A DNA stretch of 64,000 bases, taken from the NCBI GenBank assembly GCA_963735595.1, contig CAVTLK010000001.1, positions 256,001-320,000 of the forward strand. The letters run 5' to 3'. Under the pieces are notes generated by a model, which ran no database searches, had not been told where the DNA came from, and was given only the letters and a program-made list of their open reading frames with translations. Position numbers and translations under genes: made by a program. The stretch is from an uncultured delta proteobacterium (lineage in GTDB: Bacteria > Desulfobacterota > Zymogenia > Zymogenales > Zymogenaceae). Shown piece after piece: positions 1 to 64,000 of the stretch (positions within the stretch are counted from its first letter, which is position 1; every line of letters begins with the position of its first letter).

Positions 1-104
1 ACGAGAAGTATGGACGCCCGAGGGATTGATAAAGACTTTCGGTGATCCGGGGACACGAAACACGTATTCCCGGCGGCGTGCCGATAAGGCAGGAACATAA
101 AACA

Positions 105-1265
105 ATGAGTGATATCGAATTTCCCATCAATATCGATCGGGAAATGGACCTCAGTAAAGAATTAGCGCGGAAATCGTTGGAAGGCATATCGAGCCTGAAC
201 TACGATGCGTTTGTTGTCTCGGAAGAATGGAAATGGGGAGACGACGAGCGATACGCATTTGCCACGGGGCACGTCCGCGCTATCGAACATCGGCTGATTC
301 CCCCGGACCGTTTTCTCCGTCTTGTTGACGCGAGGAACTCCGCTGAGGTCCTCGGTATGCTCGGCGATACCGACTATGGCAAGGGCTATCAGGACGAGAT
401 GGCGATGATTTCCGGGCCCAGCGCCGATGGGGTCAATATCGAGCAGGTGCTGAAGCAGGAAGCGGAGCGGGTAAAGAAATTCATCAGCGAGCTGACTCAG
501 GATCGGGAACAGACCGATATCCTTTTTTCTCGTTACGACTTCTTCAACCTGAAACTATCGCTCAAGGGCATCTTCGGTAATACCCCGGTGGAGGATTTCT
601 TCCTGCCTCTCGGCACGTTACCTCCGGCACTGATCTACCAGGAAGGAAAAGAGGCCGAGAAATCGGAAGCGCTGCCTCCTCATCTAAAGGAAGCGGCAAT
701 TCAGGCCGCTAAGACGTATACCGATACGAGAAGTTCTATGGAGATAGACCGTGTCGTTGACGCCTCGATGTACCGATATATGCTGAGCCGGACGAGGGAT
801 AAGGAACTGTTCTTCCTCTTCAGACTCATTACAACGGAAATCGACCTTACAAATATCATCACGTTTTTCCGCCTCAAGTGGGTTGGTGAGTCACTACCGA
901 CGCTTCAGTCCGCCTTGATCGAGGGAGGAAGGATTCCCTTTTCGTCATATTACGAGTATTTCCCCCGGGAAATCGATGATATAGAAACGGGCCTTTTGTC
1001 CGACGAGGTCTACCATGACTTCATCGCGGAGGGGGTGCACCATCTGAAGAACGAGAATTCCTTCATCAGGATGGAGTCGCTCATAGACCGGGAACTCATG
1101 AAGATCATCAGCCGGGAAAAGGAGATCAACTTCGGGGTTGAGGTACTTATCGCCTATTTTTACAAGAAATCTATTGAGATGAAAAAACTCAGAACCGTTA
1201 TTATCGGTAAGGAAAACGGGCTTTCACCTGACGAGATTAAGGCAAGGTTGGGTTATGTCGGATAG
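105..1265 (+). CDS. ntpC: V/A-type ATP synthase subunit C (operon 1)
   Basis: YAFATGHVRAIE N-terminal motif, DFFNLK, and C-terminal EMKKLRTVIIGKENGLSPDEIKARL typical of subunit C; precedes F-A-B-D. ATG at 105 after AGGA chosen as start. Confidence 0.88.
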   Translation: MSDIEFPINIDREMDLSKELARKSLEGISSLNYDAFVVSEEWKWGDDERYAFATGHVRAIEHRLIPPDRFLRLVDARNSAEVLGMLGDTDYGKGYQDEMAMISGPSADGVNIEQVLKQEAERVKKFISELTQDREQTDILFSRYDFFNLKLSLKGIFGNTPVEDFFLPLGTLPPALIYQEGKEAEKSEALPPHLKEAAIQAAKTYTDTRSSMEIDRVVDASMYRYMLSRTRDKELFFLFRLITTEIDLTNIITFFRLKWVGESLPTLQSALIEGGRIPFSSYYEYFPREIDDIETGLLSDEVYHDFIAEGVHHLKNENSFIRMESLIDRELMKIISREKEINFGVEVLIAYFYKKSIEMKKLRTVIIGKENGLSPDEIKARLGYVG

Positions 1266-1590
1266 CAAGGTAATGGTCATCGGCGATAGGGACGCCGTGC
1301 TGGGTTTCGGAGCGCTCGGGGTAAAAGTCAGCACGCCTCCGGCTGAAGCGGAAAGGATTCGAGAGGCCATCAGGTCCGCCATTGACGAAGAAGTGGCGAT
1401 TCTCTTCATCACAGAGCGTCTGGCGGAGGAAGTCCCCGAAATGATCAAGGACCTTTCTCGGCGGCCGCTTCCGTCCGTCGTAGTGATACCGGATGCGTCC
1501 GGCAGCAAGGGTATGGGCCTCAAGAAGCTTAATGAAATCATCGTCAAGGCGGTCGGCTCGACGATCGGTGCTCAGGAAGAAACCAACTGA
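1255..1590 (+). CDS. ntpF: V/A-type ATP synthase subunit F (operon 1)
   Basis: VIGDRDAVLGFGALG and ITERLA...VVIP...KAVG signatures; operon position. Confidence 0.9.
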   Translation: MSDSKVMVIGDRDAVLGFGALGVKVSTPPAEAERIREAIRSAIDEEVAILFITERLAEEVPEMIKDLSRRPLPSVVVIPDASGSKGMGLKKLNEIIVKAVGSTIGAQEETN

Positions 1591-1708
1591 CGGGCGGTAG
1601 GACGTGCCCGCCGGTCCGCTCTACAAGGAAAGATAAGCAGAACAAAATAGTATACACGCAGGTTAGAGATACTATAACAAAAGGGATATACGGAGAAACG
1701 GTGGATCT

Positions 1709-3493
1709 ATGAAACAGGGTGTCATTATCAAGGTTTCGGGACCCCTTGTGGTTGCCGATAATATGTCCGACTCCAAAATGTTTGACGTGGTGAAGGTGAG
1801 CGATGAGGGACTCATCGGCGAGATCATCGAGCTCCACGGCGACAAGGCCTTTATCCAGGTCTATGAAGAGACCGGGGGTATAGGCCCGGGCGATCCGGTC
1901 TACCCGACTTATATGCCGCTCTCGGTGGAGCTTGGGCCGGGACTGGTTACGTCGATTTACGATGGAATCCAGAGACCGCTTTCCGTTATCAAGGATCAGG
2001 TCGGCGATTATATAACCCGGGGAGTCGTGGCCGCGCCTCTCGACCACAACAAGGTCTGGGACTTCACGGCGACCGCCAAGGAAGGCGACGAAGTCGTGAC
2101 GGGAGACATCCTGGGAGAAATCAAGGAGACGGTCGCCGTTGTTCACCGGATCATTGTGCCGCACGGCGTGAAGGGAAAGATAAAGAAGCTCAAATCGGGA
2201 CAATATAAGATCGACGATACCGTCTGCGATGTTGAGACCAAGGACGGCATCAAGAATATCACGATGGTGCAGAAGTGGCCCGTCCGCGTTCCGCGTCCCT
2301 ATAAACGAAAGCTCCGGCCCGAAAATCTCCTGATCACAGGACAGCGGGTCGTGGACGCATTCTTCCCGCTGGCGAAGGGTGGAACGGCGTGCGTTCCCGG
2401 CCCGTTCGGGAGCGGCAAGACCGTTATCCAGCACCAGCTGGCCAAGTGGGCGGATGCCGAGATCATCGTCTATATCGGGTGCGGTGAGCGAGGAAATGAG
2501 ATGACGGACGTTCTCCTGGAATTCCCGCACCTCAAAGACCCGAAATCGGGAGCGACGCTCATCAACCGAACCGTCCTTATCGCCAACACCTCAAACATGC
2601 CGGTTGCTGCGCGGGAGGCCTCGGTCTATACGGGGATCACGATCGCGGAGTATTTCCGCGATATGGGATACTCGGTGGCCGTCATGGCCGACTCGACGTC
2701 CCGGTGGGCGGAGGCGATGCGCGAGATATCGGGACGTCTTGAAGAGATGCCCGGTGAGGAAGGATATCCGGCGTACCTCGGCACCAGGATCGCGGAGTTC
2801 TACGAGCGCTCGGGGCGGGTATCGGTCCTCTGCTCGGGGAACCGTGAGGGCAACCTCTCGACAATCGGCGCCGTCTCACCTCCGGGCGGTGACCTTTCCG
2901 ACCCGGTCGTTCAGGCGACGCTCAGGGTCGTCAAGGTGTTCTGGAGCCTCGAAGATAAGCTTGCGTTTCAGCGGCACTTCCCGGCCATTTCGTGGCTCAA
3001 CAGCTATTCGCTCTACCATGAGAATCTCGAAGCGAGCCTCAGGAAAGAGGTGGCCCATGATATCGTGGAAACACGGCAGGAAGCCATGAAGATACTCCAG
3101 GAAGAGGCTGAGCTGGCCGAAATCGTAAAACTGGTCGGCGTCGATTCCCTTTCCCCGGGCGACCGGATTACCCTGGAAACGGCGCGTTCGCTGCGTGAAG
3201 ACTTCCTTCATCAAAACGCGTTCCATGAAGTGGATTCGTACTGCTCGTCAAAGAAGATGAACACCATGCTCAAGCTCATCCTGAAGCTTCATCACTTATC
3301 GCTTGATGCGCTGCATGGAGGGGTTCCCTTTGAAGAGTTAGCCAAGATAAAGGTAAAAGAGGATATCGCGCGATCTAAGTATATCCCTGAAGACCAGGCT
3401 GCTCAGCTTGATAAGATCGAGAAGAACGCGGAGAGCGAGATTGAGGTCCTCAGAAATATGTACGGCCAAAAGGAAGTCGTACTGGGCTTTTAG
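1709..3493 (+). CDS. ntpA: V/A-type ATP synthase catalytic subunit A (operon 1)
   Basis: P-loop [42 protein letters not shown]. Confidence 0.98.
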
Positions 3494-3518
3494 ATAATTA
3501 CAGGGGAGCTATCTTCAG

Positions 3519-4916
3519 ATGCAAAAGGAATATCTTACCATAAAAGATATATACGGCCCGCTGGTCATCGTCGAGGGTGTAGAGGGAGTGAAGTACGAGG
3601 AGCTGGTGACGGTGGAACTGAAAAACGGCGACAAACGGGCCGGTAAAGTCCTCGAGGTGGACGGCGACAAGGCAATGATCCAGCTGTTCGAGGGGACGAC
3701 GGGCGTGGATATTTATACCTCCCGGGTCCGCTTCCTGGGCAGGGGAATCCAGATCGCCCTGTCGGAGGATATCCTCGGCCGGGTATTCGATGGGATGGCA
3801 AATCCGATAGACGACGGACCCCAGATCATCGCCGAAAAGCGCATTGATATCAACGGCGACCCGATCAATCCGTACGCTCGCGACTATCCCGAGGAGTTCA
3901 TACAGACCGGGATCTCGTCAATCGACGGCCTCAATACGCTGGTCCGCGGTCAGAAGCTCCCGATATTTTCCGGGTCGGGCCTCCCGCACAACCGGCTTGC
4001 CGCTCAGATCGCGCGACAGGCAAAGGTGCGCGGCTCGGGCGAGAGCTTCGCGGTGGTTTTTGCGGCCATGGGCATCACGTTTGAAGAGGCCAATTACTTC
4101 ATCCTCGAATTCAACAAGACCGGCGCTATCGACCGATCGGTTCTCTTCCTCAACCTGGCCAACGACCCGGCCCTCGAGCGCGTGGCGACCCCGAGAATGG
4201 CGCTGACCGCGGCCGAATACCTCGCCTTTGACAAGGGTATGCACGTGCTGGTTATACTTACGGATATGACCAACTACTGCGAGGCGCTGCGGGAGATATC
4301 GGCGGCCCGAAAGGAGATCCCGGGACGCCGCGGATACCCGGGCTACCTGTATACCGACCTTTCGACGATCTACGAACGGGCCGGCAAGATCCAGGGGAAA
4401 AGCGGATCCATTACCCAGATCCCGATCCTGACCATGCCCGAGGATGACAAGACACACCCGATCCCGGACCTGACCGGTTACATTACGGAGGGACAGATTA
4501 TCCTGTCCAGGGTCCTGTATCGCAAGAACGTTATGCCCCCCATCGACGTGCTGCCTTCGCTTTCCCGCCTCAAAGATAAAGGCATGGGCAAAGACAAGAC
4601 CCGCGAGGACCACGCGGACGTCAACAACCAGCTGTTTGCGGCGTACGCCCGCGGAAAGGAAGCCCAGGAGCTTGCGGTCATCCTCGGTGAAGCGGCGCTC
4701 TCGGAAATCGACAAGATGTTCTTTGATTTTGCAAATACCTTTGAGATGAGCTACGTCTCACAGGGTGAATATGACGATCGCAGCATCGAGGAGACCCTGG
4801 ACCTTGGTTGGAAGCTCCTGTCGGTCTTTCCGACCGGCGAGCTCAAGCGTATCAGGGCCGAATACCTCAGCAAGTACCTGCCGAGATTCAAGAAGGAAGA
4901 AGCGGCAGCCGACTAA
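3519..4916 (+). CDS. ntpB: V/A-type ATP synthase subunit B (operon 1)
   Basis: [45 protein letters not shown]. Confidence 0.98.
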
Positions 4917-5039
4917 TCCCGATATACGGAAAGGGTTGCGTTACGGTGAATACAGGTAGCGCACGTAATTGCGCTATCAGGTAAGGACGGATTTTGAATT
5001 GCCCGACTGTGGGACATAACAGGAAGACAGCGTAGCCAT

Positions 5040-5660
5040 ATGAAACTTAACGTTAATAGCACACGGATGGAGCTCATGAGGCTTAAGAAACGCCTCATCG
5101 TCGCGCAGCGCGGCCATAAGCTCCTCAAGGACAAGCAGGACGAGTTGATGCGCCAGTTCATGGAGATCATCGAGGAGACGCGGACCATCCGGGCCAAGAT
5201 TGAAAAGGACCTCTCCGATATCTTAAAACGGTTTATACATATCAACTCGTACATGGGATCGGAGCGGGTTTACGAGGCACTCGTACTTCCGTCGGTAAAG
5301 ATAGACCTCACTGTCAGGGTAATCTCCATTATGAACGTAAAGGTGCCGGAGATTACCTTCAAGCAGGAAGGATCGGTCAGATGTTACGGGTATGCGGAGA
5401 CGTCCGGGGAACTGGACCTCTACCTGATTGATCTGGGCAGGATATTCGGTGATATGATACGGCTGGCGCAAAATGAGAAGCGCGCCGAGCTCCTGGCCGA
5501 TGAGCTGGTAAAGACACGGCGTCGCGTCAATGCACTTGAGTACGTCCTGATACCTAATATTAAGGAGACCGTCCGGTATATCACGATTAAACTCGACGAG
5601 ATGGAGCGTTCAAACCTCTCGCGCCTTATGAAGGTGAAGGACATCGTACGGGCGAAATAA
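5040..5660 (+). CDS. ntpD: V/A-type ATP synthase subunit D (operon 1)
   Basis: TRMELMRLKKRL...RGHKLLKDKQDEL and KTRRRVNALE. Confidence 0.95.
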   Translation: MKLNVNSTRMELMRLKKRLIVAQRGHKLLKDKQDELMRQFMEIIEETRTIRAKIEKDLSDILKRFIHINSYMGSERVYEALVLPSVKIDLTVRVISIMNVKVPEITFKQEGSVRCYGYAETSGELDLYLIDLGRIFGDMIRLAQNEKRAELLADELVKTRRRVNALEYVLIPNIKETVRYITIKLDEMERSNLSRLMKVKDIVRAK

Positions 5661-5719
5661 GATGCCCCTAAAAGCCCCGCGAGCCTCACGAGGCTCCTTT
5701 CGGGGCTTTAAATATAGAC

Positions 5720-5744
5720 AGACGGCCGAAAGGCCGTCTTTTTT
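5720..5744 (+). terminator. Intrinsic terminator of ATPase operon 1
   Basis: AGACGGCC-GAAA-GGCCGTCT then a T-run; another hairpin at ~5670-5710 just upstream. Confidence 0.8.
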
Positions 5745-5851
5745 ATTGTCACTGCCGGACAACTCGACTACTATTAGTTCACGGGAATCTCCGGGGCCTT
5801 CCGATAATTCGGATTATAATGTATCGTAACCCGTTGGGGAGGAACTGACGA

Positions 5852-6211
5852 ATGTTATGCTCTTCGTGCGGCCAGACAAACGCCGATGACGTCCGTGTAT
5901 GTTCGAAGTGCGGCGCCGAGCTGGGATCGGGCCGAAATCCGGGGACGGATAAACCCTATCTCTCGAACTACCTGGCGCCCGCGGTCATTGTCACCTTCAT
6001 CTGCTGTATGCCGCTGGGTGCGGTGGCGCTTATCTTTGCCGCTCAGGTCAACGGGCGCCAGATTGCCGGCCAATGGGAAGAGGCCAGGAAATCGTCGGAA
6101 AGCGCGCGCCTCTGGTGTTGGATCGCCTTCGGAGTGGGCATCGTCTTCTGGACACTCTACATCACGCTCATAATAGTCATCATGATCCTCGGAAGCAAGG
6201 GGCAGTTGTGA
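5852..6211 (+). CDS. Zinc-ribbon + CD225/dispanin family membrane protein
   Basis: N-terminal CxxCG...CxxCG; NYLAPAVIVTFICCMPLGAVALIFAAQV...EARKSSESARLW matches the CD225 pattern. Confidence 0.85.
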   Translation: MLCSSCGQTNADDVRVCSKCGAELGSGRNPGTDKPYLSNYLAPAVIVTFICCMPLGAVALIFAAQVNGRQIAGQWEEARKSSESARLWCWIAFGVGIVFWTLYITLIIVIMILGSKGQL

Positions 6212-6212
6212 C

Positions 6213-6641
6213 GTGGTGAGAGACCGGATTGTATTGCAGGGTCGGAAGGGGAGTATAGCTGCCGTTGCTATGGTTCTCGCCATCGGCGCCGTGTGTATTA
6301 TCCTCTTTTTCATCGATCCGGGAACGTCGTCGATGCTGCCGCCCTGTCCCTTCCACTGGTTGACAGGCCTATGGTGTCCCGGATGCGGGTCCGTCCGGGC
6401 ACTTCACGCATTGCTGCATGCCGACATACTGCAGGCCCTTGATTTTAACCCGCTCATGGTTATGTCGCTGCCGCTTCTCGGCTACGCCGGGATGTCATGG
6501 TTGTGTCTCTATACCCGGGGTAGACTGCTCCCAAGGATATTCACCGGTCGATACTGGGGGTGGCTTGTTGTTAGCCTTGTTCTCGTCTACTGGGTCGTGA
6601 GAAATATACCCGTCTATCCCCTTACCATACTATCCCCCTAA
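6213..6641 (+). CDS. DUF2752 family membrane protein
   Basis: PPCPFHWLTGLWCPGCGSVRALHALL...FNPL and C-terminal VVRNIP; commonly paired with CD225 genes. Confidence 0.85.
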   Translation: MVRDRIVLQGRKGSIAAVAMVLAIGAVCIILFFIDPGTSSMLPPCPFHWLTGLWCPGCGSVRALHALLHADILQALDFNPLMVMSLPLLGYAGMSWLCLYTRGRLLPRIFTGRYWGWLVVSLVLVYWVVRNIPVYPLTILSP

Positions 6642-6812
6642 CTATCTACCCATATATCATACCGACTTTACTCGATTTACCTCCGGGCAGGCTCAATCAA
6701 ATAGATGAGCCGGTTTAGTAAACAGTATAGGGAGAATTCGAGATATATCTTATGCCTTGACAATGGGACGGAAATAGCATAATTTGAAACGTTACTTACA
6801 GAAGCAGGTACC

Positions 6813-7640
6813 GTGAAAGAAAAGGAACATCACATCTCACAAAACGGTTCCATCGGGGTATTCGATTCGGGGGTAGGGGGGCTCACCGTGCTTCGCGAGA
6901 TCGTCCGGGCCCTCCCGAACGAGGACTGCGTGTACCTCGGCGATACTGCGCGATTGCCCTACGGAAACAAATCCCGGGACACCGTTACCAAGTTTGCCCT
7001 CCAGAACTCAAGATTCCTCGTGTCGCTCGGGATAAAATTCCTGGTCATCGCGTGTAATACCGCCGCATCGGCGGGGCTCGATGCCGTCAAAGATAGCTTC
7101 GACATACCGACTACGGGTGTCATAAAACCGGAAGCGCTGAGGGCCGCCAGGACTACGAAAAACCGAAAGGTCGGTGTAATCGGCACAAGGTCAACGATAG
7201 CCAGCGGCGCTTACGAGCGAGAAATACACCGTCATGATTCGGGCATAACGGTCATCACCAAGCCGTGCCCCCTCTTTGTCCCGCTGGCCGAGGAGGGATG
7301 GTTTGAAGAAGACGTAACACGTACAATTGCAGAGCGCTATCTTGCCGATCTCATTGGCGAGGAAGTAGATACGCTCGTGCTTGGGTGCACGCACTACCCG
7401 CTCCTCAAAAAGGTGATCGCCGAGACGATGGGCCGTGACGTGGCCCTGATCGATTCGGCGGGTCCGATCGCACGGGAAGTGAAGGATACGCTCGAATCGA
7501 TGAGAATGCTGAGAGACGAAAATACACTGCGGCATCTCACCTATTACGTTACCGATGACCCAAAGATATTTACACGGGTCGGAGAATCATTTCTGGGATT
7601 TCCCCTCGAAGACGTTCGGCACGTCGATATTGCGGTTTGA
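6813..7640 (+). CDS. murI: Glutamate racemase
   Basis: IGVFDSGVGGLTV, PYG, IACNTA, LGCTHYP. Confidence 0.97.
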   Translation: MKEKEHHISQNGSIGVFDSGVGGLTVLREIVRALPNEDCVYLGDTARLPYGNKSRDTVTKFALQNSRFLVSLGIKFLVIACNTAASAGLDAVKDSFDIPTTGVIKPEALRAARTTKNRKVGVIGTRSTIASGAYEREIHRHDSGITVITKPCPLFVPLAEEGWFEEDVTRTIAERYLADLIGEEVDTLVLGCTHYPLLKKVIAETMGRDVALIDSAGPIAREVKDTLESMRMLRDENTLRHLTYYVTDDPKIFTRVGESFLGFPLEDVRHVDIAV

Positions 7641-7673
7641 TGAGATTGCGACCGACACGTGGAGAATACGAGT

Positions 7674-9713
7674 ATGGCGGGTGAAGGCAGGTTAAAAAAG
7701 ATCCGAAATATCGGGATCATATCCCATATTGATGCGGGGAAGACTACCGTCACCGAAAGGATACTCTACTATACCGGTGTTTCGTATAAGATCGGGGAAG
7801 TTCATGACGGCCAGGCGATCATGGATTGGATGCCTCAGGAACAGGAGCGGGGGATTACCATTAGCAGCGCAACGACCACCTGCCAGTGGCTCGACCATGA
7901 GATTCATATTATCGATACTCCGGGACATGTCGATTTTACGATAGAGGTTGAACGGTCGCTCAGGGTCCTGGACGGGGCAATCGCTATATTCTCGGCAGTG
8001 GAGGGAGTGGAGCCCCAGTCGGAGACCGTTTGGCACCAGGCGGACCGGTATCGCGTTCCACGGATCGCATTTATCAACAAGATGGATCGCGTTGGCTCCA
8101 ACCTCTTTGCCGTCCTTGATATGATCGTTGAAAAACTGGGAGTTAAGCCGCTTCTCATGCAGCTCCCGATCGGGACAGAGGCCGATTTCACGGGAATCGT
8201 GGATCTCATTGGCATGAAGAGCTTTACGTTTTCTCAGGACGATCTCGGCGTAACGGTAAATACGGCCGATGTGACCGATCCTATAAGGGATGAAGCCCTA
8301 CGAATGCGTGAAAGGATTATCGAAGCGGCGGCGGATATTGAAGACGGGCTGGCCGAGAAGTATCTCGAAGACGGAGATGTCTCGGCAGAGGAGATACGGG
8401 CAGCCCTGAGAAAGGGAGTAATCGGGGGTACGATCGTTCCCGTCTTTATCGGATCGGGACTTAAGAACAAAGGAATACAGCCGTTACTTGACGCCGTCGT
8501 AGATTACCTCCCGTCACCGCTGGACGTACCGCCCGTGGAAGGAGTAAATCCCGAGACCGGCAACGTCGAGATCAGGCAGAGCAGCGACTCGGAGGCATCG
8601 GCGGCGCTCGCCTTTAAGGTCCAGATGGACGGCGGGAGGAAAGTCACCTACTTCCGAGTATACTCGGGCGTGCTCAAGGCAGGAGAGGAGGTCTATAACC
8701 CCCGGCTCAAACATCCCGAGAAGATCGCCCGGCTGCTGAAGATCCATGCCAACAGAAAAGAACGGATCGACGTGGCCAGGGCCGGTGATATCGCGGCGGC
8801 CATGGGACTGAAGGATACCGCAACAGGTGATACTCTGTGCGATAAGGACAGACCGATCCTGCTTGAATCGATATCGTTTATGGACCCGGTCATCAGCATG
8901 GCCATTGAGCCCAAGACCGTCCTCGACCAGGAAAAGCTGGCCGATTCACTCGAAAAGCTCGTAGAAGAAGATCCGACACTGTCGGTATCGGTCAACGAAG
9001 ATACGGGCCAGACGATCATATCAGGTATGGGAGAGCTTCACCTTGAAATCCTGATCGATCGACTCAAACGGGAGTTTAACGTATCTGCAAATGTCGGAAA
9101 ACCGCAGGTGGTCTACCGCGAAACAATTATGGAGCCCTCGATGTCGGAAATTACCCTCGATCGCGAGATCGCGGGCCAGGCGCGGTATGCGAAGGTCTCG
9201 GTTCTCATGGAGCCGCAGGAGCGGGGTAAGGGGGTGGATGTTAAGAGCCGAATCGAGCCGGATGTTTTCCCGTCGAAGCTTATTGAGGCCGCTCTTTCTG
9301 CTATGGAAGATGCGTCGCTATCAGGTCCGATCCTCGGCTATCCGCTCCACGACGTCAAGCTCAGGCTGCTCTCGGCGGAAAAACGAGACGGCGTCAGCGA
9401 CGAGATGGCGTTTTCGATAGCCGCCGGCATGGCCGTAAAGGAGGCCGCGCGAAGCGGTCATCCCTTGCTCCTTGAGCCGATTATGGTTGTCGATATAGTT
9501 ACGCCCGAGGAATTCATGGGAGAGATCATCGGTGACCTGAATGGGCGGGGCGGTCACTTGAGGGGAATAGATACTCGCGGTAAAATAAAGGACATCAAGG
9601 CCGACGTTCCACTATCAAGGATGTTCGGGTACTCCACGTCTCTGAGATCATTCAGCCAGGGTAGGGCAACCTTCAGCATGCACTTTTCGCGTTACGACAG
9701 CATGGAGGATTGA
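7674..9713 (+). CDS. fusA: Elongation factor G (standalone, divergent paralog)
   Basis: [47 protein letters not shown]; not in the rpsL-rpsG-tuf context. Confidence 0.93.
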
Positions 9714-9714
9714 C

Positions 9715-10476
9715 ATGAGGCGTATATTCTATAACCTGGTATTTCCGCTCTATATACCCTTCTTCTTCCTTTTCGTCTCCATGAGTACCTTTTTCTTCGG
9801 AACGATCGTTATAATCCTTGCGTTCATTCCCGGGTTGGACCCGAAGAGAAATATCGGCAACTGGATCGGGCGTCTGTGGTCGTGGATGAACCTCGGGCTT
9901 TCGGGGACCTCGGTCGAGATGAGAGGACGATCCAAGATCGATCCGGAACATTCTTACGTTGTCATGTCCAACCATCAGAGCCACTTCGATGTGTGGGCGC
10001 TCATCGCCTATCTCCCGCTGCAGCTTCGGTGGGTTATGAAGATTGAACTGAGGTCAATCCCGATCTTTGGACTCGGCTGCGAGAAACTCGGGATGATATA
10101 TGTTGATCGAGGGGATTCGGCAAAATCGCGTGAGAGCCTGGAGGTGGCCAAGGAAAAAATCAGGGCCGGCGCCTCTGTGGTCTTTTTCCCTGAAGGCACG
10201 CGCAGTCCCGACGGACTTGTTCACGAGTTTAAGAAGGGCGGCTTTGTGATGGCTCTTGCCACAGAGACGCCGATTCTTCCGATAACTATTAATGGGAGCA
10301 GATACGCCCTTCCAAAAGACATGCCCCTTCTTATGAAGCCCGGCGACATAGAGATTATCATTCACGACCCGGTCGAAGTATCGGGCCTCACCTACGAAGA
10401 CCGGGACGAGTTGATGGACAGGATCAGGAAAACGATAGAGGCGGATCTCGATCTCGAATACGGGAGAATCGTGTAA
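9715..10476 (+). CDS. plsC: 1-acyl-sn-glycerol-3-phosphate (lysophospholipid) acyltransferase
   Basis: NHQSHFD and FFPEGTRS acyltransferase motifs, FKKGGF, N-terminal TM helix. Confidence 0.92.
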   Translation: MRRIFYNLVFPLYIPFFFLFVSMSTFFFGTIVIILAFIPGLDPKRNIGNWIGRLWSWMNLGLSGTSVEMRGRSKIDPEHSYVVMSNHQSHFDVWALIAYLPLQLRWVMKIELRSIPIFGLGCEKLGMIYVDRGDSAKSRESLEVAKEKIRAGASVVFFPEGTRSPDGLVHEFKKGGFVMALATETPILPITINGSRYALPKDMPLLMKPGDIEIIIHDPVEVSGLTYEDRDELMDRIRKTIEADLDLEYGRIV

Positions 10477-10519
10477 TAGGTAATCGATACGCATCGCTAA
10501 TTCAACAAAGGACTGTTAC

Positions 10520-12544
10520 ATGAAGAAACATCCGATAGCAATTCTTTTACTGTTCCTTTTCCTTCTTTACCCCGTTTGCACCATCGCCGCGGATGATCCA
10601 GACCAGCTCTTCGAGCAGGGCGTCGCGGCATTCAATAGCGGTAAGTACGACGAGGCCATTTCCCTCTGGGAGCGGGCGCTGCCACTCTATAGGGAGGGCG
10701 GAGATACCGAGCATGAAGCGATGATTCTCAACAACATAGGGCTGGTCCGGTTCTATTTACATCAATACGATGAGTCGGTCGGTTATTTCAAGGATGCCCT
10801 TGCCATTGATCGTAAACGGGGGATATCAAAAGACATCACGACGGATCTCCAAAACCTTGGCATGGCCTATTCGGCGTTGAGGGAATATGGGCAGGCCCTT
10901 TCTGCGTTCAAGGAGGCGGCGGAGATTGCCGACAGCGTCGGCGATATTGAGGCGCGGGCCAATAACCTCTACCGGATAGCTATTACCAATGTCTCTCTGG
11001 GTATGTATGGCGAGGCCGGAGGCTACTTCATAGCGGCATCGGACCTCCACCGGGGGATCAGGGACAGGAACGGCTACGCGCTCGATCTCATGGGACTGGG
11101 GGATGTCTATGCGGCCCTGGGCCGGTTCGACAAGGCACTCGAAAATTACGAAGAGGCTCTGAAGGTAAGGGAAGTCCTGGGCGAACTGGAACCATATGTC
11201 AGTACAAAAATAAAGATAGCCCGCGCATACGGAAACAACGGCCGCTATGACGAGGCCCTCGATTATCTGCGCCAGGCCAAGAAAGACGCGAAGGAAGCGA
11301 AAGAAGGGGAGGGTGATGCGTTGGCGTCAGAAATCGCTTCGGCCTGGGGTGACGTGCTCAACTGGTCGGGCGACTCGGAGGGCGCGTTGGCGTCCTTTGA
11401 CGAGGCGCTTGTACTGATGAAGAAACGTAACGACTTTTCCGGCGCGGGGATGATACTGACGAACCAGGGAATACTCCTCAGCGAGCTCCTTAGATTCCCC
11501 GAGGCGAAGAAATCCTTTGAGGACGCACGGCTAATCTATCAGGTAGGCAAGGATCCGAGGAATGAGGCAAAGATCCTCATAAATCTCGGTAACCTCGCGA
11601 ACGGGACCGGCGATCCTGACGGTGCGTTAGCCTTCTATCTGGAAGCGGATAGGCTCCTCGTGGGAGAAAAGGGGGGCGCGGTATCGGGTGTGAACTACCT
11701 CGGTATCGGTGAGACATACGTGAAGATAAAGGAATTCAAGAAGGCACGGGCATACTTTGAGAAGGCGGGCAGGCTGCTGGCCGACGAACGGGATAAACGA
11801 TATACAGCCAAGATCGACGCGTATATCGGTGTGTTGGATTATTTCGAAGCAAATTACGCCTCATCGGTTACCCGTTTTAACGATGCACTAACGATACTCC
11901 GTAAAGAAAACGCTCGAACGCTCGTCGCGGATATCCTCGTTGGGACGGGAATGGCGTTGGTAGCGATAAATCGACCGGAAGTGGCCTCCGGGTATTTCAT
12001 CGAGGCAAAACGGCTTGCAGATGATCTCTCAATCGGACCTGTCGGATGGCGGGCGGTTTACGGGGATGGGGTTATAAAGGAAATGGCGGGTGATGCCGCT
12101 ACGGCCGGGGCGCGCTATGAGGACGCGCTATTTCGCTTCTCGGGAATGCCGGACGTTACGCCGACTCTCTATGGGTCGCGTATTGTGACAACCGACGACC
12201 TGCTCGATAAGCTTTCAAAAGCTCCGGGGGATGGCGGTACGGGGACGGTTGATCGGACCGGGCTAAATGAGGGGCTGAACGGTATCACGGGTCTCTTTAT
12301 CGGCGTTACGGAGCCGGCGACCGCGAAGGAGGAGGTCATCGTCGGGAAGCTGAGAAACGCTGTAGGCGAGGCTAACTACCTTTCAAGGAGGCTGGCCGAC
12401 GATGAATATCGAAAGGGGAATAACACGGATATATTTACCAGGAAACTCCTGTCGGCCCAGGGAGAATACCTCAAGCTGCTCGATGAGGTGAGGGAGAAAG
12501 AGCCGGAACTTTGGGAGAGGTACTTCCAGGCCCTGTACGAATAG
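10520..12544 (+). CDS. Exported tetratricopeptide-repeat protein
   Basis: Signal peptide (MKKHPIAILLLFLFLL...AA) and many ~40-aa TPR repeats (EAMILNNIGLV, LQNLGMAY, LINLGNL). Confidence 0.85.
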   Translation: MKKHPIAILLLFLFLLYPVCTIAADDPDQLFEQGVAAFNSGKYDEAISLWERALPLYREGGDTEHEAMILNNIGLVRFYLHQYDESVGYFKDALAIDRKRGISKDITTDLQNLGMAYSALREYGQALSAFKEAAEIADSVGDIEARANNLYRIAITNVSLGMYGEAGGYFIAASDLHRGIRDRNGYALDLMGLGDVYAALGRFDKALENYEEALKVREVLGELEPYVSTKIKIARAYGNNGRYDEALDYLRQAKKDAKEAKEGEGDALASEIASAWGDVLNWSGDSEGALASFDEALVLMKKRNDFSGAGMILTNQGILLSELLRFPEAKKSFEDARLIYQVGKDPRNEAKILINLGNLANGTGDPDGALAFYLEADRLLVGEKGGAVSGVNYLGIGETYVKIKEFKKARAYFEKAGRLLADERDKRYTAKIDAYIGVLDYFEANYASSVTRFNDALTILRKENARTLVADILVGTGMALVAINRPEVASGYFIEAKRLADDLSIGPVGWRAVYGDGVIKEMAGDAATAGARYEDALFRFSGMPDVTPTLYGSRIVTTDDLLDKLSKAPGDGGTGTVDRTGLNEGLNGITGLFIGVTEPATAKEEVIVGKLRNAVGEANYLSRRLADDEYRKGNNTDIFTRKLLSAQGEYLKLLDEVREKEPELWERYFQALYE

Positions 12545-12623
12545 GCACTGGTGAAGATGGAAGCGGCGTAGACGGATAGGCGGTTACGGTCGCCGTAAGC
12601 CCTCTTGGATAATAAATAAGAAT

Positions 12624-12665
12624 AAAAAGTGGGGAAGGCAAAAAGCCTTCCCCACTTTTGTTTTT
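12624..12665. terminator. Bidirectional intrinsic terminator
   Basis: AAAAAGTGGGGAAGGC-AAAAA-GCCTTCCCCACTTTT between the convergent TPR gene and acs. Confidence 0.85.
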
Positions 12666-12707
12666 CGAACGAGCAAACGGAAAAAGATCCGTCCGCGACA
12701 ATCGGGA

Positions 12708-14669
12708 TTAGATCACCCGATTATTGATGAGGTCTTCCACAACGTGCGGATCTGCCAGCGTCGAGGTATCGCCGACCTGGTCGGGGGCGTTCTCGGCGAT
12801 CTTGCGCAGGATCCGGCGCATGATCTTGCCCGAACGGGTCTTCGGCAGGCCATCCGCGAACTGGAGCTTATCGGGCGTCGCGATCGGGCCGATGAGGGTC
12901 CTGACGTGGGCAATCAGCTCTTTCTTGAGCTCATCGGATTTTGGAACGCCGGCGTTAAGGGTTACGTAGGCATAGATGCCCTGGCCCTTGATGTCATGGG
13001 GGAAACCGACGACCGCGGCCTCAGCCACCTTTGCGTGGGCTACGAGGGCGCTTTCGACTTCGGCCGTTCCCATCCGGTGTCCGGAGACGTTGATAACGTC
13101 GTCAACACGTCCGGTGATCCAGTAGTAGCCGTCCGCATCCCGGCGGGCGCCGTCGCCCGAGAAGTAGTAGCCGGGGAACTGAATGAAATAGGTCTCTTTG
13201 TATCGCTTGGGATCTCCGTAGACGCCGCGCATCTGGCCGGGCCACGAACGCTTGATGCAGAGCGCGCCTTCGCCGGGGCCCTCGATTTCCTTACCGTTGG
13301 CATCAACCAGGCAGGGCTCAACACCGAAGAACGGAAGGGTAGCGCTGCCGGGCTTGGTCGGCCAGGCGCCCGGAAGCGGGGTGATCAAAATACCGCCGGT
13401 CTCGGTCTGCCACCACGTATCGACGATCGGGCAATTCTCTTTGCCGATATTAAGATGGTACCAGCCCCAGGCTTCGGGGTTGATAGGCTCGCCCACAGAG
13501 CCGAGGAGCTTGAGGCTGGACAGGCTATGTTTCTTGACCCAGTCAAGCCCTTCCTTGGCGATTGCGCGGATGGCGGTGGGGGCGGTGTAGATGATGTTGA
13601 CTTTGTATTTGTCCACGACGTCCCAGAACCGGCCCCAGTCGGGGTACGAAGGAACGCCCTCGAACATGATCGAGGTGGCGCCGTTTGCCAGGGGGCCGTA
13701 GACGATGTAGGAGTGGCCGGTGACCCAGCCGATATCGGCGGTGCACCAATACATGTCGCCATCATGGTAATCGAAGATGATCTTATGGGTGTAGGAAACG
13801 TAGACCATGTAGCCGCCGGTCGTGTGCATAACGCCCTTGGGCTTTCCGGTGGAGCCGGAGGTGTAGAGGATGAAGAGGGGATCTTCGGCGTCCATCTCCT
13901 CGCAGGGGCAGTCGGCGCTCGCCTTTGCCATCAGGTCTTCCCACCAGAGGTCGCGGCCCTCTTTCCAGGAGCAATTGATCTTATCGCCGACGCGCTTGTA
14001 GATGATGACCTTTTCCACGGGGGTTCCTTCAACTGCTTTATCGGCATTGTCCTTCTGGGGGACAGCCTTGGCGCCGCGGAAGGTTCCGTCGCACGTGACG
14101 AGTATCTTGGACTTACAATCGATAATACGGTCCTTCAACGCATCGGCCGAGAAGCCGCCAAAGACGATGCTGTGGATGGCGCCGATGCGGGCGCAGGCCA
14201 GGAGCGCTATGGCAAGCTGCGGGATCATGGGGAGATAGATCGTTACGCGATCGCCCTTCTTGACGCCGAGGCTCTTGAGGACGTTGGCGAACTTGCTGAC
14301 TTCGGCGTGTAATTCCTTATAGGTGTACTTCCACGACTCGCTGGGGTCGTTCCCCTCTCCGATGATAGCAACCTGGTTTTCCTTGGCGGTTCCCAGGTGT
14401 CGGTCGAGGCAGTTGTAGCAGGCGTTGAGCTTGCCGCCGACAAACCACTTGATCTCTGCCTCTTTGTAGTTCTCTTCGTTAACCTTGGTCCATTTCTTGT
14501 ACCAGGTAATCTGCTCTTCGGCCACCTTACCCCAGAAAGCATCGGGGTCTTTCATGGACTGATCCCAAAGCTTCTGGTATTCATCCCTGCTCTTGATGTA
14601 GGCTTTTCCGGTGAATTCCTTGGGCGGCGCGAAGGTCTTACCCTCAAATGCGCTTTTCTCATCTGCCAT
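12708..14669 (-). CDS. acs: Acetyl-CoA synthetase (AMP-forming)
   Basis: [47 protein letters not shown]. Confidence 0.98.
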
Positions 14670-14781
14670 ACTGCAAACCTCCGTGATTGTAAAATCCGTC
14701 TCGTCAGGGGTATTAAATATCTCTCAGAACCGATCCGCTCGGCCTATATCCCCCTTAGATAATAAACCCTAAATCCGTTGA

Positions 14782-14835
14782 AATATACCCTATAGAGCCT
14801 TTATGTGTCAAGTAAAAAATGAATGGTAATTCATT
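14782..14835 (-). promoter_or_regulatory. Sigma70-type acs promoter with adjacent palindromic operator
   Basis: Minus strand TTGACA (14811-14806)-18 nt-TATATT; perfect inverted repeat AATGAAT-ggta-ATTCATT at 14818-14835. Confidence 0.6.
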
Positions 14836-15083
14836 AACGCGAACGCCGTTAAGCTTAAAAATCATTCTTTTTGTGCTCCGGGCTATTGGCCGGGATCAGA
14901 CTTCGGGACAGGATAGCCTAACCGGATTTATAGGCGGCAGCCCACAGAAAAGTAAACTCGCCAGGGACCAAGAGGCCGTGGCGGCCATATAAGGTCGCAA
15001 CCGTCGATGATTCCCTGTCAGGACGGGAACGGGCGTTTCTGTGTGAAAACGCGGAGCCGCTTTACGGGGACGTCAGAGGATTG

Positions 15084-15914
15084 TCAGAGTGATTCCAGTT
15101 TTTTAGCGGCTGTCTCAGCCTGGGGCTCCTTTGGGTATTTCTTCACGATGTCGGAGAAGATCGTCCTGGCGTGTGCCGTATCGTTAAGCTCGAGGAATGC
15201 GAAACCCTCTTTGAGCATTGCGGCCGGAACCTTATCTCCCGAGGGGTATTTCTTGATAACCGTATCGTATTCAAGGATCGCCCGCTCGTACGATTTACGG
15301 GCGTAATAGATCTCACCGATCCAGAATTGGGCGTTGTCGGCCAGCGACGAATCAGAGGAGCGCTCTATAAACGCCCTGAAGTCACGCTCGGCCCCGTCAT
15401 AGTCCTTATCCTGGAATTTCTTGTAGCCCGCGGCATAGAGATCCTCGGCTGTACGGCCGGCCCCGGAAGTGGGGGGCTCGTCCGTATCTCCGGGTACTGT
15501 GGTGCCGATCTTGTCCGACGGGGGCGAGGTCCCGGACGGATCCGACGAAGACTTAATAGCGAGTTTATTCTCGACGGCCGATAGCCTGCGCTCGATGCTA
15601 TAGAGGCGCGTCTCGATATCGGCGGTTGTCCTGTTGATAACCTCCTTCAGGACGGCGATTTCCTCGATCGCACGTTCGAACTCATACTGTTTTTCCTCGT
15701 AACTCCCCCGGATCTTTTTTACCTCTTCCATGACGGTATCATAATTAGCCCCGGATGTGGCCTTAGTATCCAGAGATGTCTTCTTGAGGATATCGACCTC
15801 GTCGTTCAACGAGCTGATCTGGCGCTGAAGATCTTCAATATTACCTGTTGTCACGCAGGACGAGATCAGGAATATACAAGAAAGTAATACGATACGTCCG
15901 TAGTAAGTTGACAT
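15084..15914 (-). CDS. cpoB: Tol-Pal/cell-division coordinator CpoB (YbgF), lipoprotein form
   Basis: Lipobox-like LISSC, coiled coil, C-terminal TPR with LADNAQFWIGE and YPSGDKVPAAMLK; ATG at 15914 after GGAGG. Confidence 0.9.
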   Translation of the reverse strand: MSTYYGRIVLLSCIFLISSCVTTGNIEDLQRQISSLNDEVDILKKTSLDTKATSGANYDTVMEEVKKIRGSYEEKQYEFERAIEEIAVLKEVINRTTADIETRLYSIERRLSAVENKLAIKSSSDPSGTSPPSDKIGTTVPGDTDEPPTSGAGRTAEDLYAAGYKKFQDKDYDGAERDFRAFIERSSDSSLADNAQFWIGEIYYARKSYERAILEYDTVIKKYPSGDKVPAAMLKEGFAFLELNDTAHARTIFSDIVKKYPKEPQAETAAKKLESL

Positions 15915-16107
15915 CCCGACCTCCTTATAAAGAATCGTTCGTTTGACTATCGTCGTTCGATTGAATACGGTTTTATTATGAGCTATCGCTATTATACCGG
16001 GAACGAGGCTATCCATCAAGGCAAAATAAACGATAACTATTGACAACAGGCGGATTGATTGGGTACTATAAACCAACATGAAACGAATACTCGGGTTGAA
16101 CATCTAA

Positions 16108-16704
16108 ATGATAGACTATAAAATAGTGTCCGATGATTCTCTCGTGGCGCAGGCTCAGAAAAAGGATTATCAGGCCTTTGAAGAGCTCGTGAAGCGCTAT
16201 GAGGGTAAGATATATGGCCATACGTTGAGGATGGTTGGAAATCGAGAAGACGCGCAGGACGTATTGCAGGAGACGTTTCTTAACGTATTTAAGAGTTTAG
16301 AGAATTTTCGCGGTGATTCTTCGTTTTCAACATGGATTTACAGGATTGCGACAAACAATGCGCTGATGCGTTTGAGGAAGCTCTCCCATGCTGAACGCGA
16401 ATTAAACGATGAGCTCCCGCCTCCCGAATCGATGAAACGGCAAGCCCTGGCAAGCCATATACTTGATCCGAAGGATGCATTCCTCGAAAAAGAGATGCTG
16501 CGGGAGTTGGACAAGGCCGTGGAACGGCTGCCGGAAAAATACCGAACGATCTTCCTTCTCCGGGACGTGGAGGAGTTTTCCACCGAGAGGACGGCTACTG
16601 TCCTCGGCATTTCGGAGGCGGCTGTAAAATCCCGTCTTCATCGGGCTCGGCTTTTTATCCGGGAGGCACTGCTTAGGAAATTTGAGGGGAAGACGGAGTC
16701 GTAA
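16108..16704 (+). CDS. ECF RNA polymerase sigma-70 factor
   Basis: DAQDVLQETFL, FSTWIYRIATN (region 2); LPEKYRTIFLLRD...AVKSRLHRAR (region 4). Confidence 0.95.
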   Translation: MIDYKIVSDDSLVAQAQKKDYQAFEELVKRYEGKIYGHTLRMVGNREDAQDVLQETFLNVFKSLENFRGDSSFSTWIYRIATNNALMRLRKLSHAERELNDELPPPESMKRQALASHILDPKDAFLEKEMLRELDKAVERLPEKYRTIFLLRDVEEFSTERTATVLGISEAAVKSRLHRARLFIREALLRKFEGKTES

Positions 16705-16706
16705 AC

Positions 16707-16967
16707 ATGAACGAACATCACGAGTGCAAGGACTGCAAGAAGATATTCGAGAAGCTGTCGGAATACATCGATAAAGAGCTTAATGAAGAAGAATGCCTTG
16801 TATTCGAGGAGCATATCAGGAATTGTAAACCCTGCCTCGATTTTCTCGAAAGCCTTCACTGTACCATCAATCTCTGCAGGCGGCTTGACAATCAAGAGTC
16901 GTACCGAATACCCCGTGACGTGAGCGTCCAACTGCACGAGTTCCTTAAGAAAGAATGCAAACTGTAA
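16707..16967 (+). CDS. Soluble zinc-binding anti-sigma factor (zf-HC2/ZAS)
   Basis: C...LSEYIDKEL...HIRNCKPC (HxxxCxxC); Cys-rich; no TM segment; directly after the ECF sigma. Confidence 0.92.
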   Translation: MNEHHECKDCKKIFEKLSEYIDKELNEEECLVFEEHIRNCKPCLDFLESLHCTINLCRRLDNQESYRIPRDVSVQLHEFLKKECKL

Positions 16968-17015
16968 CAGATCGAATGGAATCATGGTTGCCCTGTAGGA
17001 AACGGCGGCTGTAAT

Positions 17016-17228
17016 ATGAAACAATATATAAAAATAGCGGCGGGGACGGTACTGGGCTTCATCAGCGGGTGGATCCTCGGATTGGTGGTCCAATACGCCG
17101 GTTCCACGTGAACGGTATTTTGCCATCCGGCGGTTCCGGCCGTATTAGGCGGGATCATCGGGTTGGCCCTGGCCCTGGGAGGGCCGGAAGGCGGGAAATC
17201 GGGAAAAGGGATGCGAGGTGATACATAG
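17016..17228 (+). CDS. Unannotated 70-aa two-TM protein with in-frame UGA (candidate selenoprotein, DUF6132-like)
   Basis: MKQYIKIAAGTVLGFISGWILGLVVQYAGST-U(TGA 17109-17111)-TVFCHPAVPAVLGGIIGLALALGGPEGGKSGKGMRGDT*; its TAG overlaps the trxB GTG; SECIS-like hairpin at 17112-17143. Confidence 0.72.
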
Positions 17229-18181
17229 TGAATATACCGGAATATGATCTGGTCATCATTGGTGCCGGTCCCGCCGGTCTAACGGCTGCGCTCTATGGGG
17301 GAAGGGGTGGATTGAAAACCCTTGTTCTCGAGCGGATGTCGGCAGGTGGACACGCGGCGATGACCGATGCCATTGAAAACTACCCCGGATTCCCCGAAGG
17401 GATATCCGGAACGGCGCTCGCCGAATCCATGGAGAAACAGACCAGGAAATTCGGCGCCTCCTTCAAGACGATTACCGAAGTGACTAAACTCGACCGTGCC
17501 GATGAGCTGTTCACGGTTACGGCCGGCGATGAGATGTTTACCGGTAAGGCCGTTATCGTCGCCTCCGGGGCCGATCCAACGAAGCTCGGCGTACCGCGGG
17601 AGGATGAGCTTATCGGCAAGGGGGTGAGCTATTGCGCCGTTTGTGACGGAGCATTTTTCAAGGGGGCGCAGGTAGCCGTTATCGGCGGAGGCAATTCCGC
17701 GTTGGAAGAGGCGATCTATTTAACGCGATATGCGAAACGGGTATACCTGATTCACCGCCGGGACAGGTTCAGAGCCGATAAGATACTTACCGATCGCGCG
17801 CTCTCTCACCCCTCGATCGAAGTTGTCATGGAGACCGTCGTCGAAGAGATAATTGGAGACCGGGCGGTGTCGGCGGTTAAGCTTAAAAACGTAAAGACAT
17901 CACAGACCAAGACCCTGGCGATCGAGGGGATATTCATATACGCCGGGTACCGGCCGAACACGGAGTATCTCACGGGTGTTGTTGATCTGGACGAGGTCGG
18001 GTGCATTGTCACCGACGCTGAAATGGCCACAGGTGTCCCGGGTCTTTTTGCGGCCGGGGACGTGAGGTCAAAGGGTCTCAGGCAGGTGGTCACGGCGGCG
18101 GGTGACGGCGCGACGGCGGCCTACTCGGCGGAAAAATATATCGAAGCCATGGAAAACCGTCAGTATGGGGAATTCAAGTGA
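17228..18181 (+). CDS. trxB: Thioredoxin-disulfide reductase
   Basis: IIGAGPAGLTAA, IENYPGF, GVSYCAVCDG, GGGNSA, HRRD, AAGDVR. Confidence 0.97.
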   Translation: MNIPEYDLVIIGAGPAGLTAALYGGRGGLKTLVLERMSAGGHAAMTDAIENYPGFPEGISGTALAESMEKQTRKFGASFKTITEVTKLDRADELFTVTAGDEMFTGKAVIVASGADPTKLGVPREDELIGKGVSYCAVCDGAFFKGAQVAVIGGGNSALEEAIYLTRYAKRVYLIHRRDRFRADKILTDRALSHPSIEVVMETVVEEIIGDRAVSAVKLKNVKTSQTKTLAIEGIFIYAGYRPNTEYLTGVVDLDEVGCIVTDAEMATGVPGLFAAGDVRSKGLRQVVTAAGDGATAAYSAEKYIEAMENRQYGEFK

Positions 18182-18243
18182 AACTGGAGCTGCCGGCAGA
18201 ATACCGGGTCATTACAAAACAATATAAAGTAACGAGGTGAACG

Positions 18244-18456
18244 ATGCCTATCTATGAATATCGCTGCGCCAGATGCGCGAAGGAGTTCGAGGTACTGCAA
18301 AAACCGACCGACGGGCCGGAGGGCGTTGTCTGTCCATCCTGTGGTAACCCAAAGGCGGAAAAGATTCTTTCGTCGTGTTGCGCCCCGTCATCCCATAAGT
18401 CGGAGGGGGTGTCCGGGACTTCATCCTGCTCGACACGTAAGTTTGGCTGACGGTAA
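18244..18456 (+). CDS. FmdB-family zinc-ribbon protein, candidate C-terminal selenocysteine (...CSTRKFG-U-R*)
   Basis: MPIYEYRCxxC...FE...CPSCG motif; TGA 18448-18450 followed by CGG TAA and a SECIS-like hairpin. Ends at 18450 if UGA is a stop. Confidence 0.8.
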
Positions 18457-18500
18457 ACGTACCCCTGAGTATCAGGGGAAGGATGTTGGAGCACTAAGCG

Positions 18501-18535
18501 GACACACGGACACTACTGGTGTCGGTGTGTCTTTT
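18501..18535 (+). terminator. Intrinsic terminator of the ECF-trxB-fmdB operon
   Basis: GACACAC-g-GACAC-tactg-GTGTC-g-GTGTGTC-TTTT. Confidence 0.7.
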
Positions 18536-18607
18536 ATTGTCGAACATGGTAGACTATCAGATCGCACCGCACACTGGACGGAGAAGATCTGATGAGGATT
18601 TAGACCG

Positions 18608-19945
18608 TTGAAAGAGAGAAAGATCGCGGTTATCGGAATGGGATACGTCGGGATTCCCTGCGCGGCGCTTCTGGCCGATGTGCCGGGACATAACGTCATC
18701 GGGCTGGAGAAAGGATCAGACAGAAGTGCCTGGAAAATCGATACCCTCAATGCCGGCCTCTCGCCGATAGAGGGCGATGAACCGGGTTTGGCAGAGCTTC
18801 TGGGACGTGTCGTCGGGAAGGGATCGTTTCGCGCCACGGGAGACTACGCGGCGTTATCGGATCGTGACACGATCCTCATCTGTGTCCAAACGCCCACCGA
18901 GGGCGATAATCATCGGCCCAGATACCTTGCGCTCAAAGATGCCGCAAAAGGAATCGGCGATAATTTGAAGACGGGGGCCCTTGTTATTACCGAGTCGACC
19001 CTTGCGCCCGGAACAACGGAGCACGTCATCAAACCGATCATCGAGCGTGCCTCCGGTCTCAAAGCGGGCAAAGATTTCTCCCTTGCGTATTCCTACGAGC
19101 GCCTGATGCCGGGCCGCCTTATCCGTTATATCCAGGAGCTACCCCGCATCGTCGGGGGTATTGACACGGAAAGCGAACGCAGGGCGCGCGAGCTCTACGC
19201 TACGATAGTGAAGGCCCCCGTCCATACCACCGATGTCATGACGGCGGAGGCGACCAAGACCATCGAAAACGCCTACCGGGACGTGAACATAGCGTTTTCC
19301 AACGAAATGGCACTCGTATGCGAGAGCCTCGGTATTAACGTATATGAGGTGCAACGGCTCATCAATACGCGATCCGAGCGGATGATGCACTATCCGGGAG
19401 CGGGCGTCGGCGGACACTGTCTTCCAAAGGATACGTGGCTTCTGCTCCATGGACTATCCATGTATGGTAAGCATGAAGTAAAGACCCACTTTGTTGAACT
19501 GGCACGCTCAATTAACGAATCGATGCCCGTTCACGTCTTTAGGCTCCTCGAGGATGCCTTAAGGCAAAAGGGAAGAGAATTCCCCGATGTCAAAGTAGCG
19601 CTTTTAGGCGTCGCGTATCTCGAGAACTCCGATGATACGAGGAACACCCCGGCATACGCTTTGATCGACCGGCTGGCCGCGTACGGGGCCGATATTATAG
19701 CGCACGATCCGTACGTGACCATATTCCCGGAGGCGCGGCTGACCCATGATCTTGACGAGGCCATACGGGATGCCGATGCCCTCGTGATTATGACCAAGCA
19801 TTCGCAGTACGATTCCATGAGCCTGGCAGATGCGGCAAAGGCCATGCGCACTCGCATAATCATCGACGGGAGAGACACGTTTGACCCTGATGATGCGCTG
19901 TCCGCGGGATTTTTCTATCGGGCTATAGGCAAAGGCACCGCCTAA
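18608..19945 (+). CDS. Nucleotide-sugar dehydrogenase (UDP-ManNAc/UDP-GlcNAc dehydrogenase family), copy 1
   Basis: IGMGYVG Rossmann motif, ESTLAPGTT, KTIENAYRDVNIAF, catalytic GVGGHCLPKD. Confidence 0.92.
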   Translation: MKERKIAVIGMGYVGIPCAALLADVPGHNVIGLEKGSDRSAWKIDTLNAGLSPIEGDEPGLAELLGRVVGKGSFRATGDYAALSDRDTILICVQTPTEGDNHRPRYLALKDAAKGIGDNLKTGALVITESTLAPGTTEHVIKPIIERASGLKAGKDFSLAYSYERLMPGRLIRYIQELPRIVGGIDTESERRARELYATIVKAPVHTTDVMTAEATKTIENAYRDVNIAFSNEMALVCESLGINVYEVQRLINTRSERMMHYPGAGVGGHCLPKDTWLLLHGLSMYGKHEVKTHFVELARSINESMPVHVFRLLEDALRQKGREFPDVKVALLGVAYLENSDDTRNTPAYALIDRLAAYGADIIAHDPYVTIFPEARLTHDLDEAIRDADALVIMTKHSQYDSMSLADAAKAMRTRIIIDGRDTFDPDDALSAGFFYRAIGKGTA

Positions 19946-20026
19946 TATAAAGAATACCGTTGTCTGCAAATGCACGATGTGATATGAAATGCATCGTGCA
20001 TTATTCATTTTCAAGGGGCCGTAACC

Positions 20027-21361
20027 GTGAAGAAAAAGATTGCCGTTGTTGGAATGGGGTATGTGGGAATACCGTGTGCCGCGTTGCTGGCCGACGTCGA
20101 GGGGTTTGACGTTACCGGTATACAGCGGAGATCACAGCGAAGCGGGTGGAAGATCGATGCCCTCAACTCGGGAAAATCACCGATAGAAGGGGACGAGCCG
20201 GGACTCGATGAGCTTCTGACGCGGGTGGTCGGAAAAGGGAGTTTCCGGGTTACCGACGATTTCTCTGTAATCAAACAAATGGACGTTGTCCTTATTGACG
20301 TACAAACCCCTACGGACGGCGCGGGACATGAGCCCCAGTATCTTTCTTTGAAAGAGGTTGCCAGGGAGATCGGGACATACATGAAGCAGGGTGTACTTGT
20401 CATAACCGAATCGACCGTTGCCCCGGGAACCACCGAACACGTAATCTGCCCGATTCTCGAGAGAAAATCGGGATTGCAGGCGGGCAAAGACTTCTCCCTG
20501 GCATATTCCTATGAGCGGGTTATGCCGGGAAAACTGATAGAATATATCGTGAATTTGCCCCGGATCGTCGGCGGTATCGATCCACAAAGCGAGAACAGTG
20601 CGCGGGAACTCTATGCCACGATAGTGAAAGCAAAGATCCACACCACCGACGTCCTGACGGCCGAGACAACCAAGACCATTGAAAACGCCTACCGGGACGT
20701 GAATATAGCGTTTTCCAACGAGATGGCCCTCGTATGCGAGAGCCTCGGAATAAACGTATACGAGGTTCAGCAGCTCATTAATACGCGATCCGAACGGATG
20801 ATGCACTATCCTGGCGCGGGGGTGGGCGGACACTGCCTTCCCAAGGATACGTGGCTTCTTCTCTACGGACTCAATACGTACGGCTCAAAGAAGGTCCAAA
20901 CGCATTTTGTGGAGCTCGCCCGGAGTATCAATGAATCAATGCCGAATCATCTGGTAAATCTCCTCTCCGAATGCCTGAAATCGCGCGGAAAAAGTTTCCC
21001 CGACTCAAAGGTAGTAGTCTTGGGTGTTGCGTACCTGGAAAACTCGGATGACACGCGTAATACGCCTGCCTATGATGTGGTGGCGCGTCTAATGGCCCAC
21101 GGAGCCGAAGTCATTGCACACGATCCGTACGTACGCGAATTCCCTCAGGTTGAGCTCACCAGGGACCTCATAGCGGCGGCCCAAGACGCCGATGCCCTCG
21201 TCATAGTTACAAAGCACAAGGAGTACTATACGATGGACTTGGGAGCCCTCAAAAAGGTAATGCGGGATCATATAATCATTGACGGCAGAGACGTGATAAA
21301 TCGGGCGTCGGCGCGCGCGGCGGGGTTCCTTTATCGAGGTATCGGAAAGGGTGGCGAATAG
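20027..21361 (+). CDS. Nucleotide-sugar dehydrogenase (UDP-ManNAc/UDP-GlcNAc dehydrogenase family), copy 2
   Basis: Same motifs as copy 1; tandem paralog. Confidence 0.92.
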   Translation: MKKKIAVVGMGYVGIPCAALLADVEGFDVTGIQRRSQRSGWKIDALNSGKSPIEGDEPGLDELLTRVVGKGSFRVTDDFSVIKQMDVVLIDVQTPTDGAGHEPQYLSLKEVAREIGTYMKQGVLVITESTVAPGTTEHVICPILERKSGLQAGKDFSLAYSYERVMPGKLIEYIVNLPRIVGGIDPQSENSARELYATIVKAKIHTTDVLTAETTKTIENAYRDVNIAFSNEMALVCESLGINVYEVQQLINTRSERMMHYPGAGVGGHCLPKDTWLLLYGLNTYGSKKVQTHFVELARSINESMPNHLVNLLSECLKSRGKSFPDSKVVVLGVAYLENSDDTRNTPAYDVVARLMAHGAEVIAHDPYVREFPQVELTRDLIAAAQDADALVIVTKHKEYYTMDLGALKKVMRDHIIIDGRDVINRASARAAGFLYRGIGKGGE

Positions 21362-21526
21362 CCGGTTAACCGTTTGACAGATTACGGGGGTACGGTGATC
21401 GGAAGGGAATGGCCGACTTTTTAATAACGGCCCGAATTGTTATCTGATATTTACAATAAATGTATTATAAAAAATATAAATTATGCTAAATAGTAGAACA
21501 ATAGTACATATATAACGAATTTTTTA

Positions 21527-21556
21527 TTGACATTGGTACTGCATATCTCGTAGAAT
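21527..21556 (+). promoter_or_regulatory. Sigma70-type promoter of the barrel/FecR cluster
   Basis: TTGACA-18 nt-TAGAAT in an AT-rich intergenic region. Confidence 0.6.
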
Positions 21557-21627
21557 CTACCTATAGATTCGTAGAAAGGAAGAACGTTCCGGCCCCCCTC
21601 GCACCAACCCCATGTAAGATTTAACGT

Positions 21628-23259
21628 ATGAAAAGAACGCTCGTAATTCTATCCTTTCTTGGCGTCCTATTTTCAATAGCGTTTCCCGCCTTTGCGATAA
21701 AATGGGAAGACGGCCGGCTTACAACAGACTACTCCGTTGATATCTATTATGAGAACGTGTACGGGAATGCCGATCGGTCCGTTCTTGACGTCGATCGCTC
21801 AACGAAGGACAATTGGCACTTCATGGAGGGCCTCAAGGTTCAACTTGAGCAGAAGATCGGTAATACATCAAAACTTGAATTGTTCTTTTATGGGAGACAC
21901 ACATCCGACAAGCAAATCCAGGACGAGAGTGCGAAAATCCTGCAGGCCTATCTACGGATATACGGGGATAATTATGAAATATCCGTGGGAGACATCGGGG
22001 AGTACTACACCAAATATACCTTTAATAATACCTTCCTTGGGGCGCGGGGATGGCTGAGACCGTTTTCCTCCCTGAGGATCATGCTGCTGGGCGGGAGAAA
22101 TCGCGAGAGAGTTGACGATACGTACGAACACAACTTCGGCGGCGGCAGAATAGAATATTCCCCGAACCCGAGGTATATTTTCGGGACGACCTATATCCAC
22201 TCGGAAATCGCGAAGCTCTATACCGGCACGACTACTCTGGATTACAGCAACGACGTCTTTTCCGTCGATGCCCGGCTCAGGCTGCTGGATCGCAAGCTGT
22301 TGATCTTTGGAGAGGCAGCATTCAGCTGGTATACCGTAGACAGAAACGATCCTTCCGCCGATGAACCCACCGGGCGGGCGTTTAATCTCGAGATCGACTA
22401 CCGTCCTATTCAGTCGTTAAAACTTTCGCTTGATTACGAGTATGTGCGGCCGAACTTCATTACCGTCATGGGAAGCGCTCCAAGAGACCGCGAAACCGTC
22501 AAGGGAGAGGTTCGTTATTACCCGACGGATTCCTTGGATATATGGGCGAAATACCGGTTCACCGGAGACAAGCTGTCGGAGAGCTCACCACTTGCGTATA
22601 GAACGGAGACAAACTACTCGGAGATCGGCCTCATCTATAAGCCCTTCTTCATGGAAAAAGAGAGCTATTTCAGGAACCTCAAGTTCGACGTGAGGCTCGA
22701 TTACACGAGGAGAGTTTCCATCAATGACCCGATGAGCGTAAACGACGGTCGTATCAGTACACGCCTGATTGTGACCAATCTCTACAATAAGATGCGGTAT
22801 TCAGTAGAGTATGGATTCAGGTATACCGATGACTACGTTACAGGTACGCCCGATAGTATGCTCAATACGGTCGGCGCTAAATGGGGATACTCGTTTGCGG
22901 CGCTCGGGTTGGATTGGGACGTCGATCTTTTCGGAAAGGTTGATTTTATAACCACCTATGAGCCGGATGATATACTCTATGATACGGTTTCATCGTTTAC
23001 GACCGGAATAACCATCAGGCATTCACCGACTAATACCCTCCTGAGGATGTCGTATCTGGGCGTATTTTCGAGGATCGACAATGGGTACGACACCAACAAG
23101 AACGCCACGGAGGTCTCTCTTGAGCAGGTCCTGTACGAGAACAAAGGGATTACCTCAATTCTCGGAATCAGCTATCGAAACCTTGATTTCCGGTCGGAAA
23201 ACCACGTCGACAGCTACGGCGAAAACATCTACATGCTCAGTCTTACGTTACGCTTCTAA
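21628..23259 (+). CDS. Putative outer-membrane beta-barrel protein
   Basis: Signal peptide (AFA-I), alternating aromatic/polar beta-strand pattern throughout, C-terminal YMLSLTLRF ending in Phe (BAM-type signal). Confidence 0.7.
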   Translation: MKRTLVILSFLGVLFSIAFPAFAIKWEDGRLTTDYSVDIYYENVYGNADRSVLDVDRSTKDNWHFMEGLKVQLEQKIGNTSKLELFFYGRHTSDKQIQDESAKILQAYLRIYGDNYEISVGDIGEYYTKYTFNNTFLGARGWLRPFSSLRIMLLGGRNRERVDDTYEHNFGGGRIEYSPNPRYIFGTTYIHSEIAKLYTGTTTLDYSNDVFSVDARLRLLDRKLLIFGEAAFSWYTVDRNDPSADEPTGRAFNLEIDYRPIQSLKLSLDYEYVRPNFITVMGSAPRDRETVKGEVRYYPTDSLDIWAKYRFTGDKLSESSPLAYRTETNYSEIGLIYKPFFMEKESYFRNLKFDVRLDYTRRVSINDPMSVNDGRISTRLIVTNLYNKMRYSVEYGFRYTDDYVTGTPDSMLNTVGAKWGYSFAALGLDWDVDLFGKVDFITTYEPDDILYDTVSSFTTGITIRHSPTNTLLRMSYLGVFSRIDNGYDTNKNATEVSLEQVLYENKGITSILGISYRNLDFRSENHVDSYGENIYMLSLTLRF

Positions 23260-23448
23260 GTTATGCCTGAACAATTCACATGATTCACGTGGCGGATTTC
23301 GGTACGTTTTCCCTGTTTATGATACAAATGTTCCGTAAACCGATTATATAGTTACGCGTTGCTTATTCATTTCTTAATACGGCTGATAGGGTAATATCCC
23401 ACGGCGGGTATTTTCAGCTATTCAAGAGATTATATATCGATACCGGGG

Positions 23449-25201
23449 ATGACTGATATGAAACCGATGCTTAAGTCCGTGAAGGCTATCGCGTGCTTCG
23501 GGTTGCTTTTATCGGTTGTTATTGGCCTTAATTCCGCCGAGGGGCAGGTAGGCAACGGGGCATCGGTTATTGCCGTCAACGGATTCGTAGACGTCAAGTT
23601 CAAGGATAAGGGCCTATTTGTACCGCTTGAAGAAGGCATGATGCTTGGCGTCGGCGATACCATTGAAACGGATACCGAAGGGGAGGCCGAATTGCGGCTG
23701 GCCGATAAGAGCATCCTGAAAATCGGCCCCTCGTCGCGCGTCCTTATCAAGGAGCTGGGTACACTTGAAGTAACCAGGGTCTCCGTCACAACCTTCGAGC
23801 TGATCAAGGGGAAAATACGGGCCGTTGTTTCCCCGCTCATCAATGATAAATCCCGCTTTACCATAGAAACGACGAATGCCACCGTGGGTGTGAGAGGCAC
23901 GGATTTCGTGGAAAGCTTTGATCCTGATACCGAGTCAACCTACGTTATCGGCTTGGACGACTGTGTCTCGCTGTCTTTCAGGAATACCCCCGGCAGCGCC
24001 CCCGTTTCGATCTGTGGAACAGAAGAGCTGACGGTAAAGGGGCGAGGAGCGCCCGGATTACCGTCGAAGGCATCAAAGGAAACAATAGACCGGACACTCC
24101 GTGAGATGGGGTTGACGGGAGAAAAAGGCGGAGAGCTGGGAAAAGTCAGGGGAGCCCCGTATATCACCGGCATCTTCGTTAATCGGACAATAGATCTTGA
24201 ACGCGTCGAAGGGTTGCTCACGCTCACGCGGGACGATCTTTCCGTAGAGAGAAAGATACTACTCAGCGGGCGGTCAAAAGACGATGTCGGACGCGTCGTA
24301 TCCGTTGAGGTGAGCCTCGATGGAGGAGCGACATTTGAAAAGGCGACCGGCACGGAAGACTGGACATACGAGTTCGAGCCGCGCGAGAATAGGGAATACG
24401 AAGTCATGGTACGTGCCGCGAACGATGCGGGTCTTGGTTCCGATCCCCGCGATATGGGACGGATTGCGATCGCGTTCAAAGACGATAGCTATGATGACGT
24501 CGCCCGTTCATTTATCGAGGCCTTCGTCAACGGTATCAGGACCGGGGATAGCCGGGCCGTCGAGGGCAACATTACTGATGGTTACGACGGGGCGGTGGGA
24601 GGATTCTATTCAAGGGATGATCTCTATACAGTCCGGTATAGAAGACCTTTCCGGCTATACGAGCGGGACCACCATCAGCTACACGATAGACCAGGTCAGC
24701 TCGCTGGGAGACAGGATTGTGGTGGTGACCGGATGGTCCGTGACATCGGGCACGACAAACGACCACGGGAAAACGACGTGGTGGCTCTCGAAATCCGATG
24801 ACTTCAGGCTTTCTCATGCGGAAGGGGATTGGTTGTTGCGGTCGATAGCAACGGTGGAACCGGCGCTTTGGATCGATTTTTACGATAATGGCATGGGGCC
24901 GCCCTGCAATAAGGTCGCGCGAGTGTTCTTGAGGGCGCCTAACATCCCGGATTCGGTACTATTCGTCCAGGTGCAGGTTGAGACGTCGTGCGGCCCGGTG
25001 AACCTGTTCGTTGATCGGTGGTACTATGAGGCGTATGTGGGTGATGAGAACGGATTCGGGAGCGACGTTCCGTTAGAAACGATGATATCGGCATGCGTAG
25101 CGCCATCGTGCGGTGTAGTTCGTACCGCCATTCGATCCCAATCTCAATTGCACTTTTACCGATTATGGCTATGATCTCAGTACGGACTAACGATACCGTA
25201 G
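23449..25201 (+). CDS. Exported FecR-domain / Ig-like protein, paralog 1 (frameshifted near 24625 and 25120-25190)
   Basis: GDTIET...LADKSILKIGPSS...GKIR...TTNATVGVRGTDF (FecR domain); VEVSLDGGATFEKATGTEDW (Ig-like); continues in ORF 24320-25174 and ends FTDYGYDLST in a third frame, colinear with paralog 2. Confidence 0.75.
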
Positions 25202-25317
25202 GGAAATAGTCCGATGTATTGAAAAAGGCCTGATGGGAAACCGGACCATCCGAACCCGAGAGCTCGGAGGTGTACAATGACTATAATGATGAACGACAAT
25301 CGGAAAGGAGACTTACC

Positions 25318-27058
25318 ATGACACGACGGATCAGACCTATAAGGGCTGCCGGACTCGTCTCTCTGTTGCTGGTCGTCATGAGCCTTACGTCGACCGGTGC
25401 TCAGAATCCCGTTGATGCGCTCGTAGTCTCCTCGGAAGGGTATGTAGACGTTAAATTAAACGGTACGGACAAATTCGTTCCTCTCGTTGAGGGAACGGGG
25501 CTTAGTGTCGGCGATATCATCCAGACAGACAGCGAAGCGAAAGTTGTCTTATGGCTCCCCGATAAAAGCACGCTCATAATCGGTGAGAACAGCCGGGTCG
25601 TAATTAAGGAACTGGGGATGGTCGAGCTGACTAAGGTATCCGTAAGCACGTTCGAGATCATCAAGGGGAAGATTAGGGCTATTGTCAATCCCTTTATCAA
25701 TACGGAATCCACCTTCATGATAAAGACCAACAACGCGACGGTCGGCGTGCGCGGCACGGACTTTGGAGAGGCATATGATCCCGATACCGATCGGACATAT
25801 ATCCTGGGTCTGGAGGATTGCGTATCGTTGACGCTCGCGAAGATCCCGGGGAGTGCTCCCATTTCGATATGCGCGGGAGACGAACTAACGATCCTTGGCG
25901 GTCAACAGCCCGGCCTGCCAAAAGGGGCGTCACGTGCGACAATAAACGAGTTTATCGAGGAGATGAACGCTGCCGAAACGCCGGGGACTTCTGAGGAGAT
26001 ACCCCCCCCGTATATTACGAGCCTATTCATCAATAGGGTGATCAATCTCCAGGACATTGACGGAACGCTCACCCTTACACAGGGTGATCTCTCCATTGAC
26101 AAGAACGTAGTCATCAATGGGACGGCCGTAGACGAAGCCTATACGGTAACAGAGGTCGAGGTAAGCCTTGACCGGGGGACAACCTGGGAAAAGGCCTCGG
26201 GTACGGCGAACTGGGCCTACGAGTTCCGGCCGCAGGAAAGGATAGAATATGAGCTAATGGTAAGGGCAAAAAACGATAAAGGCGCCGTTTCCGATACCGG
26301 TGAGCTTGGGAGCTGGGTCATTGTCTATCTGGACCAGGATTATGAATCGATAGCACGCTCGATGATAGATAAGCTTTTTGCGGCCGTCTTAGACGGGTGA
26401 CTCGACGGGTGACGATCTGATTTCCGATTATTATGACGGCGTTATCGATAACGTCTATACCAAGTCGGAGGTCGTCGATAAGATAGCGGGTTCGAATAGC
26501 AACGTAACGGCCGGTTATACGCTCAATCAGATTAACTCCACCGGTGACGCGATAATCGCGACGATTAGCTGGTCGTCGACCGTCAATGGGAGAAAGGACG
26601 ACGGAACCACAAAGTTCTGGCTCGCGAAGTCAGATGAATTCAGGATTACCCACTCGGAAGGCACCTGGTTCCTGATGAGCTCACGGACGCCCGAATTGAA
26701 GCTTGAGGTTGTTTCAAGTATCTATGGCCCCCCATGCGAAAACGCGTTGCGTATACTGCTCGTAGTGCCGGACGTTCCGGCGAATGTTCCCTCGGTTATC
26801 GTATTTCCTATCACGACATGCGAAAGCACTCATTTCGCCATTCTGACTCGGGCGGGTTTCGAGGACATGACCGGAGAAACGGATGGTTTTGGCGGTGATT
26901 TCCACTACGAGAAAACCACCGGGTGTACGGCGTCGGGCGGCCCCCCGTGTGCGGGGACGATTCCGTTTCTCTATCAGGATTTGAACCCGCTCGTTACCGT
27001 CAACTACACAGACTACGGGTATAATCTATCGGCAAGCACGATGTTGCCGTCGCCGTAA
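25318..27058 (+). CDS. Exported FecR-domain / Ig-like protein, paralog 2 (frameshifted at ~26397)
   Basis: Same architecture (TNNATVGVRGTDF; VEVSLDRGTTWEKASGTANW). After ...VLDG the +1 frame reads DSTGDDLISDYYDG...FWLAKSDEFRITHSEGTWFL into ORF 26675-27058. Confidence 0.78.
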
Positions 27059-27106
27059 AACGGTTCGACAACCAATTGCTTGCTTGCAGTGTGATTAAAG
27101 CGAGAC

Positions 27107-27547
27107 ATGAGACCGATACAAGGCAAACGAACCGCGAGCCTTACGAAGCTCCCTCTGGGGACGGCTTTTCTTGTCATAGCCATTGTTTTGGTTGGATACA
27201 CGGTATCATTCGGACAGGAGAATCCAGGGAGTATCGAACTCGGGATAATAGGGACGCTCAATCTCTATCCGGTGCTGCCGGAGGAGGGAGACGACGTCGT
27301 GATAGGCGTTCTCGTCGCTAACCGGGGCGTAAAAGACGCCCGGGACGTGGCGGTCTATTTCTATGAAGATGATGTCTATTTTGAGAAGGTAACGGTAGAT
27401 ATACGGGCGGGTGATACCGTGTATGTCGAGGCGGATTGGATTGCGGACTCGGGGGACAGCTATATCTCGGCAATCGTCGACCCTAATCGGGTATACGCCG
27501 AAGATAGGCGTGATAATGGGGCGAATGCGTGGGTGACGGTTCGGTAG
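27107..27547 (+). CDS. Exported single CARDB (Ig-like) domain protein
   Basis: Hydrophobic N-terminus; P.EGDDV.I...VANRG..DA..V.V.FY, and IVDPN.V.AE...DN pattern. Confidence 0.8.
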   Translation: MRPIQGKRTASLTKLPLGTAFLVIAIVLVGYTVSFGQENPGSIELGIIGTLNLYPVLPEEGDDVVIGVLVANRGVKDARDVAVYFYEDDVYFEKVTVDIRAGDTVYVEADWIADSGDSYISAIVDPNRVYAEDRRDNGANAWVTVR

Positions 27548-27704
27548 GGTGATAACACGGAACACAGAGCGTTTTTTTCTTGCAATCTGCCGATTGCGGT
27601 GATATAAATGTTCAATGTTTATAGACCGCATTACATATAATGCGGTCTTGGGCTTTTTGGAATAAGATGTCTATGGGAATGAATAAAAAAGGAAGGAGAA
27701 TTTA

Positions 27705-28217
27705 ATGAAGAGACTGAGTTTTGTTGTGGCAATTATTTTCGTTCTCTCTTTATCGCTTTCGGTTTACGCTGCCGACGTAAAAGTGGGTGTCCTTGATCTT
27801 ATGAAGGTTATCGACCTGTCCGCGCAGGGCAAGAAGGCTAAAGACGAGATGAACGTGAAGATCAAGGCCGCAGAGACCGAAGTGAAAAAGAAACAGGACG
27901 AAATACTCAGGATGAAGGCTGACATTGAGAAGCAGGCCCCTATGCTTTCGGCCTCGGCGCTTGCCGATAAGAAGAGGGCGTACGAAGACAAAGTCCTGGA
28001 TTTCCAGCGGATGGTTCAGGATTATGAGTATGAATTACAGCAGAAGGACTTCGAGCTTGCGCAGGTAATCCTGACTCAAACGAAAGACATTATCGATAAG
28101 ATCGGCAAGGAAGAAGGATATACCATTATCCTTGAGAGGACGAATTCGGCGGTTCTTTATTTCCCGGCAAGCGCCGATATAACCGATAAGGTTATCAAGG
28201 CACTCAACGCGAAGTAG
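27705..28217 (+). CDS. skp: OmpH/Skp periplasmic OMP chaperone
   Basis: Signal peptide, KVGVLDLMKV, long coiled coil, GYTIILE...DITDKVIK. Confidence 0.93.
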   Translation: MKRLSFVVAIIFVLSLSLSVYAADVKVGVLDLMKVIDLSAQGKKAKDEMNVKIKAAETEVKKKQDEILRMKADIEKQAPMLSASALADKKRAYEDKVLDFQRMVQDYEYELQQKDFELAQVILTQTKDIIDKIGKEEGYTIILERTNSAVLYFPASADITDKVIKALNAK

Positions 28218-28240
28218 TAGCTGTAGAAAAATTGATACGT

Positions 28241-28270
28241 AAAAAAACCCGCCTAGGCGGGTTTTTTTTT
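28241..28270. terminator. Bidirectional intrinsic terminator
   Basis: AAAAAAACCCGCC-TA-GGCGGGTTTTTTTTT between skp and the convergent pilin gene. Confidence 0.85.
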
Positions 28271-28326
28271 GGCGTGAAATAGAGATTGCGGATACGTAAT
28301 AGGAATGAAATCCTTCCCGGGAAGAC

Positions 28327-28780
28327 TTATTCACAGGTAAAAGGGTAGGGACTTGCGGTATCGGTTAAGTCGTTAAAGACGTTCCATGGTTCACGGCTGC
28401 AATCGGTCACAACCCAGACATCGTCTATGTTATCGTGATCAAGGTCTGCCGAGCAGCTGGCGGTGAAATGGAAAGCTGTCGCCGGAAATATTGAGGTACC
28501 AGTTCCTATAATATTTCGGCTCAGAGGCAGGTCGAAACGCGATTTGTTCGTAATTCCGGCATATACGGAGTGTTCGGCGAAGTACGTACCTCACTTCCGT
28601 AGACGCCGGTAAGCAGGATTCGCGCCTCGGACTGTCTCGACTTATTCTGGAAGCTCATATAATTAGGAATAGCGATGGCGGCAAGGATCGCTATGATTGC
28701 CACAACGATCATCAGCTCAATCAGGGTAAACCCGGATACGGAATTTTCGGAGTCTGGTTCGATAGGTATTATAGTGTCAT
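28327..28780 (-). pseudogene. Type IV pilin (PilA-like), disrupted by several frameshifts (assembly error or pseudogene)
   Basis: [25 protein letters not shown] prepilin motif; segments in other frames ([38 protein letters not shown]) read like a pilin head; stop at 28327. Confidence 0.7.
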
Positions 28781-28795
28781 AGGACTTATTAATAA

Positions 28796-28811
28796 AGCAA
28801 ATAGTATGCCA
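28796..28811 (-). promoter_or_regulatory. Sigma54 (-24/-12) promoter of the pilin gene
   Basis: Minus strand TGGCATACTATTTGCT (GG-N10-GC); pilA is sigma54-dependent in Pseudomonas, Myxococcus and Geobacter. Confidence 0.75.
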
Positions 28812-29040
28812 TATGGTGCCGGAGGTCTTCCCTGTGGCGCGATCCTACAACATATTGCGATCATTATCTTTTTTATCTTCGGGACATGATATCCAGGATT
28901 GAAACTGATAGCCGTATGGACGGACTGATATATGACAAAACTGTAACTATGCCTTTGCAATATCGCAATTATAATTGTATTGAACGTTGTGAGACAGACA
29001 TTAAGGAGATAGTATAGGTAGTTAAAACATAAAAAAAGTC

Positions 29041-29070
29041 TTGACATACGATTCGCTATTACGATAGTAT
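29041..29070 (+). promoter_or_regulatory. Sigma70-type promoter of the trp leader
   Basis: TTGACA-18 nt-TAGTAT. Confidence 0.65.
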
Positions 29071-29100
29071 TACGCTCAAAATGTAATCGTAAGGAATGTA

Positions 29101-29184
29101 ATGAAGCGGACACGTACGGTAATCGAAAAGAAAAATTGGGTGTGGCGTATCCACATAGGTGATTTGGTGCGCCCAATAGGTTGA
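29101..29184 (+). CDS. trpL: Trp attenuator leader peptide (27 aa)
   Basis: MKRTRTVIEKKNWVWRIHIGDLVRPIG*; AAGGAA RBS; W-V-W codons overlap attenuator segment 1. Confidence 0.75.
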   Translation: MKRTRTVIEKKNWVWRIHIGDLVRPIG

Positions 29185-29265
29185 GTAATAGGCCGTGGGC
29201 GGCCAAAGTCGCCCACGGCTTTTTTGTTTTTACAGCAGGCCGTGAATAGCTCACGGCCTTTTTTT
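29135..29265 (+). promoter_or_regulatory. Transcription attenuator with two tandem terminators
   Basis: Mutually exclusive 1:2, 2:3 and 3:4 pairings; terminator 29191-29225 and second terminator 29237-29265, both with T-tracts. Confidence 0.75.
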
Positions 29266-29371
29266 ATCGAAAAGGGGGTGATTGCCGCATGAGGCACCGG
29301 TGGAATTGAAGGAATATGAGAAGTCATAATTTATAGACATAGGTAGCGAAACAACCAAAACGGAGAAGAAA

Positions 29372-30736
29372 ATGACTGACAAGATAATCACCCTGTCCAG
29401 GAGCGAAATGCCGACGAAATGGTACAATATCGTCCCTGACTTCCCGGTCCCGATGAAACCGGTCCTCAGCCCGCAAACCCTGCAGCCTGCAACTCCCGAC
29501 GATTTTGCGCCGATCTTTCCGATGTCGATTATCGAACAGGAAATGAGCGACCAATCCTATATCACGATTCCCGATGAAGTCATGGAAGCTTATTCCCTTT
29601 ATCGGCCGACGCCGCTGGTGCGCGCCACCAGGCTCGAGAAACTACTCGATACGCCGGCCCATATATATTTCAAAAACGAGAGTGTGTCTCCTGCGGGATC
29701 TCATAAACCTAATACGGCCATCCCCCAGGCGTTTTACAACAAGAAGGCCGGGATGAAGCGGATGGCTACGGAGACGGGCGCCGGACAGTGGGGCAGCGCC
29801 CTTTCATTTGCCGGGTCCCTCTTCGGGATTGATGTAACGGTATATATGGTGAGGATATCGTTCGATCAGAAACCGTACCGTAAATCGATGATGCAAACCT
29901 GGGGAGGCACCGTATATTCCAGCCCGAGCGATAAAACGGAGGTGGGACGAGCGATCCTGAAGGATAATCCAAACACTAACGGGACGCTTGGAATGGCCAT
30001 CTCGGAGGCGGTTTTTGATGCAGCGACACATCCCGATACCAATTATTCCATCGGCAGTGTCCTGAACCACGTCTGCATGCACCAGACCATCGTGGGGCAG
30101 GAAGCCATGCTCCAGATGAAAAAGGCCGGTGAATACCCGGACGTTATTATTGGGTGTGTCGGCGGCGGGAGCAATTTTGCGGGAATTTCCTATCCCTTCT
30201 TACGGGAGAAAATCAAGGGCAACAAGAATCCCGAGGTTATCGCGGTAGAACCGTTTTCGTGTCCTACCCTCACAAAGGGTGTCTATGCGTACGATTTCGG
30301 TGATACGGCGATGGTAGCGCCGGTTGCGTATATGCACACGCTTGGGCATACGTTTGAGCCCCCCGGAATACACGCGGGTGGATTACGATACCACGGGATG
30401 GCCCCCACGATATGCCTCCTCTATGATCAGAAGCTCATGAATGCGGTGGCGGTACATCAGAACGCCTGTTTTGAGGCGGCCATGATGTTCGCGCGAACCG
30501 AAGGGATCATCCCGGCGCCGGAGTCATCGCATGCGATCAGGGTAGCGATCGATGAGGCGCTCAAGGCGAAGAAAGATAAAAAGGAGAAGGTCATCCTATT
30601 CAACCTGTCAGGACACGGGCATTTTGACATGGTGGCGTACGATAAATACTTCGCCGGACAATTGGAGGATTACGAGTACCCCTCCGAAAAGATTAAAGAG
30701 GCCCTCTCACATCTCCCGAAAGTCAAGGTTATGTAA
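29372..30736 (+). CDS. trpB2: TrpB2 (tryptophan synthase beta chain-like PLP enzyme)
   Basis: [11 protein letters not shown] (PLP Lys), [35 protein letters not shown]; no trpA adjacent. Confidence 0.95.
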
Positions 30737-30755
30737 CGTATTCACTTCGTTTCGT

Positions 30756-30796
30756 AACGAGAGACCGCGGGCGCGTCCTGCGGTCTCTCGTTTTTT
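30756..30796 (+). terminator. Intrinsic terminator after trpB2
   Basis: AACGAGAGACCGCGGG...CCTGCGGTCTCTCGTTTTTT. Confidence 0.85.
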
Positions 30797-31135
30797 CGTA
30801 TCTCGATAGCACATCTTTGAGGAAATGACGGGTACGAGTATCGGTGCCGTTTTTATGATGTATCAATCGAATCGGGAGAATATGGTCTACGCCGCCATAC
30901 TAACGAAGAATCGGCCCTTGCCGGATTGTTCGGAATCGGGTCTTGCTGCCCGGATCGGGGATTACTGATAGATAAAAAAGGCGGTATGCCCATATAAGAC
31001 ACATGAAATAAGTTTACGAATATATTTTGTTGCTTTTATTACGCGGTTCTATATGGTAATATTATAAGAATGTGTGCACAAGTGTAAGATTTGGCGTATT
31101 GTCCGCACGGGGTTGTTTCGGTGGAAGAGTCGTTC

Positions 31136-32686
31136 ATGTCATCGTTGGAAACTAAGATCCTCCATGAGTTTTACGAGATCTCGGGCTCAAAGGGAAACTC
31201 GATCGAGGTTCTCAACAAGATGTTTGATATGCTGATTTCCGGGATCGGCGCGAGCAGCGGTCGGGTTTCGGTATTCGACGAAGTAACCGGAGAAGAAACG
31301 GAAATCGTGATGTTGGGTGTACGTATGTCGCTCGAGAATCCCGACCTGCAGGGCAAGGCTCTACTCAAACGATTCCAAAATAATAAATCGCGATTGATTG
31401 TCGAGACGATAAATGACGGCCACGGCCAGGCGGCATTTGCGCCGTTGCTGATTTCCGGTAAGCTGATCGGGATTATCCTGGCCGAAAGAGAGAAAGATGC
31501 GGCCCCTTTTACGAGAAACGAGCTAACGACGATAGAACATGTCGCGGTGCTTGCCGTACTCCTGGTTGACAATATCAGGCTCGAGAGAATACGTAATCGG
31601 AGTCTGGCCGAGATATCAGAGTTGATGGAGATCTCGGCCATTCTCAATTCGTCGCTCGACACAACTTCCATTCGCGAGAAAGCGATAACGGCGATTACGA
31701 GGCTGCTCGAATGTGAAGTGGCGTCTTTGCTTCTCGTCGATGACGTAACCGGTGAGCTTTATTTCGAAGTGGCGCTCGGTGAAAAAGGTAACCGGGTTAA
31801 AGAGATTCGGCTGAAGCAGGGCGAAGGAATTGCGGGCTGGGTTGCTACCCATAACCAGCCGGTTCTCATAGACGATGTAAAGAGCGACCTTCGCCATTCA
31901 CGGCGATTTGATGACCGGTCAAAATTCGAGACGCGCAGCATGATCTGTGTGCCGATGATTATAAAGGCCAGAGTTGCCGGTGTATTACAGGCCATCAACA
32001 AGCTTGGTGCGTCGGGATTCTCTCAGACGGATCTCGACCTGCTTATCTCCCTTTCTCATGAAGTTGCAATTGCGGTAGACAACGCGCGCCTCTACAATGA
32101 GCTCAGGGAAACGTTTTATCAGACTGCCGAAGCTCTCGCGGATGCCATAGAAAAGCGCGATCCATATACGGGTAACCATACGAGACGCGTCATGCACTAC
32201 TCTATGGCGATATCCCGATTTATGAATCTCACTGAGACCGAAATGGAAAACCTGAGACTTGCCGCTATCCTCCATGACATCGGTAAAATAGGGGTGGAGG
32301 ACTCCGTTCTTCGAAAGGACACTGATCTTGATAGCGATGAATACCAAAAAATAGTCCGTCACCCTGACATCGGCGTAGATATACTCGGCCATATCAAATC
32401 GCTGGAAGGCGTAATACCGGGTATCAAGTCACACCATGAGCGTATCGATGGAAAGGGCTATCCTGATATGATCATGGACGGAGATATACCGCTCATTGCC
32501 AAGATAATCGCCGTGGCCGATACTTTTGACGCAATGACAACCGACCGTCCGTATCGATCGGCGCTATCCGAAAAGGAAGCGGTGGAGGAGCTTCAGCGAT
32601 TCGCGGGAACCCAGTTTGACCTTGACGTGGTTAACGCGCTCGTTAAATCGTACGAAAACGGATACATCGCCAAGAATGTTGACTAA
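31136..32686 (+). CDS. GAF-GAF-HD-GYP cyclic dinucleotide phosphodiesterase
   Basis: GEGIAGWV GAF domain; RDPYTGNH, LHDIGKIG, HHERIDGKGYP, VADTFDAMTTDRPYR. Confidence 0.92.
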   Translation: MSSLETKILHEFYEISGSKGNSIEVLNKMFDMLISGIGASSGRVSVFDEVTGEETEIVMLGVRMSLENPDLQGKALLKRFQNNKSRLIVETINDGHGQAAFAPLLISGKLIGIILAEREKDAAPFTRNELTTIEHVAVLAVLLVDNIRLERIRNRSLAEISELMEISAILNSSLDTTSIREKAITAITRLLECEVASLLLVDDVTGELYFEVALGEKGNRVKEIRLKQGEGIAGWVATHNQPVLIDDVKSDLRHSRRFDDRSKFETRSMICVPMIIKARVAGVLQAINKLGASGFSQTDLDLLISLSHEVAIAVDNARLYNELRETFYQTAEALADAIEKRDPYTGNHTRRVMHYSMAISRFMNLTETEMENLRLAAILHDIGKIGVEDSVLRKDTDLDSDEYQKIVRHPDIGVDILGHIKSLEGVIPGIKSHHERIDGKGYPDMIMDGDIPLIAKIIAVADTFDAMTTDRPYRSALSEKEAVEELQRFAGTQFDLDVVNALVKSYENGYIAKNVD

Positions 32687-32742
32687 CGGCGATATATCAT
32701 ATATAGTAAATTAACTGACCGGGTAACGGTGCGGAGGAATTT

Positions 32743-33399
32743 ATGGTGGCCCAGGATATCCTGTTGCAGAAATTCGGCCGTGATTTCGAGAAAGGTACGA
32801 TACTCTTTCACGAGGGTGATACCCGAAGCAAAGAGATGTACGTCATCCATAAGGGTAAGGTAAAGATATATAAGAAGGTCGGCAACCAGGAGACCGTACT
32901 GGCATATCTGGGCCAGGGAGAGTTCTTTGGTGAAATGGCGATCCTTAATAATAAACCACGATCGGCGACGGCCGAGGTTGTCGAAAATGGAACCCTTTTG
33001 GTGATCGATCCCAAGACGTTTGAGACAATGATAAAGAATAACGCAGGGGTAGCCTTCAGGATGATCAAGAAGCTGGCCGACCGTATTGAGGAGACCGACA
33101 ATACGATTGAACGCCTGATGATAAAGGATACCAACAGCCGTGTCGTGCATGCACTTGAGAGCCTGGGAGAGTCTATCGGCGTTCGAAACGATGGCGAGCT
33201 CGTCGTTCCGCTTTCACAAGAGGAATTCCTATCCAGGGCGGGCGTCAGCTACGATCACGCCTCCGATATACTTGAGAAGTTGAAAAAAGCGAAGATTATT
33301 ACGGTATCGGCCGATGCCATCTGTATCCACGACATAGGCAAACTGAGGAAATTCGTCCAGTTCCTGATTCTCAAGGAACAATTTGGTGATTTGGATTAG
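32743..33399 (+). CDS. Crp/Fnr-family cyclic-nucleotide-binding regulator
   Basis: FHEGD, GEFFGEMAIL, RSATA phosphate-binding cassette; C-terminal HTH-like region. Confidence 0.9.
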   Translation: MVAQDILLQKFGRDFEKGTILFHEGDTRSKEMYVIHKGKVKIYKKVGNQETVLAYLGQGEFFGEMAILNNKPRSATAEVVENGTLLVIDPKTFETMIKNNAGVAFRMIKKLADRIEETDNTIERLMIKDTNSRVVHALESLGESIGVRNDGELVVPLSQEEFLSRAGVSYDHASDILEKLKKAKIITVSADAICIHDIGKLRKFVQFLILKEQFGDLD

Positions 33400-33404
33400 C
33401 ACGT

Positions 33405-34169
33405 ATGGAAATCCGAGTATTAGGATGTAACGGTGGTATCCTCCCCGGTTTCCGATCTTCAAGTTTCCTGATCAATGAGCGGATACTCATCGATTCGGGA
33501 AACGTCGCGGATATTCTCACGCTCGAGGAACAAAACAGGATCAGGGATATCTTCGTTACCCATTTCCACCTCGATCACACGAAAGACATTGCCTTCCTGA
33601 CGGATAATGCTTTTGGGGATCATAATCTTCCCATCACCGTATACGGTACAGAACAAACCGTTTCTGATTTTAAGAAACACTATTTCAATAACGCGACCTG
33701 GCCCGATTTCACCAAGATCAATTCGGATGACCAACCGATCGTAAGGCTTGTCGCCATTAAAACAAAAGAGAAAACGGTGGCGGGTGGTATGGAAGTAACG
33801 CCTTTTATCGTCAACCACTCCATAGACGGGGTGGGCTATACCGTCCGAGACGGATCCACCGTTATCGTTTTTTCCGGGGACACCGGACCCACTGACGACT
33901 TATGGGATATAGTTAACGCCGATATGAACGTCAAGGCGGTCTTTGTGGAGACCTCGTTTCCAAATGAGCTCCAGGCGATAGCGGATGCGTCCGGTCATTT
34001 TACTCCGCAGACACTTGATGCTGACCTGAGGAAACTCACTAAGAGCACCATTCCGATATATCTCTATCATCTCAAACCGAGGTACCACGATACTATCGTC
34101 AAAGAGATCGAGGCGCTCAAACGGGACAATCTCATTATACTGCGAAATGATCTCCGCCTAACTTTCTGA
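33405..34169 (+). CDS. Class II (metallo-beta-lactamase fold) 3',5'-cyclic nucleotide phosphodiesterase
   Basis: VLGCNGG, THFHLDH, HYFNNATWPDF, FSGDTGPT, SGHFTP, YHLKP. Confidence 0.85.
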   Translation: MEIRVLGCNGGILPGFRSSSFLINERILIDSGNVADILTLEEQNRIRDIFVTHFHLDHTKDIAFLTDNAFGDHNLPITVYGTEQTVSDFKKHYFNNATWPDFTKINSDDQPIVRLVAIKTKEKTVAGGMEVTPFIVNHSIDGVGYTVRDGSTVIVFSGDTGPTDDLWDIVNADMNVKAVFVETSFPNELQAIADASGHFTPQTLDADLRKLTKSTIPIYLYHLKPRYHDTIVKEIEALKRDNLIILRNDLRLTF

Positions 34170-34178
34170 GGAATCGTC

Positions 34179-35015
34179 TTGGCAATACGGAAAGAACAAT
34201 CAACGGGAGTCGGTATCGACGAACGAACTGCATGGGTGCGATGTCCCGGATGCAGCCGTATTCTTTTTTCGCGAGAAGCCACGAGGAACCTCTCGGTCTG
34301 TTCAGAATGCGGGTATCATTTTCGGATCGGGGCGCGCAGGCGAATTGAAATAACGGTTGACCCGGAAAGTTTTGAAGAGCTTTTCGATACTATCCTCACG
34401 TCCGACCCTCTCTCATTTGTGGACAGTAAGCCATACGCAAAGCGGATTGAGCAGGCTCGTGAAAAATCGGGCAATAACGAGGCCGTGATTGTGGGAAAGG
34501 CAGCGATCTTTGACCACCCGCTCATTGTATCTGTCATGGATTTTGATTTTATGGGCGGAAGCATGGGTAGCGTAGTAGGGGAGAAGGTGACCCGGGCCAT
34601 CGAGGAGGCTATCAATTCTTCGTTGCCGTTAGTATCGTTTACGGCTTCAGGCGGAGCCCGGATGCAAGAGGGACTTATATCACTGATGCAGATGGCCAAG
34701 ACGGCGGGCGCGGTGGCCCGTATGCGGGTAAAACGCCTGCCGTTCATATCGGTACTTACCGACCCAACCACCGGCGGAGTGGCGGCGAGTTTTGGAATGC
34801 TCGGTGATATAAGCATAGCGGAGCCGGGCGCGCTTATTGGATTTGCAGGCAGGCGCGTTATAGAACAGACGATCAACCAGAAGCCGCCGGAAAACTTCCA
34901 AAAAGCCGAGGAACTGATACGCCATGGAATAATCGACATGATCCTCGAAAGAAAACACGTCCGCCCAACGATCGGCCGGCTTCTTGACTACCTGAGTTCC
35001 GATACCGCCCGATAG
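34179..35015 (+). CDS. accD: Acetyl-CoA carboxylase carboxyltransferase beta subunit
   Basis: WVRCPGC...CSECGYHF zinc finger, FMGGSMGSVVGEK, SGGARMQEG, PTTGGV. Confidence 0.97.
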   Translation: MAIRKEQSTGVGIDERTAWVRCPGCSRILFSREATRNLSVCSECGYHFRIGARRRIEITVDPESFEELFDTILTSDPLSFVDSKPYAKRIEQAREKSGNNEAVIVGKAAIFDHPLIVSVMDFDFMGGSMGSVVGEKVTRAIEEAINSSLPLVSFTASGGARMQEGLISLMQMAKTAGAVARMRVKRLPFISVLTDPTTGGVAASFGMLGDISIAEPGALIGFAGRRVIEQTINQKPPENFQKAEELIRHGIIDMILERKHVRPTIGRLLDYLSSDTAR

Positions 35016-35114
35016 TTAGAGATCTACCGGAAGCTACAGGGCCCATCTACGTTTCCCGTTTAAATCACGATAACCGAGCGACATAATGTCTCATACAATA
35101 TTGGTCGTATATAG

Positions 35115-36422
35115 ATGAGCCCTTATACCGCGTCAGATGCCGATATCTCCGGCCAATTATTATATCTCGAGGAGTTGACCGGGCGCGGGATTCGCACTGA
35201 CTTAGCTCCCATGCGAACGGCGCTGTCACTGCTGGATAACCCCGAACGGAAGGTTCGGACAGTCATCGTGGGAGGAACCAACGGTAAAGGGTCGACAGTA
35301 GCCATGATCGGCAGTATTATTAGGCATGCCGAATATCCCGTTGGCTGCTACTACTCTCCACATATCCTGGACGTGCGGGAAAGGATCGATCTTAACGGGC
35401 GACCGATCTCACCGGCCGATATGGCCTGCCTCATCAGGAGGGTCAAAGGTGAAATCGCGGGACATGTCGAATTAACCTATTTCGAGTTCCTGACTGTTTC
35501 GGCTTACTTGTGGTTTGCCGAGAAGAAGGTGGATCTTTCCGTTATGGAGGTGGGAATGGGGGGGCGATTCGACGCCACGAATGTCGCGGACCCGCTCGTT
35601 TCGGTGATCACGACGGTAGCCCTCGACCATACTCAGTATCTCGGCGATACGGAGGAGGCCATTGCGCTCGAGAAGGTTCAGATTGTCCCACGGAACGGAA
35701 TTGTAGTAGCGGGGAGGGTAAGTGAGGAGGTAGCATCGGTGATACAGGATCACGCGAGAGAAAAGAATGCCGAGGTCATCCTGTTGGGCAGGGATTTTAA
35801 GGCTGTCCGAAACGCGGGAACGGACTCCGGTGCTGTCAATAGTATGCGGTATCGCGGTTTGTCGGTTCGGCTTAACGATGTTTATGTTCCTCTTGCCGGG
35901 AGACATCAGATAGACAACGCGGCGGTGGCACTGGCGGTAATAGAAGTACTGGGCCGAAAGGGATTCACGATACCTGAACGGGCGGTCAGACAGGGTATTG
36001 CGTCGGTACGCCTTTCCGGAAGGATCCAGCGGATCACGGACGTTCCCGAGGTGATCGTTGACGTCGCCCACAACCCGTCGGGAGCCCGGGTCCTGGCGCG
36101 CTATATTCGTGCGCTGCCGAAAAAAAGGACGGCCGTCGTCGTGGGGATGATGGCCGACAAGGACATCGGCGGATTTATCCGAGAAATCGACGGCATGGCC
36201 GACACATTGGTCCTTACGCAACCCCGCGTTGAACGGGCGGCGTCAATTCAGACGCTCACAGCGGCGCTGGGCTCTCCGGGAAAGCAGTTTCGTATGATCC
36301 AGAGTGTCGGTGAAGCGGTCGATTGGGCAAGGTCCGCAGTCGGCAAGGAAGGGCGTGTCGTCATTACCGGCTCGTTCTATACCGTCCAGGAGGCAATGGA
36401 ACGGATCAACGTGGCGCCTTAG
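35115..36422 (+). CDS. folC: Folylpolyglutamate synthase / dihydrofolate synthase
   Basis: GTNGKGS, TYFE, EVGMGGRFDATNV, DVAHN, GSFY; follows accD. Confidence 0.95.
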   Translation: MSPYTASDADISGQLLYLEELTGRGIRTDLAPMRTALSLLDNPERKVRTVIVGGTNGKGSTVAMIGSIIRHAEYPVGCYYSPHILDVRERIDLNGRPISPADMACLIRRVKGEIAGHVELTYFEFLTVSAYLWFAEKKVDLSVMEVGMGGRFDATNVADPLVSVITTVALDHTQYLGDTEEAIALEKVQIVPRNGIVVAGRVSEEVASVIQDHAREKNAEVILLGRDFKAVRNAGTDSGAVNSMRYRGLSVRLNDVYVPLAGRHQIDNAAVALAVIEVLGRKGFTIPERAVRQGIASVRLSGRIQRITDVPEVIVDVAHNPSGARVLARYIRALPKKRTAVVVGMMADKDIGGFIREIDGMADTLVLTQPRVERAASIQTLTAALGSPGKQFRMIQSVGEAVDWARSAVGKEGRVVITGSFYTVQEAMERINVAP

Positions 36423-36558
36423 GCGTGATCGAGTGAGTCCCTCGTGGAGGGTCTTACGCATAGACGGGGGCGCCTACTCGAAAAGTATGGCCAGGCCGCC
36501 TCGCCATCGGCAGGGCGTCCATATTAGGAACGACGGTCATAAATAGACCGCAATTAGA

Positions 36559-36587
36559 TTGACAATCAGGCATGATTTCTCTATCAT
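36559..36587 (+). promoter_or_regulatory. Sigma70-type promoter of coaBC
   Basis: TTGACA-17 nt-TATCAT. Confidence 0.6.
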
Positions 36588-36631
36588 ACAAAATAACAAA
36601 TAACCTATCCAAACGGCAGATTTCCAATAGT

Positions 36632-37834
36632 ATGACCGAACCGAGAACTATCGTCCTGGGCGTAACGGGCGCGATTGCAGCCTATAAGGCCTGCGAGCTT
36701 ACGCGCCTGTTCATCAGGGGAGGGTATACCGTTCACGTCATCATGACTGAGCACGCCCGGGCTTTCGTTTCACCCCTTACCTTCTCGACGCTTTCGGGCA
36801 ATCCGGTCGCCGGGGAAATGTTCGATGGCCAGGCGCCGGAGACAATTAAGCATATCGATCTTGCCGATGAGGCAGACCTCATCGTAGTGGCCCCCGCCAC
36901 CGCAAATATCATCGCCAAGGTCTCGGCGGGGATAGCCGATGACTTATTGAGCACGGTTATCCTGGCAACCAAGGCCCCCGTCCTCTTCGCACCATCGATG
37001 AACGTCAACATGTACGAGAACCCGATAACTCAGGGTAACATAAATCGGCTCTCGGAGCTTGGATTTCAATTCGTTGAACCGGGGGTGGGATGGCTCGCCT
37101 GCGGTTGGGAAGGCAAAGGAAGGCTCGCCGAGCCTGATCGGATATTTGAGCGTGCCGTAACCCTTTTGACCGAGCAAGACCTTTCGGGCATGAAGGTTCT
37201 GGTAACAGCCGGCCCGACACGCGAGGCGATCGATCCCGTCCGATTCATCAGCAACCGTTCTACCGGCAAGATGGGATACGCAGTGGCATCCCGGGCCGTA
37301 TGCCGGGGTGCGCAGGTCGTCCTCATCTCGGGACCGTCGCACATCGAGGCGCCGGCGGGCGTCGAGCTGGTAGATGTAATAAGCGCAGGCGATATGGCGC
37401 GGGCAGTTACGGATCGTTTCGGCTGGGCCGATGTCGTCATAAAGGCGGCGGCCGTTTCGGACTTTACGCCGGCCAACCCCTGCGATCAGAAGATGAAGAA
37501 AGACGACTGTGGCGACACGATTAAACTCTCCCGTACGGAGGATATACTGCTCGGGCTCGGGAAGATCAAGGGAAATTCGATATTGGTGGGATTCGCCGCC
37601 GAAACCGAAGAGGTGCCGGCTAATGCCAGGAAGAAGCTCATCGAGAAGAATCTCGACATAATCGTGGCCAACGATGTATCAGGAAAAGACTCGGGATTTG
37701 CCGTTGATACGAACATCGTGAGGATTATCCAGCGCGAAGGACCGGAAATGGAGCTTCCCCTTATGAAAAAGGAGGAGGTTGCCGACGAGATACTCAACAG
37801 GGTCAGGAAACTGTGGAAAAAGACGCACCGATAG
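36632..37834 (+). CDS. coaBC: Phosphopantothenoylcysteine decarboxylase / ligase
   Basis: GVTGAIAAYK, APATAN, PSMNVNM, TAGPTREAIDPVRFISNRSTGKMG, GFAAET. Confidence 0.97.
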   Translation: MTEPRTIVLGVTGAIAAYKACELTRLFIRGGYTVHVIMTEHARAFVSPLTFSTLSGNPVAGEMFDGQAPETIKHIDLADEADLIVVAPATANIIAKVSAGIADDLLSTVILATKAPVLFAPSMNVNMYENPITQGNINRLSELGFQFVEPGVGWLACGWEGKGRLAEPDRIFERAVTLLTEQDLSGMKVLVTAGPTREAIDPVRFISNRSTGKMGYAVASRAVCRGAQVVLISGPSHIEAPAGVELVDVISAGDMARAVTDRFGWADVVIKAAAVSDFTPANPCDQKMKKDDCGDTIKLSRTEDILLGLGKIKGNSILVGFAAETEEVPANARKKLIEKNLDIIVANDVSGKDSGFAVDTNIVRIIQREGPEMELPLMKKEEVADEILNRVRKLWKKTHR

Positions 37835-38511
37835 GGGCGGTATCGAGGTCAATCCGATCGCACCTCGAGTACCTCAGGGATTTGGGGATTGAGAATATTC
37901 CTAAACGGGAGGGGCAGGATAGCGTGACGGCCGCTCCTCCGCCGACATTGGATGCGATCAGGGAAGAAATGGGCGATTGCAGGCGATGTAAGCTCTGGGA
38001 GGGCAGGAGAAATCTCGTATTCGGCGAGGGTAATCCGGATGCCTCGTTGATGTTCGTGGGGGAGGCGCCCGGTGCCGATGAGGATGCTCAGGGACGCCCG
38101 TTTGTCGGAAGGGCGGGACAGCTTTTGACCAAAATCATCGAGGCCATTGATATGAAGCGGGCCGACGTCTATATCGCTAACATAGTCAAATCGCGCCCCC
38201 CGAACAATAGGGCCCCGGAGCCGGATGAGGTGGTCGCGTGTATCCCGTTTCTACGAAAACAGATAGCGGCTATAGCCCCCCAGATTATCGTGACCCTGGG
38301 GTCCGTGGCCACGAATAATCTTCTCTCCGCCTCATTCTCCATTACCAAGGTGAGAGGGGAGTTCAGACAAATGGGCGCAATCCTGGTCATGCCGACCTTC
38401 CATCCGAGCTATCTCTTACGCAATCCCGCGGCCAAGCGGGAAGTATGGGAGGATATGAAGAAGGTCAGGGACCGTCTACGCCTTATAGAAAGGAGTGATT
38501 CGGGTGCGTAA
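37813..38511 (+). CDS. Uracil-DNA glycosylase family 4
   Basis: CRRCKL, FVGEAPG, GRPFVGRAG, RPPNNR, PTFHPSYLLR. Confidence 0.95.
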   Translation: MEKDAPIGAVSRSIRSHLEYLRDLGIENIPKREGQDSVTAAPPPTLDAIREEMGDCRRCKLWEGRRNLVFGEGNPDASLMFVGEAPGADEDAQGRPFVGRAGQLLTKIIEAIDMKRADVYIANIVKSRPPNNRAPEPDEVVACIPFLRKQIAAIAPQIIVTLGSVATNNLLSASFSITKVRGEFRQMGAILVMPTFHPSYLLRNPAAKREVWEDMKKVRDRLRLIERSDSGA

Positions 38512-39809
38512 ACTATTGGTATTTGTACATATCGCAATTCTTGCCGCCGGTATCCTGCTGACGGCCGTGCCGGTAATATTCGGCCAGCCTGCGGGGCCTG
38601 CGCCCGTGAGCGTACTCACGGTTAAGGGGGTCATAAATCCTGTCTCCGCGGAATATCTCATCGAAGGGATCACCGATGCAGGCAACGACGGGTATCAGGC
38701 GGTCATCATTGAGCTCGATACTCCGGGAGGCCTGGACGATTCTATGAGAGACATTATCCAGACGATGATCGGCGCGAAGATCCCCGTCATCGTTTACGTT
38801 CATCCTTCAGGCGGGCGGGCGGCGTCGGCCGGGGCCTTCATAACGATTGCTGCGGATGTCGCCGTCATGACGCCCGGGACCAACATTGGCGCGGCCTCGC
38901 CAGTATCTATCGGCGAGACGATGGACGAGACGATGAAGGCAAAGGTCACCAACGATGCCGCGGCCTATATAACAGGTCTGGCCAACAACAATAATAGGAA
39001 CGTCGAGATCGCCCGGAAGATGGTTACAGAGGCAATATCCATACCGTCCGATGAAGCCCTTTCGGAAAATATTGTTGACTTTATCGCCACGGATAGAGCC
39101 GAGCTGATCGATAGACTTGACGGAACCACCATTACCGCGGCCAAGGGAGATTTCACCTTACAACTCAAGGGCGCCGATATTGTAGAGAACCCAATGGGAT
39201 TCCGATTCGAGTTTCTCTATATACTCTCAAATCCCAACATCGCTTACATTCTTATGATGCTGGGGATTATGGGTCTCTACTTTGAGTTGTCCAACCCGGG
39301 GACTATTTTGCCGGGCGTTATCGGCGGAATATGCCTGGTTCTGGCCTTTTACTCGTTTCAGACGCTTCCGGTCAATTATGCGGGTGTCTTGCTTATCCTG
39401 TTCGCGGCGCTTGCTATTTATCCTTGAAATCAAAGCGCCTACCCACGGTTTCCTGGCGATCGGCGGGGTGATTGCCCTTTTGTTCGGATCGATTCTCCTG
39501 TTTGACACGAAAGTGGAATTTCTCAGGGTATCTATGAAAGTTATTCTGCCGACCGTTATCGGGGTGACTCTCTTTTTCGTCCTGGTGATATTGCTTGCAG
39601 TCAGGGCATATAAGAGAAAACCGACCACCGGGACGGAGGGTATTCTCGGGGAAATAGGCGTCGCCAAGTCGCGTATAGACGGGGAAGGCGGCCGTGTTTT
39701 CGTTCATGGCGAGTGGTGGGACGCGACCAGCGATGATCCCATCCCCGAGGGTGCCAAGGTCGAGGTCATCGAAAGCAAGAACCTCTCCATCAGAGTAAGA
39801 AAGATCTGA
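38495..39809 (+). CDS. nfeD: NfeD family membrane-bound serine protease (frameshift ~39405)
   Basis: LDTPGG, AASAG, TNIGAASP; C-terminal OB fold (GRVFVHGEWWDA) lies in the next frame. Confidence 0.88.
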
Positions 39810-39828
39810 GACGACCTCCCGGAAATTG

Positions 39829-40830
39829 ATGACAGAGAACAATACGGGCCCTCTCGGTTATCTCGGGGGGGCTGGACAGCATATTGGCCACGCGCATTGT
39901 CATGGATCAGGGCGTGGACGTGACGGCGATTAACTTCGTCTCGCCTTTTTTCGGATCGGAAAGCGAGCGCGCTCACGGCGCGTATGGCCGATCGTTACGG
40001 TATCCGCGCGATAGTCGGTCGATATCGGCGACAGTTACCTCGCGATGCTCTCGTCGCCGCAATATGGGTATGGCAAGAACTTCAACCCGTGCGTGGACTG
40101 CAAGATTCTTCTGTTTTCGACGGCGCTCCTGATGATGGAACGGTTCGGGGCCCGGTTTATCGTAACCGGAGAGGTGCTGGGCCAGCGGCCGATGTCGCAG
40201 AGGCGCGATACCCTCAGGGTAATAGAACGTGATTCGTTTACGAGCGGCCTATTGCTGCGCCCTCTATCGGCCCAGCTGCTCAAACCGACGATAGCGGAAT
40301 TAAACGGATGGGTAAGGAGGAATGAGCTCTTCGCGTTTTCGGGGAGATCCCGAAAACCCCAGATTGAGCTCGCGTCACGACTCGGAATCACTGGTTACCC
40401 GGCCCCCGCGGGAGGCTGCTGCCTGACCGATCCGATTCTATCGAAAAGAATCAGGCGCCTCTATGCGATGAGGGGGCGGCCCGAGGCCCGCGAGGTGGCG
40501 CTTATACAGATCGGAAGACCCTTTTTGCTTGGGGAAACGGCGATATTGACGATTGGCAGGAACGAGGAAGAAAACGGGCGAATCGGCAAAATAGCGGGAA
40601 ACCAGGCTCTCTTTCTGAGGACCGTTGACGTTCCGGGCCCGGCAGGGGTCATTTTCGGAGCGGCCACGGACGAAGATATCCGTCGGGCTGTGGCCGTTAT
40701 AGCCTATTATACAAAGGGACGTAACTTGCCAACGGTCAATATTGGGGTCGGTAGTTACGAAGATTCGCTCAGAACCGTGGGTGGAACTATCCGGGCCGGA
40801 GCCCAGGAAGTAGAGGCAATGAAATTCTGA
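39829..40830 (+). CDS. PP-loop tRNA thiolation protein (ThiI/MnmA-like), frameshifted in its 5' part
   Basis: SGGLDS PP-loop (~39860), YGYGKNFNPCVDC, TGEVLGQRPMSQ, YPAPAGGCCLTD; about three frame changes between 39835 and 40040. Confidence 0.8.
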
Positions 40831-40890
40831 TTCCAACGGTAACGGTACAAGAGAGGATATGTCTGTTTTTAAGATTCATTGAGGAAAACA

Positions 40891-41886
40891 ATGCGAAGAT
40901 CACGGATACTGTCAACGGGGCGGTACCTCCCGCCGAAGGTCGTCACAAACCACGACCTGGCCAGAGTCATTAACACCACCGACCAATGGATTCAGGAACG
41001 CTCCGGCATCGTCGAGAGGCGATACGTGGAAGGGGAGGTGGGGGCATCCGACCTTGGTTTTGAGGCGGCTAAAATCGCCATCGATCGTGCGGGTTTAAAA
41101 CCTGCCGAAATCGATATGATCATATTTGCGACGCTAAGCCCGGATCATTGCTTTCCCGGCTCGGGATGCCTGCTCCAGAAAATGCTGGATATCCCGGGAA
41201 AGGCGGTGGTCGATATCAGGAACCAGTGTACCGGGTTCCTGTACGGTATGTCGATTGCCGACCAGTTTATAAAAACCGGCATGTTTGACAAAATCCTCGT
41301 TGTAGGGGCCGAAGTCCATTCAACAGGGCTGGAATTTGACGACTCCGGCAGGGACGTAACAGTCCTGTTTGGGGACGGCGGCGGGGCTATGGTTATCGGC
41401 GTCAGCGATGATCAGAATCGCGGCATCCTGTCGACTCACCTGCATGCCGATGGCAGGGGCTTCAGGGACCTCTGGATCGAAGCTCCTAACAGCCGATGTA
41501 TGCCGCGCATTACCCATCAGATGCTCGACGAAGGCCGGCAGTGGCCCAGGATGAACGGAAAAAACGTCTTTAAAGGCGCCGTTACCCGACTTCCCGAGGT
41601 TATTAATGAGGCCCTGACGGCAAATAGCGTAAAGCTCGAAGATATCGCCTATCTGGTACCGCACCAGGCAAATATGCGCATCAATCAGTTCGTCGCTCAC
41701 AAGCTCGGCTATCCGCAGGAAAAAGTCTGGCACAATATCCAGCGCTACGGCAACACCACCGCGGCGACGCTTCCGTTATGCCTGGACGAGATGCTTGAGC
41801 AAGGCGTGGTCAAAGACAATGACCTACTGCTATTTGCCGCCTTCGGGGCCGGATTCACGTGGGGATCTGCGCTCGTGAGGTGGTAA
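40891..41886 (+). CDS. fabH: 3-oxoacyl-ACP synthase III family protein
   Basis: NQCTGF (catalytic Cys), LFGDG, PHQAN, YGNT, FGAGFTWG. Confidence 0.9.
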   Translation: MRRSRILSTGRYLPPKVVTNHDLARVINTTDQWIQERSGIVERRYVEGEVGASDLGFEAAKIAIDRAGLKPAEIDMIIFATLSPDHCFPGSGCLLQKMLDIPGKAVVDIRNQCTGFLYGMSIADQFIKTGMFDKILVVGAEVHSTGLEFDDSGRDVTVLFGDGGGAMVIGVSDDQNRGILSTHLHADGRGFRDLWIEAPNSRCMPRITHQMLDEGRQWPRMNGKNVFKGAVTRLPEVINEALTANSVKLEDIAYLVPHQANMRINQFVAHKLGYPQEKVWHNIQRYGNTTAATLPLCLDEMLEQGVVKDNDLLLFAAFGAGFTWGSALVRW

Positions 41887-41963
41887 AAGATTCATTGTTA
41901 ATTGTCTTATCGACGGGCGGGAGCGGGATAACATCCCCCCCGCCTTCGTAATATGGGGAAGAT

Positions 41964-44600
41964 ATGGACGTGGAAGACCTGACACCCGCTCTGCGGCAAT
42001 ATCTTCAAATCAAAGAGCAGTATCCGGATTGCATTCTTTTTTTCCGAATGGGCGATTTCTACGAGATGTTCTTAGATGACGCCCGCACGGCTTCCCCTAT
42101 CCTTGAGGTAGTCCTTACTACCCGCGATAGAAATAAAGAAAACCCGATTCCCATGTGCGGGATTCCCTACCATGCGGCAGATGTCTACATAGCAAAGCTA
42201 TTGAAGAAAGGCTTTAAGGTCGCTATTTGTGAGCAGATGGAAGACCCATCGCAAACAAAAGGCCTCATCAGACGGGAGGTCGTGAGGGTCGTGACACCGG
42301 GGCTCGTCTCGGACGTAAGCCAGCTTTCAGAGAAAGAACCGCACTACATAACGGCCGTTGTCATGGTGGACGGGGTGTGGGGCGCGGCATTTCTCGATTT
42401 TTCGACCGGTCTGTTCAAGGTAACGGAGCTTCCCAGCGTCACCGGGATCGTTGATGAGATATACGCGGCCGAGCCAAAAGAAGCGGTTCTCCCTGATAAC
42501 GGGGGGAGAGACGTATACAACGAGCAACTACGTACGGCGTTTGGAGATGCACTCATCAACTGGGTAGATCCACGTATCTTTGAGCCCGAAGCCGCCCGAA
42601 GGGCCGTATCCGAAATCCTCGGCCTTGCCCAGATAGATGGTCTCGGCCTCGGTGACAAGCGCGCCGCAACAACTGCTGTCGGGGCATTATTGCGTTATGT
42701 AAGTGACTACCAGAAAGACGAGATCTCTCATCTCTCGTCTCCCCGTCTCTATGTTCCCGCTCAATCCATGATTATCGATGAGGTGACAAAGCGCAACCTT
42801 GAATTGACTAAAACCATCTACGAAGGGGGACGGCGAGGATCACTCCTGTCTTTCCTCGATCGAACCGTAACCCCCATGGGGGGGAGGCTGATCAGGGAAT
42901 GGATTAACTATCCGATGATAGATGCCGACCGGATACGGACGCGCCATGACGCAGTGGCGGAATTGTACGAGAAATACGACTCATGCCGGCGTATAAGGGA
43001 AATTCTGAAGGCCGTTATTGACCTTGAGCGGCTTACTGCGCGGATATCGGTAAAATCGGCCGGTGCGCGCGATCTGGTGGCCCTTTCCGATTCTCTCAAG
43101 ATACCCCCGGACATTACTAGAATACTAAAGGACTTTAGCAGCGAAGATATCATAAGCATCGGGTCCGGTTTTGATGATTTCTCAGACTTGACGGAAAAAA
43201 TCGATACGACCATCGTTGATTCTCCCGGTCCGTCCGTTCGGGAGACGGGATTCATCCGGGACGGCGTAGATAAAGACCTCGATGAGCTGAGGGCGCTGTC
43301 GCGTTCCGGAAAGAATTGGATAGTCGAGCTTGAAAGCCGCGAACGGCGGCGCACGGGTATCGGCACGCTCAAAGTCAGGTTTAACAGGATTTTCGGATAC
43401 TATATTGAAGTGACGAATTCATATCTTGCGATGGTGCCGGCCGATTACATCCGAAAGCAGACTCTGGTGGGAGCCGAGCGGTACATCACCCCCGAACTCA
43501 AGGAGTATGAGGCAAAGGTTCTCGGGGCGGAAGATAGAATGAAGGTGATTGAAAATGCCGTCTTTTCGGCCCTTCGTGACGAGGTTAAGGGGTGGATTGC
43601 GCTGATCAAGAAGGCCTCAGGTCTTCTTGCGACCGCAGATGTCCTGACGAACCTTGCGTTAGTGGCCCGCGAATACGGATACACGCGACCGGTGATTACC
43701 GAGGAATCTTCAATCAAGATAGTACAGGGCAGGCACCCGATGGTAGAGCGATCGATGTCAGCGGGTTCGTTTGTCCCGAACGATATCGAGGTTGACAGAA
43801 AAGGACAGCAGATTCTCATAATAACCGGACCGAATATGGCCGGTAAGTCAACTATCATTCGTCAGGCGGCAATCATCGTCCTCATGGCCCAGATGGGGAG
43901 CTTTGTTCCTGCTAAAGATGCCGTAATAGGAATAGTAGATCGCATCTTTGCCAGGGTTGGAGCCTCCGATTGGCTGATAAAAGGACAATCCACCTTTATG
44001 GTGGAGATGGTAGAGACGGCAAATATTCTCAATAACGCCACTGACAGATCACTGGTGATTCTGGATGAGATCGGAAGAGGGACAAGCACGTTTGACGGAA
44101 TCTCCATCGCCTGGGCCGTTGCCGAATTCATACACGACGGTCCGCGGGGAAAGCCCCTGACCCTTTTTGCGACACACTATCATGAGTTGACGGAACTTTC
44201 AACGCTCAAGGAGCGGGTTAAGAACTATCATGTAGCGGTTCGTGAGTGGAACGGCCGGATTATATTTATAAGGAAGCTGGAAGAGGGTATCTCAAGCCAT
44301 AGCTACGGGATCGAGGTAGCTAGAATCGCAGGGATCCCTGCGGAAGTGCTGACAAGGGCCCGGGAAATCCTCGGTAATCTCGAAAAGGGAGAGTTTACCT
44401 CACAGGGTGTTCCCGCGCTTGCCGAAAGTGAAGGTGTAAAACCGAAAAAGGCCAAGCAGCAGTTCGATCTTTTCGCCGGACACAGAGACGAGATCATAGC
44501 GGAAATCGGATCATTGGACATCGAAACAATGACGCCTCTGGATGCAATGAGGAAGCTCGATGAGCTGAAAGAAAAAGTAAAAAAAATCACGCCCGTTTGA
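41964..44600 (+). CDS. mutS: DNA mismatch repair protein MutS
   Basis: FFRMGDFYEMF, TGPNMAGKST, STFMVEM, DEIGRGTST, SYGIEVA. Confidence 0.98.
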   Translation: MDVEDLTPALRQYLQIKEQYPDCILFFRMGDFYEMFLDDARTASPILEVVLTTRDRNKENPIPMCGIPYHAADVYIAKLLKKGFKVAICEQMEDPSQTKGLIRREVVRVVTPGLVSDVSQLSEKEPHYITAVVMVDGVWGAAFLDFSTGLFKVTELPSVTGIVDEIYAAEPKEAVLPDNGGRDVYNEQLRTAFGDALINWVDPRIFEPEAARRAVSEILGLAQIDGLGLGDKRAATTAVGALLRYVSDYQKDEISHLSSPRLYVPAQSMIIDEVTKRNLELTKTIYEGGRRGSLLSFLDRTVTPMGGRLIREWINYPMIDADRIRTRHDAVAELYEKYDSCRRIREILKAVIDLERLTARISVKSAGARDLVALSDSLKIPPDITRILKDFSSEDIISIGSGFDDFSDLTEKIDTTIVDSPGPSVRETGFIRDGVDKDLDELRALSRSGKNWIVELESRERRRTGIGTLKVRFNRIFGYYIEVTNSYLAMVPADYIRKQTLVGAERYITPELKEYEAKVLGAEDRMKVIENAVFSALRDEVKGWIALIKKASGLLATADVLTNLALVAREYGYTRPVITEESSIKIVQGRHPMVERSMSAGSFVPNDIEVDRKGQQILIITGPNMAGKSTIIRQAAIIVLMAQMGSFVPAKDAVIGIVDRIFARVGASDWLIKGQSTFMVEMVETANILNNATDRSLVILDEIGRGTSTFDGISIAWAVAEFIHDGPRGKPLTLFATHYHELTELSTLKERVKNYHVAVREWNGRIIFIRKLEEGISSHSYGIEVARIAGIPAEVLTRAREILGNLEKGEFTSQGVPALAESEGVKPKKAKQQFDLFAGHRDEIIAEIGSLDIETMTPLDAMRKLDELKEKVKKITPV

Positions 44601-44730
44601 ATATTTTGCTTGAAAAAGCCGAAACCCTGTGCGATAGTACTGACGAAAATAGTCCTGATAAACTGGGGGATATCGGTTGTTTTTTATTTCGTATGTTTGG
44701 GCGTTTCATTTCTAATCGAAGAGACAATCC

Positions 44731-45042
44731 ATGAAAGATGAGCTTAAAAAAATGCTCGAGTATGAGGCGAAGGCCCGGGAAATCCTCGATGATTCGATGA
44801 GAAAAGCCGATAAAATCCGCGGTGATTCACAGCGTCAGGCCGAGGAACTCCTGAAATCGGAGCGGTTTAAAGCCGAGGATGAAGCGCAGCGAAACAGAGA
44901 AAATACGATACGTGATGGACACGAGGAAGCCGAAAAGATGAAGGCGCGCACGATAAAGGGCGTCCAGGAACAGGAGGCACGCGCCAAGAAAAGAATGGAA
45001 CGCGCGGCATCGGTAATCCTCAAGGAAGTTTTCAACTTATAG
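44731..45042 (+). CDS. V/A-type ATP synthase peripheral-stalk subunit H/G (operon 2)
   Basis: Short E/K/A-rich coiled coil heading the ATPase operon. Confidence 0.7.
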   Translation: MKDELKKMLEYEAKAREILDDSMRKADKIRGDSQRQAEELLKSERFKAEDEAQRNRENTIRDGHEEAEKMKARTIKGVQEQEARAKKRMERAASVILKEVFNL

Positions 45043-45076
45043 CCGGGCTTCTTTCGTTACCAAGAGTGGTTGATGT

Positions 45077-46117
45077 ATGTTTCTTGATGTAATGAAATAC
45101 TCGTTTATAAACGCCAAGATCAGGGCGATGAAGAGCCGTTTGCTCAAGGACTCCGTGTATCAGCAGCTCCTTGAAACCACGCATCTTGATGCGTTCGTAA
45201 AAGTCCTCGCGGAAACGGAATACTCGTCGGAAATAGCCGTGGTTGATACAAAGACCCCGGATATATCCGAGGTGATATCCGCCCTCGACGAGCACCTGAT
45301 AAAGTGTTACCGGACAATCCTTCAATTCTTTAAGGTTAAAACCGAGAACGACTTCATCCGGGTTATACTTTCCCGGTTAGAGATCGAAAACCTTAAAATC
45401 GTCATACGGGGAAAGTTCAAGGGAATCACGTCGGTCATGATTTCAGATAATATCATCCCGACTAACGGTGTTTCAAACCTCAATTTTGAAGAACTCATCA
45501 ACAGCCGGGACGTGGAGCATTTCGTATCATTGTTGGCAAAGACACGCTACGAACGCCCCCTCAAAGAGGCGCTCCCCTTTTTCGAGAGAGACCGTAGAAC
45601 GGCCGTTCTTGAGCGCCCGTTAGACTCGCTCTACTATATCGATCTGACCAGGGCGATAAAGACTCTCTCCGATGTTGACGAACATATAATGAAGGCGTAT
45701 ATCGGAACGTTCTGCGATATCAATAACATTATGCTGATTCTGCGGAGCCGGATCTTCTTTGATATGCCTTCGGATGAAACAATGGCCATGTACATCCCGT
45801 ACGGATATCGATTGTCGAAGAGCGAAGGGGTTCAGCTTTCAAAGACGACGGAAGATGACTATCGGGAGGTATTTGGGAAGACCCACTATGGGAAGAGATT
45901 GACGAATTTCAAATCGCTCACCGATCTTGAGATGGGTCTATATAATATCCTGACGTATCAAACCAGAAAGATGCTGATGGGTTATCCCTTCCATATAGGT
46001 ACGGTAGCCGGCTTTTTGGCTTTCAAGGAAATCGAAGTGGGCAATCTAAAGAGTATCGCCGAGGGAAAACGTCATGCCCTTTCGGAGGGAGAAATCCGAG
46101 AGAGTTTGCTCGTATAG
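45077..46117 (+). CDS. ntpC: V/A-type ATP synthase subunit C (operon 2)
   Basis: YSFINAKIRAMKSRLL, EIENLK, KEIEVGNLKSIAEG. Confidence 0.9.
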   Translation: MFLDVMKYSFINAKIRAMKSRLLKDSVYQQLLETTHLDAFVKVLAETEYSSEIAVVDTKTPDISEVISALDEHLIKCYRTILQFFKVKTENDFIRVILSRLEIENLKIVIRGKFKGITSVMISDNIIPTNGVSNLNFEELINSRDVEHFVSLLAKTRYERPLKEALPFFERDRRTAVLERPLDSLYYIDLTRAIKTLSDVDEHIMKAYIGTFCDINNIMLILRSRIFFDMPSDETMAMYIPYGYRLSKSEGVQLSKTTEDDYREVFGKTHYGKRLTNFKSLTDLEMGLYNILTYQTRKMLMGYPFHIGTVAGFLAFKEIEVGNLKSIAEGKRHALSEGEIRESLLV

Positions 46118-46276
46118 CACATAGATACCGTCCTATCGTTCGAGCTTGATCAACCGGTACCGCGAATACGCGATATTTCTGAAGCTCGCGCGAGTGGATA
46201 TCGCCGATATCGTAACGCCAGGCTGTAACACGATCGGAACCGAAAGCAGGGTTTTCTGTTTCAATGAGGTTTGAGC

Positions 46277-48290
46277 ATGTTTCGCCCAGTTCCAATGCTT
46301 CGCGCCAATATCCTGATCCTCGATAGAGATCTGGCATCGGTTATCAAAGAAATCGGAAGCCTTGGCATTATGCACCTGGTCGACCATGCAAGCGTTCCCG
46401 GTCTCGCCGACATGGGATGGACGCCCGGTCAGGAGCTCGAGATTCTATCCCGCTATCAATCCTCCAAGAGACAATTAGACGAGATATTCACGCAGACCGA
46501 GATTGCAAAAGAAACCAAATATACCCACGCAAAATATGATGTAAACCCGCTGAAAGACATCGACGATCTTGAAACAAGAATCGGTGATCTCTATGCGCAG
46601 ATACGGGCTATAAACGAGCAGATCTTTACGCTTCGCGATAAGCTCGCCTTCGAGGAGGATAACCTCAGGAGGGCCAAGAACATCGCGGTAATGAATGCGG
46701 ACGTCGCCTTCATGAGATCGCTTGAAAATATGCGCATGATCGTCGGATACGTTCCGGTAAAACAACTACCGTTCCTCAAAGAAGCGGTCACCACCAAATT
46801 CACCGTCCATATTCCCCTCGAGCAGCGAGCCGACCGCCAGAAGGCCGTTTTCTTCTGCCTTCCGGGTGATTCCGAACAGCTCGAAAACCAACTGAAGACG
46901 TTAGGATTTGACCCGATTCCTCTCCCCGAGGACTGCTCCGGGATACCCGAGGAAGCAATCAAGGAATTGGAAGGAAAGATCGAGGAAATCAACGTTTCGA
47001 TCGCGGAGAGCGAGAATAGGCTGCGAGGGTTCGGTTGGACCTATCGAGGCGAGCTGCTGAGAATCCGTGATCACCTGACGACTAATCTTGACATCTTAAA
47101 ATCGGTTAAATCGATGGGGCTGTCGGAGCATACTGCCCTCATTACGGGGTGGATTCCTAAGGACAGTCTGGAAAAGCTCGCCGCGGCCTTCGAGGACGAC
47201 GCTTGGTAAAAACTTTGTCTTAAATGCCCAGACCCCGGAGAGTATTCCTGAGGTGAAGGCAAATAAGGTTAAGGTTCCGGTGATCTATGATAACCCGGGG
47301 TTCCTCAAACCGTTTGAAAGCCTGGTAACCACGTACGGTTCACCCGATTATAACGAGATCGATCCCTCCGGAATAATCGGCCTCGCATTTCTTTTGATGT
47401 TCGGGGTCATGTTCGGAGATATAGGGCACGGCCTGGTCCTATTCCTGGTCGGGCGATTACTCCAGAAACGTCTGAAGTCTGCCGAGGTCCTCGGGAAGAT
47501 CATGACCAGGGCGGGTGGATCGTCGATGATCTTCGGTATTATCTTCGGCAGCCTCTTCGGACACGAGTTTCACGGACGATACCTGCCGGGTTTGCCGCTC
47601 CCGTTTGTACCGATGGAAAATATCAATACCTTTATGGCGGTGGCGGTAGCCTTCGGTATTCTCTTTATCAGCATCGGATTGGTAATCAACATCATCAATT
47701 CAATCCGATCGCGTGATATTGAAAAGGGATTTCTGGAGAACCACGGGCTGGCCGGGGCGCTCTTTTACTGGGGGGCGGTAGCACTTCTGGTCAAATACAT
47801 CGTCTCGGGAACCCTCGGTATACCTCTGTGGAGCATGCTTTTGATTCTCGGGATACCCCTGGTGGTTATTTTCCTGAAAGAGCCTTTGAACCATCTGATA
47901 AAAAAGAAACGCCCGATCGTCGAGGAGCCTATAACGTACATCATCAGTTCATTAATCGAGGTGATGGAGACATTTATCGGGTTCCTCTCTAACACCGTGT
48001 CATTCATCAGGGTGGCCGCCTTTTCATTGGCGCACGCCGCGCTCTTCGCGGCCATCTTTGCCATCGTCAAGATAGTTAAAGGCGCGGCGCCCGAGCCTAC
48101 GACGTCAAGCATTCTGATATCGTTGGGGGTAGAGGTTGTTGGAAATATCGTTATTATCATATTGGAAGGCCTGGTAGTATCGATCCAGTCGGTAAGGTTG
48201 ATATTCTACGAATTCTTCAGCAAGTTCTATGCGGGAGAAGGCGAGGCGTTCATCCCCATGAAGATAGGCTATTCTTCCGAAGAAGAATAA
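46277..48290 (+). CDS. ntpI: V/A-type ATP synthase subunit I (a), frameshift ~47190
   Basis: ITGWIP; PFESLV..YG.P.Y.EIDP, MFGDIGHG, SNTVSFIRV (essential Arg), RLIFYEFFSKFY. Confidence 0.92.
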
Positions 48291-48336
48291 AAAAGGTACG
48301 ATAAAAAGTAAGACCACGAAGAAGAGGAGTTGTCTT

Positions 48337-48750
48337 ATGAAGCTAAAAGAGATGATAATCGGTCTCCTGGTTCTGAACGTAGTGATCGCGCTGTCGATTG
48401 GGATGTTTATCTTTTTCGCACCGACCTCAAGTTACGGATTCCAAACGGAAGCGGTAACGCCTCCGGCGACTGAAACGACCCCCGCGCCCGCTACAGAGAC
48501 GGCGCCCGTCCCCGATACAGGCGGATCTTCCTCGGAGAGAGGCTGGGGCTATATAGCGGCTGCCCTCTCGACGGGTATCGCGGCCCTTGGCGCCGGTGTC
48601 GCCGTTAGCGGCGTCGGTTCGGCAGCCATGGGGGCCATCAGCGAACGGCCGGAACTGCTCGGCAGGTCCCTTATCTTCGTAGGTCTCGCCGAAGGTATTG
48701 CCATCTACGGTCTGATCATATCCATTATGATTCTTGGAAGACTCGGCTGA
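48337..48750 (+). CDS. ntpK: V/A-type ATP synthase proteolipid subunit K (c)
   Basis: GAGVAVSGVGSAAMGAISERP...GLAEGIAIYG (ion-binding Glu); N-terminal hydrophobic segment plus T/P/A linker. Confidence 0.92.
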   Translation: MKLKEMIIGLLVLNVVIALSIGMFIFFAPTSSYGFQTEAVTPPATETTPAPATETAPVPDTGGSSSERGWGYIAAALSTGIAALGAGVAVSGVGSAAMGAISERPELLGRSLIFVGLAEGIAIYGLIISIMILGRLG

Positions 48751-48767
48751 TTTAAGAGAACAAGAGT

Positions 48768-49073
48768 ATGGAATTTTACGTAATTGGTGACCCGGATACC
48801 GTCTTAGGCTTTTCCCTGGCGGGGATAGAAGGAAGAGACGTCAAGGATTCCCGAGAAGCTCTGGCGGCTCTCAAGGAGACGCTCGGTTATCAGGATATCG
48901 GAATACTCCTCATTACCGAGCGGCTTGCGCATGAGCTGCGGGCGGAAATCGATTCGGTCATGATTTCGCGTAGGTATCCCCTGATCGTCGAGATCCCGGA
49001 TATCGAGGGGCCCCTCGAGGGAAAGGCTACAATATCGGACCTGGTAAAAAGTGCAATCGGTATCAAGATATGA
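48768..49073 (+). CDS. ntpF: V/A-type ATP synthase subunit F (operon 2)
   Basis: VIGDPDTVLGFSLAGI, ITERLA, VEIPD. Confidence 0.92.
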   Translation: MEFYVIGDPDTVLGFSLAGIEGRDVKDSREALAALKETLGYQDIGILLITERLAHELRAEIDSVMISRRYPLIVEIPDIEGPLEGKATISDLVKSAIGIKI

Positions 49074-49101
49074 CTCCTAAAACCGGGACGGAAGGTTGGC
49101 T

Positions 49102-49719
49102 ATGGCAGCGTTAGAATCAGTAGAAAGTTTGGGAACGATCGTTATCAACGAGTCACGCGATAAGGCCGAGTGGAACGTCAAGAGCGCGCAAGAGACATCC
49201 AAGAAGATCCTCGATGAAGCCGGCCAAAAGGCGACAGAGAACTACGAACGGATCGTCCTGCAGGGGAAGCAATCGGGAGAAAAGGAGCGACAAAAGATCC
49301 TTTCTACGATTGAAATGGAAATGAAGAAGCTCGTTCTCAACAGCAGAGAGACTCTTATTGAACAGGCCTTTACGCTGGCATGGAAGAAGTTCGAGGAATT
49401 CAAGAAAACGAAAGAATACCGGGATAACCTCATAAAACAGGTTATCCTGTCGGTCCGAGAGCTCGGGGGAAAGAGCTTCCTCGTGGATGTGCATAAAGGC
49501 GATTCCTTTAAGATCGGGGCGGAAGCCCTAAAACAGATCGAGAAGGAGACAAATAAGAAAGGCCTTGCCATTGAGGTACGGGAAGTCGAGAGGGACCTCG
49601 GCGGTGTCATTGTCCACGAAAAGGATGGAAAGATATCCGTTGATAATACCTTTGCCAGTATCCTTGAACGGAAGAAAAACGAAACGCGGGTAAAAGTATC
49701 CGAAATCCTCTTCGAATAA
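49102..49719 (+). CDS. ntpE: V/A-type ATP synthase subunit E
   Basis: Coiled coil plus C-terminal GGVIV...DGKISVDNTF. Confidence 0.88.
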   Translation: MAALESVESLGTIVINESRDKAEWNVKSAQETSKKILDEAGQKATENYERIVLQGKQSGEKERQKILSTIEMEMKKLVLNSRETLIEQAFTLAWKKFEEFKKTKEYRDNLIKQVILSVRELGGKSFLVDVHKGDSFKIGAEALKQIEKETNKKGLAIEVREVERDLGGVIVHEKDGKISVDNTFASILERKKNETRVKVSEILFE

Positions 49720-49725
49720 GGAGAT

Positions 49726-51486
49726 ATGATGGAAGTTAGAGTCGGGTATGTAATTTGGATCAGCGGTCCGGTTATTAAGGCCCGGATTGACAAGGAACTG
49801 GGCATGATGGAGATGGTCATGGTCGGGCAGGACAGGATATCCGGCGAAGTCATCGAGCTTGACGGTACTACCGCAACCATCCAGGTATATGAAGAGACCA
49901 CCGGCCTCAAACCGGGGGCCGAGGTTCTCGGGACGGGTTTCCCGCTGTCGGTTGAACTGGGTCCCGGTCTTATCAGCAATATATACGACGGCGTTCAACG
50001 GCCCCTTGAGACGATCCTGAAGTCTACCGGTGATTTCATTCAGCGGGGGGTACAGGCAAACGCCCTGTCTCGCGATATCAAGTGGAAATTCACTCCGCAG
50101 ATATCGGTCGGCCAGATGCTCACGGGCGGTGCCGTCCTCGGGACGGTACCCGAAAGCTTCATGATTACCCATAAGGTCATTCTCCATCCCCACCTTTCAG
50201 GAAAGGTTAAATCGGTCGTTCCTGAGGGGGAGTATACGTTGGAGGACGTAATCTGCGAGTTGGAAACCCCCAAAGGCGTCGAGCAGGTCAAGATGTATCA
50301 CCGATGGCCGGTACGGCACGGCAGGCCCTATGGTAAGCGGCTTGCGCCGTCGGTGCCTCTTGTCACCGGTCAGCGGATCATCGACACCTTCTTTCCGATT
50401 GCCAAGGGCGGGACGGCCGCTATACCGGGGGGGTTTGGCACCGGAAAGACCGTTACGCAGCACAACCTGGCCAAATGGTCAGACGCGGATATCATCGTAT
50501 ATATCGGATGTGGCGAACGCGGCAACGAGATGACCGGAGTTCTCGTCGATTTCCCGAAACTACAGGACCCGCGCAGCGGGAAGCCGCTGATGGAGCGGAC
50601 GATCCTGATCGCCAATACCTCCAACATGCCGGTCGCGGCGCGGGAGGCGTCCATTTATACCGGTATCACGCTTGCCGAGTACTACCGCGACATGGGTTAC
50701 GACGTCGCGATCATGGCCGATTCGACTTCCCGGTGGGCGGAGGCTCTCCGTGAGATTTCGGGCCGCCTGGAAGAGATGCCCGCCGAAGAAGGGTTCCCCG
50801 CCTACCTGGCAACCCGGCTTGCCGAGTTTTACGAGCGATCCGGACGCGTGGAGACATTGGCCGGGCCGATTGGATCGGTAAGTGCAATCGGCGCGGTATC
50901 CCCGCCGGGAGGCGACTTCTCCGAACCGGTAACGCAGCATACGAAGCGGTTCGTACGTTGTTTCTGGGGACTTGATAAAGAGCTGGCGTCAGCCCGGTTC
51001 TTCCCCGCGATCAACTACATGGACAGCTACAGTGAATACCTCGATGAGGTGGAGGGCTGGTGGCGGGAGAACGGCGACCGGGACTGGAAGGTGATGAGAG
51101 GCGAGGCTATGGACATCCTCCGGCTGGACAACAAGCTCCAGCAAATTGTCCGCCTTGTCGGCGAGGATGCCCTGCCTGACGAGCAAAAACTGGTTGTCGA
51201 CGGGGCCAAACTCATTAAGAACGCCTTCCTGCAGCAGAGCGCCTTCGATAGTATCGACATGTACTGCATGCCGAAAAAGCAGATTAAGATGCTCATCCTT
51301 ATTATGCAGTTCTACCATCGGGCATCGATCGTCATTAACCAGGGTGTACCCATTTATAAGATTCGGGAAATGCCTGTACTTAACGAACTCAACCGAATGA
51401 AGAATAAAATTGAGAATACGAAAATCGAGGAATTTGAGGAACTGGCAAAGAGAATTGACGAGGAGCTGAACACTCTCGTAGAATAA
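49726..51486 (+). CDS. ntpA: V/A-type ATP synthase subunit A (operon 2)
   Basis: GGFGTGKT P-loop, [17 protein letters not shown]. Confidence 0.98.
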
Positions 51487-51501
51487 AAAGGAGCGGACGG
51501 T

Positions 51502-52890
51502 ATGGCGGTCTTAAAAGAGTATGAAGGCCTTCAGAAGATAAAGGGTCCCTTGATCTTTATTGAAGGGGTCAAGGACGTTGGCTATGAGGAGATGGTGGAA
51601 ATTACCGCTCCGAACGGATCGACTTTGCACGGCCGGGTCCTTGAGCTTGGCAGCGATATCGCGGTCGTTGAGGTGTTCGAGGGCACCAGCGGCCTTTCGG
51701 TTATGAGCACGAAAGTCAGGTTCCTTGGCGAACCGCTGCGCCTGCCCGTGACACTGGACATGATGGGCCGCGTCTTTAACGGGCTGGGCCATCCAATCGA
51801 CGGCGGTGCCGAACCGATTACAGACGTACATCGTGACATCAACGGCGCACCGATCAACCCGATCATCAGGGAGTACCCGAAAGACTTTATCCAAACGGGC
51901 ATCTCCACTATCGATATGATGAACACGCTCGTCCGGGGACAGAAACTCCCGATATTCTCCGGGTCGGGCCTCCCGCACAACCAGCTTGCGGCGCAGATCG
52001 TTCGTCAGGCCAAGATTATCGGTGAGGAAGAGCAGTTTGCCGTCGTGTTCGCCGCCGTCGGCGTCAAGCACGACGTGGCGGAGGTCTTCAGAAAGAGCTT
52101 TGAGGAAAGCGGTGCGCTTAAGAACGTCGTCATGTTCCTCAACCTCGCAGACGACCCTTCCATTGAGCGCCTCGTTACGCCCCGGTGCGCCCTGACAATG
52201 GCCGAGTACATGGCCTTCGATAAAGACATGCACGTACTGGTCGTCATAACCGACATGACCAACTACTGCGAGAGCCTTCGGGAGATATCGACGTCAAAGG
52301 GCGAGGTTCCCAGCCGTAAAGGGTATCCCGGCTATCTTTATTCGGACCTCTCGTCTATCTTTGAGCGCGCCGGCAAGATAAAGGGAAGAAAGGGGTCCAT
52401 CACGCAGATTCCGATTCTGACCATGCCCAACGACGACATCACGCACCCGATTCCCGACCTTACCGGTTACATCACCGAAGGTCAGATCGTTCTGTCGCGC
52501 GACCTCGATAAGAAGGGCATCTATCCGCCCGTCAACGTGCTCCCATCCCTGTCGCGCCTCATGAACGACGGTATCGGCGCCGGCAAGACCCGCGAAGATC
52601 ACATGAACCTCTCGAGCCAGCTGTACGCGGGCTATTCCACCACCAAGACGGTCGAGATGCTCGCCTCGGTCATCGGCGAAGAGGAGCTTTCGGCTATCGA
52701 CAAGAAGTACCTCGAGTTCGGAGAGAAATTCGAGCGTCGATTCATCACTCAGGGTATCGATGAGGACCGTACGATTTTCTCGAGCCTCGATCTCGGGTGG
52801 GAGCTCCTCTCGATACTGCCTCGCGGCGAGCTTGTCAGGGTAAAGGAAGAGCAAATCGACAAGTACCTCCCCAAGACGATCAGCGAGTAG
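51502..52890 (+). CDS. ntpB: V/A-type ATP synthase subunit B (operon 2)
   Basis: [45 protein letters not shown]. Confidence 0.98.
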
Positions 52891-52893
52891 ACA

Positions 52894-53544
52894 ATGGCAA
52901 ACAAGCTCAATGTTCCACCGACTAAAAGTAATCTCATCAAGATCAAGGGGCAGCTTGCGTTCGCAAAGGACGGGTATCAGCTCCTCGATCAGAAACGCGA
53001 GATCCTCGTCATGGAAGTCATGCACATGATCGAGGACGTGCGGCGGGCCCGCAAGAACGCCGAAGAGGTCCTCAACCGTGCGTATGCAGCCCTGATGAAG
53101 GCAAATATGCGCATGGGCGTAAAGAAGGTCAAGTCGGTGTCGCTGGCCGTTATCCCTGACATTTCGATAAAGATCACCGACCGGAGTATCATGGGCGTCG
53201 TCATCCCGATCATCGATATAACGACCCGGGAGTTGAAACCGGCCTACGCACCGGGCGGCACCTATGCGATAGTGGACGAGGCAAACACCCTGTTCCACTC
53301 CGCGTTGAAGAAGCTTGCGGAACTCGCCGAGGTGGAGGTGGCGGTATGGCGTCTCGCGATGGAACTGAAGAAGACACAGCGTCGCGTCAACGCCCTTGAG
53401 AATATATTTATTCCCCAGTATACCGAGACGATGAAGTTCCTCGATGACAGCCTTGCCGAAAAGGAGCGCGAGGCGTTCTTCCAGATGAAGAGAGTTAAGG
53501 CTAAACTTCAGAAAGTAAAAGATGAGCTCATGTTAAGGAGCTAA
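52894..53544 (+). CDS. ntpD: V/A-type ATP synthase subunit D (operon 2)
   Basis: PTKSNLI...GYQLLDQKREIL, KTQRRVNALE. Confidence 0.95.
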   Translation: MANKLNVPPTKSNLIKIKGQLAFAKDGYQLLDQKREILVMEVMHMIEDVRRARKNAEEVLNRAYAALMKANMRMGVKKVKSVSLAVIPDISIKITDRSIMGVVIPIIDITTRELKPAYAPGGTYAIVDEANTLFHSALKKLAELAEVEVAVWRLAMELKKTQRRVNALENIFIPQYTETMKFLDDSLAEKEREAFFQMKRVKAKLQKVKDELMLRS

Positions 53545-53556
53545 AGAGGTATCACC

Positions 53557-54079
53557 ATGTTTAAGCGAATCATGGTCCCTGTTGAGACCAAGGAAAAATC
53601 AGAGGTAGCCATCAAGATCGCTTACGATATGGCGGAGCTGCATAAGTCTGAAGTAATCCTGTTTAACGTTATAAACCCGAAGAGCCTCACGGTTGAAAGG
53701 GAACCTGAAGAGCCAATGGAAGAAGGCGAGGAGGAGTCGGGCGGATCGCAAGAAGCTAAACAGGAAGCTCGAGGAAGAGATTCAGGAGACCCTTACGGAT
53801 ATTCAGCGGGAAGAGCGGCGTAAGGCTCTCGAAGAAGACCGCTACAAGATGCTCTATTCGATCAAACGGACCGCTCCCAACGACAGGATGAAGGTCTTTA
53901 TCGATATCGTCGAGGGGGACCCCGCCACGAAGATCAGCGAGATGGCCCGGAAAAACAAGGTCGATCTCATCATCATGCCCAAGTCGGGCAAGATCGGTCC
54001 CCGGAGGGTCCTTGTTGGAGACATCGCCCTCAAGGTGGCCGAGATTACCGAGATCCCTTTGATGATGATTTCCTCGTAG
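53557..54079 (+). CDS. Universal stress protein (frameshift ~53700)
   Basis: N-terminal MFKRIMVPV; C-terminal EGDPATKI...VDLIIM...LVGDIALKV in the next frame. Confidence 0.8.
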
Positions 54080-54244
54080 GGGTCTGTCCCCGTAAATTCA
54101 AGCGGCGTCCCACACGCAGGGCCGCCTCTGTCCGCGGCAAGAATCCCCATGTGGGGGCGGGCAGGGCGGTCATTTGTTTTTTGGCGGGAAAGATTTGCTT
54201 GATTATTTTCCGTATGTCTCGGTAGAATACAAAAGTTGGATTTT

Positions 54245-54901
54245 ATGGATTCGAGTCAGGTTGATCGTATTATGACACGGCGTTATACGGGGTGGGCGGC
54301 CCGGCGGTGGGCGGCGGCGGCATTGATTTTCTGTCTCATGGTCCCGGGCGCGTTTGCACAGGAGAAGCTGAAAAGCGTCTGGGTCAAGGCCGACGAATTG
54401 CTGACCCAGAAACAATACGAAGAGGCGGTAAAGCTTTACTCTATCGCCATCGAGATGAACTTAGATGATCCGGATATTTATAACGCCTATTTCCACCGCG
54501 CACAAGCGTTCCTGGAGTTGGACAAGGTTGCCGAGGCGCTTGCCGACTATACGAAGACGATACGGCTTAACCCGAGTTTTCCTAATGCTTACAGATACAG
54601 AGGCATCATCTATTTTGAAACCGGCCGGTACACCGATGCCGTCAACGACTTCTCCCGTTTTATCGAGTTAGAGCCGGATAAAACGTTCGGTTATGTGAAT
54701 AGAGGAAGTGCACTCGGGAAGATAGGGAATTACGACAAGGCCCTGGCCGATTTTAATACGTCGATTCAGCTCGATCCCACCTGTGCGGAATGTTATTATT
54801 ACAGATTCATGGTATTTACGGCCCTGGAAAGGGACTCGGAGGCCGAACTCGACCTGAAGAAGGCCCAATCCCTTGATTCCCGGTATAAAGGAGATAAGTG
54901 A
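54245..54901 (+). CDS. Exported TPR protein
   Basis: Signal peptide (AFA-Q) and TPR repeats (AYFHRA, AYRYRG, YVNRG). Confidence 0.85.
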   Translation: MDSSQVDRIMTRRYTGWAARRWAAAALIFCLMVPGAFAQEKLKSVWVKADELLTQKQYEEAVKLYSIAIEMNLDDPDIYNAYFHRAQAFLELDKVAEALADYTKTIRLNPSFPNAYRYRGIIYFETGRYTDAVNDFSRFIELEPDKTFGYVNRGSALGKIGNYDKALADFNTSIQLDPTCAECYYYRFMVFTALERDSEAELDLKKAQSLDSRYKGDK

Positions 54902-54902
54902 C

Positions 54903-55427
54903 ATGGCAAACGAGGAAAAAACGGCCTCACCCGAGACGGTCGCCGTACCGACAAAGCCGAAGCGATCCGGCATTAAATATTGCTGCGCAGCCTGCGGCAT
55001 CTTTCTGTTCCTTATCGTGGGTGGACTCCTGCTTTCGTTCCTCCTGCTCGAACGGTCGTGCGAGTCCTCGTTCAAGATGCCCGAGATCCCGAGTATATTC
55101 AACCCGTCGCCGAGCGTTACGGTACCGTCCGGCCCCTGGGAGGCCGAAGACTTCTCCAATCTCCCCGAGTACGTGATCCTCGAGAGGTATCGGGATAACC
55201 TCAACATCGGGGTAAGGCCGGATGCGGCCGAAGACGACCTCAAGAAGCTCAATAAGTACCTTGCCCAGACCTATTTTATGGGCTTTACGGTCTTCAACGT
55301 CGCCTACTTCAACAAGGACAACCCGCAGGAGCTGATCGCGGTCTATAACTACAACAGCTTTTCCCGGACGGATAATTTCACCATGATGGAGCCGGTCCCG
55401 GGAGAGAGATACCCGGCGGCGCAATAA
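54903..55427 (+). CDS. Hypothetical single-pass membrane protein
   Basis: One hydrophobic helix after KYCCAACG; codon usage like the neighbours; no family recognised. Confidence 0.6.
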   Translation: MANEEKTASPETVAVPTKPKRSGIKYCCAACGIFLFLIVGGLLLSFLLLERSCESSFKMPEIPSIFNPSPSVTVPSGPWEAEDFSNLPEYVILERYRDNLNIGVRPDAAEDDLKKLNKYLAQTYFMGFTVFNVAYFNKDNPQELIAVYNYNSFSRTDNFTMMEPVPGERYPAAQ

Positions 55428-55524
55428 CTGGGGGGGAGCGGCGCGTCAACGGATTTGTTGCGGAGATTCGTCTTCCGGGATTAGCTTATTATTGAAATAG
55501 GATATTACTTTTTCGAGGAATCCA

Positions 55525-56580
55525 ATGCCAAAACAAATCCAGATCGTCGGGGCAGGGCTCTCGGGACTGACGGCGGCCGTCATCCTTGCCCGGGAAGGCC
55601 ATAAGGTAACCGTCCTCGAGGCCCAAAAACAGATCGGCGGGCCCGCCTCGCTGCACCCGTCAGTCCACGGGACGCCCGTCCAGCTCAAGGAGCTTATCGA
55701 GTATACCGGGATCGACTTTACGCCGGTCTTTCGTAAATCGCCGGCATATCCCCGTTTCTACAACAAGACCCGGCTCATCACGATGCCCTCCTACACGAAG
55801 TATAACGAAGCCTACTGCGTGGAACGGGGGCCGCGACCGACTTCGGCGGACAACTATCTCTATAAGCTGGCGAAAGAGGCGGGCGTAACGTTCGAGTTCG
55901 GCCGGCGGGTGGATATCAGGAAGCTCGCCCCCGGCACCATCGTGGGCACCGGGTTATCGAAGAAGGAGTTCGACGACCTCGGCATCGCGTACGAGCAGCT
56001 CTACGGGTGGTGGTCGTATAAGGAGATACCCGAGAAGACCGACGATATCCTCACGATCATGGGGCCGTTTGCCACCGACTACGGCTATATCGGGATCAGC
56101 AACGGCCTGGACTATAACCTCCTGTTTTCACACCGCCCCATCACGCAGGATGATAAGGACGGGTACCGGAAGATCCTCTCCAAACTGGGCATCGGCGGCT
56201 ATCGGGAGCCGTGGCGCGACGAGTCCATGTGCATCCCTTCGGAGGCAAAGCACGTCGTCAACGACCTGATCCTCGCCGGGACCCTCGGCGGCATGATCGA
56301 GCCGTTCTGGGGCTACGGTATCGTCGGGGCGATCGTCTCGGGAAGGGTCGCGGCAAAGACGGCGGTAAACCGCGCCGAGGGGCTCAAGGATTACGAGCGA
56401 TTCACCCGGGGATTTGCCGCGAAATCCGCGCGGCACCGCAAGCTCGTCGCCTACCCGCACCTCGTCAGAAGCGCCATGATCCAGGGAGGGATCGCCTGGA
56501 TGCGGCTGCAGTGCCTGTTTGACAAGAAGCTCGCGACGACGCCGCGAGACCCCGTCAAATGGTTCAGAACGAAGAAGTAG
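55525..56580 (+). CDS. NAD(P)/FAD-dependent oxidoreductase (geranylgeranyl-reductase-like fold)
   Basis: [12 protein letters not shown]...[33 protein letters not shown]. Confidence 0.8.
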
Positions 56581-56621
56581 CGGCCGGGATATTCAATTAT
56601 GCCTAAATTATGCCCAGTGGG

Positions 56622-56652
56622 CGGGGGACGCGATGATTCGCGCCCCCGTTTT
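56622..56652 (+). terminator. Intrinsic terminator between convergent genes
   Basis: CGGGGG-a-CGCGA...TCGCG-CCCCCG-TTTT. Confidence 0.6.
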
Positions 56653-56678
56653 ACGGTGGCTCCGATTAACGATGCGTA

Positions 56679-57236
56679 TTACCGGGAATAGAGCCCGGTC
56701 AGTTCTGTCATTACGATGGTTACAACTCCGATATTAGAGAGGAGCTCGTCCTTCGTGGCGCCTTCTTCAAGTTGGGGCTTCGCCAAAAGGGCATACAGCG
56801 TGAAAACATAATGGTGAGTGCCACTCCCGATGGGAGGGCAGGGCCCGCCGTATCCCAGTGAAGAGAAGCTGGTCTTCCCCGAAAGCGCGCCGATCGCTCC
56901 GATCGAGACGCCTTCCGGCAGCCCTGTGGTCTTAGGGTCTATATTATATATCACCCAGTGAACCCAGGGTTTTGCCGCCGCATCGGGGTCGTCCATGATC
57001 AGTGCAAGGGATTTGGCCGACTTCGGGACACCGGACCACGCAAGGGGAGGCGATGTGTTTTCGCCCGTACACGTGTACCGGTCAGGAATCCTCGATCCGT
57101 CGGTAAATGCCGTGCTCGTGAGATTAAACGGGAGATTCTCCTGGGCCCCGGCGGTCACTCCCGCAATAAGGAGCGTCGCAATAATCAGGGCCGAAAGGGT
57201 CAGGGCGATCGTAAATCCATTGTGCTGCGTTCCCAT
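56679..57236 (-). CDS. YbhB/YbcL (PEBP/RKIP-like) exported protein
   Basis: SPPLAW, DDPDA, WVHWVIYNI, GYGGPCPP, HHYVFTLYAL. Confidence 0.93.
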   Translation of the reverse strand: MGTQHNGFTIALTLSALIIATLLIAGVTAGAQENLPFNLTSTAFTDGSRIPDRYTCTGENTSPPLAWSGVPKSAKSLALIMDDPDAAAKPWVHWVIYNIDPKTTGLPEGVSIGAIGALSGKTSFSSLGYGGPCPPIGSGTHHYVFTLYALLAKPQLEEGATKDELLSNIGVVTIVMTELTGLYSR

Positions 57237-57417
57237 GGTAAACCTCCTTCCCATTTGTTATTTTTAAGTATACCAGGTTCCTCTTAATTTCTCAAGGGCA
57301 AGGCGGTGGCCGTTCGTGTTGAGCAATGCGATAGACTCTGTGAATAGACGCCTTGCCCTGTCGGCCAGTTCGGGTGTATAGTACCGATAGGTAATAATCC
57401 CTTCTTAGGAGCAGTAT

Positions 57418-57951
57418 ATGCTGAAGGAAATGAATTGGAAAAACGCCGTTACCATCGCGTCCCCGTACCCCTACCTGCTGGTTACCGGTATGGACAAGGA
57501 CGGGAAACCGAACGCCATGGGCGTGGGGTGGTGGAGCTTTACCTCGATGAATCCTCCCCTGATGCTGGTCTCGATCGGAAAACCGCGCTATACGCTGGAG
57601 TGCATCAGGCACACGAAGGATTTTGTGGCCTGCTTCCCGTCACAGGAACAGGCGCGCGGGGCATGGATGTGCGGGGGCAAAACGGGCAGGGGCAGGGATA
57701 AGCTCACGGAAGCGGGCTTATCGACGATCCCGGCCACAATGGTAAAGGCCCCCATCATTGCCGGGTGTACGGCCGCCTTCGAGTGCAGGGTAGTCAATGA
57801 GGTCGAGACGGGAGATCACATTGTCATAGTCGGCGAGATCGTTGCATGCCACGGCGATCCCGAGAAATCGATGCACCTCTACTCGGTCTTCTACTCACAG
57901 CTGATCGCGATAAACACGGAAGGTACGGTCAATATGGAACCGGGATCATGA
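57418..57951 (+). CDS. Flavin reductase family protein
   Basis: GKPNAM...SMNPP, RDKL, FECRV, GDHIVIVGEI. Confidence 0.9.
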   Translation: MLKEMNWKNAVTIASPYPYLLVTGMDKDGKPNAMGVGWWSFTSMNPPLMLVSIGKPRYTLECIRHTKDFVACFPSQEQARGAWMCGGKTGRGRDKLTEAGLSTIPATMVKAPIIAGCTAAFECRVVNEVETGDHIVIVGEIVACHGDPEKSMHLYSVFYSQLIAINTEGTVNMEPGS

Positions 57952-58061
57952 GGCAAATGGGAATGAGATAACGGAGAAGACGGATGCATGATAGCCTCGG
58001 GCTGAACCGTTGACCGGTCACGCTGCGACGTACCATCGCATAAGACCCAACCAGGCGGGCG

Positions 58062-59690
58062 TTAGTCCCAATCCGTCCGCATGATCACCGTGTCTTTTTT
58101 GAAGCGTATATCGTCTTTTGCGGGATAATCGATGTTGTAGTGAAGCCCGCGGCTTTCTTTTCTATGCTGGGCACACCGTATGATCAGGTCTGCCATGAGG
58201 GCGATGTTCCTCAGCTCGATAAGGTTGCTGGTAATCGTGAAGTTCCAGTAGTATTCATTGATCTCGGCAAACAGCGTGCGTGACCTCCGCGCGGCACGGT
58301 CCAGGCGCTTGTTTGAGCGCACGATGCCCACGTAGTTCCACATAAAACGGCGCACTTCCTCCCAATTTTGCGTGATCACGACCTCTTCGTCGCTATCGAG
58401 CGCGCCTTTCGGATCCCACGGCGGGGCGGACGGAAGGCCTTTTTCCGTCTGTTTAACCTGCTCGAGCTCTTCGGCGGCCGCAATCGAGGCGCGGTGTGCG
58501 TAAACCACCGCCTCCAACAGGGAATTCGAAGCAAGCCGGTTTGCCCCATGCAAACCCGTGCACGAAACCTCACCCCCGGCATACAGACCCGGTACGGTCG
58601 TGCGCCCGTTCAGATCAACGACCACCCCGCCGCACATATAGTGGGCGGCCGGCACCACCGGTATCGGCTGCTTGGTCATATCAATCCCGAACCCTTTACA
58701 GGTCCTGTAGATATTCGGAAACCGTTCCTTAATGAACGAGGGATCCTTGTGAGTAATATCGAGGAATACGCAGTCGTCGCCGCTCTTCTTGAGCTCCATG
58801 TCTATCGAGCGGGCGACGAGGTCGCGGGGGGCGAGGTCCCGTTTTTCGCTATACCGCTTCATAAAGGCCTCGCCATTGCGCAGCCGAAGGATCCCTCCCT
58901 CGCCGCGGACGGCCTCCGAGATCAGGAACGATTTCGCCGCCGGGTGATAGAGGCAGGTGGGGTGGAACTGAACAAATTCGAGATTCGCAATATCGGCCCC
59001 CACACGGTAGGCCATCGCGATGCCGTCGCCACTGGCGATGTCAGGATTCGAGGTATACAGATAAACCTTACCGGCGCCGCCGCTCGCCAGGAATGTAACC
59101 CTTCCGAGAAAGGACTTCACGACATTCGTAATTCGATCCAGGGCATAGGCCCCCCAAACCCGTGTTGGGACGATCGGCTTTTCCCTTATGGTTCGATCCG
59201 TGATGAGGTTAACGGCTATATGATTTTCAAAAATATTAATATTGTCGGTCTCTCGTACCCGTTTAATGAGCGCCCGCTCTATCTCCGCTCCGGTGAGGTC
59301 TTTCGCATGGATAATGCGGCGCTTCGTATGTCCGCCCTCCATGCCCAGGTCGTACGTAAGGGAGCCGCCTTCGCGTTTCATGGAAAAATGGGCGCCGATC
59401 TGGGATAGCTGCCTGATCATCTCAGGCCCGGTTGTCACAACCATGCGCACAACGTCCTCATGACAGATATCGGCACCGCACGTTAGGGTATCGGCGATAT
59501 GAAGATCATACGAATCGAGCTCGCCCATGACCGAGGCGATCCCCCCCTGGGCGTAGTTTGTATTGGATTCTTTATCTTCTTTCTTCGTGATGATAGCAAC
59601 GCTCCCCGTCCGGGCTGCCTTGAGGGCAAAAGAAAGGCCGGCGATACCGCTGCCTATGACCAAATAATCATACCGAAGGGTGGTATTCAT
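58062..59690 (-). CDS. nadB: L-aspartate oxidase
   Basis: IGSGIAGL, YAQGGIA, EGGH, QFHPT, LISEAVRGEG, AHYMCGG, GLHGANRLASNSLLE, ESRGLHY. Confidence 0.97.
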   Translation of the reverse strand: MNTTLRYDYLVIGSGIAGLSFALKAARTGSVAIITKKEDKESNTNYAQGGIASVMGELDSYDLHIADTLTCGADICHEDVVRMVVTTGPEMIRQLSQIGAHFSMKREGGSLTYDLGMEGGHTKRRIIHAKDLTGAEIERALIKRVRETDNINIFENHIAVNLITDRTIREKPIVPTRVWGAYALDRITNVVKSFLGRVTFLASGGAGKVYLYTSNPDIASGDGIAMAYRVGADIANLEFVQFHPTCLYHPAAKSFLISEAVRGEGGILRLRNGEAFMKRYSEKRDLAPRDLVARSIDMELKKSGDDCVFLDITHKDPSFIKERFPNIYRTCKGFGIDMTKQPIPVVPAAHYMCGGVVVDLNGRTTVPGLYAGGEVSCTGLHGANRLASNSLLEAVVYAHRASIAAAEELEQVKQTEKGLPSAPPWDPKGALDSDEEVVITQNWEEVRRFMWNYVGIVRSNKRLDRAARRSRTLFAEINEYYWNFTITSNLIELRNIALMADLIIRCAQHRKESRGLHYNIDYPAKDDIRFKKDTVIMRTDWD

Positions 59691-59760
59691 GAATATACCC
59701 AAAAAAGTGTTTTTACTCCTTATACTAATATGATATATATACGGGTGAGTCAAGTGGCAA

Positions 59761-59789
59761 TTGACATCGGAGAAATATTCCTGTATTCT
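59761..59789 (+). promoter_or_regulatory. Sigma70-type promoter divergent from nadB
   Basis: TTGACA-17 nt-TATTCT. Confidence 0.6.
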
Positions 59790-59795
59790 TCTCAT

Positions 59796-59997
59796 GTGGG
59801 AGCTTGCGTCCCAATTGCTCCGACGGGTCGGAAACAACGTTGGGAGTCGGCCGGATCGGAAGAGAGAAAAGGCGGCCGTTCATAAGGGCCACTATGGCCG
59901 AGGTTCAGGAAAGCACGATACGTCTGCCAGATCCCAAAAAGGGTAAGAATCCGGCGGATGAGGGAAAGCCGCGTAAGATAAAAAAAGCTTGTTTTTT
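59796..59997 (+). ncRNA. Candidate structured ncRNA or leader (family not recognised)
   Basis: Follows the promoter; four hairpins enclosed by a 5'/3' closing stem; GC-rich island in AT-rich flanks. Confidence 0.35.
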
Positions 59998-60067
59998 GCC
60001 TTTCCTTATACTAAACTATACATAAGTTTTGGGTATTTTATACAAAGTTATATAGATTTATAAGGAA

Positions 60068-60677
60068 ATGATGAAAGCTCACCGCTTAGTTTCGCTACTC
60101 GTATTCCTTATATTCCTCGGTTCTGCGGATTGGGCGCGTGCGGATTTCTACCGTAAATACGACGCCGACGGTACGGTTATCTTTACAAACGTCCCGACGA
60201 CAGGCGGCTTTACGATGATATTCGACGAGTATGAAGAAGAGTACGTTACGTACGATCAATACTACTATTCGACTAATACATATGATAGCATCGTCAACAA
60301 CGCGGCAATTATTTACGGGGTTGATTCCGCATTGATCAAAGCGGTCATAAAGACAGAATCGAATTTTGATCCGTATGCCGTTTCGAACATGGGGGCATGC
60401 GGGTTGATGCAGCTTATCCCGGGGACGGCGGCCCGTTTCGGAGTCGCGGATGTCTTTGATCCGAAGGATAATATATACGGCGGCACGCAGTATCTCGGCT
60501 GGCTTACGACCTATTTTAAAGGCGACCTCGAGCTCGGTGTTGGCTGCCTATAACGCGGGCGAACACGCCGTTGAAAAATATAACAATCAAATCCCTCCGT
60601 ATAAGGAAACAATCAACTACGTTAAGAAGGTTTTTAAATTTCTCGACTACTATAAGAGTAGGCCGTTGAGCCTCTAA
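60068..60677 (+). CDS. Lytic transglycosylase (SLT) with N-terminal DUF4124-like segment (frameshift ~60537)
   Basis: DFYRKYDADGTVIFTNVP; AVIKTESNF, GLMQL, then LAAYNAG and ETINYV in the next frame. Confidence 0.88.
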
Positions 60678-60689
60678 TAAGACGATCCA

Positions 60690-62054
60690 TTGACGACACC
60701 TCAAGATAAATTTATACGGGAAGAAGAGTTTCTCAGACTCTTTAAAAAGGCCAGGAAAGAGCTTGACGACGGAAATATACGATCGGCCGTTGACCATCTC
60801 GAGAAAGCGTATGCCCTCTCTCCAAACAGTGAAGGCGTGGAAAACCTTCTCGGGATACTCTATTTCCGGCTCGAAGACTACCGAAAGGCGGAGGATATCT
60901 ATCTAAAACTAACAAAGAAGAATCCCTCCGTTTTTACGCTGAGGACGAACCTCGGCCTTATCTATTTCAAAGAAAAGAGATATGTTGATTCCCTCAGGGA
61001 ACTCGACAAGGCGACCAGGCTTAAACCGGACTACGCACGCGCACATAACTATCTCGGTCTCGTTTATGTGGAGCTTGGGAAGTACCGGCAGGCCCGGGAA
61101 GAGTTCCTGAGGGCCGGCTCCCGCCTCATGGCCAAAAAAATGGAAAACATCATTGCCGGGGCCATGAACGCGGATGTGATCCAAAAAAGCTACCGCAACA
61201 AAGAGAGTAAACCCGCGGACGAACAGGATGCGGAGGTTACTCAATTTATCCTGGACCCGGAGCTCAGGAAAATACTTGACGATCTTGAGGGAGTTGAGGC
61301 AAGCCGGTCCCCCGCTGAAAGCGCCCCGGCCAATGTCGAGCACATACGGCTTGATCTCGGAAAAGAGGGAATGATCGAGGCCAGCGCCCTCAAAGATCCG
61401 ATATTTACGCCGCATAAAACGAAGTCCCCGGGTAAACAGGAACCATATTCGGCATTCACGTTGGGTCTGACAAAAAGGGATACCGGGTTTGACGCCAATA
61501 ACCTCCTTAATGTATATTTCACGGTTGGGACATTCAGCAGGGTAGGGGGGCTGGTTGCCGCCGAAGGCAAGCATGAGTTTTCCCCCGCTCGGCGCCGGCA
61601 CAAAGGGAAGTTTACGGAATACCAACTGGGGGGAAGCACCGATCCCGTTATGAAGATAGCCGGCGAGGGAATACTCCTGTTGTCTTCGGGCGAGAAACGA
61701 ATTATACTGGTATCGGTCTCTCCAGATGAAAATATATATGTGAAGGAAGACGCGCTTTTTTCCTTCCAATCCACGATCTCATGGGAAAACGGAACGATAA
61801 ATATCGGCCCAAAGGACAAAATCGAACTTGTACAACTTTCAGGTGAAGGCGTTGTCGCACTGATGTCACAAACTGCGCCGTCGATACGGGAGCTCTCCGA
61901 AGGCAAACCCGTAAGGATAGCCAAAACGGCGCTCATCGGATGGCAGGGAAAGGTTACCCCAAAAATCATCGCGCAAGAGAATACAAAGTGGGGTAAAGAG
62001 GCGGAGGTTTATTTTATCGAGTTTACCGGAAAAGGGAAAATAATCATTGAATAG
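60690..62054 (+). CDS. TPR + AIM24 (DUF124)-like domain protein
   Basis: N-terminal TPRs (NLLGILY, NLGLIY, HNYLGLVY); C-terminal beta-rich repeats (GEGILLL, YVKEDALFSF, LSGEGVVAL, FTGKGKIII). Confidence 0.75.
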   Translation: MTTPQDKFIREEEFLRLFKKARKELDDGNIRSAVDHLEKAYALSPNSEGVENLLGILYFRLEDYRKAEDIYLKLTKKNPSVFTLRTNLGLIYFKEKRYVDSLRELDKATRLKPDYARAHNYLGLVYVELGKYRQAREEFLRAGSRLMAKKMENIIAGAMNADVIQKSYRNKESKPADEQDAEVTQFILDPELRKILDDLEGVEASRSPAESAPANVEHIRLDLGKEGMIEASALKDPIFTPHKTKSPGKQEPYSAFTLGLTKRDTGFDANNLLNVYFTVGTFSRVGGLVAAEGKHEFSPARRRHKGKFTEYQLGGSTDPVMKIAGEGILLLSSGEKRIILVSVSPDENIYVKEDALFSFQSTISWENGTINIGPKDKIELVQLSGEGVVALMSQTAPSIRELSEGKPVRIAKTALIGWQGKVTPKIIAQENTKWGKEAEVYFIEFTGKGKIIIE

Positions 62055-62055
62055 A

Positions 62056-62649
62056 ATGCTTAATCGGGGTACTAACCTGAACCTCCCAAACGTCTTGACG
62101 ACGTTTAGGTTTCTCGTAATTCCGATCGTCATTGTCCTGATGAAATCAAATAGCCTGGCTCTCAACCTCGTTGCGGCGGTTCTCTTCCTGGTGGCGTCAC
62201 TTACCGATATCGTGGACGGCCATATCGCCCGGAAGTACAATATCGTAACGAACATGGGTAAAATCCTCGATCCACTGGCCGACAAGGTGATGGTTCTCAT
62301 CGTCTTGATTATGCTCATTCCGATGGATAGGGTTCCTGCGTTGGTGGTTGCCCTCATCGTACTGCGTGAGACCGCGGTAACAAGCCTGCGCGCAGTAGCC
62401 GCCGCCGATGGGATTGTAATATCCGCAAGCCCCCTCGGGAAGTTTAAGAATATGTTTCAGGTGATATTTACCTTATTCCTCATCATGTACCACACGTTTA
62501 CCATACCGATCACTCCCCGTTTTTCGTTCATCCTGGACTTCCGGACCTCGGGCATGATCCTTATGTGGATCGCACTCTTCTTGACCCTCTGGTCGGGCGT
62601 CGACTATTTTGTGAGATTCTACATCAGCAGCTCAAAGCCTGCAAAATAG
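62056..62649 (+). CDS. pgsA: CDP-diacylglycerol--glycerol-3-phosphate 3-phosphatidyltransferase
   Basis: NLPNVLT, TDIVDGHIAR, GKILDPLADK, GKFK. Confidence 0.96.
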   Translation: MLNRGTNLNLPNVLTTFRFLVIPIVIVLMKSNSLALNLVAAVLFLVASLTDIVDGHIARKYNIVTNMGKILDPLADKVMVLIVLIMLIPMDRVPALVVALIVLRETAVTSLRAVAAADGIVISASPLGKFKNMFQVIFTLFLIMYHTFTIPITPRFSFILDFRTSGMILMWIALFLTLWSGVDYFVRFYISSSKPAK

Positions 62650-62817
62650 TACCGTAACGCCCCATTATCCGTAAAATAGATGGAACGTTTCGGTATAACC
62701 ACTATCTAAAAAAGCGTTGACAAAAGATACGGAATGCTGTTAGTATTTTCTGTTAGCGGGATACTAATCTGGCGCGTTCGGCGTAAAACAGGGTGCGATA
62801 TCGACCATAGACCATAA

Positions 62818-62841
62818 CCTATTGGCCTATTGGCCTATTGG
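62818..62841. repeat. 8-bp tandem repeat x3 (CCTATTGG)
   Basis: Direct observation. Confidence 0.9.
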
Positions 62842-63070
62842 CGGATCTCTATAGGTCCCAGGAGCCATATAACACCCGATAGAGGCCTTGTTAGGACGTT
62901 TTATTTTTGCCCAAATCGTAAAAAAGTGACATAAATATCCCATAAAAGTTATTACTTGCTTGATTTTCTAAAAAAGTGTGTTATATTCTTTTACAAGAAC
63001 CGATAGGGACATCCTATTCGGACGACAGGCGAGCGATTTCGTAACGTACTGAGATTCACAGGAGACTGAG

Positions 63071-63646
63071 ATGCAAAATCATCACCCGATTAGCGAGGAT
63101 GTCGAACCTCCATCCACAGGTGGCCGGAGATCAGACCTCAAAGGCTGCCGTGCGTCGAAAAGTCCCGTTGCCCATGATCCCGTTCATGGTCCTAATTTTA
63201 TTCTCAAAACCTACCGTTTTAAGAAAAGCCACTTAAAGACAGAACATTCGTTATCTTCGCGTTTTGCGCCGTTTATGTACAGGGCGGCCGAAATCAACAG
63301 CCAATTAGCGGATCGTACGGGCTTGTTCGAAGAAGATGACGAATACCCTCCCTCGGCCTCACACAGGCCCGAGCTCCGAGACCCCCGACTTCCGGGGAAT
63401 ATTGAACTACGAAAATGCCTAGGTAAGACGTCGGGTATATCCCTGTACTTTAAGAAAGCGGACACCGCGCTTCGGAAGTACACGAATAATCTGCCTTCCG
63501 GAAGCACGGAGAAGGCGATTCCCGGCCATCCTCAGGATGTTGGGCGACGTTTGCTTAGCTTGCGTTTTCGTTGTCCGTCCTTTGTTTCGTGGTTTCGTTG
63601 TGTTCCAAGCGGCCGTCTTTCGCCGCCCGGTATCGTTTCAGGTTGA
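63071..63646 (+). CDS. Hypothetical protein with two acidic E-D-x-E-(Y)-P-P-S motifs
   Basis: AGGAG RBS; SEDVEPPS (aa 8-15) and EEDDEYPPS (aa 87-95); the 3' half may not be coding. Confidence 0.45.
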   Translation: MQNHHPISEDVEPPSTGGRRSDLKGCRASKSPVAHDPVHGPNFILKTYRFKKSHLKTEHSLSSRFAPFMYRAAEINSQLADRTGLFEEDDEYPPSASHRPELRDPRLPGNIELRKCLGKTSGISLYFKKADTALRKYTNNLPSGSTEKAIPGHPQDVGRRLLSLRFRCPSFVSWFRCVPSGRLSPPGIVSG

Positions 63647-63738
63647 TACCGCCTGATATTGATACTACGGCAATATAGACCCCGGTCTTACGGGGGCTTA
63701 CGGAACAAACCTAAAACCCGAACCTAAAGGACCATACC

Positions 63739-64000
63739 ATGAAAATAGGAATAACCTACGACCTGAGACATTACTATCTATCTCAGGGCATGGGAGAAGA
63801 AGAGACGGCGGAATTTGACAGCCCCGTCACAATCGAGAGCATAGATTCGACCCTGGCCGAGCTGGGTCATATTACCGATCGTATCGGCAATATCAGGAAC
63901 CTGACGTCGCGGCTTGCCGCCGGTGACAACTGGGACCTTGTCTTCAACATCGCCGAGGGGATACATGGTTTCGGCCGTGAGGCCCAGGTGCCCGCGCTCC
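63739..64000 (+). CDS. D-alanine--D-alanine-ligase-like ATP-grasp protein (partial, runs off the window)
   Basis: MKIGITYDLRHYYLSQGMGEEETAEFDSPVTIESI...WDLVFNIAEGIHGFGREAQVPAL; absent from the ORF track. Confidence 0.85.
   Translation, partial: MKIGITYDLRHYYLSQGMGEEETAEFDSPVTIESIDSTLAELGHITDRIGNIRNLTSRLAAGDNWDLVFNIAEGIHGFGREAQVPAL

Follow-up and report, generated by a model that had tools for sequence, protein, structure and literature searches.

The operon at positions 16108-18456 of the window (the whole 64,000-nt stretch of DNA that was analysed) consists of five co-oriented genes on the forward (+) strand that share one terminator, and two of them carry an in-frame UGA that is predicted to be decoded as selenocysteine (Sec). 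Comparison with homologues makes it highly probable that both small proteins are true selenoproteins, one a two-helix membrane protein and the other an FmdB-family zinc ribbon. Together with an ECF sigma factor, a redox-sensing type of anti-sigma factor and a thioredoxin reductase, they probably form a selenol/thiol relay that is induced by thiol stress and fed by the thioredoxin system. A relay role for the two small proteins themselves, suggested by thioredoxin fusions and conserved gene neighbours, is a more tentative assignment. The five co-oriented genes, their identities and the single terminator had been proposed in a first-pass annotation of the bare sequence, and are borne out by profile searches, reading of the open reading frames (ORFs) and folding.

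Operon layout and regulatory genes

The first gene (16108..16704, +) encodes an ECF (group 4) sigma factor of 198 aa, which matches Sigma70_r2 (68.2 bits) and r4_2 (69.3 bits) of Pfam as well as TIGR02937 (113.5 bits, cut-off 42.9). The second (16707..16967, +) encodes a soluble zinc anti-sigma factor (ZAS) of 86 aa (zf-HC2, 43.3 bits), in which the HxxxCxxC motif reads H-IRN-C-KP-C and a hydrophobic segment is absent from all 86 residues. SigR-RsrA of Streptomyces and SigH-RshA of Mycobacterium are disulfide-stress systems that induce trxB/trxA. The window's unit shares with them the order of an ECF sigma gene followed by a gene for a small soluble HxxxCxxC anti-sigma factor, as well as a thioredoxin reductase under the same control region, and the likely zinc ligands of the anti-sigma factor (C10, H36, C40 and C43) are located at positions nearly matching those of RsrA. 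By contrast, the anti-sigma factor reaches 29.1 bits against the RsrA equivalog model TIGR03988, under the cut-off of 62.5, and the sigma factor stays below every equivalog cut-off, the best being NF008888 with 176.8 against 204 bits. Furthermore, trxB sits here within the sigma operon, the unit includes two predicted selenoprotein genes, and the host is not an actinobacterium.

Downstream of the regulators follow the predicted membrane selenoprotein gene (17016..17228, +), the gene for the thioredoxin reductase TrxB (17228..18181, +), a protein of 317 aa with a GTG start and 396.8 bits against TIGR01292 (cut-off 343.45), and the predicted zinc-ribbon selenoprotein gene (18244..18456, +). The intergenic gaps along the operon are 2, 48, -1 and 62 nt. 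The negative gap is a TAGTG overlap, in which the GTG start of trxB shares 1 nt with the TAG of the membrane-gene ORF, and this TAG comes into play only if the UGA is read through. The identical five-gene order is found in five genomes of two genera.

Two candidate promoters precede the sigma gene. A sigma-70-like element, TTGACA-N18-TACTAT (16040..16069, +), emerged from a consensus scan with 10 of 12 matches and would act as a promoter; both of its hexamers are invariant in all five aligned genomes of two genera (alignment A5). The second, TGAAAC-N16-CATCTA (16079..16106, +), stops 1 nt short of the sigma ATG, and its hexamers are likewise invariant in the five genomes, with a different spacer in G006. 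It is a possible ECF-type autoregulatory promoter, and presumably resembles sigma-W-type promoters. Genome-wide the pattern TGAAAC-N15-17-C[AG]TCTA has three matches against 2.6 expected, which is chance level, so that no regulon can be named. At the other end of the unit lies the intrinsic terminator (18500..18540, +), a 14-pair interrupted stem (18500-18532) followed by UUUUAUUG; the region that includes it (18448-18545) folds with z = -4.9, and the inner stem was also picked up by the consensus scan. Among 24 listed sequencing runs none contains half of the words, and mapping of the runs X19, X20, X1 and X2 yielded a single 146-nt RNA-library contig on the anti-sigma gene, along with 33-40-nt snippets of conserved trxB sequence from other organisms, a result with no bearing on transcription or co-transcription.

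Two small genes with an in-frame UGA

The membrane gene encodes a predicted product of 70 aa, in which the UGA at 17109..17111 (+) would specify residue 32. A profile (HMM A1) run over 401 genomes of the phylum returned 57 matches, 51 of which are credible (E <= 2.4e-4) and are distributed over 48 genomes. The TGA is kept in all 51, with conserved sequence on either side, and a separate translation of 30 loci recovered a U-x3-C-x-P ORF in every one. selA is present in 45 of the 48 carrier genomes, and the remaining three have selB. Among 1.84 billion representatives a profile search identified 95 matches to the membrane protein, in which the U column holds C in the Cys forms and W in four entries; in alignment A4 it corresponds to an invariant Cys in 30/30 Cys-form homologues. 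Such Cys forms connect the protein to Pfam DUF6132 (PF19628), which is matched by ten of the 14 that were scanned at E <= 0.01, seven of them exceeding the gathering score (threshold 23.2 bits; for example, P0006 with 49.8 and P0024 with 56.6 bits). The window's own protein has no Pfam or NCBIfam match at E <= 0.1. Since the DUF6132 score is reached by its homologues and not by the protein itself, it is a divergent relative of the family rather than a scored member. With the Cys forms of DUF6132, which occur stand-alone or fused to thioredoxin, it shares two glycine-rich helices and the loop between them, which reads G-x-x-C-x-L-x-C-N-P in the family and G-S-T-U-T-V-F-C-H-P in the window, the latter being a genus-specific loop with a His adjoining the Cys. 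The difference is that the window's protein is predicted to have Sec in place of the invariant Cys. An AlphaFold model, used solely for the two-helix layout given its low confidence (pLDDT 62.5), places the helices at residues 2-27 and 39-54. On the conservation of the TGA and the alignment with Cys forms, the UGA of the membrane gene is very probably a selenocysteine codon.

Downstream of this codon lies a SECIS-like hairpin within the coding sequence (17122..17167, +), which comprises 18 pairs, begins 14 nt past the first base of the UGA and carries the apical loop GUAUUA (17142-17147). Across 29 sequences 76.1% of the cells are paired, compared with 33-44% when the structure is slid along the alignment, both sides have changed at 12 of the 18 pairs, and the observed value is attained by 0 of 500 shuffles; the structure tested was drawn by hand from one member, so that these figures are biased in its favour. 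RNAalifold alone recovers six pairs.

The second UGA (18448..18450, +) is the penultimate sense codon of the zinc-ribbon gene, followed by CGG-TAA, so that the predicted product of 70 aa (TIGR02605, 58.1 bits) ends R-K-F-G-U-R. A word-index protein search with this sequence returned three matches only, and a profile search 881. In 64 distinct homologues the first stop is TGA without exception, and a second stop follows after one or two codons in 63 of them, compared with 107 of the 1940 TGA-ending long ORFs (5.5%) of the window's own genome. Five of 40 extra stretches were left unscored, having no start motif under the pattern used, and a further homologue (L119) was set aside for an internal TGA. 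The same ending recurs beside the membrane gene: at 15 of 29 loci with the Sec form of DUF6132 the next gene downstream, in the same orientation, is a zinc ribbon, and each of the 15 closes with F-[S/T/G]-TGA-x(1-2)-stop. By contrast, TGA with a short extension and a second stop is found in none of ten homologues from five complete genomes that lack a selA match; in one of these genomes, G035, a search for selB likewise gave nothing above the cut-off. The two nearest homologues from selA-less genomes have Cys-rich ends, ...GCSC-TAA and ...CASCK-TAA, in low-complexity tails that are not strictly alignable, and among the best 120 of the 881 matches there is no strictly alignable Cys-form counterpart. 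From the comparison of homologues, this UGA too is very probably a selenocysteine codon.

The corresponding SECIS-like hairpin (18462..18478, +) is located past the true stop and has a 7-bp stem (18462-18468/18472-18478) closed by the loop GUA (18469-18471). A hairpin starts 9-21 nt past the TGA in 63/64 homologues, with stem sequences that vary between lineages and loops that are mostly GUC, GUU, GGA, GUA or CGUGA. Perfect stems of at least 7 bp, 6-29 nt past the TGA, occur in 43 of the 64 homologues versus 261 of 1940 controls; with the minimum lowered to 5 bp the counts are 63 of 64 versus 1054 of 1940. The first-pass annotation had placed a G-containing loop 18-19 nt past both UGAs, which holds for the zinc ribbon (18 nt) and fails for the membrane gene, where the best fold is longer and its loop lies further downstream. 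As single sequences both hairpins fold weakly (z of -1.69 and -1.82), and they exceed chance only when compared across relatives. The earlier proposal that the two UGAs are read as selenocysteine is thus upheld by the conserved TGA codons and hairpins; both are kept in all relatives examined, and the counter-case named in the first-pass annotation, syntenic homologues with TAA or TAG and no hairpin, did not arise.

Thioredoxin links and the proposed relay

The membrane family is tied to thioredoxin through gene fusion and gene neighbourhood. A thioredoxin domain is present in four of the 14 Cys-form proteins scanned, three of which also match DUF6132, and a thioredoxin gene lies immediately 5' in 11 of the 29 loci with the Sec form; trxB adjoins it in five of the 29. 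The window's TrxB, with the redox centre C-A-V-C, is encoded by the sole gene of its genome exceeding the TIGR01292 cut-off, and a normal thioredoxin gene is present elsewhere in the genome. TrxB therefore has an ordinary partner, which weakens the argument of the first-pass annotation that the small selenoproteins could be TrxB partners or sensors, the operon containing no thioredoxin gene. Moreover, with the only canonical trxB located here and thioredoxin elsewhere, the adjacency may reflect shared regulation only.

In the proposed mechanism, the RsrA-like anti-sigma factor would release the sigma factor once oxidised, and the sigma factor would then increase transcription of the operon that encodes it. 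With SelB bound to each hairpin, Sec would be inserted in the membrane protein as residue 32, in the loop U-x3-C between the helices, and in the zinc ribbon as the last residue but one, in a flexible tail of the form C-x6-U-R. NADPH-driven TrxB, either directly or via thioredoxin, might then keep both selenols reduced, so that reducing equivalents could pass to membrane targets from the Sec residues of the soluble tail and the membrane-anchored loop.

Alternatively, both could be true selenoproteins that bind or traffic soft metals and metalloids (mercury, copper, arsenic, selenium), with the U-x3-C(-H) loop of the membrane protein and the C...U tail of the zinc ribbon serving as ligands and TrxB merely co-regulated. 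The His beside the Cys in the loop U-T-V-F-C-H-P would suit such a function, as would the 13 of 29 loci that have no thioredoxin-system gene inside 1.5 kb, and the Sec of UXX-star and of several newly described families may be a metal ligand according to the parts of a 2026 review that bear on them (PMC13188914). However, a motif-level look at the translated flanks revealed no metal transporter, MerR/ArsR regulator or metallochaperone, the fusion partners of the family are thioredoxin and not metal-binding domains, and the operon's regulator belongs with the disulfide-sensing ZAS factors, which leaves metal handling an unlikely explanation, although one to be kept in mind.

Within the relay reading, a more specific and rather doubtful idea is that the zinc ribbon, with its -Sec-Gly/Arg end, acts as a detachable Sec tail of bacterial TrxB that ferries electrons from TrxB or thioredoxin to the loop of the DUF6132 protein that bears its Sec. 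Mammalian thioredoxin reductase has a flexible C-terminal Gly-Cys-Sec-Gly tail with a penultimate Sec. The zinc ribbons share with it the flexible C-terminus and the (predicted) penultimate Sec, often ending -U-G, and the tail is in each case encoded either beside a pyridine-nucleotide disulfide reductase or as part of one. They differ in that the Sec tail is carried by a separate zinc-ribbon protein of 70 residues, in which the Sec has no neighbouring Cys and the closest conserved one lies seven residues upstream, and the window's TrxB is of the low-molecular-weight bacterial type, unlike the mammalian enzyme. If the idea were true, the zinc ribbon would correspond to the mammalian tail in split form, and the zinc ribbon and membrane protein together would make up a selenium-based route by which reducing power reaches the membrane when thiols are under stress.

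Selenocysteine machinery and relation to known families

The genome encodes the components needed for Sec insertion, a point raised in the first-pass annotation: profile searches recovered selA (458.8 bits), selB (347.1 bits, summed) and selD (355.3 bits), which itself has one in-frame TGA, as well as a tRNA-Sec with the anticodon TCA (75.9 bits). The selA match is split into two overlapping pieces in different frames, with the switch at a G5 run, GGCGGGGGTC, which reflects an error of the assembly or else a genuine defect. In the latter case the two genes would be selenoprotein genes by descent, in a strain whose broken selA abolishes Sec insertion, so that the products are truncated and the small genes are decaying. 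Apart from the frame switch itself the genome argues against this, since the two small genes are undamaged, as are selB, tRNA-Sec and the TGA-containing selD. Furthermore, selA is matched at E <= 1e-60 in 9/9 relatives of the same family (in eight at E 1e-170 or better, more weakly in G005 with 4.1e-66), and a completeness of 93% in only five contigs would fit indel errors of the assembly, which makes loss of Sec insertion improbable. A reassigned code, or UGA read as Trp, is rejected, since TGA closes 1940 of 4569 long ORFs (42%). That both UGAs are ordinary stops, with translation ending after 31 residues in the membrane gene and after 68 in the zinc ribbon and with hairpins that are incidental or stabilise the mRNA, agrees with the shortened forms in the databases (31 aa for the membrane gene, 68-70 aa for the zinc ribbon), with the single-sequence folds, which are not significant, and with an Rfam gathering search of the window that gave no match and no bacterial SECIS family among its results, and is nonetheless barely credible given the conserved flanks of the internal TGA and its aligned Cys, the second stop behind the zinc-ribbon TGA, and the absence of that pattern from the selA-less genomes examined.

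Neither the Sec form of DUF6132 nor the zinc ribbon with a C-terminal Sec is among the 119 families of the 2026 catalogue, as far as its Table 1 extends (PMC13188914), and NCBIfam 20.0 has no model for either predicted Sec form. The first-pass annotation knew of no described system with this combination. The combination is not confined to the window, and both families are widespread, the membrane form in 48/401 sampled genomes and the zinc-ribbon form in nearly all homologues examined. Going by the names attached to homologous proteins, the phylum is probably Desulfobacterota, which comprises sulfate reducers and syntrophs. Gene callers shorten both proteins, and the two families are thereby missed by annotation. 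If the predictions are true, two protein families are added to the bacterial selenoproteins and are linked to a likely thiol-stress response. The presence of both genes in one unit with trxB and a regulator of the redox-sensing type provides a first testable hypothesis for both families, with thiol oxidants as a concrete condition under which to seek the proteins.

FmdB-family selenoproteins have been predicted before, from Global Ocean Sampling reads, and belong like the window's protein to the TIGR02605 zinc-ribbon family (Zhang and Gladyshev 2008, PMC2398784). In the passages of that work and of later surveys that concern them, their Sec is located within the CxxC zinc knuckle (PMC2398784) and the motif is given as U/CxxU or UxxU (PMC9312934; PMC13188914). 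In the window's protein, by contrast, all four knuckle Cys are retained, the predicted Sec is penultimate in the tail and the SECIS-like hairpin lies 3' of the stop. A Sec at the extreme C-terminus is also listed for UXX-star (NF041114, NF041211) and KCU-star (NF033934) in Table 1 of the 2026 review (PMC13188914). These families share with the zinc ribbon a Sec one to three residues from the stop, so that the SECIS is necessarily in the 3' untranslated region, and differ from it in their folds. The position of the zinc-ribbon SECIS entirely past the stop codon is useful for the prediction and engineering of selenoproteins. The window's zinc ribbon has no match to NF041114, NF041211 or NF033934 at E <= 1, while seven other families are matched, and for 15 of its relatives NF041114 and NF041211 are not among the matches listed (25 of 46 families). 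The dual CXXC motif small (seleno)protein NF041197 (“CxxC_Se_CxxC”) was considered and rejected, the best match in the window's own genome being one of 15.9 bits at another place (cut-off 40); two of the 15 zinc-ribbon relatives match this model with E 0.022.

Layout of the operon and the selenocysteine machinery

The five-gene, plus-strand layout described in the first-pass annotation is borne out by the sequence. The first gene, at 16108-16704, codes for an ECF sigma factor (Pfam region 2, 68.2 bits; region 4_2, 69.3 bits; TIGR02937, 113.5 bits); after it comes the gene of an anti-sigma factor of 86 residues carrying H-IRN-C-KP-C (16707-16967; zf-HC2, 43.3 bits), in the sequence of which no hydrophobic stretch was found. 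Next come a small membrane-protein ORF interrupted by TGA at 17109-17111 (17016-17228), the thioredoxin reductase gene trxB (17228-18181; TIGR01292 at 396.8 bits, cut-off 343.45) and an FmdB-family zinc ribbon gene ending R-K-F-G, TGA, CGG, TAA (18244-18456). The intergenic distances are, in order, 2, 48, -1 and 62 nt, and fold prediction recovers the annotated terminator as a strong hairpin (18500-18532) followed by a U tract. The one-base overlap joins the GTG of trxB to the TAG of the preceding ORF; because only translation through the UGA reaches this TAG, the arrangement speaks slightly in favour of read-through.

The selA, selB and selD genes and tRNA-Sec, whose presence the annotation had wanted confirmed, are all matched in the same genome, with 347.1 bits summed for selB, 355.3 bits for a selD that carries its own in-frame TGA, 75.9 bits for a tRNA-Sec with anticodon TCA, and 458.8 bits for selA. 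The selA match lies outside the window (G000:C4:329754-331101, G000 being the source genome) and consists of two overlapping pieces in different frames, the change of frame coinciding with a G5 run (GGCGGGGGTC, around 330100-330115). The Sec system is otherwise complete, and the break could be an assembly indel or a true frameshift; as the assembly comprises five contigs at 93% completeness, the former is our preferred reading, and selA is the chief reservation about this strain. TGA terminates 1940 of 4569 long ORFs in the genome (42%), and thus the genetic code is standard. Two selD-like genes are found outside the window (G000:C3:6046-6975 and C3:24665-25476), one being the Sec-type SelD with the in-frame TGA and the other lacking a TGA and scoring 293.4 bits.

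A membrane protein family with an in-frame UGA

A search of the read-through protein against 61 related genomes found homologues with TGA at the same position. A profile built from eight of these homologues had 57 matches in 401 genomes of the phylum, 51 of them at E <= 2.4e-4 in 48 genomes. All 51 retain the TGA; syntenic homologues with TAA or TAG in its place and no conserved downstream hairpin, which the annotation had named as a refutation, were not seen among the relatives examined. The six weakest matches have no TGA and lie inside long unrelated frames. Each of the 30 loci returned can be read as an ORF of 50-70 residues with the loop G-x-x-U-x-x-x-C-[HNS]-P. Among the 48 carrier genomes 45 contain selA, and the remaining three have selB over the cut-off.

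The same profile has 95 hits among 1.84 billion representative proteins. Most of these hits are Cys forms, in which C occupies the Sec column; four have W there, the expected outcome of gene prediction with TGA read as Trp, and two are half-proteins split at the TGA. Pfam DUF6132 (PF19628) is matched at E <= 0.01 by 10 of 14 scanned Cys forms, seven of them above the gathering score, and four of the 14 carry a C-terminal thioredoxin domain (three of these match DUF6132 as well). When eight Sec forms are aligned with 30 Cys forms, three columns are invariant, and that of the Sec is among them. A hairpin of 18 pairs begins 14 nt downstream of the first UGA base and is kept in 29 sequences, in which 76.1% of cells are paired versus 33-44% for slid partners, both sides have changed in 12 pairs and none of 500 shuffles reaches the observed values, a count that leans in favour of the hairpin, as the structure was derived from one member and lies inside coding sequence. 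AlphaFold predicts, with low confidence, a helix at residues 2-27 and another at 39-54, joined by the Sec loop.

A zinc ribbon with a near-terminal UGA

An FmdB gene is next downstream on the same strand at 15 of 29 loci of this Sec form (DUF6132-Sec), and all 15 end in F-[S/T/G], TGA, one or two codons and a stop. A profile of these zinc ribbons finds homologues in 391 of the 401 genomes. DNA was read for the 30 top-ranked loci and for another 40 rows. Of these 40, five were left unscored for want of a start motif under the pattern and a sixth, L119, was set aside for an internal TGA, giving 64 distinct homologues. The first stop is TGA in all 64 (42% in the genome background); one or two codons and a second stop follow in 63 of 64, as against 107 of the 1940 TGA-ending long ORFs (5.5%), and a perfect stem of 7 bp or more starts 6-29 nt after the TGA in 43 of 64, as against 261 of 1940. 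The stems vary in sequence from lineage to lineage. The loops are mostly GUC, GUU, GGA, GUA or CGUGA, which we take to resemble bacterial SECIS elements already described, whose apical loop likewise contains a G. This first hairpin is not the terminator, since a separate terminator follows it in the window and at several other FmdB loci. The TGA tail is absent from all 10 FmdB homologues of five complete genomes without selA; the two nearest of these homologues have tails rich in Cys that include a C-terminal Cys and are followed by TAA. Among the 120 best of 881 database hits, no strictly aligned Cys/Sec pair was found for the tail.

The homologue L119 (G005:C4:227392-227720), which belongs to a genome of the window's own family, has an extra TGA right after the second C-P-S-C knuckle, where its relatives have Gly, and keeps the terminal R-F-S-U-R too; the extra TGA could encode a second Sec, or it may reflect mutation or error. 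Among the more distant FmdB proteins in the database, many (P0171-P0217; source names include Zixibacteria and Syntrophorhabdales) end in G-F-T or G-F-S, which, at the level of protein rather than DNA, suggests a spread of the hidden Sec tail far outside the phylum.

Neither DUF6132 nor the C-terminal-Sec FmdB form appears in Table 1 of a 2026 catalogue of 119 prokaryotic selenoprotein families (PMC13188914), whose only FmdB form has its Sec in the zinc knuckle, unlike the C-terminal Sec of the window's zinc ribbon. The knuckle form, given as U/CxxU (PMC9312934), originates from ocean reads (PMC2398784). Sec just before the stop, as in the zinc ribbon, is itself a known arrangement, represented by the UXX-star and KCU-star families in the same table (PMC13188914). 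Full-text literature searches returned nothing relevant on DUF6132, nothing on a zinc ribbon selenoprotein with a C-terminal UGA, and nothing combining selenoprotein, anti-sigma factor, thioredoxin reductase and ECF; NCBIfam 20.0 holds no dedicated model for either small protein.

Thioredoxin linkage, proposed module and control region

Conservation of synteny, which the annotation had suggested looking for, extends to five genomes of two genera of the window's family, all with the order sigma, anti-sigma, DUF6132-Sec, trxB and FmdB-Sec. In another family a thioredoxin gene lies directly upstream of DUF6132-Sec at 11 loci, 10 of which have FmdB-Sec downstream, and thirteen DUF6132-Sec loci have none of these layout genes within 1.5 kb. 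The gene neighbourhoods and the thioredoxin fusions are two independent kinds of evidence that tie the membrane family to the thioredoxin system. The annotation had also argued from the lack of a thioredoxin gene in the operon that the small proteins could be TrxB partners or sensors; the gene is indeed absent there, but this proves little, because the operon trxB is the sole gene of this genome over the TIGR01292 cut-off and a canonical thioredoxin is encoded on another contig, so that TrxB has an ordinary partner. A stand-alone DUF6132-Sec (L030/L052, G033:C296) lies directly upstream of a large molybdopterin-oxidoreductase-like ORF, unlike the thioredoxin-linked neighbourhoods.

The operon probably constitutes a thiol-stress module, of which gene content, recoding signals and thioredoxin linkage are the only parts demonstrated. 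Upon oxidation the RsrA-like anti-sigma factor would let go of the sigma factor, which would induce the operon; SelB would direct Sec insertion at both UGAs, TrxB would keep the selenols reduced, directly or via thioredoxin, and the soluble Sec tail together with the membrane Sec loop could pass electrons to targets at the membrane. The main rival is that both small proteins bind metals or metalloids. For the thiol-stress module, the regulation and the selenol relay are the steps that we infer.

A sediment metatranscriptome library (run X20) contains a 151-nt contig that shows 4 differences from the anti-sigma gene (16824-16969), a match that is not proof of transcription. The region preceding the sigma gene holds two motifs that do not vary among five genomes. 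TTGACA-N18-TACTAT is a candidate sigma-70-like promoter, while TGAAAC-N16-CATCTA (16079-16106), presumably similar to ECF promoters, is of a type no commoner than chance genome-wide. The latter ends 1 nt before the sigma-gene ATG, with no Shine-Dalgarno sequence between the two; possible readings are a leaderless sigma mRNA and a function of the motif as an operator.

Follow-up and report, generated by a model that had tools for sequence, protein, structure and literature searches.

Catalogues of bacterial selenoproteins consist mostly of soluble thioredoxin-fold enzymes and rely on gene calls, which stop at UGA. DsbD and CcdA are membrane thiol-disulfide relays of six to eight helices, the cytoplasmic partner of which is thioredoxin. 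In actinomycetes, the thiol-stress regulon SigR-RsrA controls trxBA. The source paper of TsoA, another selenoprotein family, is reportedly Haft and Tolstoy 2025. The members of the Pfam family DUF6132 either stand alone or are fused to thioredoxin; the family is listed without a function and supplies no mechanism. Here, we compare with these systems a small gene that directly precedes trxB in the window, by which we mean the whole 64,000-nucleotide stretch of DNA that was analysed (Table 1). Our main reading, to which we assign a probability of roughly 0.6, is that this is a real 70-residue gene, that its UGA is decoded as selenocysteine (Sec, U) with the aid of a downstream hairpin, and that U32-x3-C36 likely forms a reversible selenylsulfide reduced by thioredoxin/TrxB.

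Table 1. Features of the small gene and its operon, in coordinates of the window
Feature	Position	Strand	Remarks
Sigma-70-type promoter-like site, TTGACA-18-TACTAT	16040..16069	+	Consensus scan; upstream of the ECF sigma gene
ECF-type sigma-70 factor gene	16108..16704	+	Pfam Sigma70_r2, r4_2; TIGR02937 (sigma70-ECF) 113.5 bits vs cut-off 42.9
Soluble zf-HC2 (ZAS) anti-sigma gene	16707..16967	+	Pfam zf-HC2 43.3 bits; H-x3-C-x2-C (HIRNCKPC)
Small predicted selenoprotein gene	17016..17228	+	70 codons; stop TAG 17226-17228
Layout of the small protein			TM1 ~7-25; loop 26-38 with U32-x3-C36-H-P; TM2 39-54; charged tail
UGA, predicted Sec codon	17109..17111	+	TGA column in 49 + 79 homologous loci; Cys in database relatives
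Alternative small hairpin	17112..17143	+	ACGG/CCGT lower stem, CCGG-cggtt-CCGG upper stem; loop 19 nt past the UGA
SECIS-like hairpin	17122..17167	+	18 bp, interrupted by bulges; GUAUUA as apical loop (17142-17147), 30 nt past the UGA
trxB Shine-Dalgarno (SD) sequence GAGGTGAT	17215..17222	+	Inside the last codons of the small gene; 5 nt before the GTG
trxB, thioredoxin-disulfide reductase	17228..18181	+	TIGR01292 396.8 bits vs cut-off 343.45; GTG start
FmdB-family CxxC zinc-ribbon gene, Cys form	18244..18450	+	Zn_ribbon_8 61.1 bits; TIGR02605 58.1 bits

On the plus strand, a single frame runs from the ATG at 17016 to the TAG at 17226-17228, with the TGA at 17109-17111 as its sole internal stop, and its translation, with the TGA read as U, is MKQYIKIAAGTVLGFISGWILGLVVQYAGST-U-TVFCHPAVPAVLGGIIGLALALGGPEGGKSGKGMRGDT. 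The table-11 ORF from the same start has only 31 residues and ends at the TGA. The gap between the end of the anti-sigma gene (16967) and the GTG of trxB (17228) is 260 bp; the read-through frame spans it, and the TAG and the GTG overlap by base 17228 (TAGTG). The first-pass annotation had drawn this frame with one TGA and a TM1-loop-TM2 translation, and had placed its end over the trxB start; the former was reproduced exactly from the sequence, and the coordinates of the latter were verified. The presence of an unannotated 70-codon gene for a two-helix membrane protein at this position is thus confirmed, and it is unannotated because the in-frame UGA, almost certainly a Sec codon, ends ORF calls. 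An AlphaFold2 model of the protein, which is of low confidence (mean pLDDT, 59.7), contains helices at residues 2-28 and 39-55.

The TGA itself is also present in one independent contig, a 2259-nt sequence from a separate metagenome run, which shows 36 differences over 800 positions (95.5% identical) and none within the TGA. The RNA-run contigs compared cover the anti-sigma gene and some conserved stretches of trxB only, the small gene lying outside their coverage; among the sequencing runs compared, the highest share of sampled words in any run was 0.29.

Matches containing an internal TGA were found in the genomes of relatives (G003, G001, G002, G006, G033, G020, and G045), in which the TGA aligns at G-[ST]-U-x3-C-[HNS]-P. 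At E ≤ 0.01, matches came from 53 of the 401 genomes sampled from the phylum; the TGA is present in all 51 matches with E ≤ 2.4e-4, and the 6 weakest matches, which lie inside long unrelated frames, lack it. The 49 gene models derived from 50 loci of this sample all keep the TGA at the same column. In addition, 185,579 species genomes were scanned with a degenerate DNA motif, which returned 89 stretches, 80 of which were retrieved, and 79 of these loci are family members by HMM with the TGA at the exact column; the scan detects the C-N-P-Y subtype only, so that it undercounts the family. These loci belong to several phyla, the taxa named in the sequence records being Desulfobacterota-type, Zixibacteria, Armatimonadota, Ignavibacteriales, and others. 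The recurrence of the same TGA column in the 49 phylum homologues and in 79 of 80 scan loci is far beyond chance.

The coding pattern continues past the UGA, where the column entropies at the three codon positions are 1.07, 0.60, and 1.47, and where no in-frame stop occurs (21 codons in 37 sequences), compared with 88 and 7 stops in the other frames. Homology and coding signal persist beyond the UGA, which lies within a conserved frame and is flanked by coding signal, as in bacterial selenoprotein genes.

For the Cys forms, a word-indexed protein search with the window protein gave no matches; an exhaustive profile search, with a threshold of E ≤ 1e-3, gave 95 database relatives. Most of these carry Cys at the U column; four carry W, which we take to be a gene caller reading TGA as Trp; two relatives are fragments cut at the TGA, and gene callers output the 31-residue fragment (P0012; one cluster member from NCBI). 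In an alignment of 65 sequences, position 32 (U or C) and G49 are invariant. A Cys/Sec pair, with Cys- and TGA-aligned homologues, had been expected at this site, and both forms are found.

The window protein scores 12.1 bits (E = 0.15) against Pfam DUF6132 (PF19628), below the cut-off of 23.2, and its residues 4-56 align end to end with positions 5-57 of the 60 in the model. Matches to DUF6132 at E ≤ 0.1 were obtained for 39 of the 65 sequences (best, 72.6 bits). One Sec-form relative scored singly reaches 15.7 bits, and many Cys-form relatives, with loops such as G-T-C-P-L-T-S-N-P, exceed the cut-off. The first-pass annotation had equated the UGA with the Cys site of DUF6132; the aligned Cys, the common loop motif, and the linkage of the full-length alignment through above-cut-off intermediates agree with this, whereas the score does not extend to formal membership. 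The window protein is a divergent DUF6132 relative and no formal member.

The genome to which the window belongs (G000) carries selA, selB (347 bits), selD, and tRNA-Sec, with a TGA at the expected site in selD and in each of two molybdopterin-enzyme genes. The selB gene lies in the C2:265670 region, and tRNA-Sec at C2:688975-689072. TGA ends 890 of 2213 long frames and is the commonest stop, indicating that it is a normal stop in this genome and that there is no genome-wide recoding. Since 371 of the 401 phylum genomes carry selA, a test of co-occurrence with selA is without power; no selA match was obtained in the U-form genomes G153 and G197. Because the TGA column is kept, coding continues beyond it, relatives carry Cys, and the genome has the Sec machinery, the UGA at 17109-17111 is almost certainly decoded as Sec.

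Directly after the UGA, the RNA is predicted to fold into the hairpin 17122-17167, with a minimum free energy (MFE) of -29.0 kcal/mol, compared with -18.9 kcal/mol in synonymous recodings (z = -3.16), and with probabilities of 0.94-0.997 for its five printed pairs. The rule for bacterial SECIS elements places the apical loop 16-37 nt from the UGA, with a G within the first two loop positions (PMC13188914). The window hairpin, a candidate SECIS, has this distance and this G; across the family, the MFE hairpin does so in only 27 of 49 genes. Over the 66 nt from the UGA, the mean z against synonymous recodings is -1.81, with 25 of 49 genes below -2, whereas the corresponding values for the 66 nt upstream of the UGA are -0.42 and 3 of 49. 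In 37 sequences, 69.9% of the cells of the equivalent stem are paired, compared with 63.3 ± 1.0% after shuffling, where none of 500 shuffles came up to this value, and with 33-45% at slid positions, and its covariation score is 0.262 versus 0.179, a test that is biased in favour of the stem because the structure came from one of the tested sequences. RNAalifold gave no single consensus for all 49 genes and only a 3-bp consensus for the 37 type-A sequences, and the stems change register between subgroups. An Rfam search over 16950-17300 gave just two matches, both at chance level (E = 3.8 and 7.8).

The first-pass annotation had instead drawn the small hairpin 17112-17143. Its bases sit as drawn (ACGG 17112-15, CCGG 17127-30, cggtt 17131-35, CCGG 17136-39, and CCGT 17140-43), but the fold is disfavoured, at -7.2 kcal/mol and an ensemble probability of about 0, and the only relative that retains it is G003, a close one. 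The loop is similar in geometry to the SECIS-like hairpin of mopB2 in the same genome, and the small hairpin might be the SelB-binding form. Energy and covariation make the hairpin 17122-17167 the leading SECIS candidate.

The TTGACA and TA(C/G)TAT boxes upstream of the sigma gene are invariant in five genomes. Visual inspection of the 48-nt spacer in front of the small gene, a spacer that is retained in G003 alone, revealed no conserved internal promoter. Among NCBIfam models, the anti-sigma protein matches RsrA best (TIGR03988; 29.1 bits, cut-off 62.5). An SD-like motif precedes trxB in G000 and in each of four relatives; the stop/start overlap is confined to G000 and G003, and the two genes are separated by 14 nt in G001, 16 nt in G002, and 38 nt in G006. 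In a related strain contig, a GAG at 17226 moves the end of the frame to a TGA at 17229-31, so that the frame overlaps the GTG by 4 nt. Five same-family genomes have the sigma, anti-sigma, and trxB genes and lack the small gene. The small gene is inserted in a conserved sigma/anti-sigma/trxB operon, where it separates the anti-sigma gene from trxB.

In 15 of 115 non-redundant loci, a thioredoxin gene of the same strand precedes the small gene, while OsmC is a neighbour in 24 loci and trxB in 6; at least five family members are fused to a thioredoxin domain (P0019, P0035, P0044, P0060, and P0081). The commonest neighbour is an FmdB-family zinc ribbon just downstream of the small gene (41 of 115), and DUF302 (20), GalT-like (18), and CopD/cytochrome-b5 (14) proteins also recur. 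The FmdB zinc ribbon, DUF302, and GalT-like proteins, which are the commonest neighbours, are without a known redox role.

These observations can be assembled into a mechanism in which the operon would be induced under thiol stress via the RsrA-like anti-sigma factor, the hairpin directly after the UGA would help its decoding as Sec, and U32 and C36, in the short inter-helix loop, would form a selenylsulfide that thioredoxin/TrxB could reduce. The positive-inside count (mean K+R of 1.58 for the N-tail, 0.63 for the loop, and 0.91 for the C-tail) suggests that both termini are cytoplasmic and the loop is at the outer face. Direct reduction would then be awkward, since the loop is opposite to the cytoplasmic thioredoxin/TrxB. 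In a bolder version, which has only a small chance of being correct, the DUF6132 selenoproteins would be two-helix "mini-DsbD" selenylsulfide relays that pass electrons of thioredoxin/TrxB to the outer face or to oxidised lipids or quinones, and Sec translation before trxB would let the thiol-stress operon sense selenium.

Two other readings of the UGA have to be weighed. It could be an ordinary stop that ends a 31-residue one-helix peptide, the rest being a remnant, a separate element, or a pseudogene, as the 31-residue output of gene callers (P0012) and the frequency of TGA stops in the genome would allow. This is hardly credible: the column and the frame after it, free of stops and with a coding pattern, are kept in 49 + 79 loci of several phyla, an identical lesion across phyla is not expected of a pseudogene, the Cys-form relatives are full length, and no start codon preceded by an SD sequence for a second ORF was read in the sequence directly after the TGA. 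Read-through in which a near-cognate or suppressor tRNA, and not SelB with Sec-tRNA, inserts Trp, Cys, or Gly is very improbable too. The W in four relatives, taken above as an artefact, and the presence of more than one candidate SelB-binding loop are consistent with it, but the aligned residue is Cys, the standard counterpart of Sec, and the selected hairpin after the UGA, the full Sec machinery, the known selenoprotein genes with TGA at catalytic sites, and the use of TGA as main stop argue for Sec.

The function of a real selenoprotein could also differ from that of our main reading. Metal handling is typical of small two-TM proteins that carry paired Cys, and the U-x3-C loop, at the outer face by the positive-inside count, might bind soft metals or metalloids (Hg, Cu, As, or Se/Te species) or pass them across the membrane in the manner of MerF, MerE, or MerT. 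The tables of the 2026 catalogue include Sec-containing forms of MerT and of metal-binding proteins (PMC13188914), and the CopD/cytochrome-b5 and DUF302 neighbours point in the same direction. We nevertheless consider this unlikely: neither the window protein (E ≤ 1) nor 65 members (E ≤ 0.1) match MerT, MerF, or any metal family in Pfam or NCBIfam, neither a metal-responsive regulator nor a P-type ATPase recurs as a neighbour, the proteins that do recur as neighbours or fusion partners are thioredoxin, TrxB, and OsmC, and the window operon is headed by an anti-sigma factor of the thiol-sensing ZAS type. The efficiency of Sec insertion might, as had been proposed at first, set trxB translation by selenium supply via the stop/start overlap. 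The TAGTG of G000 and G003, the 4-nt overlap in the strain contig, and the location of the trxB SD inside the small gene, where passing ribosomes could unfold local structure, would fit such tuning. It is quite improbable, however, and looks weak because trxB has its own SD sequence, a strong one, and the overlap is found in only two of five genomes; the gaps in the other three, the five same-family operons that lack the small gene, and the 109 of 115 loci with no trxB nearby also stand against it. The selenylsulfide exchanging electrons with the thioredoxin system is retained as the preferred reading.

The proteins of this family are very small and membrane-embedded and occur widely among uncultured anaerobes, and annotation either reduces their genes to fragments of about 30 residues or overlooks them. 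The family is missing from the tables of the 2022 (87 entries; PMC9312934) and 2026 (119 entries; PMC13188914) selenoprotein catalogues and from NCBIfam, no model of which matches the window protein at E ≤ 1 or the 65 members at E ≤ 0.1; the words "membrane" and "DUF" are absent from the main text of BSepDB, the family list of which is in its supplement. If the family were recognised, the selenoproteome would be extended by it, the uncharacterised DUF6132 would gain a catalytic residue and, in thioredoxin, a likely partner, and the annotation of at least ~130 loci would be corrected. The trxB operon, presumably ZAS-controlled, offers a concrete setting for a role of a membrane Sec/Cys pair in thiol or oxygen stress.

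Compared with the redox selenoproteins in the catalogue tables (Trx, Grx, Prx-like, DsbA-like, and AhpD-like; PMC9312934, PMC13188914), the small protein likewise has a UGA where homologues carry Cys, a second Cys nearby, a coding-sequence hairpin after the UGA, a genomic tie to the thioredoxin system, and a distribution in anaerobic, selenoprotein-rich Desulfobacterota-type genomes. In contrast to them, it is a membrane hairpin of ~50-70 residues, neither of thioredoxin fold nor soluble, with U-x3-C in place of UxxC or CxxU. TsoA (LULAXC motif, NF045695) shares the U-x3-C spacing, as judged from the motif name (PMC13188914), whereas neither the window protein (E ≤ 1) nor the 65 members (E ≤ 0.1) match NF045695.

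With DUF6132, the window protein shares the length class, two glycine-zipper helices, and a loop in which the invariant Cys is followed by x-x-x-[CSA]-[NSH]-P, and a profile built from the Sec forms retrieves Cys-form intermediates. It differs in having Sec for the invariant Cys, and in the placement of the partner Cys, which follows this position by four residues (U-x3-C) in the window protein and precedes it by five (C-x4-C) in DUF6132; the phylum gene models also include Sec forms with C-x4-U.

DsbD and CcdA resemble the small protein in having redox Cys beside Pro in or near membrane helices and a thioredoxin partner, which for the small protein is proposed. The small protein is without a sequence match to them and has two helices and one redox pair, and a trans-membrane transfer by it would be pure speculation.

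As in SigR-RsrA, an ECF sigma gene is followed by the gene for a small soluble zf-HC2 anti-sigma factor with H-x3-C-x2-C, the best NCBIfam match of which is RsrA, and there is a genetic tie to trxB. Unlike in that system, the window anti-sigma factor scores below the RsrA cut-off, and trxB is located in the same operon, behind a conserved sigma-70-type promoter-like site.

Translation of the window yielded a single ATG-to-TAG frame for the small gene upstream of trxB, with a sole internal TGA, and the coordinates in the first-pass annotation all agreed with the sequence and its translation. The product begins with a short basic stretch, MKQYIK, followed by a first hydrophobic helix; the loop QYAGST-U-TVFCHP then leads to a second helix, hydrophobic and rich in glycine, and a charged tail closes the protein. 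Under translation table 11, the ORF at this place has 31 residues only. We consider the small gene to be a genuine unannotated selenoprotein gene, with a probability of about 0.9.

Features of the window around the small gene
Feature	Position	Strand	Remarks
Elements ATTATA ... CATCAAG	15950–16108		upstream of the sigma gene; also common to the five insertion-carrying genomes; may be operator sites
Sigma-70-type promoter-like site, TTGACA-N18-TACTAT	16040–16069		upstream of the sigma gene; conserved in the five insertion-carrying genomes
ECF sigma factor gene	16108–16704		family profiles
Soluble zf-HC2 anti-sigma gene with HIRNCKPC	16707–16967		best NCBIfam match RsrA, below cut-off
Small selenoprotein gene	17016–17228	+	TAG shares base 17228 with the trxB GTG
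In-frame TGA	17109–17111	+
Candidate SECIS hairpin	17122–17167	+	−29.0 kcal/mol, from folding 66 nt starting at the UGA
trxB	17228–18181		GTG start; TIGR01292, 396.8 bits
FmdB-type zinc-ribbon gene	18244–18450		family profiles; Cys form, placed after trxB
Tandem, clearly paralogous ORFs	18608–19945 and 20027–21361		~445 residues, both starting MK(E/K)(R/K)KIAV(I/V)GMGYVGIPCAALLADV; they resemble nucleotide-sugar dehydrogenases

A six-frame search reading through stops placed a TGA within the match in the relatives' copies of the protein, and inspection showed its position to be identical in eight genomes, in the motif G-[ST]-U-x3-C-[HNS]-P. With a family profile built from the sequences of these eight genomes, 53 of the 401 phylum genomes searched gave matches at E≤0.01. 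An in-frame TGA was present in all 51 matches with E≤2.4e-4, and the six weakest matches, which lay inside long unrelated frames, carried none. From 50 fetched loci, 49 gene models were obtained, L072 being excluded for a second TGA near its start. The architecture U-x3-C-[NHS]-P (type A) was seen in 37 of the 49 genes, including that of the window, and C-x4-U ... [AS]-[SN]-P-W (type B) in the other 12, with Sec in the same aligned column in both.

For the 37 type-A genes, the alignment downstream of the UGA was gapless, the column entropies at codon positions 1, 2, and 3 were 1.07, 0.60, and 1.47, respectively, and no in-frame stops were found, the two alternative frames having 88 and 7. The entropy pattern and the lack of in-frame stops indicate that the region after the UGA is protein-coding, and that homology and coding signal both continue past this codon. 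A degenerate motif scan for the C-N-P-Y subtype, covering one genome per species in 185,579 species, matched 89 stretches, and 79 of the 80 fetched were family members by HMM. Their record titles, all marked as MAGs among those listed, name Syntrophaceae, Deltaproteobacteria, and Thermodesulfobacteriota, and further Zixibacteria, Armatimonadota (Chthonomonadales), Ignavibacteriales, Poribacteria, GN15, and others.

The excluded type-B copy, L072 (G060:C30:6273-10422), has its extra in-frame TGA near the N-terminus, where the close relative L066 has Arg; the copy may be a pseudogene, or its translation may start further on, or the codon may specify a second Sec. Several type-A genes (loci L054–L058, L061, L069, and L051/L086) end in TGA, and the frame runs on into a short Cys-containing tail, such as G-TGA-S-A-C, G-TGA-G-S-P-C, or V-TGA-G-C. 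The terminal TGA of these genes might encode a further Sec or be a plain stop.

The TGA of the window was unchanged in DNA of independent origin: a 2259-nt contig of a different public run spans the full 801-nt stretch and differs at 36 positions, all of them outside this codon. By our own count, 8 of the 12 differences in the sense codons of the small gene fell at third codon positions, and the sole difference within the hairpin was in the apical loop, at 17147. In this related strain, a T-to-G change at 17226 shifts the stop to a TGA at 17229–17231, giving a 4-base overlap with the GTG (GTGA).

The window's own genome carries selB (347 bits, C-terminal part included), one tRNA-Sec, and selA. 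A TGA marks the U-x-x-K site of a selD gene, and a TGA also occurs in A-R-[IL]-U-H-S of two molybdopterin-enzyme genes. In this genome, TGA is the closing stop of 890 of the 2213 stop-to-stop frames of at least 300 codons, which indicates that TGA is otherwise a stop and that genome-wide recoding, as an alternative to Sec insertion, is absent. Two selD-like genes are present (C3:6046-6975 and C3:24832-25476), one with and one without the in-frame TGA at U-x-x-K. For two genomes of the phylum, G153 and G197 (completeness 99% and 91%, respectively), no selA match was found at E≤1e-30, although the TGA-form gene is carried.

In the candidate hairpin, the apical loop GUAUUA lies 30 nt past the UGA; the distance and the G agree with the rule of thumb for bacterial SECIS elements, quoted in the 2026 review PMC13188914, of a loop 16–37 nt away with G in its first two positions. 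This simple rule held for only 27 of the 49 MFE folds. Relative to 100 synonymous recodings per locus with the locus's own codon usage, the 66 nt from the UGA gave a mean z-score of −1.81 (25 of 49 below −2; −3.16 for the window's gene), and the 66 nt ending at the UGA gave −0.42 (3 of 49). When the structure of one alignment member was imposed on the 37 type-A sequences, 69.9% of the cells were paired, compared to 63.3±1.0% for shuffles (0 of 500 reached the observed value) and 33–45% for slid partners, and the covariation score was 0.262, compared to 0.179 and 0.08–0.14, respectively. As an example of compensation, where the 5' side changes from AAC to AGY, the 3' side changes from UUG to CUG. 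No single consensus structure covering both architectures was found. Most type-B genes have a compact hairpin with the loop 16–20 nt past the UGA, in several cases a GGUC loop resembling the GGUCU loop of mopB2 in the window's genome. The small hairpin proposed in the first-pass annotation exists, but has only −7.2 kcal/mol and no ensemble weight, and is conserved in G003, of the same family, only.

When 1.84 billion representatives were searched exhaustively with the profile, 95 proteins were retrieved at E≤1e-3. In their alignment to the family profile, most have Cys in the Sec column, and four have W, which is taken to be TGA called as Trp. Two are truncated at the TGA: P0012, a 31-residue N-terminal piece with one, unnamed copy in NCBI, and P0066, a C-terminal piece. 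Both kinds of homologue that had been expected, Cys-aligned and TGA-aligned (the latter in the 49 gene models), were recovered. Among the Cys-form loops are C-x3-C, C-P-L-T-C, and, as the classic form, K-C-x-x-G-x-C-P-L-T-S-N-P. Many Cys forms exceed the Pfam DUF6132 cut-off of 23.2 bits, the best reaching 72.6 bits, whereas the individually scored Sec forms (the window's and that of locus L036) reach 12–16 bits. Of the 65 sequences in the alignment, 39 give a DUF6132 match at E≤0.1. Full invariance is limited to the U/C column and G49, and G14, G18, P38, and G45 come close to it. Since Cys forms score as DUF6132 and share the U/C column, the DUF6132 likeness proposed in the first-pass annotation was right in substance, but the window protein itself lies below the Pfam threshold. 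Judged by sequence similarity, it is a divergent DUF6132 relative and no member by Pfam's own threshold.

The order of anti-sigma gene and trxB is kept in all 10 genomes examined in the window's family. The small gene lies between them in five (G000, the window's own, G001–G003, and G006, the last Pfam-confirmed), whereas the other five (G004, G005, and G007–G009) have a short spacer, which marks the small gene as an accessory element inserted into a conserved module. As to the proposed translational coupling, the stop/start overlap with trxB occurs in G000 and G003 only, the spacers being 14 nt in G001, 16 nt in G002, and 38 nt in G006, and every trxB of these five genomes has its own Shine-Dalgarno sequence. 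Selenium tuning of trxB is a possible but improbable effect, supported by nothing more than the proximity of the two genes.

Within 1.5 kb on either side of 115 non-redundant loci, the recurrent neighbors were an FmdB-type CxxC zinc ribbon (41 loci, downstream, same strand), an OsmC-like protein (24, of which 22 upstream on the same strand), DUF302 (20, upstream), a GalT-like enzyme (18, downstream), a thioredoxin (15, upstream, same strand), an MFS transporter (13, upstream), and trxB (6). FmdB is listed as a family with Sec forms in the catalogues of 2022 (PMC9312934) and 2026 (PMC13188914). Thirteen of the neighboring thioredoxins have ~110–124 residues and no signal peptide, and two, from Armatimonadota, have a hydrophobic N-terminus. 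In addition, a C-terminal thioredoxin domain is fused to at least five Cys-form relatives. Together with the thioredoxin, TrxB, and OsmC neighbors and the Sec/Cys pair, these fusions suggest thiol-selenol redox chemistry that thioredoxin would serve, and a thioredoxin-linked membrane redox role is slightly favored for the small protein. The mean K+R counts (1.58 in the N-tail, 0.63 in the loop, and 0.91 in the C-tail) suggest, by the positive-inside count, a cytoplasmic location for both ends and an outward-facing loop; an outward loop would be apart from a cytoplasmic thioredoxin.

Among the papers searched, no relevant one mentions DUF6132, and the family tables of a 2022 review (PMC9312934; 87 families) and a 2026 review (PMC13188914; 119 families) contain no entry for DUF6132 or for a two-helix U-x3-C protein. 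The main texts of deep-Sep (PMC12013277) and BSepDB (PMC13326102) do not mention the family, and none of the NCBIfam models of June 2026 matches any of the 65 members. The small gene represents a new selenoprotein family with an ordinary kind of recoding; although the family does not match the NF045695 model, its nearest catalogue entry by motif is the protein which that model describes, TsoA (LULAxC).
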